Below are positions 1 to 64,000 of a stretch of 64,000 nt of DNA, in pieces. Every line of letters begins with the position of its first letter. Position 1 is the stretch's first letter. A program made the position numbers and the translations under genes. The DNA comes from Mytilus trossulus (taxonomy: Eukaryota), in contig NC_086376.1 of the NCBI RefSeq assembly GCF_036588685.1, forward strand, positions 77,417,630-77,481,629. The letters are read 5' to 3'. The notes beneath the pieces were generated by a model. That model was not told the origin of the DNA. It was given only the letters and a program-made list of their open reading frames with translations, and searched no databases.

Positions 1-558
1 TTCAACCCGTGGCTCAAATAAATGTACATATACATGCAGTTATACTCGTTATACAGTAAAAGACGATGATTCCCTTTTCTATGACGTCAACATCGGCTGC
101 TTTTATCGACCAATGGCTCGTCATCACTGATTTGACTCTTCATTTTTGTTTTCTATATGCCATTTTATTTGAAGTAAATAGTGTATTATTTCCAATTTCT
201 TTTAACCTTATCCTCTATGATAACCACGGGATGTTTTTATCATGTACACAGAAGAAGAGAGTTTAATTACATTATTCAAAATATCAAAGAGTTTAAATCA
301 TATTCTTGAATAAAAAAAAAAAATAAAAAAAAAAATGACTTTGTAAATAAAGGCACGCATACCGCTGTTCAGTAGTAATTAATCGATTAAGCGAAAACAA
401 ATCCGGGTTACAAACCAATAAAGAGGGAAGCACATTAACTATGATAAGAAAACAACGAAACAACAGAATATCAGAGCTGTTATACACAAAAACGCCAACA
501 TAAATCAGCCTTAGCATACCGGGGTATATTTATTTCTGTTGCAGTTATACGGCGAATT

Positions 559-1586
559 TCAAATGTATTGGAAATCATTGCATCGGATGATATCTTTAAC
601 CAAAAATATATTCATTTGAATCTTGAGGTTGATTTTATATTAAATTACAAATATAATTCCAAAAGAGTTTCGCTAAAAATTAATCAAATATAAATATTAT
701 ATATTTAAACAAAATAATGTCAAAATCTAGCAAAATTACAAATTCCAACTATAAAAAATGCATACAAAGTTTGGTCACATCTTCAGATAAAAACTGTCGG
801 CAAACACAAGAATGTGCAAAAACTTTGAACTAAAGGAAAGATTGAGTTTTTGTTGAACTTAAATGAAATGAATGCTGGATAAATTAACCCCTTCCTCTTG
901 GAAGACGGCTACAATTTAAAGATCCGACCCATCCGCCATGCTATTTAAAAATGTAATCTGAATTTGCACGTTATACATTTGTTTGACAAAAGAAAATAAA
1001 AAATAAACAATACCTCGACATGCTTTCATACATGTCCATCTGCTAGCAAATTGGTTTTTGTTACCATTACACCCCTTGTATTTAAATCGGCGACATCTCC
1101 CTTTTCCATGGTCATAGAAATATTGAGTTTTCGGATAACAATATCTTTGTCTACAACACGTCCCTTTGTCTTTCTGCAAACCACACTCTAAAAAGATGAG
1201 TGTTTGAAGATGTGAGTTTCTTTTGTAGAAAACAATGAGAGTAATTTACGTACAGAAGGATGAATGTACATTAAATTAAATCAAAATACAAAAGGACTAA
1301 CTAATGATCAAATGTATCAATTAACTTTTAAAAAATGAATTAAATGAAACAGCTGCTTACTTTAAAACGTTAAACGTTCAACGAATTGTTTTCGGATTAT
1401 GAGAATATGCATAACAAAGAAACTGAAATCATATTTAAAGCAAATTTGTCCTGTATGATAAAATGAAAATTTCTAATGTAAATTATTGTCGTATGGTATA
1501 CACTTACTTGGATTACATCGGTAACTGGTGCTACCACCTTCAGCCAAGGAGATGACCAATATCAATAGGATTGCTACAAACTTCAT
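559..1586 (-). CDS. Secreted Kunitz/BPTI-domain peptide with extra cysteines, 3 coding exons (1586-1508, 1187-1014, 593-559), ~95 aa
   Basis: Spliced by hand: MKFVAILLILVISLAEG (signal peptide) GSTSYRCNP|KCGLQKDKGTCCRQRYCYPKTQYFYDHGKGRCRRFKYKGCNGNKNQFASRWTCMKACR|DIIRCNDFQYI*. Kunitz signature FxYxGCxGNxNxF...C...C is present. Both introns are phase-1 GT-AG. AATAAA lies at 534-529 after the stop, and an acceptor AG at 1595-1594 implies an upstream non-coding exon. Exon 3 is the least certain part. Confidence 0.88.
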
Positions 1587-2167
1587 GTTAGACCTGTAGG
1601 TATTGTGGTCAGCCGAGTTGTACGATAGTTATCTATATACTCAGACAATGTGTAACAGCTGATGACAGCTCACGCAGATAACCAACTATAACGTAGAAGG
1701 AAGTTTTTTTTACATCTTTTGTCAGCTGAACACGTGTAAAGTTCAAAAGCTACGTTTTAACATTGTAATGTGAAATCTAATGCAAAGATGCTGATATAGA
1801 TAAACTCGAATTGAAATTGTTGGCTATTTGAAAAAGTTAAACCCGTATACCAACTGCGTTTGTTAAACTTCAGAACAATTTTTTTCTCATACATGAAGGT
1901 ATTGTTAACCCATTTCTATTTCAGTTCCTTGCTATTCGTGAAGCAGGTAATCATTGTAGTCATTTAACCATGCAACCCAAAGCCCCTCCTATTCCATGGC
2001 TCTAAATCATTGCAACGCCTATCACACATTCATAAAATCATTAAAACTGCGGTTAAATAAAGTTATCCCGAATCGTCATATTAAATTGTAATCATTGTTT
2101 TTTTTTCGATTCATCTGACTTTCAAGCACTGTCAATCTTTGGAAAACTCACCAAAGAAAAAAAAAGG

Positions 2168-2340
2168 GTTATAATATGATACGCCAGACGCGCGCTTTGT
2201 CTTCAAAAGACGCATAAGTGACGCTCAAATAAAATAAAAGGAGCATTAAAACACGACAATTAAGGACTGTTGTGCCCAACACGGCCAATACAATATATGC
2301 ATAGGGGTAATCAAGCATTAGGGCTTCGAATGATTCATTA
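2168..2340 (-). repeat. Degenerate copy of the hammerhead-bearing retrozyme-like repeat
   Basis: acgccagacgcgcgctttgtc...gtgacgctc is the reverse complement of the HHR core at 58512-58555, with mutations in the catalytic boxes. Confidence 0.6.
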
Positions 2341-4874
2341 TTAAACTATAACCGTACATCATTACCAAATATTTTGCCTTTGAAGCACGTTTTGATATAT
2401 ACCTACCTAAGAACCATTCATGTGATGAAAATTCATTGGAAAGCAAATTATAGAAATAGCCTTTAGCAGCCTTTAACCAAAAACGACAAAAATAATAAAC
2501 AAGAAAGGTTTAGCATACTGTAACTATGCAGTATGTGGTACCAACTACATGGTGCTGTTATCATTTGAAGCAAATACTTTAAAAAAAAAAATCATTGTGT
2601 AGATGATATCTGTATTCATCAAATGGAGATACAATTAAAAGGTCTTACTGTCGTGGACAAGTCAGAAATAAATCAAGTATATCGTTTCGTTGCATGTCTC
2701 AGACACAACATATACTCATATATGACAAAAGTCGGTAGAATGGCGCAGACACAAACATTCACTGGCAATATGAATTTAAAACATTTTAACTGTAATTTAA
2801 ATTGTGAAATTATTACTTGGTAAATACCTTTTTTTATAAATATCATAATAATGATGACCTAAAATATGCATTTCTGCCTTATTTTACATAAGCAAAAGAA
2901 ACATTAATAATAACAGCATAACATTGTGAATTTTATTAGTTACGAACTGATATACTGTTTTATAAAATTTAAATTTATATTAAATCGATATTCGTCATCA
3001 TCTTATGACAGTAAATAGATGAAATATGTTGCTAAGTTAATTTTTTTTCAAACATAAATCAATTATCATATAGCTACATGTACGTATCCTTCGCATGGAT
3101 GGGTCTTCATTCCACTCCTACATGCTTTTATCGCTTGTACGACAACAGCTTGAATAAAACCATACATGTATTAGAATTGTTAAAAGTGCTGATCTGATCA
3201 AATTTGACGAATAAATTAATGAACTGTAATATCAAATTTTAAGAAGAATAAAATATGAAAACTTTTTTTTCTGAAGTGTCTATTATCTGTGAAATTTTAG
3301 AGAACACAAGGTATTTAAGATGCTCCGCCAAAAAAAGGGAACGGAGATTTTCCAAGAGTTTGAATAAAAAAAAACTTAAGATAGGATAATCAAAATTAAT
3401 ATGTTTTTTTTTTAACTTGGGTCAATGGTCAATGAAATATAGGGGTTGGGGAGTGGGAGTAATACGTTTGGGTGACAGTGAGCCTAAAACGAATTGCAAG
3501 ATTATATCTACGTAATACAACTTCAGTTTCAGCATACTGCTACATAATATGCTAAAAATTCGGAAACTTTTTTCCGATTTTTTTTTCGAAAATTGCAACG
3601 ATACTGGTTAAACTCGATTTTTTGTTTGTATTCATCATTTCGTGAAGTCGCAACAATTTATGTCGCAATTTTGTACAAAGCTCCAATATCAAAATAATCA
3701 ACTAAACGCACGCAATCATTTCTTAATTTACAGTGCAGGAAGGAGTACAGTAAAATAATAATTTTACATATAGCTGTTCCCTGTTCAGATTTGTTTATTA
3801 ATTATCTGATCAATACACATTTCCATATTGCTTATTTACATTAAAAGAATGTACAGAAAATTGATGAATTAATAAATACACTAACAAATGAAAGGGTAAA
3901 CCAAATGTGTTCACAAATATTACTATTTCAAATCACGAATATCATATCTACTTCCACCAAGAGCAGAGATACTCATTTAACATAACTGAACTAACGCTTC
4001 TTAATATAGATTCAACAAATGAAATCATAATAAAGAATAAACACATCTTTACATAGAATGAACTTATCTTTTAATAGTTTTTACTACAAAGTTGAATTGT
4101 ACTTTTTTAAGATAATTCACGCCGTTTGTTTTTGTTTTTTGTTTACATGTAATGACACAAGTTGAATAACCTTATTATAACATCTTCCTGGTACGTTCAT
4201 TGGACAACAAATTGTCCGATAAGCATAAAGACATGAGCAAATAGAATATTGAAAAAATTCTATTGTCACTGCTGGTTCAAATTTAGAGAATGTTGTTGCA
4301 GCATATTATGTTGATATTTCTAAGTATTACAAACTCAATGCAAGTTTTTAATTTCGTGTGCTGAAATTTTGTTTCTGGCATAACCAAATGAGACCGATCT
4401 AGGCCGCAAAAGGTCAAAAATGTCATAGGATTTAGATAAAAAAGAGTCAAATAAACAGAAAAATGCGTGTTGTCAACTTAACACGAAGATGTTGCAACTT
4501 TAAAATTAAAAAACTCACATTATGAATTAAAATAAATTGGTAAATTTTACAGTTTCATAAAATAATCTTGACAAAGGTTCATTGTCGAAAACTGAACGTA
4601 GAATAAAACTTTTGAAAAATATTTTGAAGAATTTAGAGTGACGAAAATATATTAATGAACAATTGAACCCGAACCTAACCTAGTGTTGAATTCCTTAGTC
4701 ATGAATTGGCATCGATACATTTAGGAGATTTGATATTACGACACTTCTAAGTTTTCTCTGGTCTTGTTATAAAACAACCTTGGACAATTTTATGATTACC
4801 GTTACTGGATTTACATTCAAAATTTTAAAGCATGTCATGAATATTTACACTGGCATTCCAAACTATGTTGTACT

Positions 4875-5630
4875 CGGCGCGGGACGTTTGCACTTTTTCA
4901 GAGGATTTTTGCGCTTTTACTTTTGGACACTTGCGCTTCAAGTCATAGGACATTTGCGCTATTTAAAAAAGACATTTGCGCCTTTTACAAAAGACATTTG
5001 CGCTTTTGCAATATTGGTTTTTACAACTATCCTCCTCTTTTGTCCGGGCAAAGTTAAAAGTTTAAAAATCATTGCATAGCACATTTCGTAGCACATTGAT
5101 ATATGTTAAAAAGTTTATATACTGCTAAAAAAAGATAAAGAAAACATTCCAAAGACATGAAAACAGTCATCACAGGACATTTTAGATTGATATCTGAAGC
5201 CCAAGGGCTGAACAAAATTAGCTCTTGTTAACTGTTCTGACTGGTATTTCGCCCATATTTCAAATACATAATCATATTTCTCAATTCTTGGCAGGGGTGC
5301 CTGTTCATCAATATAACAAATCGTAATGTAATTCACCAACAATTGTAAAATGATACTCTTCAAAAAGATTTTTTTTAAAAGAATGAATAAATAGAACTGT
5401 TCATTATAGTGGACATGGAAGGATGCTGCATTTTTGGTCGTAATAATGACAAATATAAGTTAAATTCATCTACGCAATATTACTTCTCATTAAAATTACA
5501 AGTGGACGACTAAAGGTTAAAAGCGCAAATGTCCGGTCAATTTTATACAGGTGATTCAATTGTCCATAGTATTTGAAGCGCAAATGTCCTATCGTTTTAC
5601 ATGTAAAGATGCGCAAACGTCCTGTGCCCG
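4875..5630. mobile_element. Non-autonomous DNA transposon (MITE-like) with imperfect TIRs and subterminal GGACATTTGCGC repeats
   Basis: Left end cggcgcgggacgtttgcac versus right end gcgcaaacgtcctgtgcccg. Several ggacatttgcgc-like motifs lie at 4880-5005 and inverted gcgcaaatgtcc motifs at 5520-5625. Confidence 0.6.
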
Positions 5631-6026
5631 TTTTACTTAAGGAATACTATGTTTCACTGTGTTGTATTGCTGTCGTATACCATACCATAATCATTAGTTT
5701 TCACATAAAAAAAATCCAAATATTGTTCTTTATTGGGCAAATATTAACAAATACATACTGTTTAGAGGGATAGATAAAACATCGTTCTTTTTTGTTAAAT
5801 AAGTACAAACATATTTCAAAAGATATAAGCACCGGTTCAACAACCAACAATTGCCTTTCTCACTTTTCTCCGCAGTCTAATGTAAACCTGCTCAGTCAGT
5901 GATTTCATAAATTTGATTACGAAATTGTAGTTTCTAGTAAAAACTAATAAGATTGATCGTTATATTATATTTTAAAATATAGTGTCAGAAATAATGTGTT
6001 GTATCACTGTATTTTAAGCAGCTTGA

Positions 6027-6473
6027 AGAGAATCATATTCAAAACAGTGTGGTCCTGGCCATTGATTGACGACCTAAATTATACCATTGACTGGGACAGA
6101 TTAGGTGAACGTTTGTCGGTAATAATCACTGCTCACCATGTACTTGTAAAAGACACTGGATCTGTGGGGTCACCAAAGGTTCTCAACACCTAAATAGAGC
6201 AATTCGAAAAACGAATCCGGAATAATACGATGTGTTGATTTATATTAATAATATAAATCAAAACATAAAGGTTATTCCTGAATAATTTTTCGAATTATTT
6301 TATTATTAAAGGCGTTAAGTACCTTTGGTGACCCCACAGTTTAAAATCTATAATAAGTAAGAAGTGAGCAATGGTCGTTACAGACAAACGTTCACCGAAT
6401 CTGTCCCAGTCAATGGGATAATTTAGGTCGTCAATCAATGGCCAGGACCACACTGTTTTGAATATGATTCTAT
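6027..6473. mobile_element. Fold-back MITE with long (~160 bp) terminal inverted repeats
   Basis: agagaatcatattcaaaacagtgtggtcctggccattgattgacgacctaaattat... is mirrored by ...ataatttaggtcgtcaatcaatggccaggaccacactgttttgaatatgattct. The inner ctgtggggtcaccaaaggt / acctttggtgaccccacag segments are also inverted. Confidence 0.85.
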
Positions 6474-7654
6474 AGAGAATACGATATAACTATTGTGCAT
6501 ATTTTCAGAGTTGATGGAAAAAAGTAAAATCACAAAAATACTGAACTCAGAGGAAAATCCAATCGGAAAGTCCATAATCAAATGGCATAATTAAATGACA
6601 AAACACATAAAAAACGAATGGACAAGAACTGTCATATTCCTGACTTGGTAGAGGCATTTTGAAATGTAGAAAATGATGGATTAAACCTGGTTTTATATCG
6701 CTAAACCTCTCACTATGTTGACAGTCACATCACATTCCGTTATATTTACAATGATGCGTGAACTAAACAGACATAATAAATAATATAGTCAAACTATTGG
6801 TAAGTAGCAGTAGTGTAACTATTTTAAAAGAAACCATTTAACAGAAAACAAAAACATCTATCTACAAACACATTCATTGATTCGCGTGTCTGACGTCAGA
6901 AAATTATATATGTCACATATTATTGTATTATAAATGTTAAAATTCACATGGGCAGTGTTTGCATACAGGGTTAAAAAAAATCAAAAGTAATGTATGTAAG
7001 AAATATATTTCAGAAATTGTCCGAGATTTAAAATAGTCCAAAAGTTATATGGAATTTATAAGAATCCACAAATAGTTCATTCCACTACGCGATTTAACTT
7101 TTTGGACGTTATTTTTGAGTGTAAATTCACATTGCGATAAGACGTGTCACGGTACTTGTCTATTCCAAATTTATGTATTTGGTTTTTATGTTATATTTGT
7201 TATTCTCGTGGGATTTTGTCTGATGCTCGGTACGTTTCTGTGTGTGTTACATTTTAGTGTTATGTCGTTGTTCTCCTCTTATATTTAATGCGTTTCACTC
7301 GGTTTTAGTTTGTTACCCCGATTCTGTTTTTTTGTCAACGGATTTATGAGTTTTGAACAGCGGTATACTACTGTTGCCTTTATTGAGGTTCAACGTATTT
7401 TCTAATTCATAATAGAAATATATCATAATGACATATCATACTGACGGGATCTTTTAAAGTACAGAGTCACGTTATAAGAACCAAAGAAACACAAAAAATT
7501 ACATATACAAAACACTCTAGCAAAAAATGACAGATAATACAAACGCATTGACGGGATGTTTAAGTACCGTCACGTTAAATGGATATCACATAAAACAATC
7601 TAACAGTATAAGTAATATTAATAATAGAACAAAGACAAATGAAAGAACAATATA

Positions 7655-8349
7655 CATGTTAAAATGTAATATAAAAAAGTGTGTTTCAGAGGAATATGAA
7701 AAAAATACTTTAATTAAACTTTCAAAAATGGATTCCTCATCAAAACTTTGTCTTTATGGGAAATTAAAAAATAATTGTCAGTCTGAGGAATATTTAAATT
7801 GCAATAATTTTATACATAGGCAGTTACTCTCAAAATTTAGACTAAGTGATCATTCCCTAGGCATTGAATTAGGAAGGTACAAAAACATTCCAAGAGCACA
7901 AAGATTATGTAAAAAATGTGAAGTCTTAGATGACGAATATCATTTCTTTTTGTATTGTGACATTAACATATCTTTGCGTTCTAATCTTTTTGTTTATCTA
8001 AAAGACTATGTACCATTATTTCAGCATCTTGATGCATTCAATAAACTTAAACACATTCTAAACCCCATCCCTGAACTTGTTTGTCATATTGGAGTCTTCA
8101 TTAAACAGTCTTTAGAACTGAGGGAGTCAGACCCGTGTCAGGCAAGGTTATGATGGTGTTTTTTTTACATACATTTATAATTGAACTCTAATGTTCTATT
8201 TTTCCATATATTGTATTGTATTATTTTGTATTTCATTGTATTACATTGTATTTCATTGTATTGCATTGTATAGTATAAAATTATTGTTTCATTGTATTGC
8301 TTGACCCTCATGGGTGTAATTTTGCAATAAAGATATATGTATTAAAAAA
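7655..8349 (+). mobile_element. 5'-truncated non-LTR retrotransposon (LINE): 3' end of ORF2 with C-terminal zinc knuckle, 3' UTR and poly(A)
   Basis: ORF 7527-8153 carries FRLSDHSLGIELGRY...RLCKKC...DDEYHFFLYC, typical of LINE ORF2 C-termini. It is followed by a (TTGTA)-rich 3' UTR, AATAAA at ~8326 and an A-tract. Candidate TSD aatata lies at 7649-7654 and 8350-8355. Confidence 0.8.
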
Positions 8350-8379
8350 AATATAACACGTTGTTAAGGTGATAAACAA

Positions 8380-8860
8380 CATCAGTACGCTGAATCTATA
8401 CATCATGACCATCATGTATTATTTGTGAAGTCGATACGGAATATATATGAACAAGGTCCTGGTACCTTCCGATGAACTTTTTTTAGAAAAAGGAAGAGAC
8501 GTTCTTTGACATTTCCCTGGTTCATCAACTTTCTACTCATACACTTATGACGTTTTCAAAGTCTGAGTAGGAGCTACAAGCTCTTGAATATCGAGTAACT
8601 TGGGAAATATATATCCCATATGCAGGTAAGGTTTGTATATTCCTACTTAGGTGGGGGAAATTCAGAATTTCAAAACTAAAATCGTCTCGTTCGTCATAGA
8701 TTCAGAGATGACTGTGTAAGTCAAATTCGAGATAAAAGTCTAAAAATAAGGCGGAAGAAGCCAGAACAGTTTGAAAGAAAAGCAATTGATATCCTCAAAC
8801 TGAGGTAATCTGATATCAGTCACATTAAACATGCAACAAAAAGTTTCCAGTAGTTTGAAA
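8380..8860 (-). mobile_element. Decayed Penelope-like reverse transcriptase fragment
   Basis: Reverse strand gives PAYGIYISQ (8600-8628) and traces of the YDKRDDF motif (~8680-8700), the same motifs as the better-preserved copy at 31000-31980. Confidence 0.55.
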
Positions 8861-11529
8861 TTCTAATCCTAGATATGTATTAAACATTCCCCACATGATT
8901 TTTTTTTATCTGTCATTTTTTTCCATATAAAATCCCAATTGACATAAAAAAAAAGAAGGAAGGGAACACCGAGGAGAAGAAAAATATCTAAAGCATTAAC
9001 AATGTGGTTTAATCATCCAGGACAATAAACACGTCTGCTTGTTTTCAGTCAGTGTTTTTTTATATATGTTGTAGTGATACATGAGCTATGCACGCCAGTC
9101 TTTATTTTGTGTTGTAGCTTCATATATGATAAATGTATATATTTTTACTCCAAACGATGGCTTGCCAGGGGTCTTCCCTTTTCAAAATCCTGGATTCACA
9201 CCGATATATTAAATAATTATTATTTGTGTGAAGGTGAATGTGATTAAATTTCACATTATATCGTGCTTATATAAAGAAATGTTATTTGCACTGTGTGTTA
9301 TAAAAATCAAAAGATGAAATATGATTGCCAAATGTCGTTTTTGTTTTGTGTATTTATACAAGAAGATGTGGTATGAGTGACAATGAGACAACTCTCCATC
9401 CAAGTCACAATTTATAAAAGTAAACAATTATAGGTCAAAAGTATGGTTTTCAACACAGCATTGGCACACACCGAACAGCAAACAACAAAGGGCCCCCAAA
9501 ATTTCTAGTGTAAATTCATTCAAACGGAAAACCAACGGTCTAATTTATATAAAAAAAACTAGAAACGAGAAACACTATAGAACCACACCAGCAAAGGATA
9601 ACTAATGGACATCAGATTCTTGACTTGAACAGGTTCAAACAATTGCAGCGGGTTTAAATGCTTTAATAGGAACTAACCTTCACCCTTATCTGAAACAGTA
9701 GTGTAATATCACAACATACATGTAGAAACACACACTATGACATATCAATTGAAACGACTTAACTAAATCGGAAGACATATAAACACATGTGAACATACAC
9801 TGAAATATTTGTTTGTCTATATTGTTGGAGAAGTCGGTTTCTATTGGTTGTCTTTGTATTTGCTGAGCCGATTGTTGGTGGTAATGGTGGATTTTTGTAC
9901 TGTCCAATTTCATTTTTTTTGTTGAGGTTGCAATTGTTTTTATTATGTAAACTGGCGTGATTTTGTATGGCAAGAGAGATAACTACCACCAAATAATAGC
10001 ATTATAACTGCTAAAAGATTATTGCAAGTTCTTCACTTTATACAGAATCAAATACTTAAAACACCCATATTTAAAATTTTTACCTTCATTTAATATCTTT
10101 AAATGGTAACGAATTCAAAAAAAAAATGAATACGGAGTATTATAAGTCCCAAGCTAACTGTTATTTTAAACCTATCGGGTAAAAATATCAAAATATATTG
10201 AAACACAATCATTGTTTAAGTTGATTTCTGGTTTACAGCAATGTCTCAGATTACATCTAAATCGTTTCTCTCGTATACATGCAAGATTTAATACTGAACC
10301 CAATAATTTTATTATCCATACAAAACGTTTTCAATAGGGATATTTACAGGGATTAGACTTTCAATTGCCACAAGCAAATTTCCAAATTACCAAAAACTTA
10401 AAAACGTGAAATATTTCGAAATTATACTTGTACTATCTTCGACGATGCACCTGTATATACATGTAAACCCATCATAGATACCAGGATCTCATCGTTTCTA
10501 TGCATTTAAACTCATCATGGATACCATGATAATACTTTTGTAAGTCAAACGCGCACTTTGCCTACAAATATAAGACTCATCAATGAATAACAAATGATCA
10601 AACAAAGTACGTTGAAGTTAAAGAGTATTGTCATACTTGTAAATTCAGATACGCATGTCTATTGGACTAAAGGTTTGATGTACCCGAGACAACAATTTTA
10701 GGTGCCATTACAAGAAAATATATATATCTTTATTTCTCAACAAACCAAATTACAATGGTATAGAGATACACACACTAATTACATAGTGTATCTGTACAGA
10801 CATACAAAAATTATACGGAAGCAAGAGAGAGGTACATATCATATATTGCGGTATACTTTTCACATAAAGCTATAGGAAGGTATAGATCTATTTGAAGGAA
10901 CATCAAGTTCGACTTAGAGACAGTATGATGAAGTCTTGATAGCAATCAGCTTTTATGATTTTTTACTACAAACAGTCAGATCAATCTTTAGGTATTTTGT
11001 TGAGCATTTGTTTTATTGCTGTTGCATTCTCGCCACAATATCAAATCTGATGAGTAGTCAATCCTTCTGTACCGACATGATTCAAAAATCACTTTCTCAA
11101 CTTTTCTGTTTAAAAAGAACAAAATAATTATGAAACACACATTTTGTGCACAAAATAACACGTGTTGATCTAAACATGTTTTTTAACACGTTAATTTCAA
11201 AACACATTTCATGGTGTTTAAACACAAGACATGCTGGTTTTTTTTGCTCTGACATTGTCAATTCGCTTTCGACTCTCAAATTTGTTGATCCCTTAAGTAC
11301 ACTCTCTTCTCGGGAATACGAAATATTATTTTTACTTTGATACGTTATATCCAATGACAAGAGACGTATTTTGTTATACATATTCGAATAAAAAATGGGG
11401 ACACTATTCATTGTGCATTACATTTTAAAAAAATAATGCTTTTACAAACAGTTTCGGCAATTTGTACACGTTTTAAAAAATCACAACAGTTCCCGCCATT
11501 TAAAAATTAGATATGTCATGTGTCCGGTA

Positions 11530-11596
11530 TCTTTTAGTCGTCATAAGCAAACTTTGATCTTCCTGGTCGAAAACAAGGCGTTATCTCAGGTAAATT
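11530..11596 (+). promoter_or_regulatory. Probable non-coding first exon and splice donor of the TRIM-like gene
   Basis: CpG-containing patch ending CAG|GTAAAT (donor at 11590). The matching acceptor tttgtttcAG at 12395-12396 lies 11 nt before the ATG at 12408. Confidence 0.45.
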
Positions 11597-12407
11597 TCAA
11601 CTATTTTCAGTTTTTTAACACATATTTTCACTTACAAGATTGCTATTAGAATTTTTGTGGTAACAAAAATATGACATTTGAACAAAGCTACTACAAATAT
11701 CGACATTATGCACGAAAGATCCCTGACTAGACAATTGGAAAAGGCTACAAAAATAAGATAAAAACAAAAACCCCAACAACATAAAATAAACCTGTTTATC
11801 AAATGTACGAAGATATATTAATGATGCTTTAAAACACAAATCAAAGGCCGACGCCTGGAAAACAGGACAAACAACAGTAAAAGTACTAAGTTTATTCCCC
11901 CTGTAACACAATTTAAAAAAAAAGATTTGACAGCAAGCTCCCGACCAAGATCTTGAATTTAACTTATTTCCATCGAAGGAGAATCTGTGTATGCTCGCTC
12001 TAATAGTTGCATTCATCATGTTGCATTTCTTCCACCTATAATTTTTGTTCGAACCATTTAAATACTATCATATTATTATTTTTTTCTTTTTTGATGAAAA
12101 TGATTTTATAAATCCAAAATATTGACAAAGATTGTCCTTTAACACAAGTAAAAATAATGTAGAACTTCTATTTCATCAAATAGAAGGCTTATTTTGAATG
12201 TTTCAGGGTATCAGGTGTCACTGTTTTGTAATGAGTTTGAACGTGTTTTCCGTACAGAAAATCTGATTAAATGCGATGATTACGTTTATCAGTATGTATA
12301 AATATACATTTAGAAAAGGCTGGTCACATTTATAAAGTTAAGCTTGTCTTTTAACTGATGTCACAAGAATCATATACGAATTGTTATTTGTTTCAGGAAT
12401 TCTAACC

Positions 12408-14064
12408 ATGGCAACATCCATTACATTTAAATGCGGCGTGTGTGATTCTCAGCATATCACAAAAGATGCAGAACATTGGTGCCCTGACTGTGAGGAAGGT
12501 TTTTGTTCTAACTGTCTTATTTTTCACAATTCGTCCAAGCTTTTACGAGGCCATGGTGTTATCTCCATAGAAAATTATAAAAAATTACCACAGTACATAA
12601 CAAGTATACGTCAGCACTGTCCAGACCATGATAGAAAGTATCAGAACTATTGTCAAATCCATGAGGTCCCATGTTGTCCATTCTGTATATCAACAAGCCA
12701 TAGCGAATGTAAAGGATTACAAGTCTTGGAAGAAGTCGTGAAGACATCGGAATTGTCCAGTCATTTCGAAGACATGAAACTGACTTTAAGAGATCTAGAG
12801 AATAACATTGATAGGATAAAGATTGACCGCGAGGAAAATCTGAAAAGTATTCTTGAACAGGGAAACAAAGTCAAGAGTGAAATCAAACAGGTACGCCAAC
12901 AAATAAATGCACACCTCGATAAACTTGAAGGGCTAGCACTTGCAAATTTAAAATCTACTGAAGATAAAGTCAAAAGCCAAATTGAAACTATATTAAGTAA
13001 ACTCTCCCACAGCAGTAGAGAAATCAAAGATGCAGAGAATATTATTTCAGCAATGACGGACTTTGCCTCAGATTTACACAGATTTCTTGGGAGGAAACAG
13101 ATTGAAGCAGAAGTATCAAAGTCAGAGAGGTCCGTCACTTCCTTAGTGGAAGATGGAAGTCTGCAACAAGTTACTCTGAACTGTAGTATTAATAGTAATG
13201 TTACTGAAATTTTATCCTCTATTTCCTCTTTTTGTACAATATCAACTGAATTAAATAATCCAAGTATTATTCTAAAGAAAGAAAAAGAAAAGCAGGCTCA
13301 GATCATGAGATTTCAACCTACAGCTCACAATTTTTACTTTACCGGAGGGAAAACAGCCTACCATTATAACGGGGTGTACAATAAACCAGTCAGGAAAAAT
13401 GGTATTTGCGGATTATACTTTCAACCAGCGACTTATTATTCTGAATGCTGATGGATCTGTAGATGGCGAAATACAACTAACAACACCATTTGATGTTACG
13501 TCTATTGACAATAGAAGTGTCGCGGTATTTCAACAAAAAGAGATTCAAATCATAGATTTGTCATCTAAAAGAGTAGAAAGGACGATTAAATTAAGCAAAA
13601 GTGTACAATCTGGGATTTCTTATGGACAGGATAAGTTATTATACCGTGGACCTGGAAAAAACATAAATATGATAAACCTGTCAGATGGCAGCCATCATAA
13701 TTCTGTCGATATAGACAAAACATTACAAGGTACGAACTATGTGGCATATTATAAAAATAATATATTTCTGACAAATAAGGCAAATAATACGGTCACATGC
13801 TACAAAGTTTCTGGGGAGAAAGTCTGGGAATTTAAAGATGAAACTGTTATCTATTCACCATGTGCCGTGTCATGTGACAAATACTCCAACGTTTACGTGG
13901 CATCATTTAGCAATGACAGCATTGTGGTAATATCACCCGATGGAATACAGAGTCGTACATTGACAAGTCAAAAGAATGGTTGGGCTATTGACGTTGATAA
14001 AGAAAGAAACATTTTAATAGTACCTGGTTTTTTTCAGAAAGTATTGTTAATGTTTACAAAATAA
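12408..14064 (+). pseudogene. TRIM-like protein (B-box1, B-box2, coiled coil, NHL-like beta-propeller; no RING), single coding exon with a frameshift near 13320
   Basis: CGVC...WCPDCEEGFCSNC...H...H (B-box1), CPDH...YCQIHEVPCCPFC...HSEC (B-box2), coiled coil and KEKQAQI motif. The reading then continues in another frame as QLTIFTLPEG...ITGCTINQSGKMVFAD into ORF 13399-14064 with propeller repeats (PFDVT, PCAVSCDKYSNVYVAS). AATAAA at 14173. Confidence 0.85.
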
Positions 14065-15374
14065 CATAGTTGTACAATTTATCAAAATGATTTTTCTTTT
14101 CGTATGTAATCGTTTCTTATTAATAGTTATAAGCAACTTTCTTCCGATTCATGTTCTTACTTTATTTTTTCAAATAAAGTTTAATTGATACTGTACTATG
14201 AAAAAATCGTCTTGACTTTAAGCTTTGATTACTAGAAATCAAGCAGGGTAAATATATTTTGACTAAGAATCTTATTTGCTGTTATAAAATTATGTTAAAT
14301 TGACAATGACACTAAATTTACGATAGTATGTAATTTCCTAGTTAAGGTAATTATTTTTTCAATACACAAAACACAATATTTAGATATAAGATGTTGTTTT
14401 AATCAGTGTATATAAAGTGCGAATCCAGCTAGTTCATTTTTACTGTTATATGCGGGTATGTCTATTGTAGAATAAAGGATCATGGGAAAACTGTATTTGT
14501 TTACGTTTTGAAAATATCAAGTTAAAGGATTTTATTTAAATAAGTTAAGTTTTAACATATTTTTATTGTGATATATCTTTATAATATAGAAACATAGCAT
14601 AAAAGTTCAAATAAGTGTTATAAAAGCATCATAATATAGCATATCGATTATTGAAAGCGATCCATTTTAACTATAGATGCGATGAATTATCACTGTTAGT
14701 GCAGTCATTATTAATGTAGAATTTTCAAAGATGCGAGGAATTTTTATTGTAGAATTATGTGATAAATGCACTTGCAACAAATGAAAAAAAAACTTAGTTG
14801 ATAACTTTACGATTTATGATACATGTATTTTCAAATTGAAATACAAACTCCTCATTCATTCTTCATCAAATATATAGCTTTTCAAACTTGTAACAAAAGC
14901 GATTCTCAAAATGTCATATTGTATTCTTCAGATTACGTTCTCCTTGATTTTAACTTATATAGAGAATCACTGGAGCGTGACAGCAGCGGGTCCTCTTAGG
15001 CAGTCAGTGGGCCCCTACTTATGAAAAATTCTAGATCCGCGAATGGATACTACCGCAGAGGTAAAACCATGCACATTTGGGTTATTGTACACGAAATGCA
15101 TGCTACAATTCATTTTTGTTGATTTTAGACCCTTTGGAACTCTATGTGGGCTATTTCAGCAACTAGGCAAAAAATCCCCAAACTAGATACACGGTTAGAT
15201 TCAGCATGTCAATAAATTCCAAATATCTATATTAAAGGACTTTTGTCTATAAATTTGGACCCCACAAAATTGAAAAAGGGACCAAAAATATAAAAAAATG
15301 CATGCATCGGATACATTTGTTATTGAAGGCATGACTGTAACAATAGGATGAATATACAAAAATATCTTATTCTG

Positions 15375-15617
15375 GGGTCTCATTGGGGGGTTCTGATCCC
15401 GGATCCCGCTTACTGTTTTGGCAGATTCCCGTATTCCGCTTATTGTTTTGTCAGATTCCCGTATCCCGCTTATACTATGCAGTTCTATTTTTTTGTAATT
15501 ATCCGTGTCCCGCTAGACTTCATTTCCCGTTTTTCACTACACAATCATTTGACTTTTACCTGTCACGCTTGCAAAAAATCGGCAATCCGGCGTGACGCTT
15601 ATACCTAAATGCGACCC
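15375..15617. mobile_element. Small MITE with internal 30-bp tandem repeats
   Basis: Short TIRs gggtctcatt (15375) / aatgcgaccc (15608-15617). Internal repeats of (t/c)ccgctta(c/t)tgttttg(g/t)cagattcccgta. Ends 43 bp left of the Polinton. Confidence 0.65.
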
Positions 15618-15660
15618 ACTATTTTACCCTATTTTGACTCATATTAAGCCCATTATAAAT

Positions 15661-15782
15661 AGTAGTGGGAGTAGTGGGGGAAGTGGGGGTTCTGGCGACT
15701 TTTGTCTAATGTTAACCCTATGGGAAAAAGGTAGCCTCCTGAGAGGTAGCCTCCCGATGTGAGGCTAATTTTTATGACGTCA
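15661..15782 (+). repeat. Left terminal inverted repeat of the Polinton (with an extra 9-nt terminal reiteration)
   Basis: agtagtggg-agtagtgggggaagtgggggttctggcgac...aggtagcctcc x2...tgacgtca; reverse complement of 24577-24689. Confidence 0.95.
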
Positions 15783-16986
15783 ATTTAAGTTTGATGACAC
15801 TAATTAATTAAATTAATTACTTTGGAATATAAGGTCATTATTAAGTGTTATTAATTACGGCTAATTAATAAGCGTTATTGAATAAGTATAAATATATATT
15901 TTCTTTATATTTGATGAAAATTCCCAGTCTATAAATACATACACAGGAAAGCCCCACCTCAGTGTTAACTGATCATTATTGTATTAAATGTCTCTGGTAT
16001 TATTTATTCACCTACGGCTATTTATCTCTGATTATTAAATCAATATTGAAATCGTGTTTAAACTTGTCCAGTAGTGTACGTAATGACCTTTAACATGTTG
16101 ATACGTGTCAATAAATCTGCCCTATTGAAAAATTGCTTCGGTCTTTTGAAATCATTAAATCGTTATATTATTGACACTATTTAGTATAATGTATTTTAAT
16201 ATTTATGTTTGAAATGTTTAAAAGCATTTTATCTTGAATTAACACTGTACTAAATCACTGAAAGCGTTCATAAACTTATCTGTGTCATAATCAAGTTTGG
16301 ACTTGTCAATAATCCGATTTAATGTAGTCGCCATGTTGAAAATATTACAAACATTGTCGCGTTATGCAGTCTTTTGAAATAAGTAAATCATAATATTAAT
16401 TGAATTGAATAGTATTATTCTTACACAGATGAGATTTATCCAGTAGTTAATTTTAATGTGTTTGATGATACATACTGTTATATAAATACGTCTTTTGTTC
16501 AATATCCAACAATAATCCCTCCGTTATAATCATATATTTTACTCAGTAGTATAAATTGAAAACTTATTTGATTATTTCCTCGATCATATTCACTTTTCAA
16601 CTGAAATCCTTTTACTATAAAATGCCAAACTGTTAAACAATACATTTCAACAGTTTCTGTTGACCCCCAATAACCTGGTATGATTAAGTACATGGGTGAA
16701 TGACCATTAATGTAAACATGTCAAGTAAATATTATCAGATAATGATTATTTAAACTTTACTTTTTTATTAGGCTGTACTTAAACTTTTAAGTAATATTCA
16801 TTTTTGATAAACTTATTTATTAATAAATACTTTTATTTCAAATTATTCTGTATTACACATGTTACATCAGACTTCAGAAAATATAAATTTGCCTTGATAG
16901 CAAAGAAAAATACGTCTGATCGCTCCAACAGGTAAATTAGACTGAACTGAAAATCGATCGAAAAAATTTGCCGGATTTGAAATTAA

Positions 16987-17100
16987 CCAATCAGATTACG
17001 TAAATTACGGAATTTCCACAATTTATGAAATTTCTGCTATATAAACGCTGTGAATTGCGGGGATAGCACAGTCTTATCGATGACACTCTAAAGGTGAAAT
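16987..17100 (+). promoter_or_regulatory. Pol II promoter of the Polinton polB transcript
   Basis: CCAAT at 16987, TTACGTAA palindrome at 16996, GGAATTTCC at 17009, TATATAAA at 17038, Inr-like CAGT with A at 17070 (32 nt from TATA). Splice donor candidates at 17094, 17136 and 17141; acceptor ttttcacttttcAG at 17771-17772. Confidence 0.65.
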
Positions 17101-17357
17101 CAAGTTTATTTTGGCAGTATCTTAAGGATTTAAAGGTTTGGTATGGCTAATAATTTGTTTATTTTAAACATTTTTTAAAATTGAATAGTAAAGGATTATA
17201 TGATATAAGTTAAAGTTTTCTTGATAATTTTGTTTTTTAAATTTCAAACTTATTTTATGAATAACAATTAAATGGAATTGACAGATGCATATCTTTAGAA
17301 TAAAGAAATAAAAGGGGGAGGTTGTATTTCAATTTTGAGTTCTCGAAAGTTTGAAGT

Positions 17358-17685
17358 AGTCTCCTGCACTGGTAAGGTGTACTGACTTAGGGCAGTGTCA
17401 TTTAGCTAACAATGGAGAGGAAGTGTCATGTGGCATGCCCCGCTATAGTCAGGAAGACCTCTCCGACCAAAACCTTTGCAGTCTTGCTTAACTGCGAGAG
17501 CAGCTCTGTTTCCAGTGATGGAAATGTTGACGGGCGGTGACTACTTTGGCGAAAGCCTTAGTCAAACATTCTTGTATATCAATCAGATCGTTATTCATAT
17601 CAGTATCAAGACTGGGAACCCATACGGTCGGTAGACTGAGGAGTCGTTTTTCCGACCCGTGGGCGAGTACCAGTGGCGATAGGCT
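17358..17685 (+). ncRNA. Unidentified highly structured RNA (closed multi-helix fold, GNRA tetraloops, pseudoknot) in the Polinton polB leader/intron
   Basis: Closing helix CACUGGUA 17367-74 / UACCAGUG 17668-75. Hairpins ctgc-GAGA-gcag, tttcca-GUGA-tggaaa and ggc-GAAA-gcc. Long-range helix cagtcttg/caagactg. Loop GGAGAGG (17414-20) is complementary to CCUCUCC (17458-64). Forms a GC-rich island in an AT-rich leader. Confidence 0.7.
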
Positions 17686-17803
17686 CCTTTGATGTGAATA
17701 ATAACTGGTTGTCCGTATCATATTATAAGGAATAATAAAAATGCCTATATTGAATACACTTTCACTTTTCAGAAGAAAAAAAAAAAAAAAAAGAAGAAAA
17801 AAG

Positions 17804-20800
17804 ATGGAACCAGCATCGAAAAAAATAAAGATGGCAAAATCTCCAATTAAATGTGGTGTATGCGGAAAATCGTTTTCCCATAAAGAGAGTTTGATGCGCC
17901 ATAAGAGATCGGTTCATACTGAAACGAAATGGCATTGCCCAACCTGTGATGTAGTATTTTCAAGAAAAGACAACTACCAACGCCATAAGCGAAACCATGA
18001 TAAACAACCAGTCCAAAATGGTGCTGGTGTTACTACGACTAGTGCAGAAACAAATGAAAAGACGGATCCATGCAACTTCAAAGCGCTCAATGGAACCGTT
18101 GAAACACATTCGATCGATGCAAAAGGATTGAATAAATTTGATCCAATGTCATTCCTGAAAAGCCAGTATGATGATGTTAAAGATGTCATCAAGCGTAAAA
18201 TTATAGAAAGAGGTGGATTGAAGTGGTATCTATCCATGAAGGTTAAAATGAGCAGACGAAAAGAAGATGCCATAGAAACTGCAGAGCCGCATTTCCGGGG
18301 GAAATGCCAGACCAGTTTAAAATTGGAGGATATCGAAGCCGGATTAAAGGAATCTATCAAAAAGATGTATACATCTTTCATTGAATATCAGAGACAAGGA
18401 AGCAATTGGACTGTGGATAAAGTGGTAAATCTTACCATACACATGGCACGGTACAGACCCTTAAAAGGCTCAAGTTATATTCCACTTCCAATTAAACTCA
18501 GATCAAAACATGCCATTATCAATGTCAAAAATAGAGACAGCAAATGTTTCATGTGGTCGATTTTGGCAGCATTGAACCCAGCAAAACGTGATGCAGAGAG
18601 AGTTTGGAAATACAAGGAACACACTTCAAGTTTAAAGTTTGATACCATCATGTTTCCTGTGAAATTAGCCGACATACCCAAGTTCGAAAAACAGAACACA
18701 ATATCTATCAACGTGTTTGGGTTTAACAAAGGCGAAGTATTCCCTATACACATTTCAAAACATCGATTTGAACAGCATGTTAATCTACTCATGATATCGG
18801 ACAACAAGAAGTCACATTTCTGCTGGATTAAGGATCTCAATCGGTTATTAGGGGACCAGCATAGCCATCGCGCACGACATTTTCACTGTCCATACTGCTT
18901 ACACGGATTTACCAAAGAAAGAATATTAAGCAACCACCTACCATACTGCCAGACCCATGGACCCCAAAAAATTGAACTACCAACTGAAGACAACAAGTGG
19001 TTACATTATAAGTACATTCGTAAACAGCTTAAGGTTCCATACGTTATTTATGCAGATTTTGAGTGCCTTCAAGAACCAATAGTTGATAGTAAAGAATGTG
19101 ATCAGAAGACGAAAAAGACTACCAAACACATACCGTGTGGCTTTGCTTACAAAGTGGTAGGTCTGACACCTGAAACATCAAATGAACCAGTAGTTTATCG
19201 GGGTGCTGATGCTACTGATAAATTTGTGGAGTGCATGATAAAAGAACAGGAAGAAATAGAACAACGATTTAAGCATTGCGAACCCATGATCATGACTGGA
19301 AGTGATTGGCAATCCTTTAAGAAGGCAACCCTGTGTCACATATGTAAAAAATAATTAGCAGACATAAAAGTTCGAGATCATTGTCACGTGACTGGAAAAT
19401 TTCGAGGGGCTGCTCATAACGACTGTAATATTAATTACAAGTTTACGGGTCGAATTCCAGTTGTGTTTCATAACCTTAGAGGATACGATAGCCATTTAAT
19501 AATGCAAGCTATTGGAAAAGTTGAAGGGAAAAAGCTGAATTGCATTGCTAATAATATGGAAAAGTATATATCTTTTTCATTGGGATGTATGGATTTTATA
19601 GACTCGCTCCAGTTCATGTCTTCATCTTTACAAAAACTTGTAGAAAACCTTGCCAAAGAAGGTTCTAGCAAATTTCGACACATGACAAGCCACTTTGAAG
19701 AAGAAAAAATACACCTGCTTCTGCGAAAACAAGTATACCCATACGAGTATTTTGATTCCGAGGCAAAGTTTTTAGAATCTCAACTACCCCCGATTGAATC
19801 ATTTTACAGTACACTATCGGGAGAAAGTATAACCAAACTGGATTATGCACATGCACAACACGTATGGCAATTGTTTAACATACAGAATCTCGGACAGTAT
19901 CACGATCTATACGTACTATCAGATGTTCTTGCATTAGCCGACGTCTTTGAAAATTTCAGGGAGATCTGCCTCAACTACTATGGACTGGACGCTGCACATT
20001 TTTATACAACACCCGGTTTAGCCTGGCAAGCTGCCTTGAAAATGACAGGTGTCAAGTTGGAATTACTCACTGACATAGACATGCATTTGTTTATAGAGAA
20101 AGGCTTAAGAGGGGGCATATCAATGATAACCCATCGCCATGCCAAAGCTAACAATAAACATGTACCAAACTACAATCCAAATCAACCCATTAATCACGTG
20201 ATGTACCTAGATGCCAACAACCTATACGGATGGGCCATGTCACAAGCGCTTCCAGTTGAAGGTTTCAGATGGCTCAACGATTCTGAAATTGAGAACCTAC
20301 ACATAGGTGACGTTGAAGATGACAGTAAAAATGGTTTTATATTAGAAGTTGATTTAGAATATCCTAAGGAACTACACGACGACCACAACGAATATCCATT
20401 AGCTCCAGAAAAATTAAAAGTTACAAATGATATGTTATCACCCTATGCAGAAAAGCTATTGGATGATTTAAACTTAAAAGGAACATCGACAGAAAAATTG
20501 ATACCAAATTTACATCCAAAGCAAAAATACGTGGTACATTACAGAAATTTAAAACTCTACTTATCACTTGGAATGAGACTTACAAAGATCCATAGAGTCA
20601 TGACATTTGAACAGCGACCCTGGTTAAAGACATATATTGATTTCGATACAGAGAAGAGAAAGCTTGCAACAAATGAGTTCGAGAAGGATTTTTTCAAACT
20701 CATGAATAATGCAGTCTTTGGAAAGACGATGGAAAATTTAAGGAAGAGAACAGATATAAAACTTTTGAATGACCAATCAAAGGCCAGAAAATTAATCAGC

Positions 20801-21490
20801 AAACCAACATTTCATGCCTTCAAAATATTCAACGACGACTTGGTGGCTGTGCATATGTTGAAGCAACGATTATACTTAAACAGACCCATCTACGTGGGAT
20901 TCACTATACTCGATTTGTCAAAGACACTTATGTACGATTTCCATTATAATTACATGAAAGATAAATATGGATCTAGAGCAACACTCTTGTTTACAGACAC
21001 CGACTCGCTATGCTACAGCGTCAACACTGATGATATATATCAAGATATGTTGGAAGACAGAGACTTGTTTGATACGTCAGGGTATAACCCCGAACATCGG
21101 CTTTATAGCACTTTAAATAAAAAGGTGTTAGGAAAGATGAAAGACGAGACACATGGTATTCCCATACAGGAATTTGTTGGTCTCAAGTCAAAGATGTACT
21201 CATTGATATATGAGGAGAATAAAACAATCTGCGAGAAGAAGACAGCGAAGGGTATAAAGAAGAGTGTGATCAAACATGACACGATCAAACATGACACAAG
21301 ACACGAACATTATAAACAAAGTTTATTCAACAAAGAAATCCACATGTCTACCATGACACAGATCCGTTCATATGACCATACGTTATATAATATATCAATC
21401 AACAAACTGGGCTTATCCCCTTATGATGATAAAAGATACTTTCTAGATGATGGGATACAAAGTTTGGCTTATGGACATTGGAGAATATAA
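17804..21490 (+). pseudogene. polB: Protein-primed family B DNA polymerase polyprotein (2x C2H2 ZnF, terminal-protein/OTU-like region, EndoVII-like Zn motif, 3'-5' exonuclease, pPolB), one in-frame nonsense codon at 19352
   Basis: ORFs 17741-19354 and 19388-21490 are in the same frame, joined across one TAA (CHICKK*LADIKVRDHCHVTGKFRGAAHNDCN). Motifs: YADFE, FHNLRGYDSH, YLDANNLYGWAM, KLMNNAVFGKT, FTDTDSL. Probable start is ATG 17804 (MEPASKKIK, NLS-like) after the splice acceptor. 15-bp tandem duplication at 21268-21297 (IKHDT x2). Confidence 0.93.
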
Positions 21491-21568
21491 TCAGGATGAA
21501 AATCAATATTTAAATCACTCTACGTCTGTCATTCGAAGGAAGCGGACGTGTTTTAACAACTCTCAAAG

Positions 21569-23038
21569 ATGTCGAATACTTGTCCAGATTGTGGTTCAGA
21601 ATTTTCGAGAAAAGATGTCATGTTGCGACACCAAAGAAACAAACACAGAATCAATGATGCATATCCACCGCCGCCGCCAAAGAATGTGATACTACATCAT
21701 CCGTTCACTATGATGCTGGCTGGACCTACTGGTTCAGGTAAGACGTTTTGGATGAAAACTTTATTGGAGAGAGCACGGACTATGATTACACCATCACCAG
21801 AGAGGATAATATGGTGCTATAAACGGTGGCAGCCATTATTTAGTGAAATGCAACAGACCATTAAAAACATTTTGTTTGTTCAAGGTTTACCTGAAAATTT
21901 GAATGATGACTCATTCATGGACTCTAGATTTCCAAGTTTAATCATCCTAGACGATTTAATGAGAGACGTCACTAATAGTAAGGATGTGTGTGAACTCTTT
22001 GTGGAGGGTAGCCATCACAGGAACCTTAGCGTAGCTTGTATAATGCAAAACGCATTCTCGAAGGGAAAGGAGAGTCGAACCATGACCATCAATAGTCAGT
22101 ATATAGTCCTATTCAAAAACCCACGTGATCAAGTTGGGCCAGCCATATTTGCTAGACAGATGTATCCTAATAACCCGAAGACATTCATGAATAAATATAA
22201 AGAGGGGACACAACAACCATATGGGAGTCTATTCATTGATCTGAAACAGAATACACCGGAAGACGACAGACTAAAACTTAATATATTTGAAAGCAAGAAC
22301 ATGGTTGGTGGGGGTGATTCTAAAGAGTATATAAGCAGAAAAGAACTTGAACCACATCAGTTTGGAGAATCATTTCAAAGTGAGCAGACGTATTTACCAG
22401 ACGATAAAGAAATCATGCCTTCATGTGATGATTGCGGTGTAGTCTTTGAAAGCGTTCCTGATTTAGCTAGACATATGAATAAGTGGTGCCCGGAAAATAA
22501 TGATTTAAAGAGAAAAAGGGAAATTGAGGACGAAGACATACCCTCAAAGAAGTCTCGTGTAAACGAAATTGATATAGAAGGTGGAGAAGATATGGCTTTT
22601 ATAAAATTAGCTGAACTTGCCAGAGAGGCAAATGCAGATATATGGGAGGAAAAGGTTGATAAATACATGGATGGTGACATGAATGAAGACCACGCCATAA
22701 GTAAGGCCAATCGCAAATTAAAAGACGAGGATATGGGCCAGTTTTTGTCCAGATATAGCAGTTTAGTTGAGTATTTACTACAGTTACAAAATGGTAAACT
22801 ACATGGCAAAGTCATGCATATGATTACAGAATTAGTTAACGATGGCATGGACACTGTAAGAGCCACTAAAGTAGCCATCAGGAAATATAAACCTATGTTG
22901 GAAAGCTATCTGGATGAAGCCATTGAAAACGAAACAAATAATGATGGTTCTGAAAGTGACAATAGCATTGATGACGATGAAGAGGAAGAGGAGGAGGAGG
23001 AGGAGGAGGATGAAGACGATGAAAGTTCAACTATATAA
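21569..23038 (+). CDS. A32/FtsK-like DNA packaging ATPase with N-terminal C2H2 zinc finger, in frame with a C-terminal ZnF/acidic-tail module
   Basis: CPDC...H...H finger, Walker A GPTGSGKT, Walker B LIILDD, SHHRNLS and MQN motifs typical of Polinton/poxvirus A32-like ATPases. C-terminal CDDC...H...C finger, KRKR NLS-like stretch and poly-E/D tail. The ORF is intact. Confidence 0.9.
   Translation: MSNTCPDCGSEFSRKDVMLRHQRNKHRINDAYPPPPPKNVILHHPFTMMLAGPTGSGKTFWMKTLLERARTMITPSPERIIWCYKRWQPLFSEMQQTIKNILFVQGLPENLNDDSFMDSRFPSLIILDDLMRDVTNSKDVCELFVEGSHHRNLSVACIMQNAFSKGKESRTMTINSQYIVLFKNPRDQVGPAIFARQMYPNNPKTFMNKYKEGTQQPYGSLFIDLKQNTPEDDRLKLNIFESKNMVGGGDSKEYISRKELEPHQFGESFQSEQTYLPDDKEIMPSCDDCGVVFESVPDLARHMNKWCPENNDLKRKREIEDEDIPSKKSRVNEIDIEGGEDMAFIKLAELAREANADIWEEKVDKYMDGDMNEDHAISKANRKLKDEDMGQFLSRYSSLVEYLLQLQNGKLHGKVMHMITELVNDGMDTVRATKVAIRKYKPMLESYLDEAIENETNNDGSESDNSIDDDEEEEEEEEEEDEDDESSTI
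22328..22417 (+). promoter_or_regulatory. Putative internal promoter inside the ATPase ORF
   Basis: TATATAAG at 22328, TCAGTT Inr with A at 22359 (31 nt spacing), in-frame ATG at 22415 (MPSCDDCG...). Confidence 0.55.
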
Positions 23039-23094
23039 ATATGAGAACGTTGTCCTCTGTATATCATTCTATATTCATCATTCCATGTGAAAAG

Positions 23095-24200
23095 ATGGCC
23101 TCTTGGGAAAAGTACTTGAGAACTATTTATTACAATCCAGCTAACCCAGCGAGTTTTGCAGGGCCTGATAAACTTTACAGATTTGTTCGAACAGATGGAA
23201 AATTCGTTCTCAGTAAATATAAAATACGAAAATGGCTACAACGACAGGAACCATATAGTTTACAAAGACCCTTAAAAAGGTCGTTTAAGCGGAACAGAGT
23301 TATCGTTATTGGAATAGACGACCAATGGGATATCGATTTGATGGACATGTCTAAATTCTCGAAATTTAACAGTGGATTCAATTTCGTATTGGTGGTTATT
23401 GACATTTTCTCCAAATATGTATGGCTAAGACCTCTAAAGAATAAGAAAGGCGAATCCGTGGCGAATGCTTTGAAACACGTTTTATCAGAAGAAGATCACC
23501 AAACAGAATAAGAACAGATAAAGGACAAGAATTCAGATCAAGATTAGTAGAATCTCTCCTAAAACAGAGAAATATTCAACATTTATTTGCACAAAATACT
23601 GAAATCAAAGCTAATTACTTTGAAAGAGTTATCAAGACTATTAAATCAAAAATCATGAGATTTATCACCAGTAAGCAGTCATATGATTATGTGGATAACT
23701 TACAGAATTTTGCTAACAGCTACAATAAGACCTTCCATAGAACGATTGCCATGGCACCAGATAAAGTCACCATATCTAAAGAGACCAACCTTTGGTGGAA
23801 AATGTATTGGCCGAAAAGATTACAACCTAAGACAGAGAAAGTACGAAAACCTTTCCGTTTCAAAATCGGTGATAAAGTTCGGATTACATACATGAGAAAT
23901 CCTTTTACCAGGGAATACGATGAGAAATGGAGCGGAGAGATATTTAAAATATCTCAAAGAATATTACGTGGTGGACTCCCAGTTTATCGACTTATTGATT
24001 TTCAAAACGAAGAAATTTCAGGAACCTTCTACCATTCAGAAGTACAAAAAGTGGATGTTCGGGAAGACGATATGTGGAAAGTTGAAAAAATCCTCAAAAC
24101 AGAAGGCAAAGGACCCAACAAACAATATTATGTGAAATAGTTACACTGGCCAAAGAAATTCAATTCTTGGATTAAAGCTCGCGATTTATCTAATATCTGA
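23095..24200 (+). pseudogene. int: Retroviral-like (RVE/DDE) integrase with C-terminal chromodomain; 1-bp deletion at ~23491 and nonsense codon at 24138
   Basis: MASWEKYL...QWDIDLMD...VIDIFSKY, then after the frameshift RIRTDKGQEF...KANYFERVIKTIK, YNKTFHRTI, FKIGDKVRI and the chromodomain WKVEKIL...YYVK*LHWPKKFNSWI (TGG>TAG). TATATAAA at 23032 and TCATTC at 23064 lie upstream. Confidence 0.92.
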
Positions 24201-24324
24201 GAGAGTTTACTACCCCGGAAAGACTAACTTCAGGTCTCGACAGTTTACACCCCTGCACGAAAGATAGCATACTGTTGGCCCTTTCGTAAGGTTATAGATA
24301 CTGTTGAGTGGTAGACAATTCTCT
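24200..24324 (+). ncRNA. Structured RNA element directly after the integrase stop codon (3' UTR)
   Basis: Nested helices: agagagtt/aattctct, ctacc/ggtag, ctcgacagt/actgttgag, acgaaag/ctttcgt. Confidence 0.5.
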
Positions 24325-24576
24325 AATACTTTTATCTCGATGTATAAAATAGTTGTATATAATTTTGTTATATTGTAAAGGCATCATGTGGGTGGCTCTC
24401 CGACCCATGTTTGTCTGATTTGACGGAGATATTAAATATTGTACACACCATTGTTATTATTATTACTAATGTGGTACCGAGAAGCAGAAACAAATACACA
24501 CACACATACACACACACCTACACACATCTGTACATTTTACAATAAAAACAATTAACTAATGTCATAATACCCAAAA

Positions 24577-24689
24577 TGACGTCATAAAAATTAGCCTCAC
24601 ATCGGGAGGCTACCTCTCAGGAGGCTACCCTTTTCCCATAGGGTTAACATTAGACAAAAGTCGCCAGAACCCCCACTTCCCCCACTACT
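24577..24689 (-). repeat. Right terminal inverted repeat of the Polinton
   Basis: tgacgtcataaaaattagcctcac...cccccactact followed by the TSD ataaat. Preceded by a (CA)n tract (~24497-24527) and AATAAA (24541). Confidence 0.95.
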
Positions 24690-27349
24690 ATAAATATATT
24701 AAAAAAGTAGCGTGGATTTTTTTATCCATTTTTATCCCGTCTCGTTTCGTTTTTGAGCCATATATAGATGTCGTATGTGACAATTAGACAACTCTCCATC
24801 CGAGTCACAATTTATAAAAGTAGACCATTATACGTCAAAATACGGTCTTCAACATGGAGTCTTGGCTCACACCGAACAGCAAGTTATAAAAGGATCCAGT
24901 GTAAAACCTTTTAAACGGGAAAACAAAGGTGCAATCTATATCAAGATGTACGTAATTAGTGGTAAAGTGTCATGGAAATGGATAAAAAAAAATAAGGATA
25001 AAGATCCCTATACGCTTTATAAGAAACTAAATGGAATACATTTGAAATAAATGTTATTTCTATTGAATTTATTAGAGTGTTTTAAAACCAAACTTTCCTC
25101 CGTCAGTTAAATTTTATCAAATCTTTGTCTTACTTTATCTATTGTTTGAGCAAGTCGGCTAAATTAAGGCTTTACAGCTGATTTCCTAATGCATGTACAG
25201 CAAAACTTTGGTTGGCTTGCTTGCTTTGTTTGTATAAGTTTATACAAACTTTGTAAATAAGATTGATATTTTTAAACAATATGAATAGGTATAGTTTAAC
25301 ATGTATTTTTAATACTTGAATTAAATTGGGTGTTATCATAATGATTATCCAATAAAAAAAAAACAAGCAATCAACTAACGTCTTGCTCTACATGCTTAAA
25401 GAAATGAGCTGTAATAGATAAACAAAATAACAATTATACAGTGAAAATGCACCGCATATACAATACTAATGATTCGCTCCACAGTGAAAATGAAAGAATG
25501 GTATCATTATTCGACAGTAAACATGACTAGCATTACGATATCATCATAGTGGAATTTAGTTAAATATGAAGAAACTGAATGACAAAACATATTCTACGTT
25601 ATACAACTTTAATAATTGTATTAAAATGAATATTTTTTACTGCAACAACATCTTAACTGTTAGTTATAAAGCACCTGCACGATCTGTTCGTGAAATGTCC
25701 TAAATATTCACCTATTTTGGTATATATTTCACAGCTGGATGGCTCTAAGCGCGATAAAACCCCGCTCGCATCTCTTACTTTGTTTTATAAGTATTATGTA
25801 TTTCTGAACATATAAATTTTAACTAATTTTCTTCATTTTCTTCAAAAATTAAAAAAAGTTCGTCTGTTTATTTATCATTCTACATTAGACATTTATGGCA
25901 TATACAGTAAAAATGATATTTTAGGATCCGCACTTTACATACACTGTTAATAATGAATTTTAAGTTCCAATAAATTCCTTGTCATTGGACAACCAGTTCT
26001 GTTGAACCAGTCACCGACAGTCAAGTATTAAGTTGGCAGATTATTTGTCTTTTCCATTTGTACAAAATTTCTTCAGGATTTGAAATCGTGATTTTCTAAA
26101 ATCATTATATGCCGAAGATCTATTTAGTACACGGAAAAATGTCTCATCTTCCGATCTGCATTTAGAGCAACTTGGATACAGTTCGGACTTATTAAATTTA
26201 CTTTATGGATCTGTAAGAGTATATGCTCCTGTAGCCATTCGAGCTTTTGTCACGGCCTGTTTAGCTTGTTTAACAGAGTTAATAATGAGATCCCATATAT
26301 TATGTGTTTTTCCTATTACCATAATTTCAAATGCCAGTTTTTACTAAAAGGTTTTTAATTAACAGTCTTCCCTTAGTTAAGAAGACCAATATGAATTGAT
26401 TGATCATGTTCTGATGCATGTAATTTTGCTTTAATCTTAATTTATTAAAATGGCAGTTCCTTATTTTATTGGACGACGGTAATAAGTACATAGTGAGTAC
26501 GTCTTGTAGTTTAAGGATGATTGCTGCTCAGTTTCAAAATAACTGACTTTCCATATCACTAGTATCTATTGATAGGGCATTAATTGCGGAATCAAAAAAG
26601 CAAAACAATAAATAAAGGCGTCAATGTGCTTGTTTTCGAGATATTAGCCATTGGAATTTTGGCAGGAAAATGTTCTCTCTTGATTTATCATAGTTTACCC
26701 TAGACTAGTTAAAGTTCTCAAAAACTATTAAAAAATAAAAAAAAGATATTATAAGACTTTTACAAATGGCTTATATTTATACATGTAAAAGAATTATAAA
26801 AGGAAAAATGGGGGTTCATTGGCCATTTTTTTAGGCAAGTAAATGCATAAAACCAATGGATTTCGAAAATCGGACAAAAATTCCAAAACATGACAAGCAA
26901 ACATCCCTAAAGCTAGATTGTGTTTTCCTTATATGTTATCTGCGAGCTATTTTCCTGATAGAGAAATTATTATTAATAGCAATGGAGTGGAAGAGACTCA
27001 ACTGTCTCTTGTAGATTTCTGCAGCAATTGAAAGAGCACCAACTAAGAGATACATTTAAATGCGTCCAAGCTTAGTGAAAGGTAAATCCAAACCTTCGAC
27101 ATCACACCTGAGAAAATAAAACACGCGTTCTATAAAGTTGAATGAACTGATCAGTATTCACGTGAAATGAGACGTTACAAGTTGTTTGTGTCTGATACGC
27201 CAGAATGTTATTATACTATTAAACGCTAAACTTCACTGCATTGCACTGTATACTGCTGAGGTAGCGGTTCTATTTTGTAAGGAATGAATGTGTTTAAGTG
27301 TGATTAGATGGAAACAGAGGGACGAAAGATACCAGAGGGACAGAGGGAA

Positions 27350-28900
27350 AATTCAGATTGAGACCATGTCCTTGTTTTGAATATTTATAGTTTAAAGCCC
27401 ATACAATAATCTTTGTATAACATATAATTAGGTTTTTGACTGAAATTTTTGTGTTTAATTCATTTGTTCCGTGGACTCCACTTTAGATGAGTGAATATAA
27501 AGTTTTAGCTTATGAATTTCTTTCATCCACATGTATTGTTCTGTCATCATAATTTATTCTCTTGAGTTCAAGGTGTGTGGTCTCAGATTTGATGCCTATA
27601 GCGGTTTCCCCAAGTTAAGGACTGTCTATTTTTTTTCTAAAGTTCTCTGATTTTTGTTGGGAAATGTTATTGATAATGGCATAATTTCACAGGATGTATT
27701 TGAAATCCATGATTTCTAGCATATGTATACACAGTGTCCAACATTTCCTTGCATTGCTGCAGGATCATATTAAAGTCAGTCGATATGGTCGGCACAGGTA
27801 AGACATCCTGTGTAGGTGTTCCGTATCGAGTTACCGATTCAATTTTTTTGCCAGATTGAGAAGTAGTACATTTATAAATTGTTTATAGAGATGGGTTGAT
27901 AAGACTTCCCCTTGCCTTACGCCTTGTTAAATTCTAAAGATGAAGCTATGATCTCCCTGTCATCTCACTGTAGATGTTGTATCAACATATGGGTCTTGCT
28001 TTCAATTGCATATTCATACCTAGAAAATATATGTTGTCAAGTAGAATTTGATGATTGATCATATCAAACGGTTTCGGTTTTCAAGGGTCGTAAAAAATAA
28101 TAATGTGTTCTTTCCTGTATATCAGAGCATACTTCAGATAGAATAAGGGTGAGGCCATATTTTCAGATAGCTCTTCGGTAAATCCAAACTGCATATTTAT
28201 TGATTCATTTTGCCTTTTGTTTAAATACATATTTCAAAACTTAATTAGTGCTTAATCTCCAGTATGAGTATGCTTAATAAGTTCTGGTATTATTCAATAC
28301 TCATCTGTTTTCTGCTCAATGTAGCTTAGTTTATTTCTTCCTTTGTAAAATCAGTTTCCAGTTTCTTTCCGACTTTGAGACTTTCTTGATGATGTTAAAT
28401 ATATTTAATTTCGCTATTTTGCATGAATTGGCCTTTAAATTTTGGATGGTTTTGTTGGTGGCTAATTCCTGAAAGTATTCAGCGAAAAGTTGTCTTTGTT
28501 CGTTTGAGGTTGAATCTATTTGTTCTCTTTTCTTAAAAAAAAATGCTGGTGCAGATGATTGTTTTATTAGCTGAAAGAATATTTTGTCATTTGGATCATG
28601 CTCCAATTTGTTAAAACAAATTTGGCTGTTTTATGTAGAACGGAGGTAAGGTAAATGTAGTTTTTTTTATCTACAGAATAGTTGGTCAAGTAAATTCGTG
28701 AACTTGCTAATATTTTTTAAATGTTGATTGCTATCGTTTTCTGACTTCTTTGACCCACAGAAGTTTGTATGCAGTAGTATTTTTATTGTTCTTATTTTAT
28801 TTTTGCTGTTTAAAATCAAGTTTCTTTGTTATGGCTTTAACTGGTAGATGTGTTAAGATATGTTATACTTTGGTGGATAACCATTGTTGTTTCAGGAATG
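27350..28900 (-). mobile_element. Decayed LINE ORF2 (reverse transcriptase) remnant, RTEX/L2-like
   Basis: Reverse-strand translation gives MQFGF (~28190), QGVRQGEVLSTHLYKQFIN (~27875-27926) and YTGCLTCAD (~27790-27815), with many stops and frameshifts. Boundaries are approximate. Confidence 0.7.
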
Positions 28901-30763
28901 TCATTATTTGATATAGTATAATCTATTTGAGACATCTGTCATCATAATAATAAAAATTTTAATTGCTTTTCATGTCAGGGTGGAAAATCATGTTGTTTTT
29001 TCTTTATAAACCTCTTACACTTTGCACCATGGCTATTATTCCTTTCATTTAAATAGGTACCATTTATATCTCCACAGACTTGTACTGAATGAGTGTCTTC
29101 TTATTTGTCTACAGTAACTATTGATTGTAAAATATCTAAGTGTTTTTGATATTCAAAATCTGAATTCACTTTTTTGGTTAGCATGCATATGAATTTATTG
29201 GCAGATTAATAAAATTTCTACAGCAACTATTCTATTGTTTCCATCATCTAGATTTTTTTAAAAGGTCTCCTTTCTGTTGGCCATAAAATTGATACTCCAT
29301 CACGATCTATTGGGATTTTAAAATTGGTTCATCTGGCATTCGCTGAATGTTACGTTGCGCTTCATATTGAGATTGGCTCTTAACATACCATGGTTGTAAA
29401 GGAGTATATGTTCCCTGAGATAATAAGGGGCTCTGTTGTACTGAAGTTGACATTCTAGATTGCGTTTGCTTAGAGTAGAAAGGTGGTGCTTGCGTTATCA
29501 AATTGCTTTGAGTATACACTGGCGTCATAATTTGCTTCTGGCTTGGAATGCTGGTAGAACAGCTGGTTTACTTGGCCATAATGGGGCATTTCTTTATTTT
29601 ACTGATGATGTTGATTTTTCTGGTTGATATAATGTTGTGTGTATGTTGGTGGTCAATGGTTGGCATTATGATTCGGACATTGACGTGAGCTTGTGCCCTT
29701 GTACTTCTTAATTGGTGTGTTGATTTATTTGAATGAAGGCTGGTTTTGTGTATCACGTCTGCCTAACAAACATGCTACACGTTAGAATGAAACATTAACA
29801 TCTACATTTCTCAAATAAAACTTGACGAATATTGTATCTGAAGACCAGCCAGCTGACTCTAAAATATTCTTTATACAAGCACCATTGAATAAGGCTCATG
29901 ACGGTTCAATTGTTTGTACTATGAGTTTTAAATTTTAAATTTGTATTTTAAAGTATGTCATTTTGATCGTATTCACAAGCTCCTAGAAATTAGTTGTGAC
30001 GTAACTGGTTTCAAAGGTTTAACTGCTGACAAAATTGTTTTCCTTCATCTTTTCTTTTCTCATCTTTGCGTTTCAAATATATCGCAACGGCTCTTTTATG
30101 ATCAAGTTTTTAACGGTTCAAAGTAAGGCACAGCATGTTCAGTTCCATAATGATTTGTTCTAGCTTGTTTTGATAAACCTGTTCTTTAAAAAAACAAGTC
30201 ATAATGATTCCTTTTGTACATTTACAAAACACTCTCCTATCACCAGTGGTTGAATGTCCGAACATCTCCTGAACATTGTGATAACTGCAAGAAAAACAAC
30301 TTTGTTCGTTAAACATTACATACCAGCTTTTAATAAGGGTTCAAAAAGGGAATGTTGCCACATGTCCAAAACATTTTGTAAATCCCATTATTGTATTAAA
30401 TTTTCTTCAGCAGGTCTAGAGTTGAAAAACCTTTTAGTAGTATAATAATATAGGGGACATCTCCATATTATTATACTAAATTAGAAACATTATACATTGG
30501 AGGTAGTAAAGAATGATGATAACATTTACATATAACCTGCTATAGTGCAAAACTGTAAACCTGAGGTGTACAAATGAAATAAAACATCTGCTAAAGTAGC
30601 TGCATAGGGATATTTTTCCCGTTCATTATATTAACTATGAAATCTTTTGAATTTATAAGCACAGTCTTGCTGTGTGCCCGATCTCCATGATCTTCTAAGA
30701 AACTTTCTAGTTTCTCTTGAAAAAACCTTAATTCTGAAATTTGTGTGGAGAGCAATCAATTTT

Positions 30764-32240
30764 AAAGAGGGACGAAAGATACCAGAGGGATCATAGTCCC
30801 ACTCATACATTGAAAATAAACTTACAACGCCATGACTAAAAATAAAATATATAAAAAATGATAATAAATAGATAAAAAGACAAATAAAATTACAGAAGAC
30901 ATAACATAGAAAACTAAAGACTAAGCGACACACACCCTACCAAAACTGGGGGTGATCTCAGGTGCTCCGGAAGGATAGGCAAATCCTGATCCACATGTGG
31001 CAATCGTCGTGTGGATTATGTTATAACAAATTTGGTAAAAGGTCTAATTCGGTAGGTCACATTTGTGAAATGAGAAAGGAATTGTAGTTACGACAGAAGA
31101 AACATATCTGATATCATCTGTGAAACGGTTATTCCAAAACGGTTAACCAACTCGTGATGGCTTCCGTGAAATTTACGAAGGAATGATTTCAACTTCACAA
31201 TCTTGGTTTAATAGCTTCCTTGTGAGCAGCAATTGTCTATCAAGGAAAGCTTGATATGAAACCAAAGTTCGGGAATATCGTATCAATTGGGAGATATATA
31301 CTAGTACTCGGTATGCAGGTGCTGCTGGAGTGTTGATTCATAGATATGAAAAGTTCATAATTGGGAAGCTAATATGATCTCTTTTGTCGTAAAGTTTTGT
31401 TTTTAACCGACCCTCATTGTCAATTTCTAGATGGGAGTCAAGATATGAGACAGAATTAAATGTATCTGTAGTATTCTTTATCTCTAGTTCGATGGAATAG
31501 ATGCGTTCAACATAGTCACCAAATTTTGTATGATGTAGTGAGAAAACATCATCTGTATAGTGGAACTGTATAGAGGATATTGCTAACTTCTTATCATTTT
31601 TCCTAAGAAGTTCCTGTATGAAGTTGTATGAAGAAAACATTATCTTTATAGTGGAACGTAAAGTAAAAGGATATTGCTAAGTTCTTATCATTTATCCTAA
31701 AACGTTATTGTATGAGGTCAGTCTCATAATAATAAAGAAACAAGACGGCAAGAAGGGCACAATTGGTTCCCAATGGAATTCCGACAGTCTGTTGAAAAAC
31801 ACGTCCTCAAAACGTAATAAATATGTTGTCAATCAAGAAATCAAGCAATTTGAACATGTCAGTTTAAGAGAAGTTTTTGTTTGAATCAAAGTTTTTCTTT
31901 ACAAAGTAGGATTTATCCCTTCCCAAGACAAAATACTTGTAACTACGTTCGCCATTTTTTTTAATGAAACAAAGTAATACCAACTCTTTCAATTTGTCTT
32001 TTAATTTGGAATGACGAACTCTTGTGTAAAAGAGGGACGAAAGACACCAAAGGGACAGTCAAACTCGTAAATCTAAAACAAACTGACAACGCCATGGCTA
32101 AAAATGAAAAACACAAACAGAAAAACAATAGTACACATGACACAACATAGAAAACTAAAGAATAAACAACACGAACCCCACCAAAAACTAGGGGTGATCT
32201 CAGGTGCTCCGGAAGGGTAAGCAGATCCTGCTCCACATGT
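30764..32240 (-). mobile_element. Penelope-like retroelement fragment: RT remnant between two direct terminal repeats
   Basis: GIPxGTNCALLA (~31750-31785), YTDDVFSL and SYLDSHLEIDNEGRLKTKLYDKRD motifs of PLE RT. Direct repeats 30764-~31000 and 32028-32240 (aaagagggacgaaaga...ggggtgatctcaggtgctccggaagg). Shorter related pieces lie at ~42820-43000, 43730-43880, 47300-47480 and 59300-59620. Confidence 0.8.
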
Positions 32241-32459
32241 CAGCTTGAGCACTGATGCAACTGCTGGTGGACGTTTCGTCCCCGAGGGTATCACCAGCCC
32301 AGTAGTCAGCACTTCGGTGTATTTTAATAAATTAAATTTTTTCGAAAAACTTACGATTATCTTATACCAGGAATAGATTACCGTGGCACCATCTGGAATT
32401 GCAGGTTATCAATGCTCTTCAACTTTGTACTTGTTTTGCTTATAACTATTTTGGTCTGA

Positions 32460-32503
32460 GCGTCACTGATGAGTTTTATGTAGACGAAACGCGCGTCTGG
32501 CGT
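32460..32503 (+). ncRNA. Type I minimal hammerhead ribozyme in a retrozyme-like repeat (repeat ~32241-32537)
   Basis: GCGUCA-CUGAUGA-GUUU uaugu AGAC-GAAA-CGCGCG-UC^UGGCGU: intact core, stem I GCGUCA/UGGCGU, palindromic mini-stem III. Confidence 0.85.
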
Positions 32504-35014
32504 ATTAAAATATAATACTGGTACCTTTGATAACTAGATATTCTGAAATTGGATGGTTAATAGTTGTTTTGGCTGAGAGAGTTGTTTTTGCCTTGTTGGT
32601 AGTAAAATTGTACTCGCTACTGAATTTTAGAAGAAGCCCTGTGTACCAATATCTTCTTTGACACGTTGGAGCTGTCAGAATGCATTTTCAGTCAATAATT
32701 TAACTGACTCATGTGTTTTATACCTTTGGAATACATTTTGTTGCAATTTCCGGCTGTCTCGAGAATATATCTTGTTTGAACTATTGACGTCATACAGCAA
32801 TCACTTTTCCATTGTGGCGTCAGATATTTTGAATTACGACGTCAAAATTTTACGGGAACCTGTGTGAAGTCAAGTTATGGCGGACAAATAGAGATACGGG
32901 TATAAAATATATTGGTTAAAAGGCATATGCCCACATTTTCCCCATGATATCGACAGAGCATCTACTGCTAGTGCACTTGAATGAGGTAGTCAAGCACAAA
33001 CAACTGGTATTTTATAATTAATTACTGAGGCAAAAAAGTCTATTGGTGGTTCTCGCTACATTCGAAACACTGATTGTTCTAATTGTTTGGCCAGTGTTCT
33101 CTGTGTATTTTGTTTCGAGACAAATGATCTGCAAGAATATTTAAATTTCCCGCTATATGAGCTGCTCTAAATGTCAGATTGTTTTTAATTGCCATTTTTA
33201 TTAGACAACATATCTTGTATCAAAGGTGTTTTGACTTGGTGCCTCCTGTTTGTTCACATACTGTTGTGTTGCGGATTTGAGCAACACATTCTATTTTTGT
33301 AATTTTAGTAGGAAATGTTGTACTGTTCGAATAACAGCTCCCATTTCCAGCGGATTTATGAGTTGTTTCTGTTCTTGAACAAACTAAAAAACTTGAAAAA
33401 TCTGATTATTTATGTGACTTCAAATCCCGTCTTTGAAGCATCTGTTGTTATTATGACGGTTGCCGAACACTGGTATAATAATTTGCTCTTGGTAGTGTTT
33501 GCTCTGTCCAACCACCAATTCAAACGATCTTTTAGATGGTGTGTAAATGAAATTTGACAAGTGAGATCTCTGATAGAAGATTTCCAGAAATGAAGTAGAT
33601 GTGATTAGATAGGCCTCATATAAAGTCGTCCATTTGGGATCAATTATTTGCAAGAAGCTATCAAACCCAACAACATTAGATAAGTGCTTGCTGTATTGTG
33701 TCCCTTAATTTTAGCTCATCACTAACATTTCTTTTTAATTCTTTCCATAGTTGGAGAAACTATCTCCTTCTTGAAATTGAACAAGTGATCACTTTTGATG
33801 AGATAAGAAAAGATTTTTGAAGATTGACTATAAATCCAAATTTCATCAAAAAACTGACTGTTTTCTGTCTGTTTGAAGTCAGCATTTTCTCTTGAGCATT
33901 CACTAGCAATAAATGGTCCAAACAAGTTGCTTTGCGTATGTTTTGAATTTCCAGATGAGCTGCAACTTATATATTTTTTTAAAGTTATGCACCATGGTTG
34001 ACTTTAGTTGTTGGTCATGTCCCATCATTATCTTTGTGAATTTTGTGTCTTTGAAAGTCCTTTTGAATTTGGCTAAATTATCCTCAGTTTGTGTATAAAT
34101 ACTCAATTGACATTTGGATTGGTCTTACTGGATTAGTAGTATTTGACTAAAACTTCTTCGGTGGTTTTATCTTATGTAGTTCACTCTTTATTTGTTCTAT
34201 TTAAAGCTCCTATGGTTGCGATTGTTGATTTTCAGATATATATACTCAAGTATAGCTCGGAAAAACAAATTCTGACTAGGAATCTAAATCTTGTTTTTGC
34301 TGAGTCTAACTTTCTACCAGATAAAAATTCTTATCGCATAGTAAGCTTAAAAGATCCCGAAATGACATGTGTAAAAAAACAAAACAACCGAGAAACATAA
34401 CGATCTAAAAGCATGAAAAGACGAAGACGCCGACGCTATTACCGACGACGAACAAATGAAACACTTGTAATCAACTCCTACCCAAGTTACTAGGAAACAA
34501 TATGGACAATATATATTTCAATTGTCGAAACCACAATCCTGTCCTCGTTTCGTCGAAGATGATGTACTGCATCAGACTAAATCACTGGGTTTGTAATTTC
34601 ACAATGACAAATGTGACTCACGTTGAGCAGGATCAGCTTACTTTTTCTGGAGCATCGAGATCTACACCGGATTGGATGAATTTATATTGGCCAGTAACAT
34701 TGATCTTTTGGTGGCCTGTCGGGATGTATAAGTAACCGGCAACGTCCACTTGTATGTTTTGTCTATCTGATGAGTTAAGCCTTTTCCAACTGATTTTTAT
34801 AGTTCGTTCTTATGTTGTACTGTTATACCACTGTCCCGGGTTAGGGGAGGGTTGGGATCCCGCTAACATGTTTAACCCGCCACATTATTTATGTATTTGC
34901 CTGTCCCAAGTCAGGAGCTTTTAATTCAGTGTTTGTCGCTTGTTTATGTGTAACATATTTGTTTTTCGTTCATTTTTTTTACATTACTAAGGCCGTTAGT
35001 TTTCTCGTTTGAAT

Positions 35015-35405
35015 AGACCACTTTCGAGTTCATCCGTCACCGGCAAAAACTCGTCAATTATGCACGCCTTTATGACGTCATTTACCAGATAGAGGGGGTC
35101 GCCTGTATTCCTGCACTATTTACGTTCATCAAGCGTCTTAGTGATCGTCTTTGTGCAGGATAAACTAGAAATAATGGTTGCTCTGTAGGTACTTACTGAC
35201 AATTCCCTAATGACAGCAGTGTTGATTGTCAATTTTGAGAATTCAATTTGCCGAATATTTCGTACAATATAGAACTATAGTTTTTCAACCACTCGCTCAA
35301 CATTGGAAGGGAAGTAACGACGCCCCTAAACGCACAAATGACGGTGATAAAGGCGCGTATAATTGACGAGTTTTTTCCGGTGACGGATGAACTCAAAAGT
35401 GGTCT
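35015..35405. mobile_element. MITE with ~55-bp TIRs and 2-bp AT TSD (ISL2EU-like), nested in an older dispersed repeat
   Basis: AT|agaccactttcgagttcatccgtcaccggcaaaaactcgtcaattat ... ataattgacgagttttttccggtgacggatgaactcaaaagtggtct|AT. Removing it restores ...ctcgtttgaattgttttacattgtc of the host repeat (34730-35570). The superfamily call is an inference from the TSD. Confidence 0.8.
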
Positions 35406-37477
35406 ATTGTTTTACATTGTCTTATCGCGGCCTTGTAAAGCTGACTATGCGGTATGGGCTTTGTTCATTGTTGAAGGCCGTACGGTGACCTATAGTTGTT
35501 AATGTTTGAGTTATTTTAGTCTTTTGTGGATAGTTGTCTCATTGGCAATCATACCACATCTTCTTTTTTTTATATATATTTGACTGTTTTCTTTTCCTCT
35601 TAAGCCGGGTTGTTTTCGTTTCACACATTCCCAGTTTCCATTCTCTATTCGACGATATATAAATTATACGATTAATTTGTATTGCTCACATATTGTATTT
35701 ATTATAAATTACTAGTCTAATGTAAACTAATAATTATATAAGATGCTTAATGAAATATAACAATTCAATGTAGAATAGCTGTAGTTGTTAACAGCGAAGG
35801 TAGATAGATAGTTTGAAGAAAAAAAATTGTATTCATAACCGTTTAATGTCATTATGAACTGCGGTAGAAAGACAAAAGAACATATTACGTCATTAAATCA
35901 GATTACGAACTGGTTAAGATCTGAAATGTACAAGCAATTCAACTTTTTTAAAGATTTGTTTTGAATTATCTCTCTTCTAACACAATTAATATTTGTTCGC
36001 ATGATTTAACATGAAATATGTTCCTCTGCTCAGTGCAAGGCGTCACAGTAATGTCAAGTTTTATTTTGACTTCATTCAAATGACAAGAACTTTCAATGTC
36101 TATCTATAAACATTGCAGTAGCGCCTGTACGTGTACTTTGTACACCATGTGTATATTTTCTCAGTTGGTACGAAATTCCAGAGCTAGATCATTTTTACTA
36201 ATTCTTTAGGTCAGCTGGTCAAAAAGATAAGTGCTACTTTTTTTTCATCATCTGGCATATAGTTTAACAAAAAATACGTTCGATGATCTTGCTTACCAAC
36301 CAACAAGGCTTGAAATATAAGATAATGGTAAATGTTCAGACGGTCATATTAACGTTTCTTCCATGTTCCCCCAGGGTTATAAACACTCCTTATAATTGTA
36401 GAAGTAATTTCCCTTCAATAATGATATTTGCCGATTTTGTTTCTAAGGAAAGACTTATTGGAGTCATTTACCTTTTTGGTTTTGTTTCTCTCTCGAAACA
36501 AGCATGAGTAGATAGAATGAACAAATATCAGGAAAAATGTTCAACATCACAAGAGATACAAATTAGTCACTTTGATCCGGCGAAATAGTCAGTCAACACC
36601 TTAAAGAAGTTATTGCTCTTTGTTCTCAAAGAAGATTTTTTCTTCTTCACGAATATGTCAAAAGTGAGCTTCGGTTTCTCATGACAGTTTTATATTTATA
36701 ACTTATTTCTAGTATATGCGTATAGACAATGTTAGCAAGATGGGTGCATAAAAATTGAAATTTGAATTACAACCGCATGATGAAATTATAATATTAATTT
36801 GCATTTACCAGAGTTGTTGCATAAGTTTAATGACTGTGATAGAAGAAAAAGGTTTATATATTTGAAAATATACAAACAAGTTTACTTTAATTTTTACTTT
36901 ACAGTGTAATAGATTTTTATGGAAAATAAATTGCTAACATTGATTGCGGAAATCTCTTGTCAAATGTAAATTTGAAAAACAGATTTCACAAATATCATCG
37001 CTCTCAGAAACAGTAGTTACTGGTTATAAATTATAAACATTATTATGTATACGTGTAAACTGGTCTATACTTGGAGAAACTGGTGCTTGCAAGAGGAGTA
37101 TTCGGAGCCTTTGTCAAGTTGTATTATTGAAAAAAAATCCCGAATAAACATATCTACCAAATCTATTTCACTTGAAGGACTACCATGCAGAAGGGAAAAA
37201 ATCGTCAAGTGTAATTATAGAAAATATTTTGGAAAGGCACATTTCCTTTACCATTAAAAAGTCATACATCTTAAAGTCAATTCTGTCGAAGGTTAACTCT
37301 GACATGAATAATTGACAAACATTTCAGCTTCCTATCAATACGAAAGTGACAATACCAACAGTGATTTAATAGTCCTGATATTTAGCACCATATCTCTTTC
37401 TTATAGATAAAATTAAATCCGAAAAAAAAATATTCAGTTTTAACTTATTTCATTATCATCATTATTGTTGGAATGTA

Positions 37478-37848
37478 TAACGTTTTTTCTTTACTGAAAC
37501 TGTACCAAATATACCCACCTAAATGTTTTGTTATAGCCATTACCTAACTAAAAGCCTTACCATGCAGTATTTTGTTGTACCTGTGCAATACTAATCTATT
37601 TTATATCTATGAAGACATTGACTTTATTTGCAGTTTGATTTCATAACATTTTTTCTTTACTGAAACCTGTCTATTCATCAAAGATGAGCTATCAAAATAT
37701 ACCCTTCTAAATTTTTTGTTATTACCGTTTTCGTAAAATTACCTAACTAAAATGCTTTACCATGCAGTATTTTTTTTTTGTACCTGTGCTAATTTAATTT
37801 ATTTCTATGAAGACATATGGACCTTATTTGCAGTTTGATTTCATAACA
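37478..37848. repeat. Local tandem duplication (~170-200 bp, 2 copies)
   Basis: ttttttctttactgaaac...ttacctaactaaa...ttaccatgcagtatttt...tttatttgcagtttgatttcataaca occurs twice. Confidence 0.75.
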
Positions 37849-38679
37849 GGGGTTTAATTAGCCAGAATACGAATATATATTAATAGATGTGGTTAGTAAA
37901 TCAAATTAAGCGTATCTCGATCTACTTATTTATTGTATATTATTACAACAACTTATATACTAATGATTGGCGTATATCGTCGTTTTACCAATAATAAAAT
38001 AAGGAAAACTATATGTGTTACCCTGAATTAACGGTATATATCGTTGAAATAACCTTGAAACATTCCTCACATTCGTATATAACATTAAAAAATGTAAATG
38101 AAAAGGATAACTGGTTTTATTAGTTGTCTTCTATACCACATGGTACCATAGTTTGTATTGTATCGTACACAATGAATGAAAGTTTATTATTTTCTCTTAT
38201 GTATAGTGAGTGTATTATATCTATCTAACGTATAAGTGTTGTAACATATGCCGCTGACAAGCAAACCGTATTTACATTTACATGTAAAAAATAGCAACAT
38301 CTGACACTAAGTTTTCATACATTTATGTTGAAATATCATAAAGAATTAGTGTGTGGAGCTATGATTACCTCACATTTATATTGTGGTATGCCAAGTTTTT
38401 GAACGGAACAATAATCATGTATGTCTAATCAACAAAAATAAGTCGTCAGTAAAGTACTTTTGTATGTACGGATAACTAAGTTGTGTGTGATGTAATATAA
38501 ACGAATAGGAGTTATAGCGATGAAAAATCAATTTTAGCTTCTTGCGACTTTTGATAGATGTTGTTGACTGTCTTCTGTGAGGAATAATTGTGCAATAAGT
38601 TTCGAAAAAGGTACAGTAATACATATATTCTATTTAAACGATGCCGTTCTGTCATGACGGAAACTAATGTAAAACCAAG

Positions 38680-38868
38680 ATGTTGACGGAATGTTTTATT
38701 TTGGCAATAATTGGATTATCATACAGTGTAAGCATGAATGCAGAAAATCGTCTTCATCACGAACTTTTACATATTCGTTCTTACAGTAAACTGATTCGAC
38801 CTACTGGAAATGATTCTCTTAAACTGACAGTCAAAATAGGTTTACGTTTGTCTCAGCTGCTCGACATT
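38680..38868 (+). CDS. nAChR alpha exon 1
   Basis: [16 protein letters not shown]...[10 protein letters not shown]...YSKLIRP...LRLSQLLDI|GTAAGT. Confidence 0.9.
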
Positions 38869-41800
38869 GTAAGTATCTACTATTTATCGGTAAAACTTTG
38901 GGGTTAAAGCAGGACATTGACATTTTATTTTTTCAAATTTGACATTCATGATCATTTATCATATTTTTATCCTTACGAGTATATTATTTTTAGATCTTAT
39001 TGACATAATATCCCGCTATGTTAATGAGTATACTGTTACATGTATCCATGCTGCGGTTTCAAACAAATACAACAACATGCAAATGTGAAGACTTGATATG
39101 TTTTTTTCAATCTTAAATCTAATCACAATTTTTTCGTAATGAGTACTGGTATAGATTATTATTATTTTTAGACCATAATTGACAGCATCATCAATGTCCC
39201 GCTATGTAAATGAGTATATTAGTGTTATTCATACTGTGGTTTCAAACGAATACAAAACATACAAAATTAAAATCATGATATGTTTTATGAAATGTTCGTG
39301 AAACGTTTACCATCACCAAAGGAAACATTTACCTCTTTTGTTTTGGTTTGGACACATTAAATCGTTAAGTAGGTAGAAGCTTGACCGTCTCTCTGTAAGA
39401 TGGTTACACATATGACTGAATCGTATAAATTTTTGGTTGTTGCTAAGCATGCCTTTTCTACGCACTAGATCTATATTCGTTTCTTTTTATTCGATTTGGA
39501 TATGATCTTCATTTTCGATTCTTTACAAACAGACTTCATATATTTTAACGTGTATCGATGAGCTACATGTAGCTTCATACTTTGTTTGTGTCTTTGCATT
39601 TTGGAAGTTCATGTTTTAGATTTTTTTTTTTATCTGTGTCGGATATATACTAGAGGGCAATATCATGACATTCTCGCATGTCTATAGGTTTGATTGTCAT
39701 ACATAATGTAGAAGGCAACATCATGACATCATAACATTTCTATATATATAATTGAATTGATATCAGAAGGCAATATCATGACATCTTTGCATTTCTGTGG
39801 CAGTAGGCAATGTCATGGCTTCAATACATTTCTATGTGTTTGATGTATATCAGAAGGCAATACTATGACATCATTATATTTCTATGTGTTGGATTTATAC
39901 CAGAAGGCAATATCACGATATCATACATGTACATCGGTTGGATTTACATCAGAAGACAACATCATGAAATGTTATAATTTTTATGGATATGTATATCGGA
40001 CGAAATTATCATGACATCATCACATTTCTATTTATTTGAGATATTATATGATAATATCATAACATAATTACTAGCATACTTACATTCCAAGGGTTAAGTT
40101 CATAACAGAAGGCAATATTATGACATCATCACATTTCTACGGGTTGTATCAGAAATCCATCTCTAAGGCCTAGAAATAGACTTCTCGTTCTATGTAAACC
40201 AGCTGACAATATCATGACATCATTTTATTTTTAGTCTTTTAGTAGACTATCCCAAAATCAGGTCTTAGTGGCTTTCCAAAAACATGTCTTCATTGTTCTT
40301 TTATCAATTTATTTGACAGCATCAAAATTACTTTAAATCTAATTTATAGAAAAAAAAATGTCAAGAATTCAAAGGAAATTTTCATATTTAATACTTATAA
40401 TCTCAAAAACTTCCCAAGATAAGTACCTTTGTGTTAGTCCAATTCCAAACTTTGACAAGATTTCAATTATTTTTATATGGTCTATATGTTGTAATAACTT
40501 GAGATTTGGTTATGGGTGGTTCTGTGCTCACAAACATGTTGTACCCATATTATTTTTAAAGTTTCTATCAAAATGAACACGGTTTCTCAGTTTCAAGTTG
40601 ATGTGACCTAATTTCCGTAATTAACTACATTTTAACCAAAAACTTAAGCCCTATCAGTTGAAGGTAAATGCAAAAGTAGCAGACATAAATATACAAAAGG
40701 TATTCTAAAAAAATTTGCAAGTGATGGAGTAAATAGAAAACAGGAAAGCAAGAGTAGGTGTTTTTTTTTATTCTAAATCATCAAATCTTTGTACTATGCG
40801 ATCTGCTATGTGTTTCTCTAAAGCTATGTAACTGCTATTGTCTTTAAATTGTCAGATTAATGTTCTGTGAAATGGTGTCTTCAATAATCTTTTAACTTTC
40901 TTTACCATATAAAGTCTAAAAATCAAGACAAAAACTTGTAAACAAAGCGATTTTTTTTGTGTTAAAACATGTATCTTTAAAAGGCTGTTTGGTACCTTTC
41001 ATTGTAGCATTTCATTGCTCTAACCACTACATCACAGTAAAACATAAGGCTGAATAGTTTGCCAATAATGATATCGATGTTTCGTGAGCACCTGCTTTCT
41101 TCTGATATACTTTAAATCAAAAGATTATCTCCTATAGTGTTACAGTTATAACATAATTGATCTATAACAACTATGCACCCCTAGACAAGATGTACTAAAA
41201 CCGAAATGACATCGGATAAGAGGCTCCAGTAGCTTAACACATTTCATTAATTCATTTTGAATACATAAATCATAAATAAACCACCGGTAGATTAGCATGA
41301 ACCCCAAATGGAGCGATACCAGACTGCTTCTTTTACAAACCCGAGCGAATCTATTAAAATGATACATTAGGGAATCGGACCAAATCTGTATGTACATAGA
41401 GGGGGACAATAGGGGGTCCGTTAACATGTTAGCAACACCACGATTTTGGCAAAAACAGTTAACAACAAATTCAAAAATGTGGATAACAGTAAACACAGTG
41501 GGTTGAAAACAGTTAACAATTTTAAACAGTTAACAACAACTTGAAATAGGTCAAAACAGGTTAACATATAAAAGGTATAACCCCCTCTTTTCTCTACAGA
41601 GATCACATGACTTTATATGCTTTGTTGCATTGTTGCTGCAGTAAGTAAGTAATTACACGTGACGATGTGTCGTTAACTATGGAGATACAGCAACTATCCT
41701 TCTCCTTCCGATCCTCTGTATTTTTGAGGGTGCGTATGCATAACCATAATCGAATTAGGTGCTTATAAGGCATCTTATATGTTAAATCTGCATTCACCTT

Positions 41801-44800
41801 TGTACACTGATTTCAAGAAACCAATCATATCGTTAACAAAATTAAGAACTGTAATTTAACTCAAAAACAATCGTTAATTAATATATTTTGTAGCTAACAA
41901 GGGTAAATTTTAACGTGTTTCTCCAAATTTATCCTTTGGTACCCAGTTTTTTTATATACAAATACAGGGAAAACAGTAAGCCGGCTGTCTCAATCTTCAA
42001 AATCTAAAAGATGCAAATGTGATTTATAAATAAATTTGCAGATCGTTGACTCAGATAATATGTCAAAGAAAAATGGAAAATTAATCAGAAATATTCAATT
42101 CATATTGAAAATATTGACGTTAGATTAATAGGTCATATGTATGTATAATGAAGGACGGTTCCATAGATCTAACATTGTGCATGAATGATATACAAGAAGC
42201 TCATTAGACTACATCGATATGGTTACGAACAGCAGAATGAAAAAAAGATATCTTGCTTGATGGAATCTGTATATAACTTATCATCAGTGAAACATTTATC
42301 ATAGCCAGTCACTGAGTTTGATTTATAGTCGATAAGTTACAATAGAAAAGAAGCAAGTAGTTGGCAATCATATCGCATCACACATAATTTGTTAAATAAA
42401 GATCACTTTAGTGTACATTAGGGATTGAATATTTCACTCTTTTTCCACCCCATTTGTGTTGCCTTCTCTCCCTTTAATACACACCCAGGCAAACATAATT
42501 ATAATATACGCCCCTACTCAAGGTATCGTATGTCAATTTAAAACTAATTCTGACGAAAAAACACCATTGCAAACTCTTTAAGAGAATTGTATGGTGTCAT
42601 ATACCTGCACACTACTTTTACTTTGAAAATAGACACGGAACAGTTTAGACTTTGACACATTTAAAAGATGCATGTGTATTGTTGAAGACAGTTGGCAGCT
42701 CTCGGATGTTATTGATTGCCTTTGTCGTTGAGTTGCTGTCTAATTGACGCACATCCCTATATCATTCTAAACATGTATTAAACATCATAAGTTGACTGGA
42801 TTTTCGAAATATAAATATTCCATAACGGTCAACCAACTCGTGATAGCGTCCAAAAACTTACAAATGGATGAATTCAACCTCACAACTTGGACCTATTGGT
42901 TTAATAGTTTCTTTTTGAGCAGCTACTCTCGATCAAGGAAATCATGATAGGCAATACAAGCCCTTGACAGCTGTATCACCTGGGAGATATATAATACTCA
43001 AAATGCAACACATACATTTTGTGCGTTCGATTTGACGACATCAGAACGCAAAAATGGTATAAATGTCCGATATATAACAAAAAACGTATGGATCAGTCTA
43101 TGTAAAATATGTATAAGAACATACTGTGCAATCTTGAAGTCTTCCCTCTCCGTTTTGTCTTGACATAACAGGTTCAACAAGCGCACGAAACTAAAATGTA
43201 GACATTTAGTCGCAGTCAAAATAATTTTGTTCAACTTGATAGATTAATGACGCAAACATTTTGTAAACCCTTAATCGACCCGGTTATAGCATTTTGTAAA
43301 TTACTTTCACAAGAGGGCCAACGATCGATTGATTATTGTTTGCCTAACGCCCAGTATAATTTGTTTTGTGCTTTACAAGCCTATTCATGAGAACTTGACG
43401 TGGCTGCGTCTTTCCAAAGCCAAAAGTACGATTTAGCATTGAACGTTAAAATCATATTTGTACAAGAAAAACAATAGAAGACATGTAAGAGGGAGTGGCA
43501 CGCATTTAGGAATGTTAGATATAGGTGGTAAACAGTGATATGTTAGATAATAGTGGTAAAAGGTGGGGTCTGGGAAATAAGTAGGAGGTGAGAACAAATT
43601 ATAAAAAGGCCAGATTTAAGAAGTCAGCCCTCTCGTGTCACCTTCTTATAACGACCACGTATTCCCAATTTTACACATGCTCCGAAATATTGTTCCGTAT
43701 TTTAAGCTCTGCGAGTATGCTCAAAAAAGAGGGATGAAAGAGTCAAAGTCATAGATTAAAAATAAACTGACAACACCATGCCTAAAAATAAAAAAAAAAG
43801 TACATACAGACAAATAGTTAAGAAGAGACAACATAGAAAACTAAAGACTAAGCAACACGAACTCCACCAAAACAGGGGAGTACCCTTGTCCCGTCTTCTC
43901 AGTAAGTTGAAGATATCACACAATAAATACATTTACAATTCAATTCATCATAACATGCGTTTTGTACCTAGAACAAAGTCAAAGTATTTCATTATTTAAT
44001 AATGAATTCAGTTCATTTACATCCCAATATCCGCAACTTGACCTCACAATAAATGTAGTACTAACTTAGTTATATGCAGAGCTAGAAAAACTAGAAAGAC
44101 GTAAGGCTGCAATGCTTTCATTCGAAAATTATTATGACCGAAAATTTACGATGTGAAGATCTAACAATAGTCTAATTATATTCATTTTGCCAATAACCTT
44201 ATACAATTATGAAGCAGTACAAAAAAAATCTAAGGCACTTTCCCCTTTGATATATAAAATACAATAAATCTGTAGCGTAGAAGTTTTCTTTATTCTATTG
44301 TTCTATAATGCTGCTTTAAATGCCCTGAACAAATATATTCTCACTACATTGTATACATATCACCAATATAATTACACAATATGGAACACTTTAAAAACTA
44401 ATGAAGAAAAAAGCAAATATTATCATGGCAATTGAAAAACCAAAGGAATAAAAAAGCAAATATTATCGCAATTCATATCTTACGAAAAAAACAAAACAAA
44501 TATCATCGCAATTCAAATATAACGAAGAAAAAGCAAATATCATTGCGATTCAAATCTAACAAATTAATAAGAAGCAAATTTCATTGGAATTTAACACTTT
44601 TGAAACTGCGTTAGTATAATGCGCTTTACCTTAACCTTAAAGTGCAGTTTCACATATTTTGTCGCCTTGACATGAAACAATATCTTGAAGTTATTAGGTT
44701 CTGGTTACATGTTTATTTATATACTAAATTGCAGCTTGTCTTTAAAATGCTTCTGTTATAACATACTGTTTTGGATGTGATCATATATTTTAGTAAAACG

Positions 44801-47800
44801 GAGAAATACAAATAAATGTTTGTTAACCAAATTTATTCGGTATGGTAAAATAACTTTATGTAGTTTTCTATGCAGATGTGTCATATAAGTGTATATGGAA
44901 CATAAATGTCACGATTCTTTATTACAAAGGAAGCTAAAATCCAGACACGTCCGTCATTTAATAACAAACTTAGTTTATTATCGCTAAAGCTTCATATTGT
45001 ACTGCCTTGCTACAGAACATTAACCTGCTTTTAAGGAACAAAATGTAGACATCATCGACGACATTGATGTCACAAGCTGTCCCACATTCTGTGTGTGTCC
45101 TCCCTAATTTAGGAGCCTTTGATTAACTGCTTGTCGTTGGGTGCTGTATATCATATTTGTTTTTCATTCGTTGGTTATGTACATTTCTGTAATGTTTCAC
45201 TTTGGTCATATAGGGGCCTTATTTAGGTGATTAAGTGGTATGGGCTTTGTTCATTGTTGGCGTTGAAGGTTACCTAAAGTTGTTAAATTCTATATCATGG
45301 GGTCTCTGGTGGAGTTTTGCCTCATTGTCAATCATACCACATCTTTTTTATTTTCATATGTGTATCTCACAGTATTGATCGGGATGTGACCATACTACCA
45401 ACGATCGTGAATATTTGATTTTGTCTAGCTAGTCGAGTAAAGATCGTGTAAAGATCGTGAAGTGGTCGGAATTATCGATTAAGTATTCATTTTGTTGTTC
45501 GGATGGAGTCGTAACTGAGTCATTAAGGAGTCGTGAATGGTCGCGTACAGTCAGATGGCGGTCGGGTAGAAGTCGTAAACATGCCCGATCAAGAACTTGG
45601 CTGAGCTTGGTCGTGGAAATTTGGACAGTCGGGATCATCGAGTTGATATGATCGGCAGTGTGAACCTAGATTTAAAGGGTCCCTCAAAGCGTTTAATCTA
45701 AAGAGCTTTAAACCATCAAATACAAACAACATATTTACTAAAAATAGGTGCAGTCGTCAAGGACTATATAAGACAATTGGCGAAAAGAAGACGTCAATCG
45801 GTACAATGTTTTCCAATTTTTTTAGCAACTGTTGCCATGACTATCATACACCCAATGTAAAAACGTTGTTAAAGCTTATAACCTCCTGTCGATAATGTAT
45901 TTATCTGTAAAAACAAGTAGAGAGTTATATAAGTTATTCATATAACATAAGGGTTATTTCCAAGTAGGAGAAATTTGTAAATCAAAAGCATGTATTGCTT
46001 TCCTTGACATTTCCTTCGATGACAAATATGATGACTCAAACCCATTTATCTAATTAACAAAAGTATTACTGTCGAATGTAAGAAGTTCGGAAGTCAATTT
46101 TAACATTGTATAGAGTTATTGTGTTTGTTAGCGTTTATTTTGTCGCAAATTTTAGAACTGCAAATTAATAATTCAGTGACTTCTTTCCAGGCTTAAGTTG
46201 TTGTTTTTTTTTTTATACCAAAAACCATATCTTTTCCAAAAGCATTAAACTCCCCCAAATATCTCCTTCTCTTAGTTATTCATGTGAATACTTACGTTGA
46301 ATACAAGAAGTATACGTTCAATGATATCTGGTATTTATCGTTTTATTTCAATTGATAGTCACAGCTTATGAGTGCATTCTCCTTCACTGACATTTGATAA
46401 AATAAGTGGTATCATCTTTGCTGTAAATTGAAATTGTTTGAATCCCTTGTTAACCCAATTCTCATATTCAACTCTAAAATTGATATATAGATTTATAGGA
46501 AAATATGATAAAAGCTGATAGCTGAGCAAAGTAAGTTTAATCTTTTTTGCAATGATTTATATTAGCCAAGTAAAGAAAACTCATTTAAAAAATTGGTATA
46601 ACATGTAGAACAACTGGACTTAGTAAACAATCTGTCAAAACAGCTGAGAGAGCAGAACTAGCCCAGTATACCATAGATGTTTTTATTATAGTGCAATCAT
46701 TGAAATGCTCAGCAACAACAATTATAACTGTAGTAAAAATATCCCTTTATTTTACGATTCTTCCTATTATCTAAATGGATCAGCATAAACGATACATTTT
46801 CCATGCTTATCATAAGTAGAAAAATATTTAACACAAATAAAATAGACATAAAAAAAATACAAAGTATTAACTATCAACAAGAAAAGAATTAAATAATTGA
46901 TTGTATACAGATATGATGAATATATGGTCTTTATAAATTTAAATTACAAAGCCGCAAAATTCTCCTTTTCAGTAAAATTCATACAAAATATAAAATTTAC
47001 AAATATATTCTTAGAATATTTTTGAAAATTAAAATATAAAATAAAATAAGCAAAGCGCAAGTAATGCATTTCTTGGAAAAAGAGAGGTGCAAATGTAAAA
47101 GAGTTCACAAAGAAAACACATAAACCTTGTTAACATTTAGATATAAACACGGTCATGACGGTTAAAGCTAAACCCCATTGTTTCATTACCATATTTTATT
47201 CGTAAACAGATTGAAAAAGAAATTAATACTATTTACCTGGGATTGATAGATTCATCTAAAAGGATTTAGTGCAATTACTATTAATATCATTACGCAAGGA
47301 GGGGCGAAATTTTACCAAAGGTACAGTCAAACTCATAGATCGAAATAAAACTAACAACGTACGCCATGGCTAAAGAATAAGACAAACAGACACACAATAG
47401 TACACAAGACACAACAAGTTACACAGAAAACTAAAGACTAATCAACAAAAACACCACTAAAAACTGGGGGTGATCTCAATAGTAAACGCACTTTTGTTCC
47501 TTTCAATGAAAAGTCGTTTGCAATGAGGAGCTAGATCGAAGGTGGACACACTTTCTTTGCTATATGATAACATTTCAATATTCTATAATCTTTGCTTAGT
47601 GGTATTTGTAATTTTTAATATATGCCTTCAACTATTCGGGGAATACGTATTCACCTTAATATAATAAATATGTACTCAAATTTTCTATTGTAGGATGAGA
47701 AGAACCAGATAATGACGACAAGTGTATGGCTTAGACAGGTACATGTACTTACTTGTTTAATTCCCTTAACTTTATTCCACGATTAGATATCCAAACATCA

Positions 47801-50800
47801 ACCAAATATTCAACGACACTGCAGAATACATGTAACGGTTAAATCGGAGATACTATAAGTTCTCTTTACACTTGTGGCATCGATTCATAGCAATATTGAG
47901 ACCGAATTGCTGTTCGAAAGCGTAGTTTATTTTCAAAGTATATGAGCTTACCCGGGCTATTGCTTTTTGTCTAATGTTAAGTGTATAAAAAAGCAAACAA
48001 GTCTAAACAGAAAGAATGATGACGCTTAATCCCTTGTTTTGGCGTCGATAGTATCCTCCTATTTGTGCATTGAATAACAATTAATTGAAACAACTCTTTC
48101 TATTGTTAGGTAGGATTTTTTGTCCCCAGCCAATAAACCTCCATTTTCTAGTGGCAGTTCAAATTACCGAGCCTCGACATACAAGCCAACCAACTTTATT
48201 TTTCAAGAGGGTCTTTTTTTATTTGTATGTGTAAAACGTCTATACAGTTTAGAAACCCTCATATCTGTTGACAATTAGATCCCGTCTCCATTTTCCCTGC
48301 TATTTTAATCTCAAGTATAGAGACTTGCTATGAAAAGTAGGAATCAAGTTATAGGAACAGATACCAGGCGTAATATTTGATACGCTAGACGTCCTTTTTG
48401 TCTACTTAAGAAATATAAATGTTAATCGAATCAAAACCTTTCGCAAAATCTAAAAAGAAGTTAAACGACCCTTTGATATCTTTTTTTTTCTCTATTAAAG
48501 AGCGCCAAAAAACGAAAATAAAATTAAAATATATGCCAGAAAAACGGCTTATGCAACCTACGTCTATAGAGTTTTAAATAACAAAACGTTATTTTTACTA
48601 AGCGTTTGATTTGTAATGTAATTTTAATTCGCGAAAGAGTATGCGTTCGTTTTTAAATATATGGTATTATCAAGTACTAGTAAGTTAGACTTATGTATTG
48701 CTGTTCTACAATACCAATACCCATAATGCATGTGCTGTTTCTAACATTATTTCTTTATGAGTCTTCAAGTGATCCTTTTGTTCTTCCATTCAAAGGGATG
48801 AAGAATGTTTATCGCTCAATTAAAGCGGGAAACGTGTCAGTACTTGCGATCTATCTCTATTAATTTTGTTTATCTCCTTTGAAAATATGAGGTAGGCTTA
48901 AAGCATGACTTACATGTGATACTTGATTAAAAGTAACAAATCTGAACTTGTAACCTACACATACCAACTGTACAGTTAAAATACATTGTTCATATTATAA
49001 ATACAAATGAAGTGTCTTTAATAATTCATCTTGCGTCATATAGACAGTATATAGCTTTTAACAAGACATATCTGTGCGATAGTATCTTTTATTAACCACA
49101 TGCATTTATTTTAATTATGCTACACGTGTTTCTGCCATTATTTTCCTCAAGTAGGCTTAAGGCAACAACTGGAAAGGTAACTTGTAACAGTAGGGGGAAC
49201 CTTGACATAAGGAGATGAAACCTAGGTGGTAATGGAAAAAAATAACAATCAACAACAAAACACTTTGGCAAACGAAAGAATCATACCAAGAACTAATGAG
49301 CTCCGAAAAGGTAACCCTGCATGAGTATTGATCTAACGAAAGCCAGAAAATGTATTGGTTGATTGATTGTTGTACGCTTTGCATCCAGTGGCAAAAACAT
49401 GTATTTCACGGATATACAAGACACAAACCCATAAACAATGAATACAAAAAGTACAACATGTAATATGTATCGACTGGGATGAATGTTGAGAACTTCTGAT
49501 TAATAGTCTCGATTGAACAAGAGGAATATATTGGATAGGGACATTCATTTTGTCTTACAACAGTCCAACTACGGACCCATGAAAGAGTTGTTGCGAGGGC
49601 TTATAACGAAACAGATGTAGCGCATACTCATGTTGATGTTTATATATCTTTAATTTTCAGGAATGGACAGATCCTCGATTACAATGGGATCCTAAAGAAT
49701 ACCAAGGAATTAAAATGACGCATATGCCATCTGACCATCTCTGGCGTCCAGATATCGTTCTTTATAACAAGTATTTATTATAATGATAAAATAATGCAGA
49801 AGCTATGTTTAAATATTTGTTGATGTTTTATTCTAGGACACGAAAAATATGTATAGCATAGTTGCCACACAATCTGAGTCCTTAAATATAACACATATAT
49901 TCAGATGGCAACATAAAGCAGAACTTAAAGTCACAAAATTATTATCAAAGATACCAGGCTTATAATGTATTACGCCAGACGCGCGTTTCGTCTACATAAT
50001 ATTCATCAGATAAAAAAAAGTTAGAAATCCAAACAAATATAAAGTGGGAGAGCATTGCAATTGAGGACCCAAAATTCCAAAACGTTGTGCCAAATACGGC
50101 TAAGGTAATCTTTGCCTGGGATCAGAAAAGCCTTTTAATTTCGATACCTTACACTTTTGCATTTGATATCTTTAGCTTTTTTTTTTAAATTTAATCAGCT
50201 GTAAAGTTCATTGGTACTAAACTTTTTTGATTCTTTTACCTTAGTGATAAACAAGCTGCATTGTAGAGAAAGAAATACAATCATGACTGATTCAGAACTT
50301 AATAAATTTCGTGCACCCGAAGCTCTTTTCTAAACGTCAATGCTTTGAAAGCTAAGACTATATAAGAACCGCCATAGTTGGTGGGCTATACGATCAAGGG
50401 AGACCTAGTATTTTACAGTTACTTTTGTTTGCTTGCAGTAATGCTGTCTACATATTCCATTATACTATATCAACTAAAAAGTCTCTTGAAAAAATTGTAC
50501 TTATCTTATGCCACATCTTATTTATATATAGATTTTACCATTAATTATAGATTAGCAAAGGAGTAAGTTATTTTTACGTTAATATACATAATAGATATAA
50601 AAAAAAAAAGCATTACAAGGTATATAATAAATAGCAAGCTTGTTTTTTACTACGTTTCTGATCTTTTAACATACTTACTTACAGTGCTGATGGAGATTTT
50701 GTCATTACTTTGCTAACCAAAGCCAAAGTATATTTCGATGGAATGATAATCTGGGAACCTCCTGTCATCTATAAGAGTTCATGTCCTATCGACGTGGAAT

Positions 50801-52764
50801 ATTTCCCCTTTGATATGCAGGAATGTTTCATGAAATTCTCATCGTGGACATATGATGGACAGGAGCTTGACTTGCAACATGTGTGTGATGCTCAATCAAT
50901 TATACTACAAACTGCACCAAATGAACCGAAAGAAAAGTTGATTATCGGAGGAGTAGATATTCACGATTATCATCAAAATGTTGAATGGGATATTATTAAT
51001 GTAACTGCTAAGCGAAAGGAAAAATTGTATCCATGTTGTCCGAACGCACCGTATCCTTATCTTTTATTTAATATTACTCTTCGAAGACGTACTTTATTTT
51101 ACTCGCTCAATTTAATCATGCCATGTGTGTCTATATCATGTTTAACCGTCTTGGTATTTTATCTTCCATCAGACAGTGGAGAAAAGATCACTTTATCAAT
51201 ATCAATATTGCTGGCGTTGACTGTGTTTTTCTTGCTGCTTTCAGACATCAATCCTCCAACTTCATTTGTGATACCTCTAATAGGCAAATATTTACTTTTT
51301 ACTATGATAGTGGTGACTATGTCTATATTTTTAACTGTTTATACATTAGGAATCCATTTCCGTCGACCAGCAACACATACAATGAGTCCATGGGTCAGAC
51401 GTGTGTTCACGGAAATTTTACCGAGAGTTTTATTAATGCGCAGACCCGATATGGAACATATGCGTAAAAGAGTGCCTTTAAGAACTTGTAATGGGATAGA
51501 AATGCGTGATGTCAGGGATATACTTTCTGCTTCACAAGCTTCAGAAAGTACATATGAAAATATTCGTCCTAACAAGGAACTAAAACAGTATCCAAAAGAA
51601 ATCACAGAGGCTTTTGAAGGAGTTATTTCAATAGCTGATCACCTAAAGACGGAGGACCAGGAGAATTCTGTAAGTAAACTAATCGGAAACATCAATTATA
51701 GGGAAAATACAATTTACATTTTTGAAACCATCCGACTAACATACATGTACGTGCAGTAAAGATATATGATGTTTGAGCTACCTGATATTTTGTGAGAATT
51801 CCAACAGCCCAACTTCATTTTTAAAAGTTAAACCAAACCCGATATATAACTAGATGTTGACTTAGTATCGTCACAAGAAAATCGCGCAGATTTCAAACAA
51901 GAGACATTGTATAAACAATGCTATCAAAACCAAATTATTTAAATGAATAGAGAACCACGGTCAAAGTTCTATGCTTTAGAGAAGGCAATGTATCTCAATC
52001 CTCAGTATGTCTAGATCTCTGATAAAGACGAAAATAATTAATAATTTCAAATGACATGCTAGTATACACTTTATAAATCGCGTGTGTACCTACAATAGGA
52101 ACACTCATTCTTAAGCATTTGAAAGCCAGGGATGCTTAAATTCGCTTCTACAGCAGAAGCCGATTGACCAAGAACAAAACAAACAAAACTTTCACTGTAC
52201 GAGCTGTAAACTTAGGTTATCCGTTGTATCTTGGTTTATGAAAGGTGGGTTTTGAAAAAAGTATATATAAAAAAGCACTGAAAACTGTGCTGAAGATAAA
52301 TTAGGGGACTTAAAGCTCATCATCAGTATCGACATAGTGCTACTAAATCTAAGCAATTTATAGATTTCGTGCGGGCGCAGATCTTACTCGATTTTCTTTC
52401 ATCATGAAAACTGAAACTTAAACATTTAAAAGTCATGGTACGTCAATACAAAAAAAAAAAAAAGATTTTTTTACACACATTAACATTTGTGATTTTAAAA
52501 AAAAATTGGTTATGTTGGCTTTGATAAGAAATATTTTTTTCTAGTATAATTTTCTATAAATAATACCATTAATTGTGTTTTACTTTTTAGGAAGCACGTG
52601 ACTGGAAGTATATTGCCATGGTGATGGACCGTTTGTTTCTTTATATTTTTACAACTGCTTGTGTATGTGGAACACTCAGTATATTTTTATATGCACCTTC
52701 CCTTTATGATTCACGCCCACCTTTAAGCTCTAACATACGGGCAGAAGGGGCGTGTAAGTATTAA
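38680..52764 (+). CDS. Nicotinic acetylcholine receptor alpha subunit (cation-selective Cys-loop channel), 5 coding exons, ~500 aa
   Basis: Exons 38680-38868, 47694-47738, 49661-49770, 50685-51669 and 52591-52764, all GT-AG and in phase. Contains a signal peptide, [20 protein letters not shown], Cys-loop [20 protein letters not shown], loop C YPCC, GEK-TM2 and [14 protein letters not shown] (TM4). Confidence 0.95.
39650..40225. repeat. Degenerate ~60-bp minisatellite in nAChR intron 1
   Basis: Recurrent agaaggcaatatcatgacatc...catttctat, about 9 copies. Confidence 0.8.
44400..44590. repeat. Degenerate ~30-bp minisatellite
   Basis: Recurrent aaaagcaaatat(t/c)atcgcaattca. Confidence 0.65.
47694..47738 (+). 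CDS. nAChR alpha exon 2 (45 nt)
   Basis: ttgtAG|[15 protein letters not shown]|GT; conserved 45-nt nAChR exon. Confidence 0.93.
49661..49770 (+). CDS. nAChR alpha exon 3 (110 nt)
   Basis: ttttcAG|[36 protein letters not shown]-aa|GT; conserved 110-nt exon. Confidence 0.93.
49941..50150 (-). repeat. Partial retrozyme-like repeat copy with damaged hammerhead, in nAChR intron 3
   Basis: tacgccagacgcgcgtttcgtctacataatattcatcag and gaggacccaaaattccaaaacgttgtgccaaatacggctaagg match the 58283-58575 copy in reverse. Confidence 0.75.
50685..51669 (+). CDS. nAChR alpha exon 4 (Cys-loop, loop C, TM1-TM3, intracellular loop)
   Basis: Covers ORF 50710-51759 of the track; acceptor ttacAG at 50683-84, donor TCT|GTAAGT at 51670. 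Confidence 0.95.
52591..52764 (+). CDS. nAChR alpha exon 5 (TM4 and C-terminus)
   Basis: ttttAG|[45 protein letters not shown]...*. Confidence 0.9.
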
Positions 52765-54763
52765 GGTCAAGTACAGAGATTTCAATTTACATATTTGTTC
52801 TTTTAATTGTTTTTGCAAATTAATTAAACCGTTAAGAGGCAATAAACACGCTTTGATGGCAATTTTTGATAATTTACATGCGTCAAAAACTTGTAAAAGC
52901 TACTTCATCCTACTTTAGACGAGGAATTTAATAACAAAGTAATTTTATTCTTCTGTTCATTTCAGCTACTGTGAAATGCAATCGTTTTAAAAATTGACTT
53001 TCAAAACAATAAAGTTAGAATTGTATTTTCATCAGCATACACAACCTGATTAATCAGAAATAATTTAACAATCAAAAATGGCATATGCTATCGTTTTTTG
53101 CTACCATGTGACTTTTGCATGAAACTGAGCTTTATTTTAACATTGCATTGAAAAATTTGTCTTGGCCTTAAATAATCTACATATGTCTTTCATTGTAAAG
53201 TAATTATGTATATATGTCATGTGATTTCAATGAATTGCAGTGCCTTATTCATTTAAATACCGTTTATAGTATTGATATCATTCAGGAACATTATTATATA
53301 CCTTTCTAATTAATCGTCATATTCATTCCAACAGTCTATCATCATTTGTCGACTGCAACGCATCCAAAAACTCAGTATGTATAGAAGGCTTATACATGTC
53401 ACTAAGTATGTCCACTAGAGATTCATCAGCGAATCAAAATGGCGATATATAAATATCAAGCTAAAAATCATTAGTAAAAATATCGGAGAGGATGTTTCGA
53501 ATCTATTGCAAGCCATCTGGAGGTATAAAAACTTTACCTTGTGACGATACTAAAATTACAAAAAAAATGGAAATGAAATCCAATGAAACTATCATTAATG
53601 CTTTATCATTCTTCACTCGGACGGAAAGCTTTTGTTGTGATCTTATTATGCAATCCTAGTGATTTGGAATTTTTCGATTGCAATATGGAATATTGAATGT
53701 CTTCAATTTTTAGAAATAATTGAAAATATACATTTCATTTTTTTTTAAACATAGTATCCTCTAAAAAAGGATTTTAAGCACATGAAAATTTAAATTAAGT
53801 AAATATATTTTTTGATAAAATGACTCTCAACATAATAACGATGACGATTATACATTTTCATTTGCACATTTCATGAATATGTGCCAAATTACGTTCTAGT
53901 AATAATCAATGTCCTTTTACTTCCCTTCAACCATTTATAAACACAACTCAGCCATTTCATCTTGTGTTTTTGTGTTTATGTGTGAGTGTTATAAGTCTTC
54001 ATATTAGTGAAAAAATACTTTCACAATGCTTCCTTCAGTACTGGATTAAAACACACGAATCTTCTGTTATTACTATCATATTGCTTTCCCGATTAATCTA
54101 TGTTATGTCGACCCGTTCACTTTCTAATAAGTTTCATTTTTGTAAGTTGCATGTGAACTTGTTTACTCACGTTGTAGACCCCAGGTTTTCTATTGAATCG
54201 TCTTTTGAAAATTAATTTTTCAACTTACTTTTATTCTTGTATATGTGTGGTTTGGTTGCTTGTTCGTTTTCACTACCAACCCGTCAGTAACGTGTAGACC
54301 TGTTTGGGATTCTTGTTTGGAGTATGAACTTTTCTTCGATGGTAATAAGTACGAAATTATTGTGAGTGCGTATACTACTCTTCCCATGTATGAACTGATT
54401 TGGATCGACAATCTATACACTTTGAATATCTATATTCGTTTCAATATCTTTTGAGTGCCATGCAACTTCCTTATTGAGTCATATCATATACATTTAGTAT
54501 AACATATTTGATAGGACGTTTTATTATGATTTTTTTGTAGATCATGTTAGTAACACATACATAATGTTTATGAACTGAATGTATTTACTTGTAAACAAAA
54601 GAAACAAAAAAGAAAAAATGTTATAAAAAAATCCTGTCTTTTTATTCGACATATTACCTTTTAGTATTATGACCTGGGTTTTTTCGTCTAAGTGTTTAAC
54701 TGCACCCTCTCCCTTTTAATATAGTTTTGCTTCTCTAAAACATCATATATATATACGAGTTGT

Positions 54764-55575
54764 GGAAAGGTAACACACGACCACCGTAAGCTTTTTTTTG
54801 TGAAGCCCAGGTGGTCGTGTGGTCTATCGGAATTGGTGTCACAATATTTCGGTAGCATGGGTTCGAATCCCTGCGAGGGAAGAACAAAAAAATTGCGAAA
54901 GCAAATTTACAGATCTAACATTGTTGGGTTAATGTTTAGACGAATTGTATATACATAATGTACACAGCCATGTATCACCATCATTGCTGGTAATCCAATG
55001 GATGAATCTGTTGTAGAGTTGTCACTGACTCAGACGTACTTATAAATATAAATACTTTCTGTGACTGTATCTTGCATTAATAAGTAGGATCCTTTACTTA
55101 AGATAATTGAGCTGATCTGTAACAATAATCTCAATGCCTTATATATCATGTACTGTAGTACGACGTTAGATTAAAACTGACGAGGAAAGGTAACACACGG
55201 CCACTGAAAGCTTTATTTTTGTAAAGCCCAGTTGGTCGTGTGGTCTAGCGGGAAGGCTACAGTGCAGGCGGTTTGGTGTCACGATATCTCAGTAGCATTG
55301 GTTCGAATCCCGGCGATTCCACAAAAAAATTGCGAAAGCAAATTTACAGAACTAACATTGTTGGTGATCCGATAGATAAATCTGTTGGAGAGTTGTCACT
55401 GACTCAGACGTACTTATATAGATATATAAGGCATGGATATGTTATTTTTACAGATCAGCTAAATTATCTATAGTAAAGGATCATACAAATTAATGTAAGA
55501 TACAGTCACAGAAAATAATTATATTTATAAGTACGTCTGAGCAAGTGACAACTCTACAACAGATTTATCCATCGT
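54764..55575 (+). repeat. Tandem ~420-bp repeat with a tRNA-derived (Leu/Ser-like) Pol III head, plus an inverted partial copy
   Basis: Units start ggaaaggtaacacacg at ~54764 and ~55184. A-box TGGTCGTGTGG and B-box GGTTCGAATCC at 54805-54870 and 55226-55310. 55448-55575 is the reverse complement of ~54996-55122. Confidence 0.75.
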
Positions 55576-55579
55576 ATCA

Positions 55580-56230
55580 ATGTATTATTGTCATTTTGTT
55601 TATTTTCTTTGGTTACATCTTCTGACATCAGACTCGGACTTCTCTTGAACTGAATTTTAATGTGCGTATTGTTATGCTTTAACTTTTCTACACTGGTTAG
55701 AGGTATAGGGGGAGGGTTGAGATCTCACAAACATGTTTAACCCCGCCGCATTTTTGCGCCTGTCCCAAGTCAGGAGCCTCTGGCCTTTGTTAGTCTTGTA
55801 TTATTTAAATTTTAGTTTCTTGTGTACAATTTGGAAATTAGTATGGCGTTCATTATCACTGAACTAGTATATATTTGTTTAGGGGCCAGCTGAAGGACGC
55901 CTCCGGGTGCGGGAATTTCTCGCTACATTGAAGACCTGTTGGTGACCTTCTGCTGTTGTGTTTTTTTTATTTTGGTCGGGTTGTTGTCTCTTTGACACAT
56001 TCCCCATTTCCATTCTCAATTTTATATATTTCTTTGAGTTGTGCAAGTTTTCAAAATGTAAGTTCTGGTTTTGTTTTTTCCAATAAATAAAGGCAACAGT
56101 AGTATACAGGTGTTCGAAATTCATAAATCGATAGAGAAAAAACGAATCCGTGTTACAAACTAAATCTGAGGGAAACCTATCAAATATAAGAGAACTACGA
56201 CACAACAGAAACACATATAACATAAGACTT
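55580..56230. repeat. Cluster of abundant dispersed non-autonomous repeats
   Basis: aacatgtttaaccccgcc...cctgtcccaagtcaggag is shared with 34860-34920. aaataaaggcaacagtagtatac...gttc is shared with ~345, 7350-7383 (reverse) and 56625. Confidence 0.7.
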
Positions 56231-58511
56231 TTGCATTTCTGAATGATGTTTTAGGTGATTCAAACCAATGCATTGTTAAGAGAGAGTGTCATTACTGCTG
56301 CACCTTACATAATTTTTGCAAACACTCTTTGAGGGATCAGTAGGTGGCTTGTAACGTTGCATCATTTTATTTGCCGGTAATAGTTCAAATTCTATATCTA
56401 TCTTACTTTCTTACAAGCAAACCCCTTTGCAGAATCTGTCTAATCGAGTTACTGTTAATATGATCTCGCCCTGAATATGCATGCACTATTTGTCACTAAC
56501 CGTGTATAGCAAAAAATCAATCAATTGATTGAAATCAATGCTTTTTTGTATTTTATTAAGAAACTAGGACACTAGCAAACTCATAATGATTCAAACAAAA
56601 AGTACTGAATTAATGTTACGGTATAAAGGCAAGAGTAGTTTACCGCTGTTCGAAGTCATAAATCGATTGATATAATACAAATCCAAGTCATAAACTAAAA
56701 CTGAGGGACACACATCAAATATAAGAGAGAAAAAGGGAACAACAGAAACACTGAAGTGCAACAAAAACAAACGGCTAAAAAGCTAAAAACAAACACGTAC
56801 ATGTAAAACAACCTAGGACCACACACAAAAATAGCGGTTAAGAACCACGGTTGTCCCATTATTCCAGTTACAGGTTTTACGGTATGAAAAGCAGCTATTA
56901 GAATAATATGTTACCTTTCGGTTGTAAAATTAAGAAAATGCTGTATAAATAAGTATGTTTTTCTAATATTCAACTTGTCATTAAGATTCAAGATTCAAAT
57001 TTTATAGATTAATTTAGAGTTCAATAAACTAAATAAACACAAGCTCGACTTAATAAACAAAATATAATACACACATACAAAAGTCATACACAGTTATAAA
57101 CACATAGTGCACAGTAAGATACCATAGAAGACATATGTAAGTTAAAGCTTAGTACACTTAAAATATAGCACAAGTTAATAATAAAATTGCTCAAATCAAA
57201 TAGTCACACAAAAATGAAAAATTCAATAATGTAGACCTTTAAACCAATCCTTTCAGATTTGAAAAGAAAAAAATCCAGACCTCTTTTAATGTAAACATTA
57301 AAAAAAAAAATTAATACAAAAGCATTGACGATTCATAATTGTAATATACCGAATGCAAGGTTTCTTTGGTTATTATTATAAAATCTCCACAATCCTCCGT
57401 CATATATTGTACAGTGCACTTTCAATTTCCATATCGATTGGAGAGAGACTGGTTTTGAATTTCTTATTGTATTATTTAGTATGTTAAAGTAATGCCTTTA
57501 ATAGTACCACTGGTTCCTTATTCTTAAGATTGAATTAGTAGAAAAAAATAACGTTTTTCATTTTACATTATATTTAGTTTTGTATAGTTATAATTGTTCG
57601 AATTATCCTTCACATTGACAAATTTTACGTTATAAGCCTTTTACTTTAATTCAGTACAGAATAGGATGATACCACTGCTAGGGAACTTCGATTTCTCTTC
57701 CACTATACCTATGGTATATGCTTATCTTTTTTAATTACAACCATCAATAATTGTAAGCTTCGAACTATTTCTATATGTAAGTAAAGATAGAGAGCAGGCT
57801 CAACTGTCTCTGTTGCATCTTTAATTTCAAGTTCGATTAAAACATTTGCGATAAAAATAGTCACCAAACTTGTATTTATTTATTGTTTGGACATCATCTA
57901 TATATAGGTTAATGTAAAGTTAAATTTAGTTTCTTTTGATTCTTTTTAAAAATTCCTAGTTAAAGCCTGTCTCGTATGAATAAATGCATAAGTCGATAGG
58001 AAGAGAAGCACAGTTGATGTCCGTGAAAATCTCGATTGTCTGAGACGTCGTTCAAACGTAACAAAAAGTAAAATAACAAAAATACGGAACTCGAAGAAAA
58101 TTCAAATCGGAATGTCCGATTTTTAAATTGCAAACTAAAAGCTCAAACACAGAAAACGAATGAAAAAAAATTGTTTCAAACCGTTGTACCAAATCAGACA
58201 AAGCCAATCAATGACAGGGGTGCAGCAGGTCTTAGCGTTTCGAATGATTTTGAACAGCAAATGTACAGACATTGACTGCTTTAGTATCACCAGCCCAGTA
58301 GTCAGCACTTCGGTGTTGACATGAATATCAATTATATGGTCCTTTTTATAAATTTTCTGTTTACAAAACTTTGAATTTTTCGAAAAACTAAGGTTTTTCT
58401 TACCCCAGGAGTAGATAACCTTAGCCGTATTTGGCACAACTTTTTGGAATTTTGGATCCTCAATGCTCTTCAACTTTGTATTTATTTGGCTTTTTAACTA
58501 TTTTGATCTGA

Positions 58512-58555
58512 GCGTCACTGATGAGTCTTATGTAGACGAAACGCGCGTCTGGCGT
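58512..58555 (+). ncRNA. Type I minimal hammerhead ribozyme (intact) in a retrozyme-like repeat (repeat ~58283-58575)
   Basis: GCGUCA-CUGAUGA-GUCU uaugu AGAC-GAAA-CGCGCG-UC^UGGCGU; predicted cleavage after C58549. Confidence 0.88.
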
Positions 58556-61500
58556 ATAAAATTATAATCCTGGTACAATTAATGACATTTCATGTCAATA
58601 AAGAAGAGGTGACTACTTATTTGGGATAAGCTTCGGAACAAGGCGTCAATAAGCAATTGCATTCTACAAGTTGTTGTTAACGCATAAAAATATCTAAACA
58701 ATTTGGTACGCCAGACTCGAGTTTTGTTTTTTCATTCATAGCGACTGTATGACTCATTCAGTCCTTGTAATGCTGCTTATAACCATACAAAAAAAAAGTT
58801 TCATAATTTTTTGTTTGTTAAGAAAATCGTTATATTACAAAAAAGACACAAACTTGACAATTAACTGTACACAACATAAACAGAAGACGTATATATGTTA
58901 TAATTCAACAAGAGGCGACAATGTTTAAACAAACTCACCAAAGTTAACCAACATTTTATATAAATGACGTGATAGCAATTTCATTTCAAAGCTATAACAT
59001 GACTGGTTCTGAAATATTCGACATACCTCTAATTGTATATTAGAGTGAACGTGTTCCAGGAAGTTACGAAGTTTAAAAACAGGTACTTTTGATCTGAACA
59101 ACAAGGCAAATATGCCTTCATATCTTAACTACATATATATTTTTATTATGGATAAAATTATCTTATATAAGGGATTAACAGTAATCTCAAGTCCTTTTAT
59201 AAGCGTTCAATTAATACCAAAATTAACAAAATATTTACTCATTGAAAACATTTATACAGAGTGTATAACTTCCAGTTGATACAATACTCAAGGACTAGTA
59301 TGTCCTATAAAGGAAGTTATCAAATAATGAGTTCCAATTGGTGAAGTTGAAATCTTCCATTTGTAAATTAAACGGCTGCCATTACGAGTTGGTTAACTGT
59401 TTTGGAATATCTGTTTCACAGATGGCGACTGATATGTTCCAAGTGTGGTGATTACAATCCCGACCTGTTTTTCCCGAATGTGTAATAGCAAATTGGATTT
59501 ATCACTGGATTTGTATTATATACATGACCAACACGACGGATGCCACATGTTTAATAGAATATCCTTACACTTCCTGATCACTTGAGATCAACCCGAGTTT
59601 TTGGAGGGCTGTGCGTGTTGCTGTGTCTTTTTATTACAGCTTTGCGCTGGAATTATTTTGTTTGATTATGAACTTATTTCTTGTATGTTCTTTCAGATCG
59701 GACCCGAATAAGTGGTTCTATACCACATGAAGTTTTTTTTATATTAAATTCTTTTAATGCTTTTTGTTTACTCTGTCCATTGATCTTCATTTTATGAAAT
59801 TAATACCATTCAAACATATGCATAGTACATACTCATTGCAGTCATAAACATGTATCAATACTAAAGACACTTATTTTATGGGTCATGAACCAGCGTTTCT
59901 TCAATCGAATCCTTTCTGTATTAAGGTTTGGAATGTTGAATAAAACTCAGAAAGCATTGTTTTTTTTTTGGAAGATTGCATAAAGATAATATTAAACATT
60001 GCGGGAATTGAGATATAATTCAAAGGTTCGAAAAATCATGATTGCTTACAAAGAAAAGTGTTAAGTAGTTATAAAGTTAATGCCAAAAACACAATACATA
60101 ATAATCTATGTGAAGTTGTTTTACGGATAAAAAAATGACAAAAGATACCAAAGAGATTTTTAAACTCTTAAGTCGAAAAAGAACTGACTATATGCCAGCA
60201 ACTGAGAGTTTTTAACGTATCAACCTTCAGCTTCAACGTGAATAAGGCCAACAAAACCTTAGATGTATAAATACAAAAGAAGCTTTATTAAGACAATTTG
60301 CATAGATTATGCTTGATTGAAATGAAACCTTGGTTTCTGAAAGAAAAATGCAAATTCAGTCATCGCGTTATTGATAAGGTCAAAAGTAACAGTCTATTTG
60401 ACATGATACCTTATTACATCAAGTAAAGGATAAACAATATTTGACAATCACCAGACATTGTTTGGCAGTGAATGCATTATGGAGGCTCTGCTGAACAATA
60501 ATTGACAAATAATTAAAAAATCCCATATGGAATTTGTAACGTATGAAATGCTCGACAGACACAATTTAGAAACAGGTTGAACACAGAAATATTGGATTCA
60601 GTGAGACAAAAAGGTTTCAAAATTTTATTCTGAAGTTATAGTAAATAAAGGGCAGCAACATATTTAAAAAAAATGTAGCTATACGTCATGTCACGGGATT
60701 TTCCGAGTGGAGTCTTTTGATAAAGAATATCCTGACCTGGTAAGAGCTAAAAATGAATACCTGGAGAGAAAAAAAACGTGACGAAAATGAATATTTTGCA
60801 ACACAAAATGCAGGAAGCAGTCGTATAAAAATCTGTAAATAGTTTTTCGTGCTTCAAAGCAGGAAGGAAAAGTAATACATGCGAAGAAACAAATGAAAAT
60901 AAATGGTCAATCCATAATAAACCCTCCTGTCACTCTCCAAGAAATTCAAACTGTCGTTCCCTAGTGCCTAAACTTGGCTACTAATAGATGACACAAAGTT
61001 TACATTGCACTTGCAGTAAAATCGACCCAGCAGATGCAATTAAAATCCCTCTCTAGTTATATCAATTGATGAATGACAGGATAATGGGAAACATTGAAGT
61101 TAACAAGATGGTCAACTAGAATTGGTAAATCGATGATGGTCAAACATAAAAACAAAACAAAAAGTCTGCAATACAACGGGTCGTTCATGAGATACATCTT
61201 TATCTCTCACTGAGTAAAAAAGTATATAAAGAAGCATCATTTTAGTATTGCAAAAAACAGAGGGTTAGAAGCGTCGCTTTTTTAAATTGAATAATTAGAA
61301 TATCAATGTTTAAATTAACAATCATCGTCAATGCACTAACGGAAACGTTATATTCAAAAATGTAAAATCGCCTAGTTTTCTTCTCAACTTCTATTTAAAC
61401 TTTTAACAGTTATTCTAAAAAAAAAAAAAGGGTACTCAATCAACTGTTCATCAAAAAAATGACAAATTCAAAAATGCAAACACATGAATAACGTCTGTTC

Positions 61501-64000
61501 TAGTTCTTATTTAGGAAATGGTGGAGTAAACCTGGTTTTTTTAACTAGCTAAAGCTCTCAGTTGCAAAATATTCGCATAAAATTCCATTAAATTGACAAC
61601 GGTAGGTTAACAAAACAAACAGACATAATCGATAAAAATGTCAAAAAAGGGGTACTACAGTCATTGAACAAAAAAAAAAAACATCAAATATGTAACAAAG
61701 AAACATACATTTTCTGAAGTCATTAAAAACATCCCGCAGTCGGCATGCTTATATGCATGGATTTCTCCAGTCTGTAGAGACCTGATGTTTCTTGAAAGTC
61801 ACGTCGTGATTCTGTAATATTGTCCATAAGATGAACGACTTTTTTATCTTGTCACTCAACCCTCGTCCTTCTGATATACAAGTATTCATCTGTTAGTTTT
61901 CTAACAATGACACCTCATTATTTTCTATTTGTGTTAATAACTAATCATGTTCCTAGCCACGACATTCCTCGGTCTATCTTTCACCGGTTCACGGTTTTAC
62001 TCATGAAACTCCACTATCGTGCATATGAAATAAATCAGGTATATTCATTGCCATCTATCATCTACCTTACATGATTTAGAAGAAAAAAAATATCATTTGT
62101 AAATTAATCTTTTTGTTTATAAAATGTCATAAAAAAATATCATGCTTTTTATTCTTTACGCCAGTCTGGCAATGCGTTAACAAAAGTCTCTACTGTCCTG
62201 TATCAGAAGTCATTGTTTTTGTATTACCTAACTTTCGAAAACAGTGTGCAGTAATATGCAAAAAAAAAGGAGTGGTTGATTCTCCAGAGCAAGCCAGGAT
62301 ATGGTATATTTTACATGAAATGACTGTCATTGTATTCAAAGTTATTCAAACATATTATCTAAGAATTCTTGTAGCTACATATTTTAGCAAAGAAAAAATC
62401 CCAGGGCCATGAATAAGTGGGTTTATGCTTTAAAGTATTCCGATAAACTTTGTTGTCAAATAGAAATTGATAGTGTCGCCGCTAGGTAAAACTTAGCTTG
62501 TGTGGCTGATGATACCGATTGGTTTCATTGCCGTGCTAATTTGTTTATTATACGAAGCTAAATGACGTCGCTAAACATCCTTCATATTTTTATGAAAGAC
62601 TGTATACTATTTATGATCAAGTATAGGAATGTTTGATTATCTTTCTTGTATCGGTTGAATGGGTAATCTTAAAACTCACATACATTGTACAGTAATCATT
62701 ATCGTTAATTGATTAGTGGTTCTCTGAATATTTTAAAATCATTTTCCACTTCTTCCGCTTCTATAAAATTGTTTAAATCAACATATTATGGGAGGGTGAT
62801 CAGCTGTATATCAAGTACCCTTTTCGTTTATTTTGAATATTCAATAACGCATTTCCTTTCATATACTTTTGACAACCAATTGTTGACATATAGATGCATT
62901 AAGCTATTTCATGGGCCGTTAACCTAGATTTGACAAGTACTGTTTTGTTTTGTTTTGATTGTTTATGAAATATATCCACATCTGATTCTGTTTCAGATAC
63001 AAAATTTATAAACAATCTTATTTATTATATATTTAGTCTACTTTTTCGGTTTTATATATTATAAAGCTTGAAAAAAAGATTTTTACAACGTCTCATCTTT
63101 AGCCCCTACGCACTAGCAACTATATATTTATTTCCGTGCTAAAATTACAATATAAAGAGTATGTTCGCTCAATGAAATATACATTGTACCAAAGGATTTT
63201 GATTGTCAATTTTTCAGTTGAGAAAAAAAAAAAAAGTAAACCATGCAGTGAGTCGATAATGATATACCAATTTAAGCAACACATTCTAATAATAAAAGTT
63301 GTAATTTCCATATGTTAAGAATTATAGTTTTTATTTTTTAAACTTCCTGTATTTGCTGTCTTAGATTTATTTGATCGTGCGTTCATGATGAAGGTTGAAC
63401 CAGCAATGCTTAATGTGTGAATAGAATAGATATGCTAGTAAGTTGTACCATATATACTACAAAGGAGTCAGGACAGCTGATGCTATTATTGTTTATATTG
63501 CCCATGAGATGGTCGTTTTGTACGACATTTACTTCGTAACGGTCAGGAATATGACAGTTGTTATCCATTCGTTTGATGGGTTTGAGCTTATGATTTTGTA
63601 ATTCAATTTGGGACTTTCCGTTTTGAATTCTCCTCGAGTTCAGTATTTTTGTAACTTAACACCTTTTTATTACATCTGCTGTTATTATTCTTTAAACTGT
63701 CAATGATTTTGTTAGTTTAGGCAGTCATGATATCATTGAAAAGTTATAACAATTAAGTCAAATATAGTACAACTTCCTCTCAAGAATGGCAATGTGCCTT
63801 TGCTGGTATAAGTTTTTTGCTGCTATAGTCTCAAGATGATCTACAATTGGGTCGGTGTCTCTGAAATAATATTCCATATAATGCAAATGAGTTGACATAG
63901 TTTTAAGAACCAATATACCACATCGGATCGTCATGACCGATATGTTTTATCGCGGTATGTATTTTACTATTACCTCAGCAAATTATGGAAATATTTGAGT

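Follow-up and report, generated by a model that had tools for sequence, protein, structure and literature searches.

A 367-nt stretch in the 5' leader of the DNA polymerase B gene (polB) of a mussel Polinton is almost certainly a structured RNA maintained by selection, because it is conserved beyond its surroundings and its fold is kept through paired mutations. It occupies positions 17345-17711 (+) of the window, the whole 64,000-nt stretch of DNA analysed here. This island is under purifying selection, bears compensatory changes, folds into two domains, lies between conserved splice signals and has an intact copy at a Polinton-free site. An earlier note on this DNA had proposed a structured, pseudoknotted RNA on the polB sense strand of the Polinton leader, and the selection and compensatory changes support that proposal.

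To our knowledge, large new structured RNAs are rare in animals. Polintons have been treated as protein-only DNA elements, and the island is a structured RNA that matches no Rfam family. No structured RNA is described for Polintons in the accessible parts of the literature searched, whose supplementary annotations could mention one, and the available part of PMC11071296 makes no mention of non-coding RNA.

Copies in the genome and purifying selection

A DNA search of the genome with the island returned 16 matches at 14 places, 13 of which belong to the window's Polinton family or its relics. Eight full-length family copies each carry a colinear 367-nt island, four further copies are partial, and one decayed island (L016) lies beside polB remnants. 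At the remaining place (L013) the island alone matches, at 72% identity.

Pairwise divergence was calculated for seven of the eight full-length copies, one near-duplicate being omitted. The island diverges by 2.8% with zero gaps, compared with 12.7% and 19.2% in the two flanking parts of the intron and 9.1, 6.3 and 22.5% at polB codon positions 1, 2 and 3, respectively. The predicted promoter and exon 1 diverge by 3.1% and 4.2%. As judged from these alignments, the island is under strong purifying selection, since its divergence lies far below that of the flanking intron and below that of polB positions 2 and 3. The constraint thus exceeds that on the second codon positions of the adjoining polymerase. 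The island is also GC-rich, as had been noted before, at 47% against 21% and 26% in the flanking intron.

Limits, fold and covariation

Homology to L013 starts and stops exactly at the outer helices, and the limits 17345-17711 were taken from this homology. The ~330-nt limits originally proposed (17358-17685) gave a marginal folding z-score of -1.98 and had to be revised; with the corrected limits the z-score against shuffles is -3.18, with 0 of 60 shuffles as good. The L013 fold reaches -5.50 on the + strand (-4.73 in another run), and domain 2 alone scores -3.84 in the window and -6.50 in L013.

Independent minimum free energy (MFE) folds of the window and L013 sequences give the same two domains, with 91 pairs in common out of 116 and 120. 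When the fold from one lineage was tested on the other, 100/113 and 103/119 pairs were kept (null 77 and 82), including 14 and 16 compensatory pairs against a null of ~4, and 0 of 10,000 shuffles scored as high. Both sides have changed in 21 of 114 curated pairs and pairing is retained in 19 of these, while one-sided changes produce 12 G-U and a single A-C; the curated pairs were chosen on the + strand with sight of both sequences, which biases these counts towards the model. Automated counts of the pair changes agree with them. All of the covariation comes from one divergent sequence, L013. Conserved structure with compensatory changes, a feature of viral stable intronic RNAs (sisRNAs), is thus found in two lineages.

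The decayed copy L016 serves as a control. Over 17604-17689 it keeps 16 of 24 pairs with 0 compensatory changes (identity 61/83), whereas L013 keeps 25 of 27 with 4/4 compensatory (identity 64/86). At equal divergence, the decayed copy thus does not hold on to the fold as L013 does. Lower energies and the G-U bias favour the + strand over the - strand in these models, although the z-scores of L013 do not separate the strands (-5.74 on the - strand). Unpaired positions are as conserved as paired ones between the window and L013 (88/129 vs 170/228).

Architecture of the RNA

Domain 1 (17345-17571, +) is defined by the agreement of the independent MFE folds and by pair-by-pair changes. It is closed by P1 (17345-54/17562-71) and continues into P2 (17355-61/17539-45), where pairing is 8/8 in L013 and one pair-breaking change is common to three of the eight family copies. 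A small variable side hairpin (17548-57) makes a three-way junction. P2, P3 (17364-73/17472-81), a variable hairpin (17492-503) and a GUGA-capped hairpin (17504-34) with an invariant bulge and linker meet in a four-way junction. The GUGA-capped stem had been recognised earlier as tttcca-GTGA-tggaaa and is kept 6/6 in L013. Its tetraloop is GNRA in both lineages; the description of the RNA as GNRA-rich otherwise overreached, with only one of the three loops conserved. Positions 17521-42 form the longest run invariant between the lineages, and 11 nt of it are complementary to what we take to be a universally conserved small-subunit rRNA segment, a complement expected by chance about 0.16 times by estimate. 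Reading this complement as a U43/18S antisense element is not supported by the SNORD43 and C-box checks described below.

The long arm of domain 1 (17376-17468, +) comprises P3b (17376-78/17466-68), P4 (17382-87/17447-52) and P5 (17390-17407/17422-40). P4 corresponds to the ctgact/agtcag pairing of the earlier note and is kept 6/6 in L013 with three double changes. In predicted pseudoknot 1 (+) the loop at the apex of this arm, 17414-20, pairs with 17458-64 at its base. This GGAGAGG/CCTCTCC match, also seen earlier, is preserved 7/7 in L013, though it is invariant and so without covariation, and a single change breaks it in two of the eight family copies.

Domain 2 (17580-17711, +) is a long hairpin supported by z-scores and double changes. 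Its helices are 17580-86/17705-11, 17590-602/17690-702 (four double changes), 17604-07/17678-81, 17612-15/17670-73, 17619-23/17659-63 and 17626-31/17652-57. An internal loop, GAA/AGUA, is invariant between the lineages and presumably loop-E-like. In the earlier note GGTCGG (17626-31) was given two CCGACC partners; that at 17652 stands, with 6/6 pairs in L013, while that at 17463 keeps 5/6 and is a weaker possible alternative. Predicted pseudoknot 2 (+) joins the apical strand 17638-45 to 17682-89 at the base of the domain 2 hairpin, and its duplex is 8/8 in both lineages with two double changes. It is partly excluded by a hairpin (17634-37/17642-45), previously listed as gact/agtc, which holds 4/4 in both lineages including L013, also with two double changes. 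One 4-nt strand differs between the lineages at three positions, and the two strands with which it can alternatively pair differ correspondingly. The competing hairpin is worth -4.0 and -1.6 kcal/mol, compared with -12.5 and -11.2 kcal/mol for the pseudoknot 2 duplex. Both pseudoknots would be expected to form in three dimensions.

All complementarities listed in the earlier note occur in the window as written, but several were not retained in L013. The closing helix CACTGGTA/TACCAGTG keeps 1/8 pairs and the second pseudoknot as then drawn (ACGGG/CCCGT) 2/5, and the 8-bp helix cagtcttg/caagactg is lost through deletion or change of the 3' half of its 5' strand. The end pairing agtct/aggct (4/5) and the helix tgacta/tagtca (5/6) fare better, but are outcompeted by the better covarying P2 and pseudoknot 2, each 8/8.

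The carrier Polinton

The window covers C4:77417630-77481629 of the 1.3-Gb genome, and proteins 83-94% identical to Mytilus entries point to a Mytilus mussel. The element that carries the island spans 9 kb (15661-24689) and is identified as a Polinton/Maverick by its terminal inverted repeats (TIRs), 6-bp target duplication, protein-primed polymerase, integrase and ATPase. Its left TIR (15661-15818, +) comprises 149 nt from 15670 beginning AGTAGT, with a 9-nt duplication of the end, and its right TIR (24541-24689, -) is also 149 nt. The target-site duplication ATAAAT flanks both ends (15655-60 and 24690-95). The protein-primed polB gene (17804-21490, +) encodes two N-terminal C2H2 zinc fingers and is interrupted between 19354 and 19502 in the window copy. 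It is followed by an A32-like packaging ATPase gene with C2H2 zinc fingers (21569-23038, +; Pox_A32 E 5e-6) and by an rve integrase gene (23041-24200, +), also interrupted in the window copy. Capsid and protease genes are absent, with only polB, ATPase and integrase matching the 36 ORFs of five other Polinton loci in the same genome, a result found in three copies. By its gene content the Polinton carrying the island is capsid-less. Relative to the core genes of Polintons/Mavericks, as given in the accessible part of bioRxiv 2023.08.22.554363, it shares the AGTAGT start of the TIRs, the 6-bp target duplication, the protein-primed polymerase, the rve integrase and the packaging ATPase. It differs in its 9-kb size, the lack of capsid and protease genes, and the presence of a structured RNA.

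The same 9-kb capsid-less family also occurs on C1, C5, C6, C7, C8 and C11, and shares the genome with several capsid-encoding Polinton families, of which it is possibly a satellite. A remnant of a small leftward gene of ~70-80 codons, probably spliced, lies at 15960-16334 (-) and is interrupted in all seven copies examined. Elsewhere in the genome, polB-like ORFs of 1380-1720 codons (L025-L028) apparently lack adjoining Polinton genes. The window further contains a host B-box/TRIM-like gene (12408-14064), broken into two ORFs and including a beta-propeller part, and an intron-poor ligand-gated ion channel ORF (50743-51759).

The solo copy

L013 (C10:14034523-14034883) is a single copy with intact structure. 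No Polinton DNA or protein match was found within 30-80 kb of it, its flanks show no significant similarity to the element, and its upstream flank is unique in the genome. A search for a target-site duplication returned a flank repeat at chance level (3817 of 20000). A senataxin-like start codon follows on the same strand, 11 kb downstream of L013. Since similarity stops at the outer helices and L013 is without Polinton context, the fold is independent of the polB context. L013 may be a host RNA gene that was captured by the Polinton, or a domesticated or recently moved copy; an intact solo copy points either to a host RNA gene not yet described or to domestication of a mobile RNA.

Short exon-like units and a local tandem repeat lie before L013, and a LINE fragment in reverse orientation lies after it. 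Two type I hammerhead ribozyme matches of 30-33 bits, just under the cut-off, lie 355 nt apart (L158:3881-3924 and 4236-4279), 6 kb upstream of L013, and probably mark a Penelope- or retrozyme-type repeat.

Predicted intron position and expression

A predicted Pol II promoter and short non-coding exon 1 (16961-17140, +) carry a CCAAT box at 16987-91 and a TATA box at 17038-45. The predicted 632-nt 5'-UTR intron of polB that follows (17141-17772, +) runs from GT to a pyrimidine tract and CAG, and contains the structured RNA. The TATA box, donor (17141) and acceptor (17772) pointed out in the earlier note are all in the sequence and conserved in copies, save that one copy has GC at the donor. 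In two divergent elements, L017 and L068, acceptor-like sites also precede polB. From the end of domain 2, which is also the end of the island, it is 61 nt to the acceptor and 93 nt to the polB AUG. Six AUGs lie within the island, and the C8 copies have a different pyrimidine tract. At the start of exon 2 (17773-17803) an A-rich run is longer in the window and C5 copies than in others.

Expression was assessed in contigs of runs X1, X2 and X4, which are presumed to be RNA with library type not given, and which can neither prove absence nor address a non-polyadenylated intron. X2 and X4 contigs cover the polB exon from 17809 (depth 130-510 and 10-45, respectively) with none over the island, and X1 holds a single 216-nt island contig at depth 4.7 vs 10.2 for polB. 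In the contigs of these three runs there was no splice junction read, exon 1 was uncovered and the island was not seen as a discrete RNA; raw run X22 gave 2 reads. These observations argue that the island is not in the main polB mRNA.

Searches for known families and homologues

Rfam 15 covariance models gave no match to the island at E ≤ 10 in the window or L013 and none at E ≤ 1 over the element, so the island is absent from Rfam. The sole match in the window was a 16-nt minus-strand chance match of 10.8 bits. Motifs for ribozymes, snoRNAs, telomerase RNA and Pol III genes were compared with the consensus of each class. Together with the Rfam scan they uphold the earlier statement that the diagnostic cores of hammerhead, HDV, twister, group I/II and RNase P/MRP RNAs are lacking. 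A hammerhead-like CUGAGGA occurs at 17636 with no GAAA following it, and L013 does not retain the word. HDV-like and twister ribozymes had no Rfam match, and were also compared by eye for helix order and core. For group I introns and lariat-capping ribozymes, the GACUA/UAGUC-like words of the window are all absent from L013 and Rfam gave no match, while the 5' GUGYG and domain V triad of group II introns are absent in both lineages. The CR-I and CR-V motifs of RNase P and RNase MRP RNAs are absent, and the 7SK model does not match the island. L013 is none of these three RNAs, as the genome's own genes lie elsewhere (RNase P RNA at C8:9495694, RNase MRP at C3:3738695, and three 7SK genes at C7:58105257, 65312971 and 66516044). 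Neither lineage has a 6-nt TTAGGG-template word of telomerase RNA on the + strand. There is no intact C box for a U43-like C/D snoRNA, the C-like word covarying inside a hairpin, and the SNORD43 model did not match the island, a weak search given that it found no host U43 over the cut-off either. As for H/ACA snoRNAs, the ANANNA at the 17576 linker is not kept in L013 and no ACA follows the 3' helix. The island contains no A or B box of the kind found in Pol III viral RNAs (VA, EBER).

Nor is the island a decayed exon, a SINE or a MITE. Substitutions fall 36/27/36 by codon position (p 0.44), with frame-breaking indels, and a 77-aa minus-strand ORF of the island is absent in L013. Of the 14 places with a match, 13 are in the Polinton family or its relics, and the L013 flank repeat is no better than chance.

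No homologue was found outside the mussel genome in the collections searched (viral, metagenome polB, prokaryote, phage and plasmid). Nhmmer and both covariance models found none in 19 viral and 80 metagenome polB loci, which share ≤47% polB identity, in many cases lack long 5' flanks, and on the metagenome side represent 80 of 546 loci. Exact patterns in viral contigs (2 chance, 25 and 5 matches) and prokaryote genomes (65) yielded none that pass the models, and blastn gave 0 matches in phages and one 39-nt chance match in plasmids. A PDB search returned zinc fingers only. Within the mussel genome the covariance models found no homologue at 20 other polB loci, with sensitivity slightly lowered in model R2, whose outer 4-bp helix is one column out of register. 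Own-genome pattern matches were examined as loci at 15 of 25, 30 of 91 and 30 of 281 places, in a search by patterns and DNA match that very divergent copies could escape. An all-against-all blastn of polB upstream regions showed no comparable island on inspection. When 1 kb upstream of polB was scanned for folding at 22 other loci, low-scoring windows were scattered, and the island itself reached just -2.5 in the 140-nt scan, too little for the comparison to be informative. The closest polB relatives are those of Gigantopelta (63% identity), Haliotis (58%) and Pecten (55%), and L017 (60-76%) has lost its 5' region.

Two unrelated repeats were encountered. A 975-nt repeat with inverted ends occurs singly or in head-to-tail arrays at L343-L348 (C1:59.18 Mb) and many other sites, and seven matches of one 10-mer spaced 35-41 kb apart at C3:36154518-36381358 suggest a large tandem segmental array.

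Function and origin

The best reading, and a tentative one, is an intron-released, trans-acting structured RNA that serves as scaffold or decoy. It is preferred because of the sealed ends, the sharp homology limits, the predicted intronic position and survival outside the element. The 367-nt RNA would likely leave the polB pre-mRNA by splicing, within the 5'-UTR intron, and is predicted to persist as a discrete stable molecule because long helices seal both ends and a pseudoknot clamps each arm. Viral stable introns, VA RNAs and EBERs suggest by analogy that the free RNA may bind proteins in trans, as a scaffold or decoy, to the benefit of the element during polB expression. Among the functions offered in the earlier note, a stable intronic RNA is thus favoured. 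Herpesvirus stable introns, in which a hairpin lies close to the branch point, offer a precedent (PMC4378190, in the part available). Several observations weigh against this reading: accumulation of the island was not seen in the X1, X2 and X4 contigs, pseudoknot 1 is without covariation, the P2 break is common to three of the eight copies, covariation derives from one divergent sequence, and L013 folds as well on the - strand.

Dual covariation around pseudoknot 2, of a 4-nt strand with both alternative partners, fits a switch at least as well as a static scaffold. The RNA could alternate between pseudoknot 2 and the competing hairpin in response to a ligand or to zinc-finger proteins encoded by the element, and in that way regulate removal of the intron and with it the dose of polB. 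Splicing is regulated by intronic riboswitches in fungi and plants; in the mussel RNA the hairpin loop could act as a toehold, domain 2 ends close to the acceptor, and both polB and the ATPase carry C2H2 fingers. However, the competing hairpin is weak, inspection of the copies gave no conserved pairing between the RNA and a splice site, the pyrimidine tract varies in the C8 copies, and the solo copy is intact without polB; such a cis-acting role is unlikely. Context-independent function, which would account for the solo copy, is offered by a new class of ribozyme, self-cleaving or branching/capping, that would process the intron or the 5' end of polB mRNA. Long stretches that are invariant and in part unpaired, at 17521-42 and next to pseudoknot 1 and the GAA/AGUA loop, would suit a ribozyme, as would the equal conservation of unpaired and paired positions, and apex-to-base pseudoknots recall twister topology. 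Even so, no Rfam ribozyme matches at E up to 10, the island lacks or fails to conserve the core motifs of hammerhead, group I, group II and RNase P, and the conserved splice signals already account for leader removal; a ribozyme is quite unlikely. It is possible, if doubtful, that the island represents a large eukaryotic RNA machine of a new class. Two arms, each folded back in a pseudoknot, would make up this ribozyme or two-state switch, which would have passed between a mussel chromosome and the capsid-less Polinton and would regulate or aid the gene for the protein-primed DNA polymerase. If true, Polintons would have their first functional structured RNA, and molluscs possibly a host RNA gene that had gone unrecognised.

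Capture of such a host gene, with L013 as the undescribed original and the Polinton lineage keeping its copy as a mimic, concerns origin and is compatible with the trans-acting reading, while overlapping others. The single copy, unique flanks, intact structure and position upstream of the senataxin-like start codon speak for it, as does the lack of the RNA in every other Polinton family searched; yet a sister Polinton could equally be the source of L013, as a copy that moved recently or was domesticated, and L013 is not 7SK, RNase MRP or RNase P, so capture is somewhat unlikely. The retention of a packaging-type ATPase without capsid or protease genes, in a genome that also harbours capsid-encoding Polintons, would suit a pRNA-like packaging or replication cofactor using the ATPase with helper capsids, and the apex-to-base pairings could form between molecules. 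This proposal, or its variant in which the structure is selected in single-stranded DNA during replication, is improbable, as a solo copy exists without the element, and the G-U bias, the retained GNRA loop and the more favourable energies of the + strand speak for RNA rather than DNA. Proximity to the polB AUG, together with a multi-way junction and loop-E-like motif resembling parts of IRESs, would fit an IRES or 5'-UTR translation element for polB, as the earlier note had suggested. That function is highly improbable given the position between conserved donor and acceptor, the six internal AUGs, the lack of any Rfam IRES match, and the absence of the island from polB-covering contigs in two RNA-like runs (X2 and X4).

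Comparison with known systems

In twister, as in the mussel RNA, the apical loop folds back to pair with a basal internal loop, on its 3' strand. The mussel RNA has arms several times longer, twister core nucleotides are not conserved in it and Rfam gives no match. The lariat-capping ribozyme GIR1 is likewise a structured RNA upstream of a mobile element's enzyme gene, but the mussel RNA has neither the group I P3/P7 core order nor a conserved G-site motif, and no Rfam match.

Conserved, covarying intronic hairpins and a hairpin near the branch point characterise herpesvirus stable introns, according to the accessible part of PMC4378190. The HSV-1 LAT intron, the CMV 5/7.2-kb introns and EBV sisRNA-1/-2 (PMC4378190, same part) resemble the mussel RNA in being non-coding and borne by a dsDNA virus or virus-like element, and lie in introns, as is predicted for the mussel RNA. 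Viral stable introns described there also share compensatory hairpins and a stable hairpin shortly before the 3' splice site. In contrast, the mussel RNA is compact, with two domains, two predicted pseudoknots and a four-way junction, is known from sequence alone with its accumulation predicted, resides in an invertebrate Polinton and has a solo copy outside the element. If it accumulates, it would resemble viral stable intronic RNAs, with a fold in no catalogued family. Adenovirus VA RNA and the EBV EBERs (PMC4378190, same part) are also small and highly structured with a plausible decoy role, and protein-primed replication further links adenovirus to the Polinton. Those are ~160-170-nt Pol III transcripts, however, whereas the mussel RNA is 367 nt, lacks an A or B box and lies in a predicted Pol II intron. 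With it, non-coding RNAs of the kinds known from viruses (VA, EBER, stable introns) would be extended to Polintons, and it is small enough for direct transcription, probing and assay.
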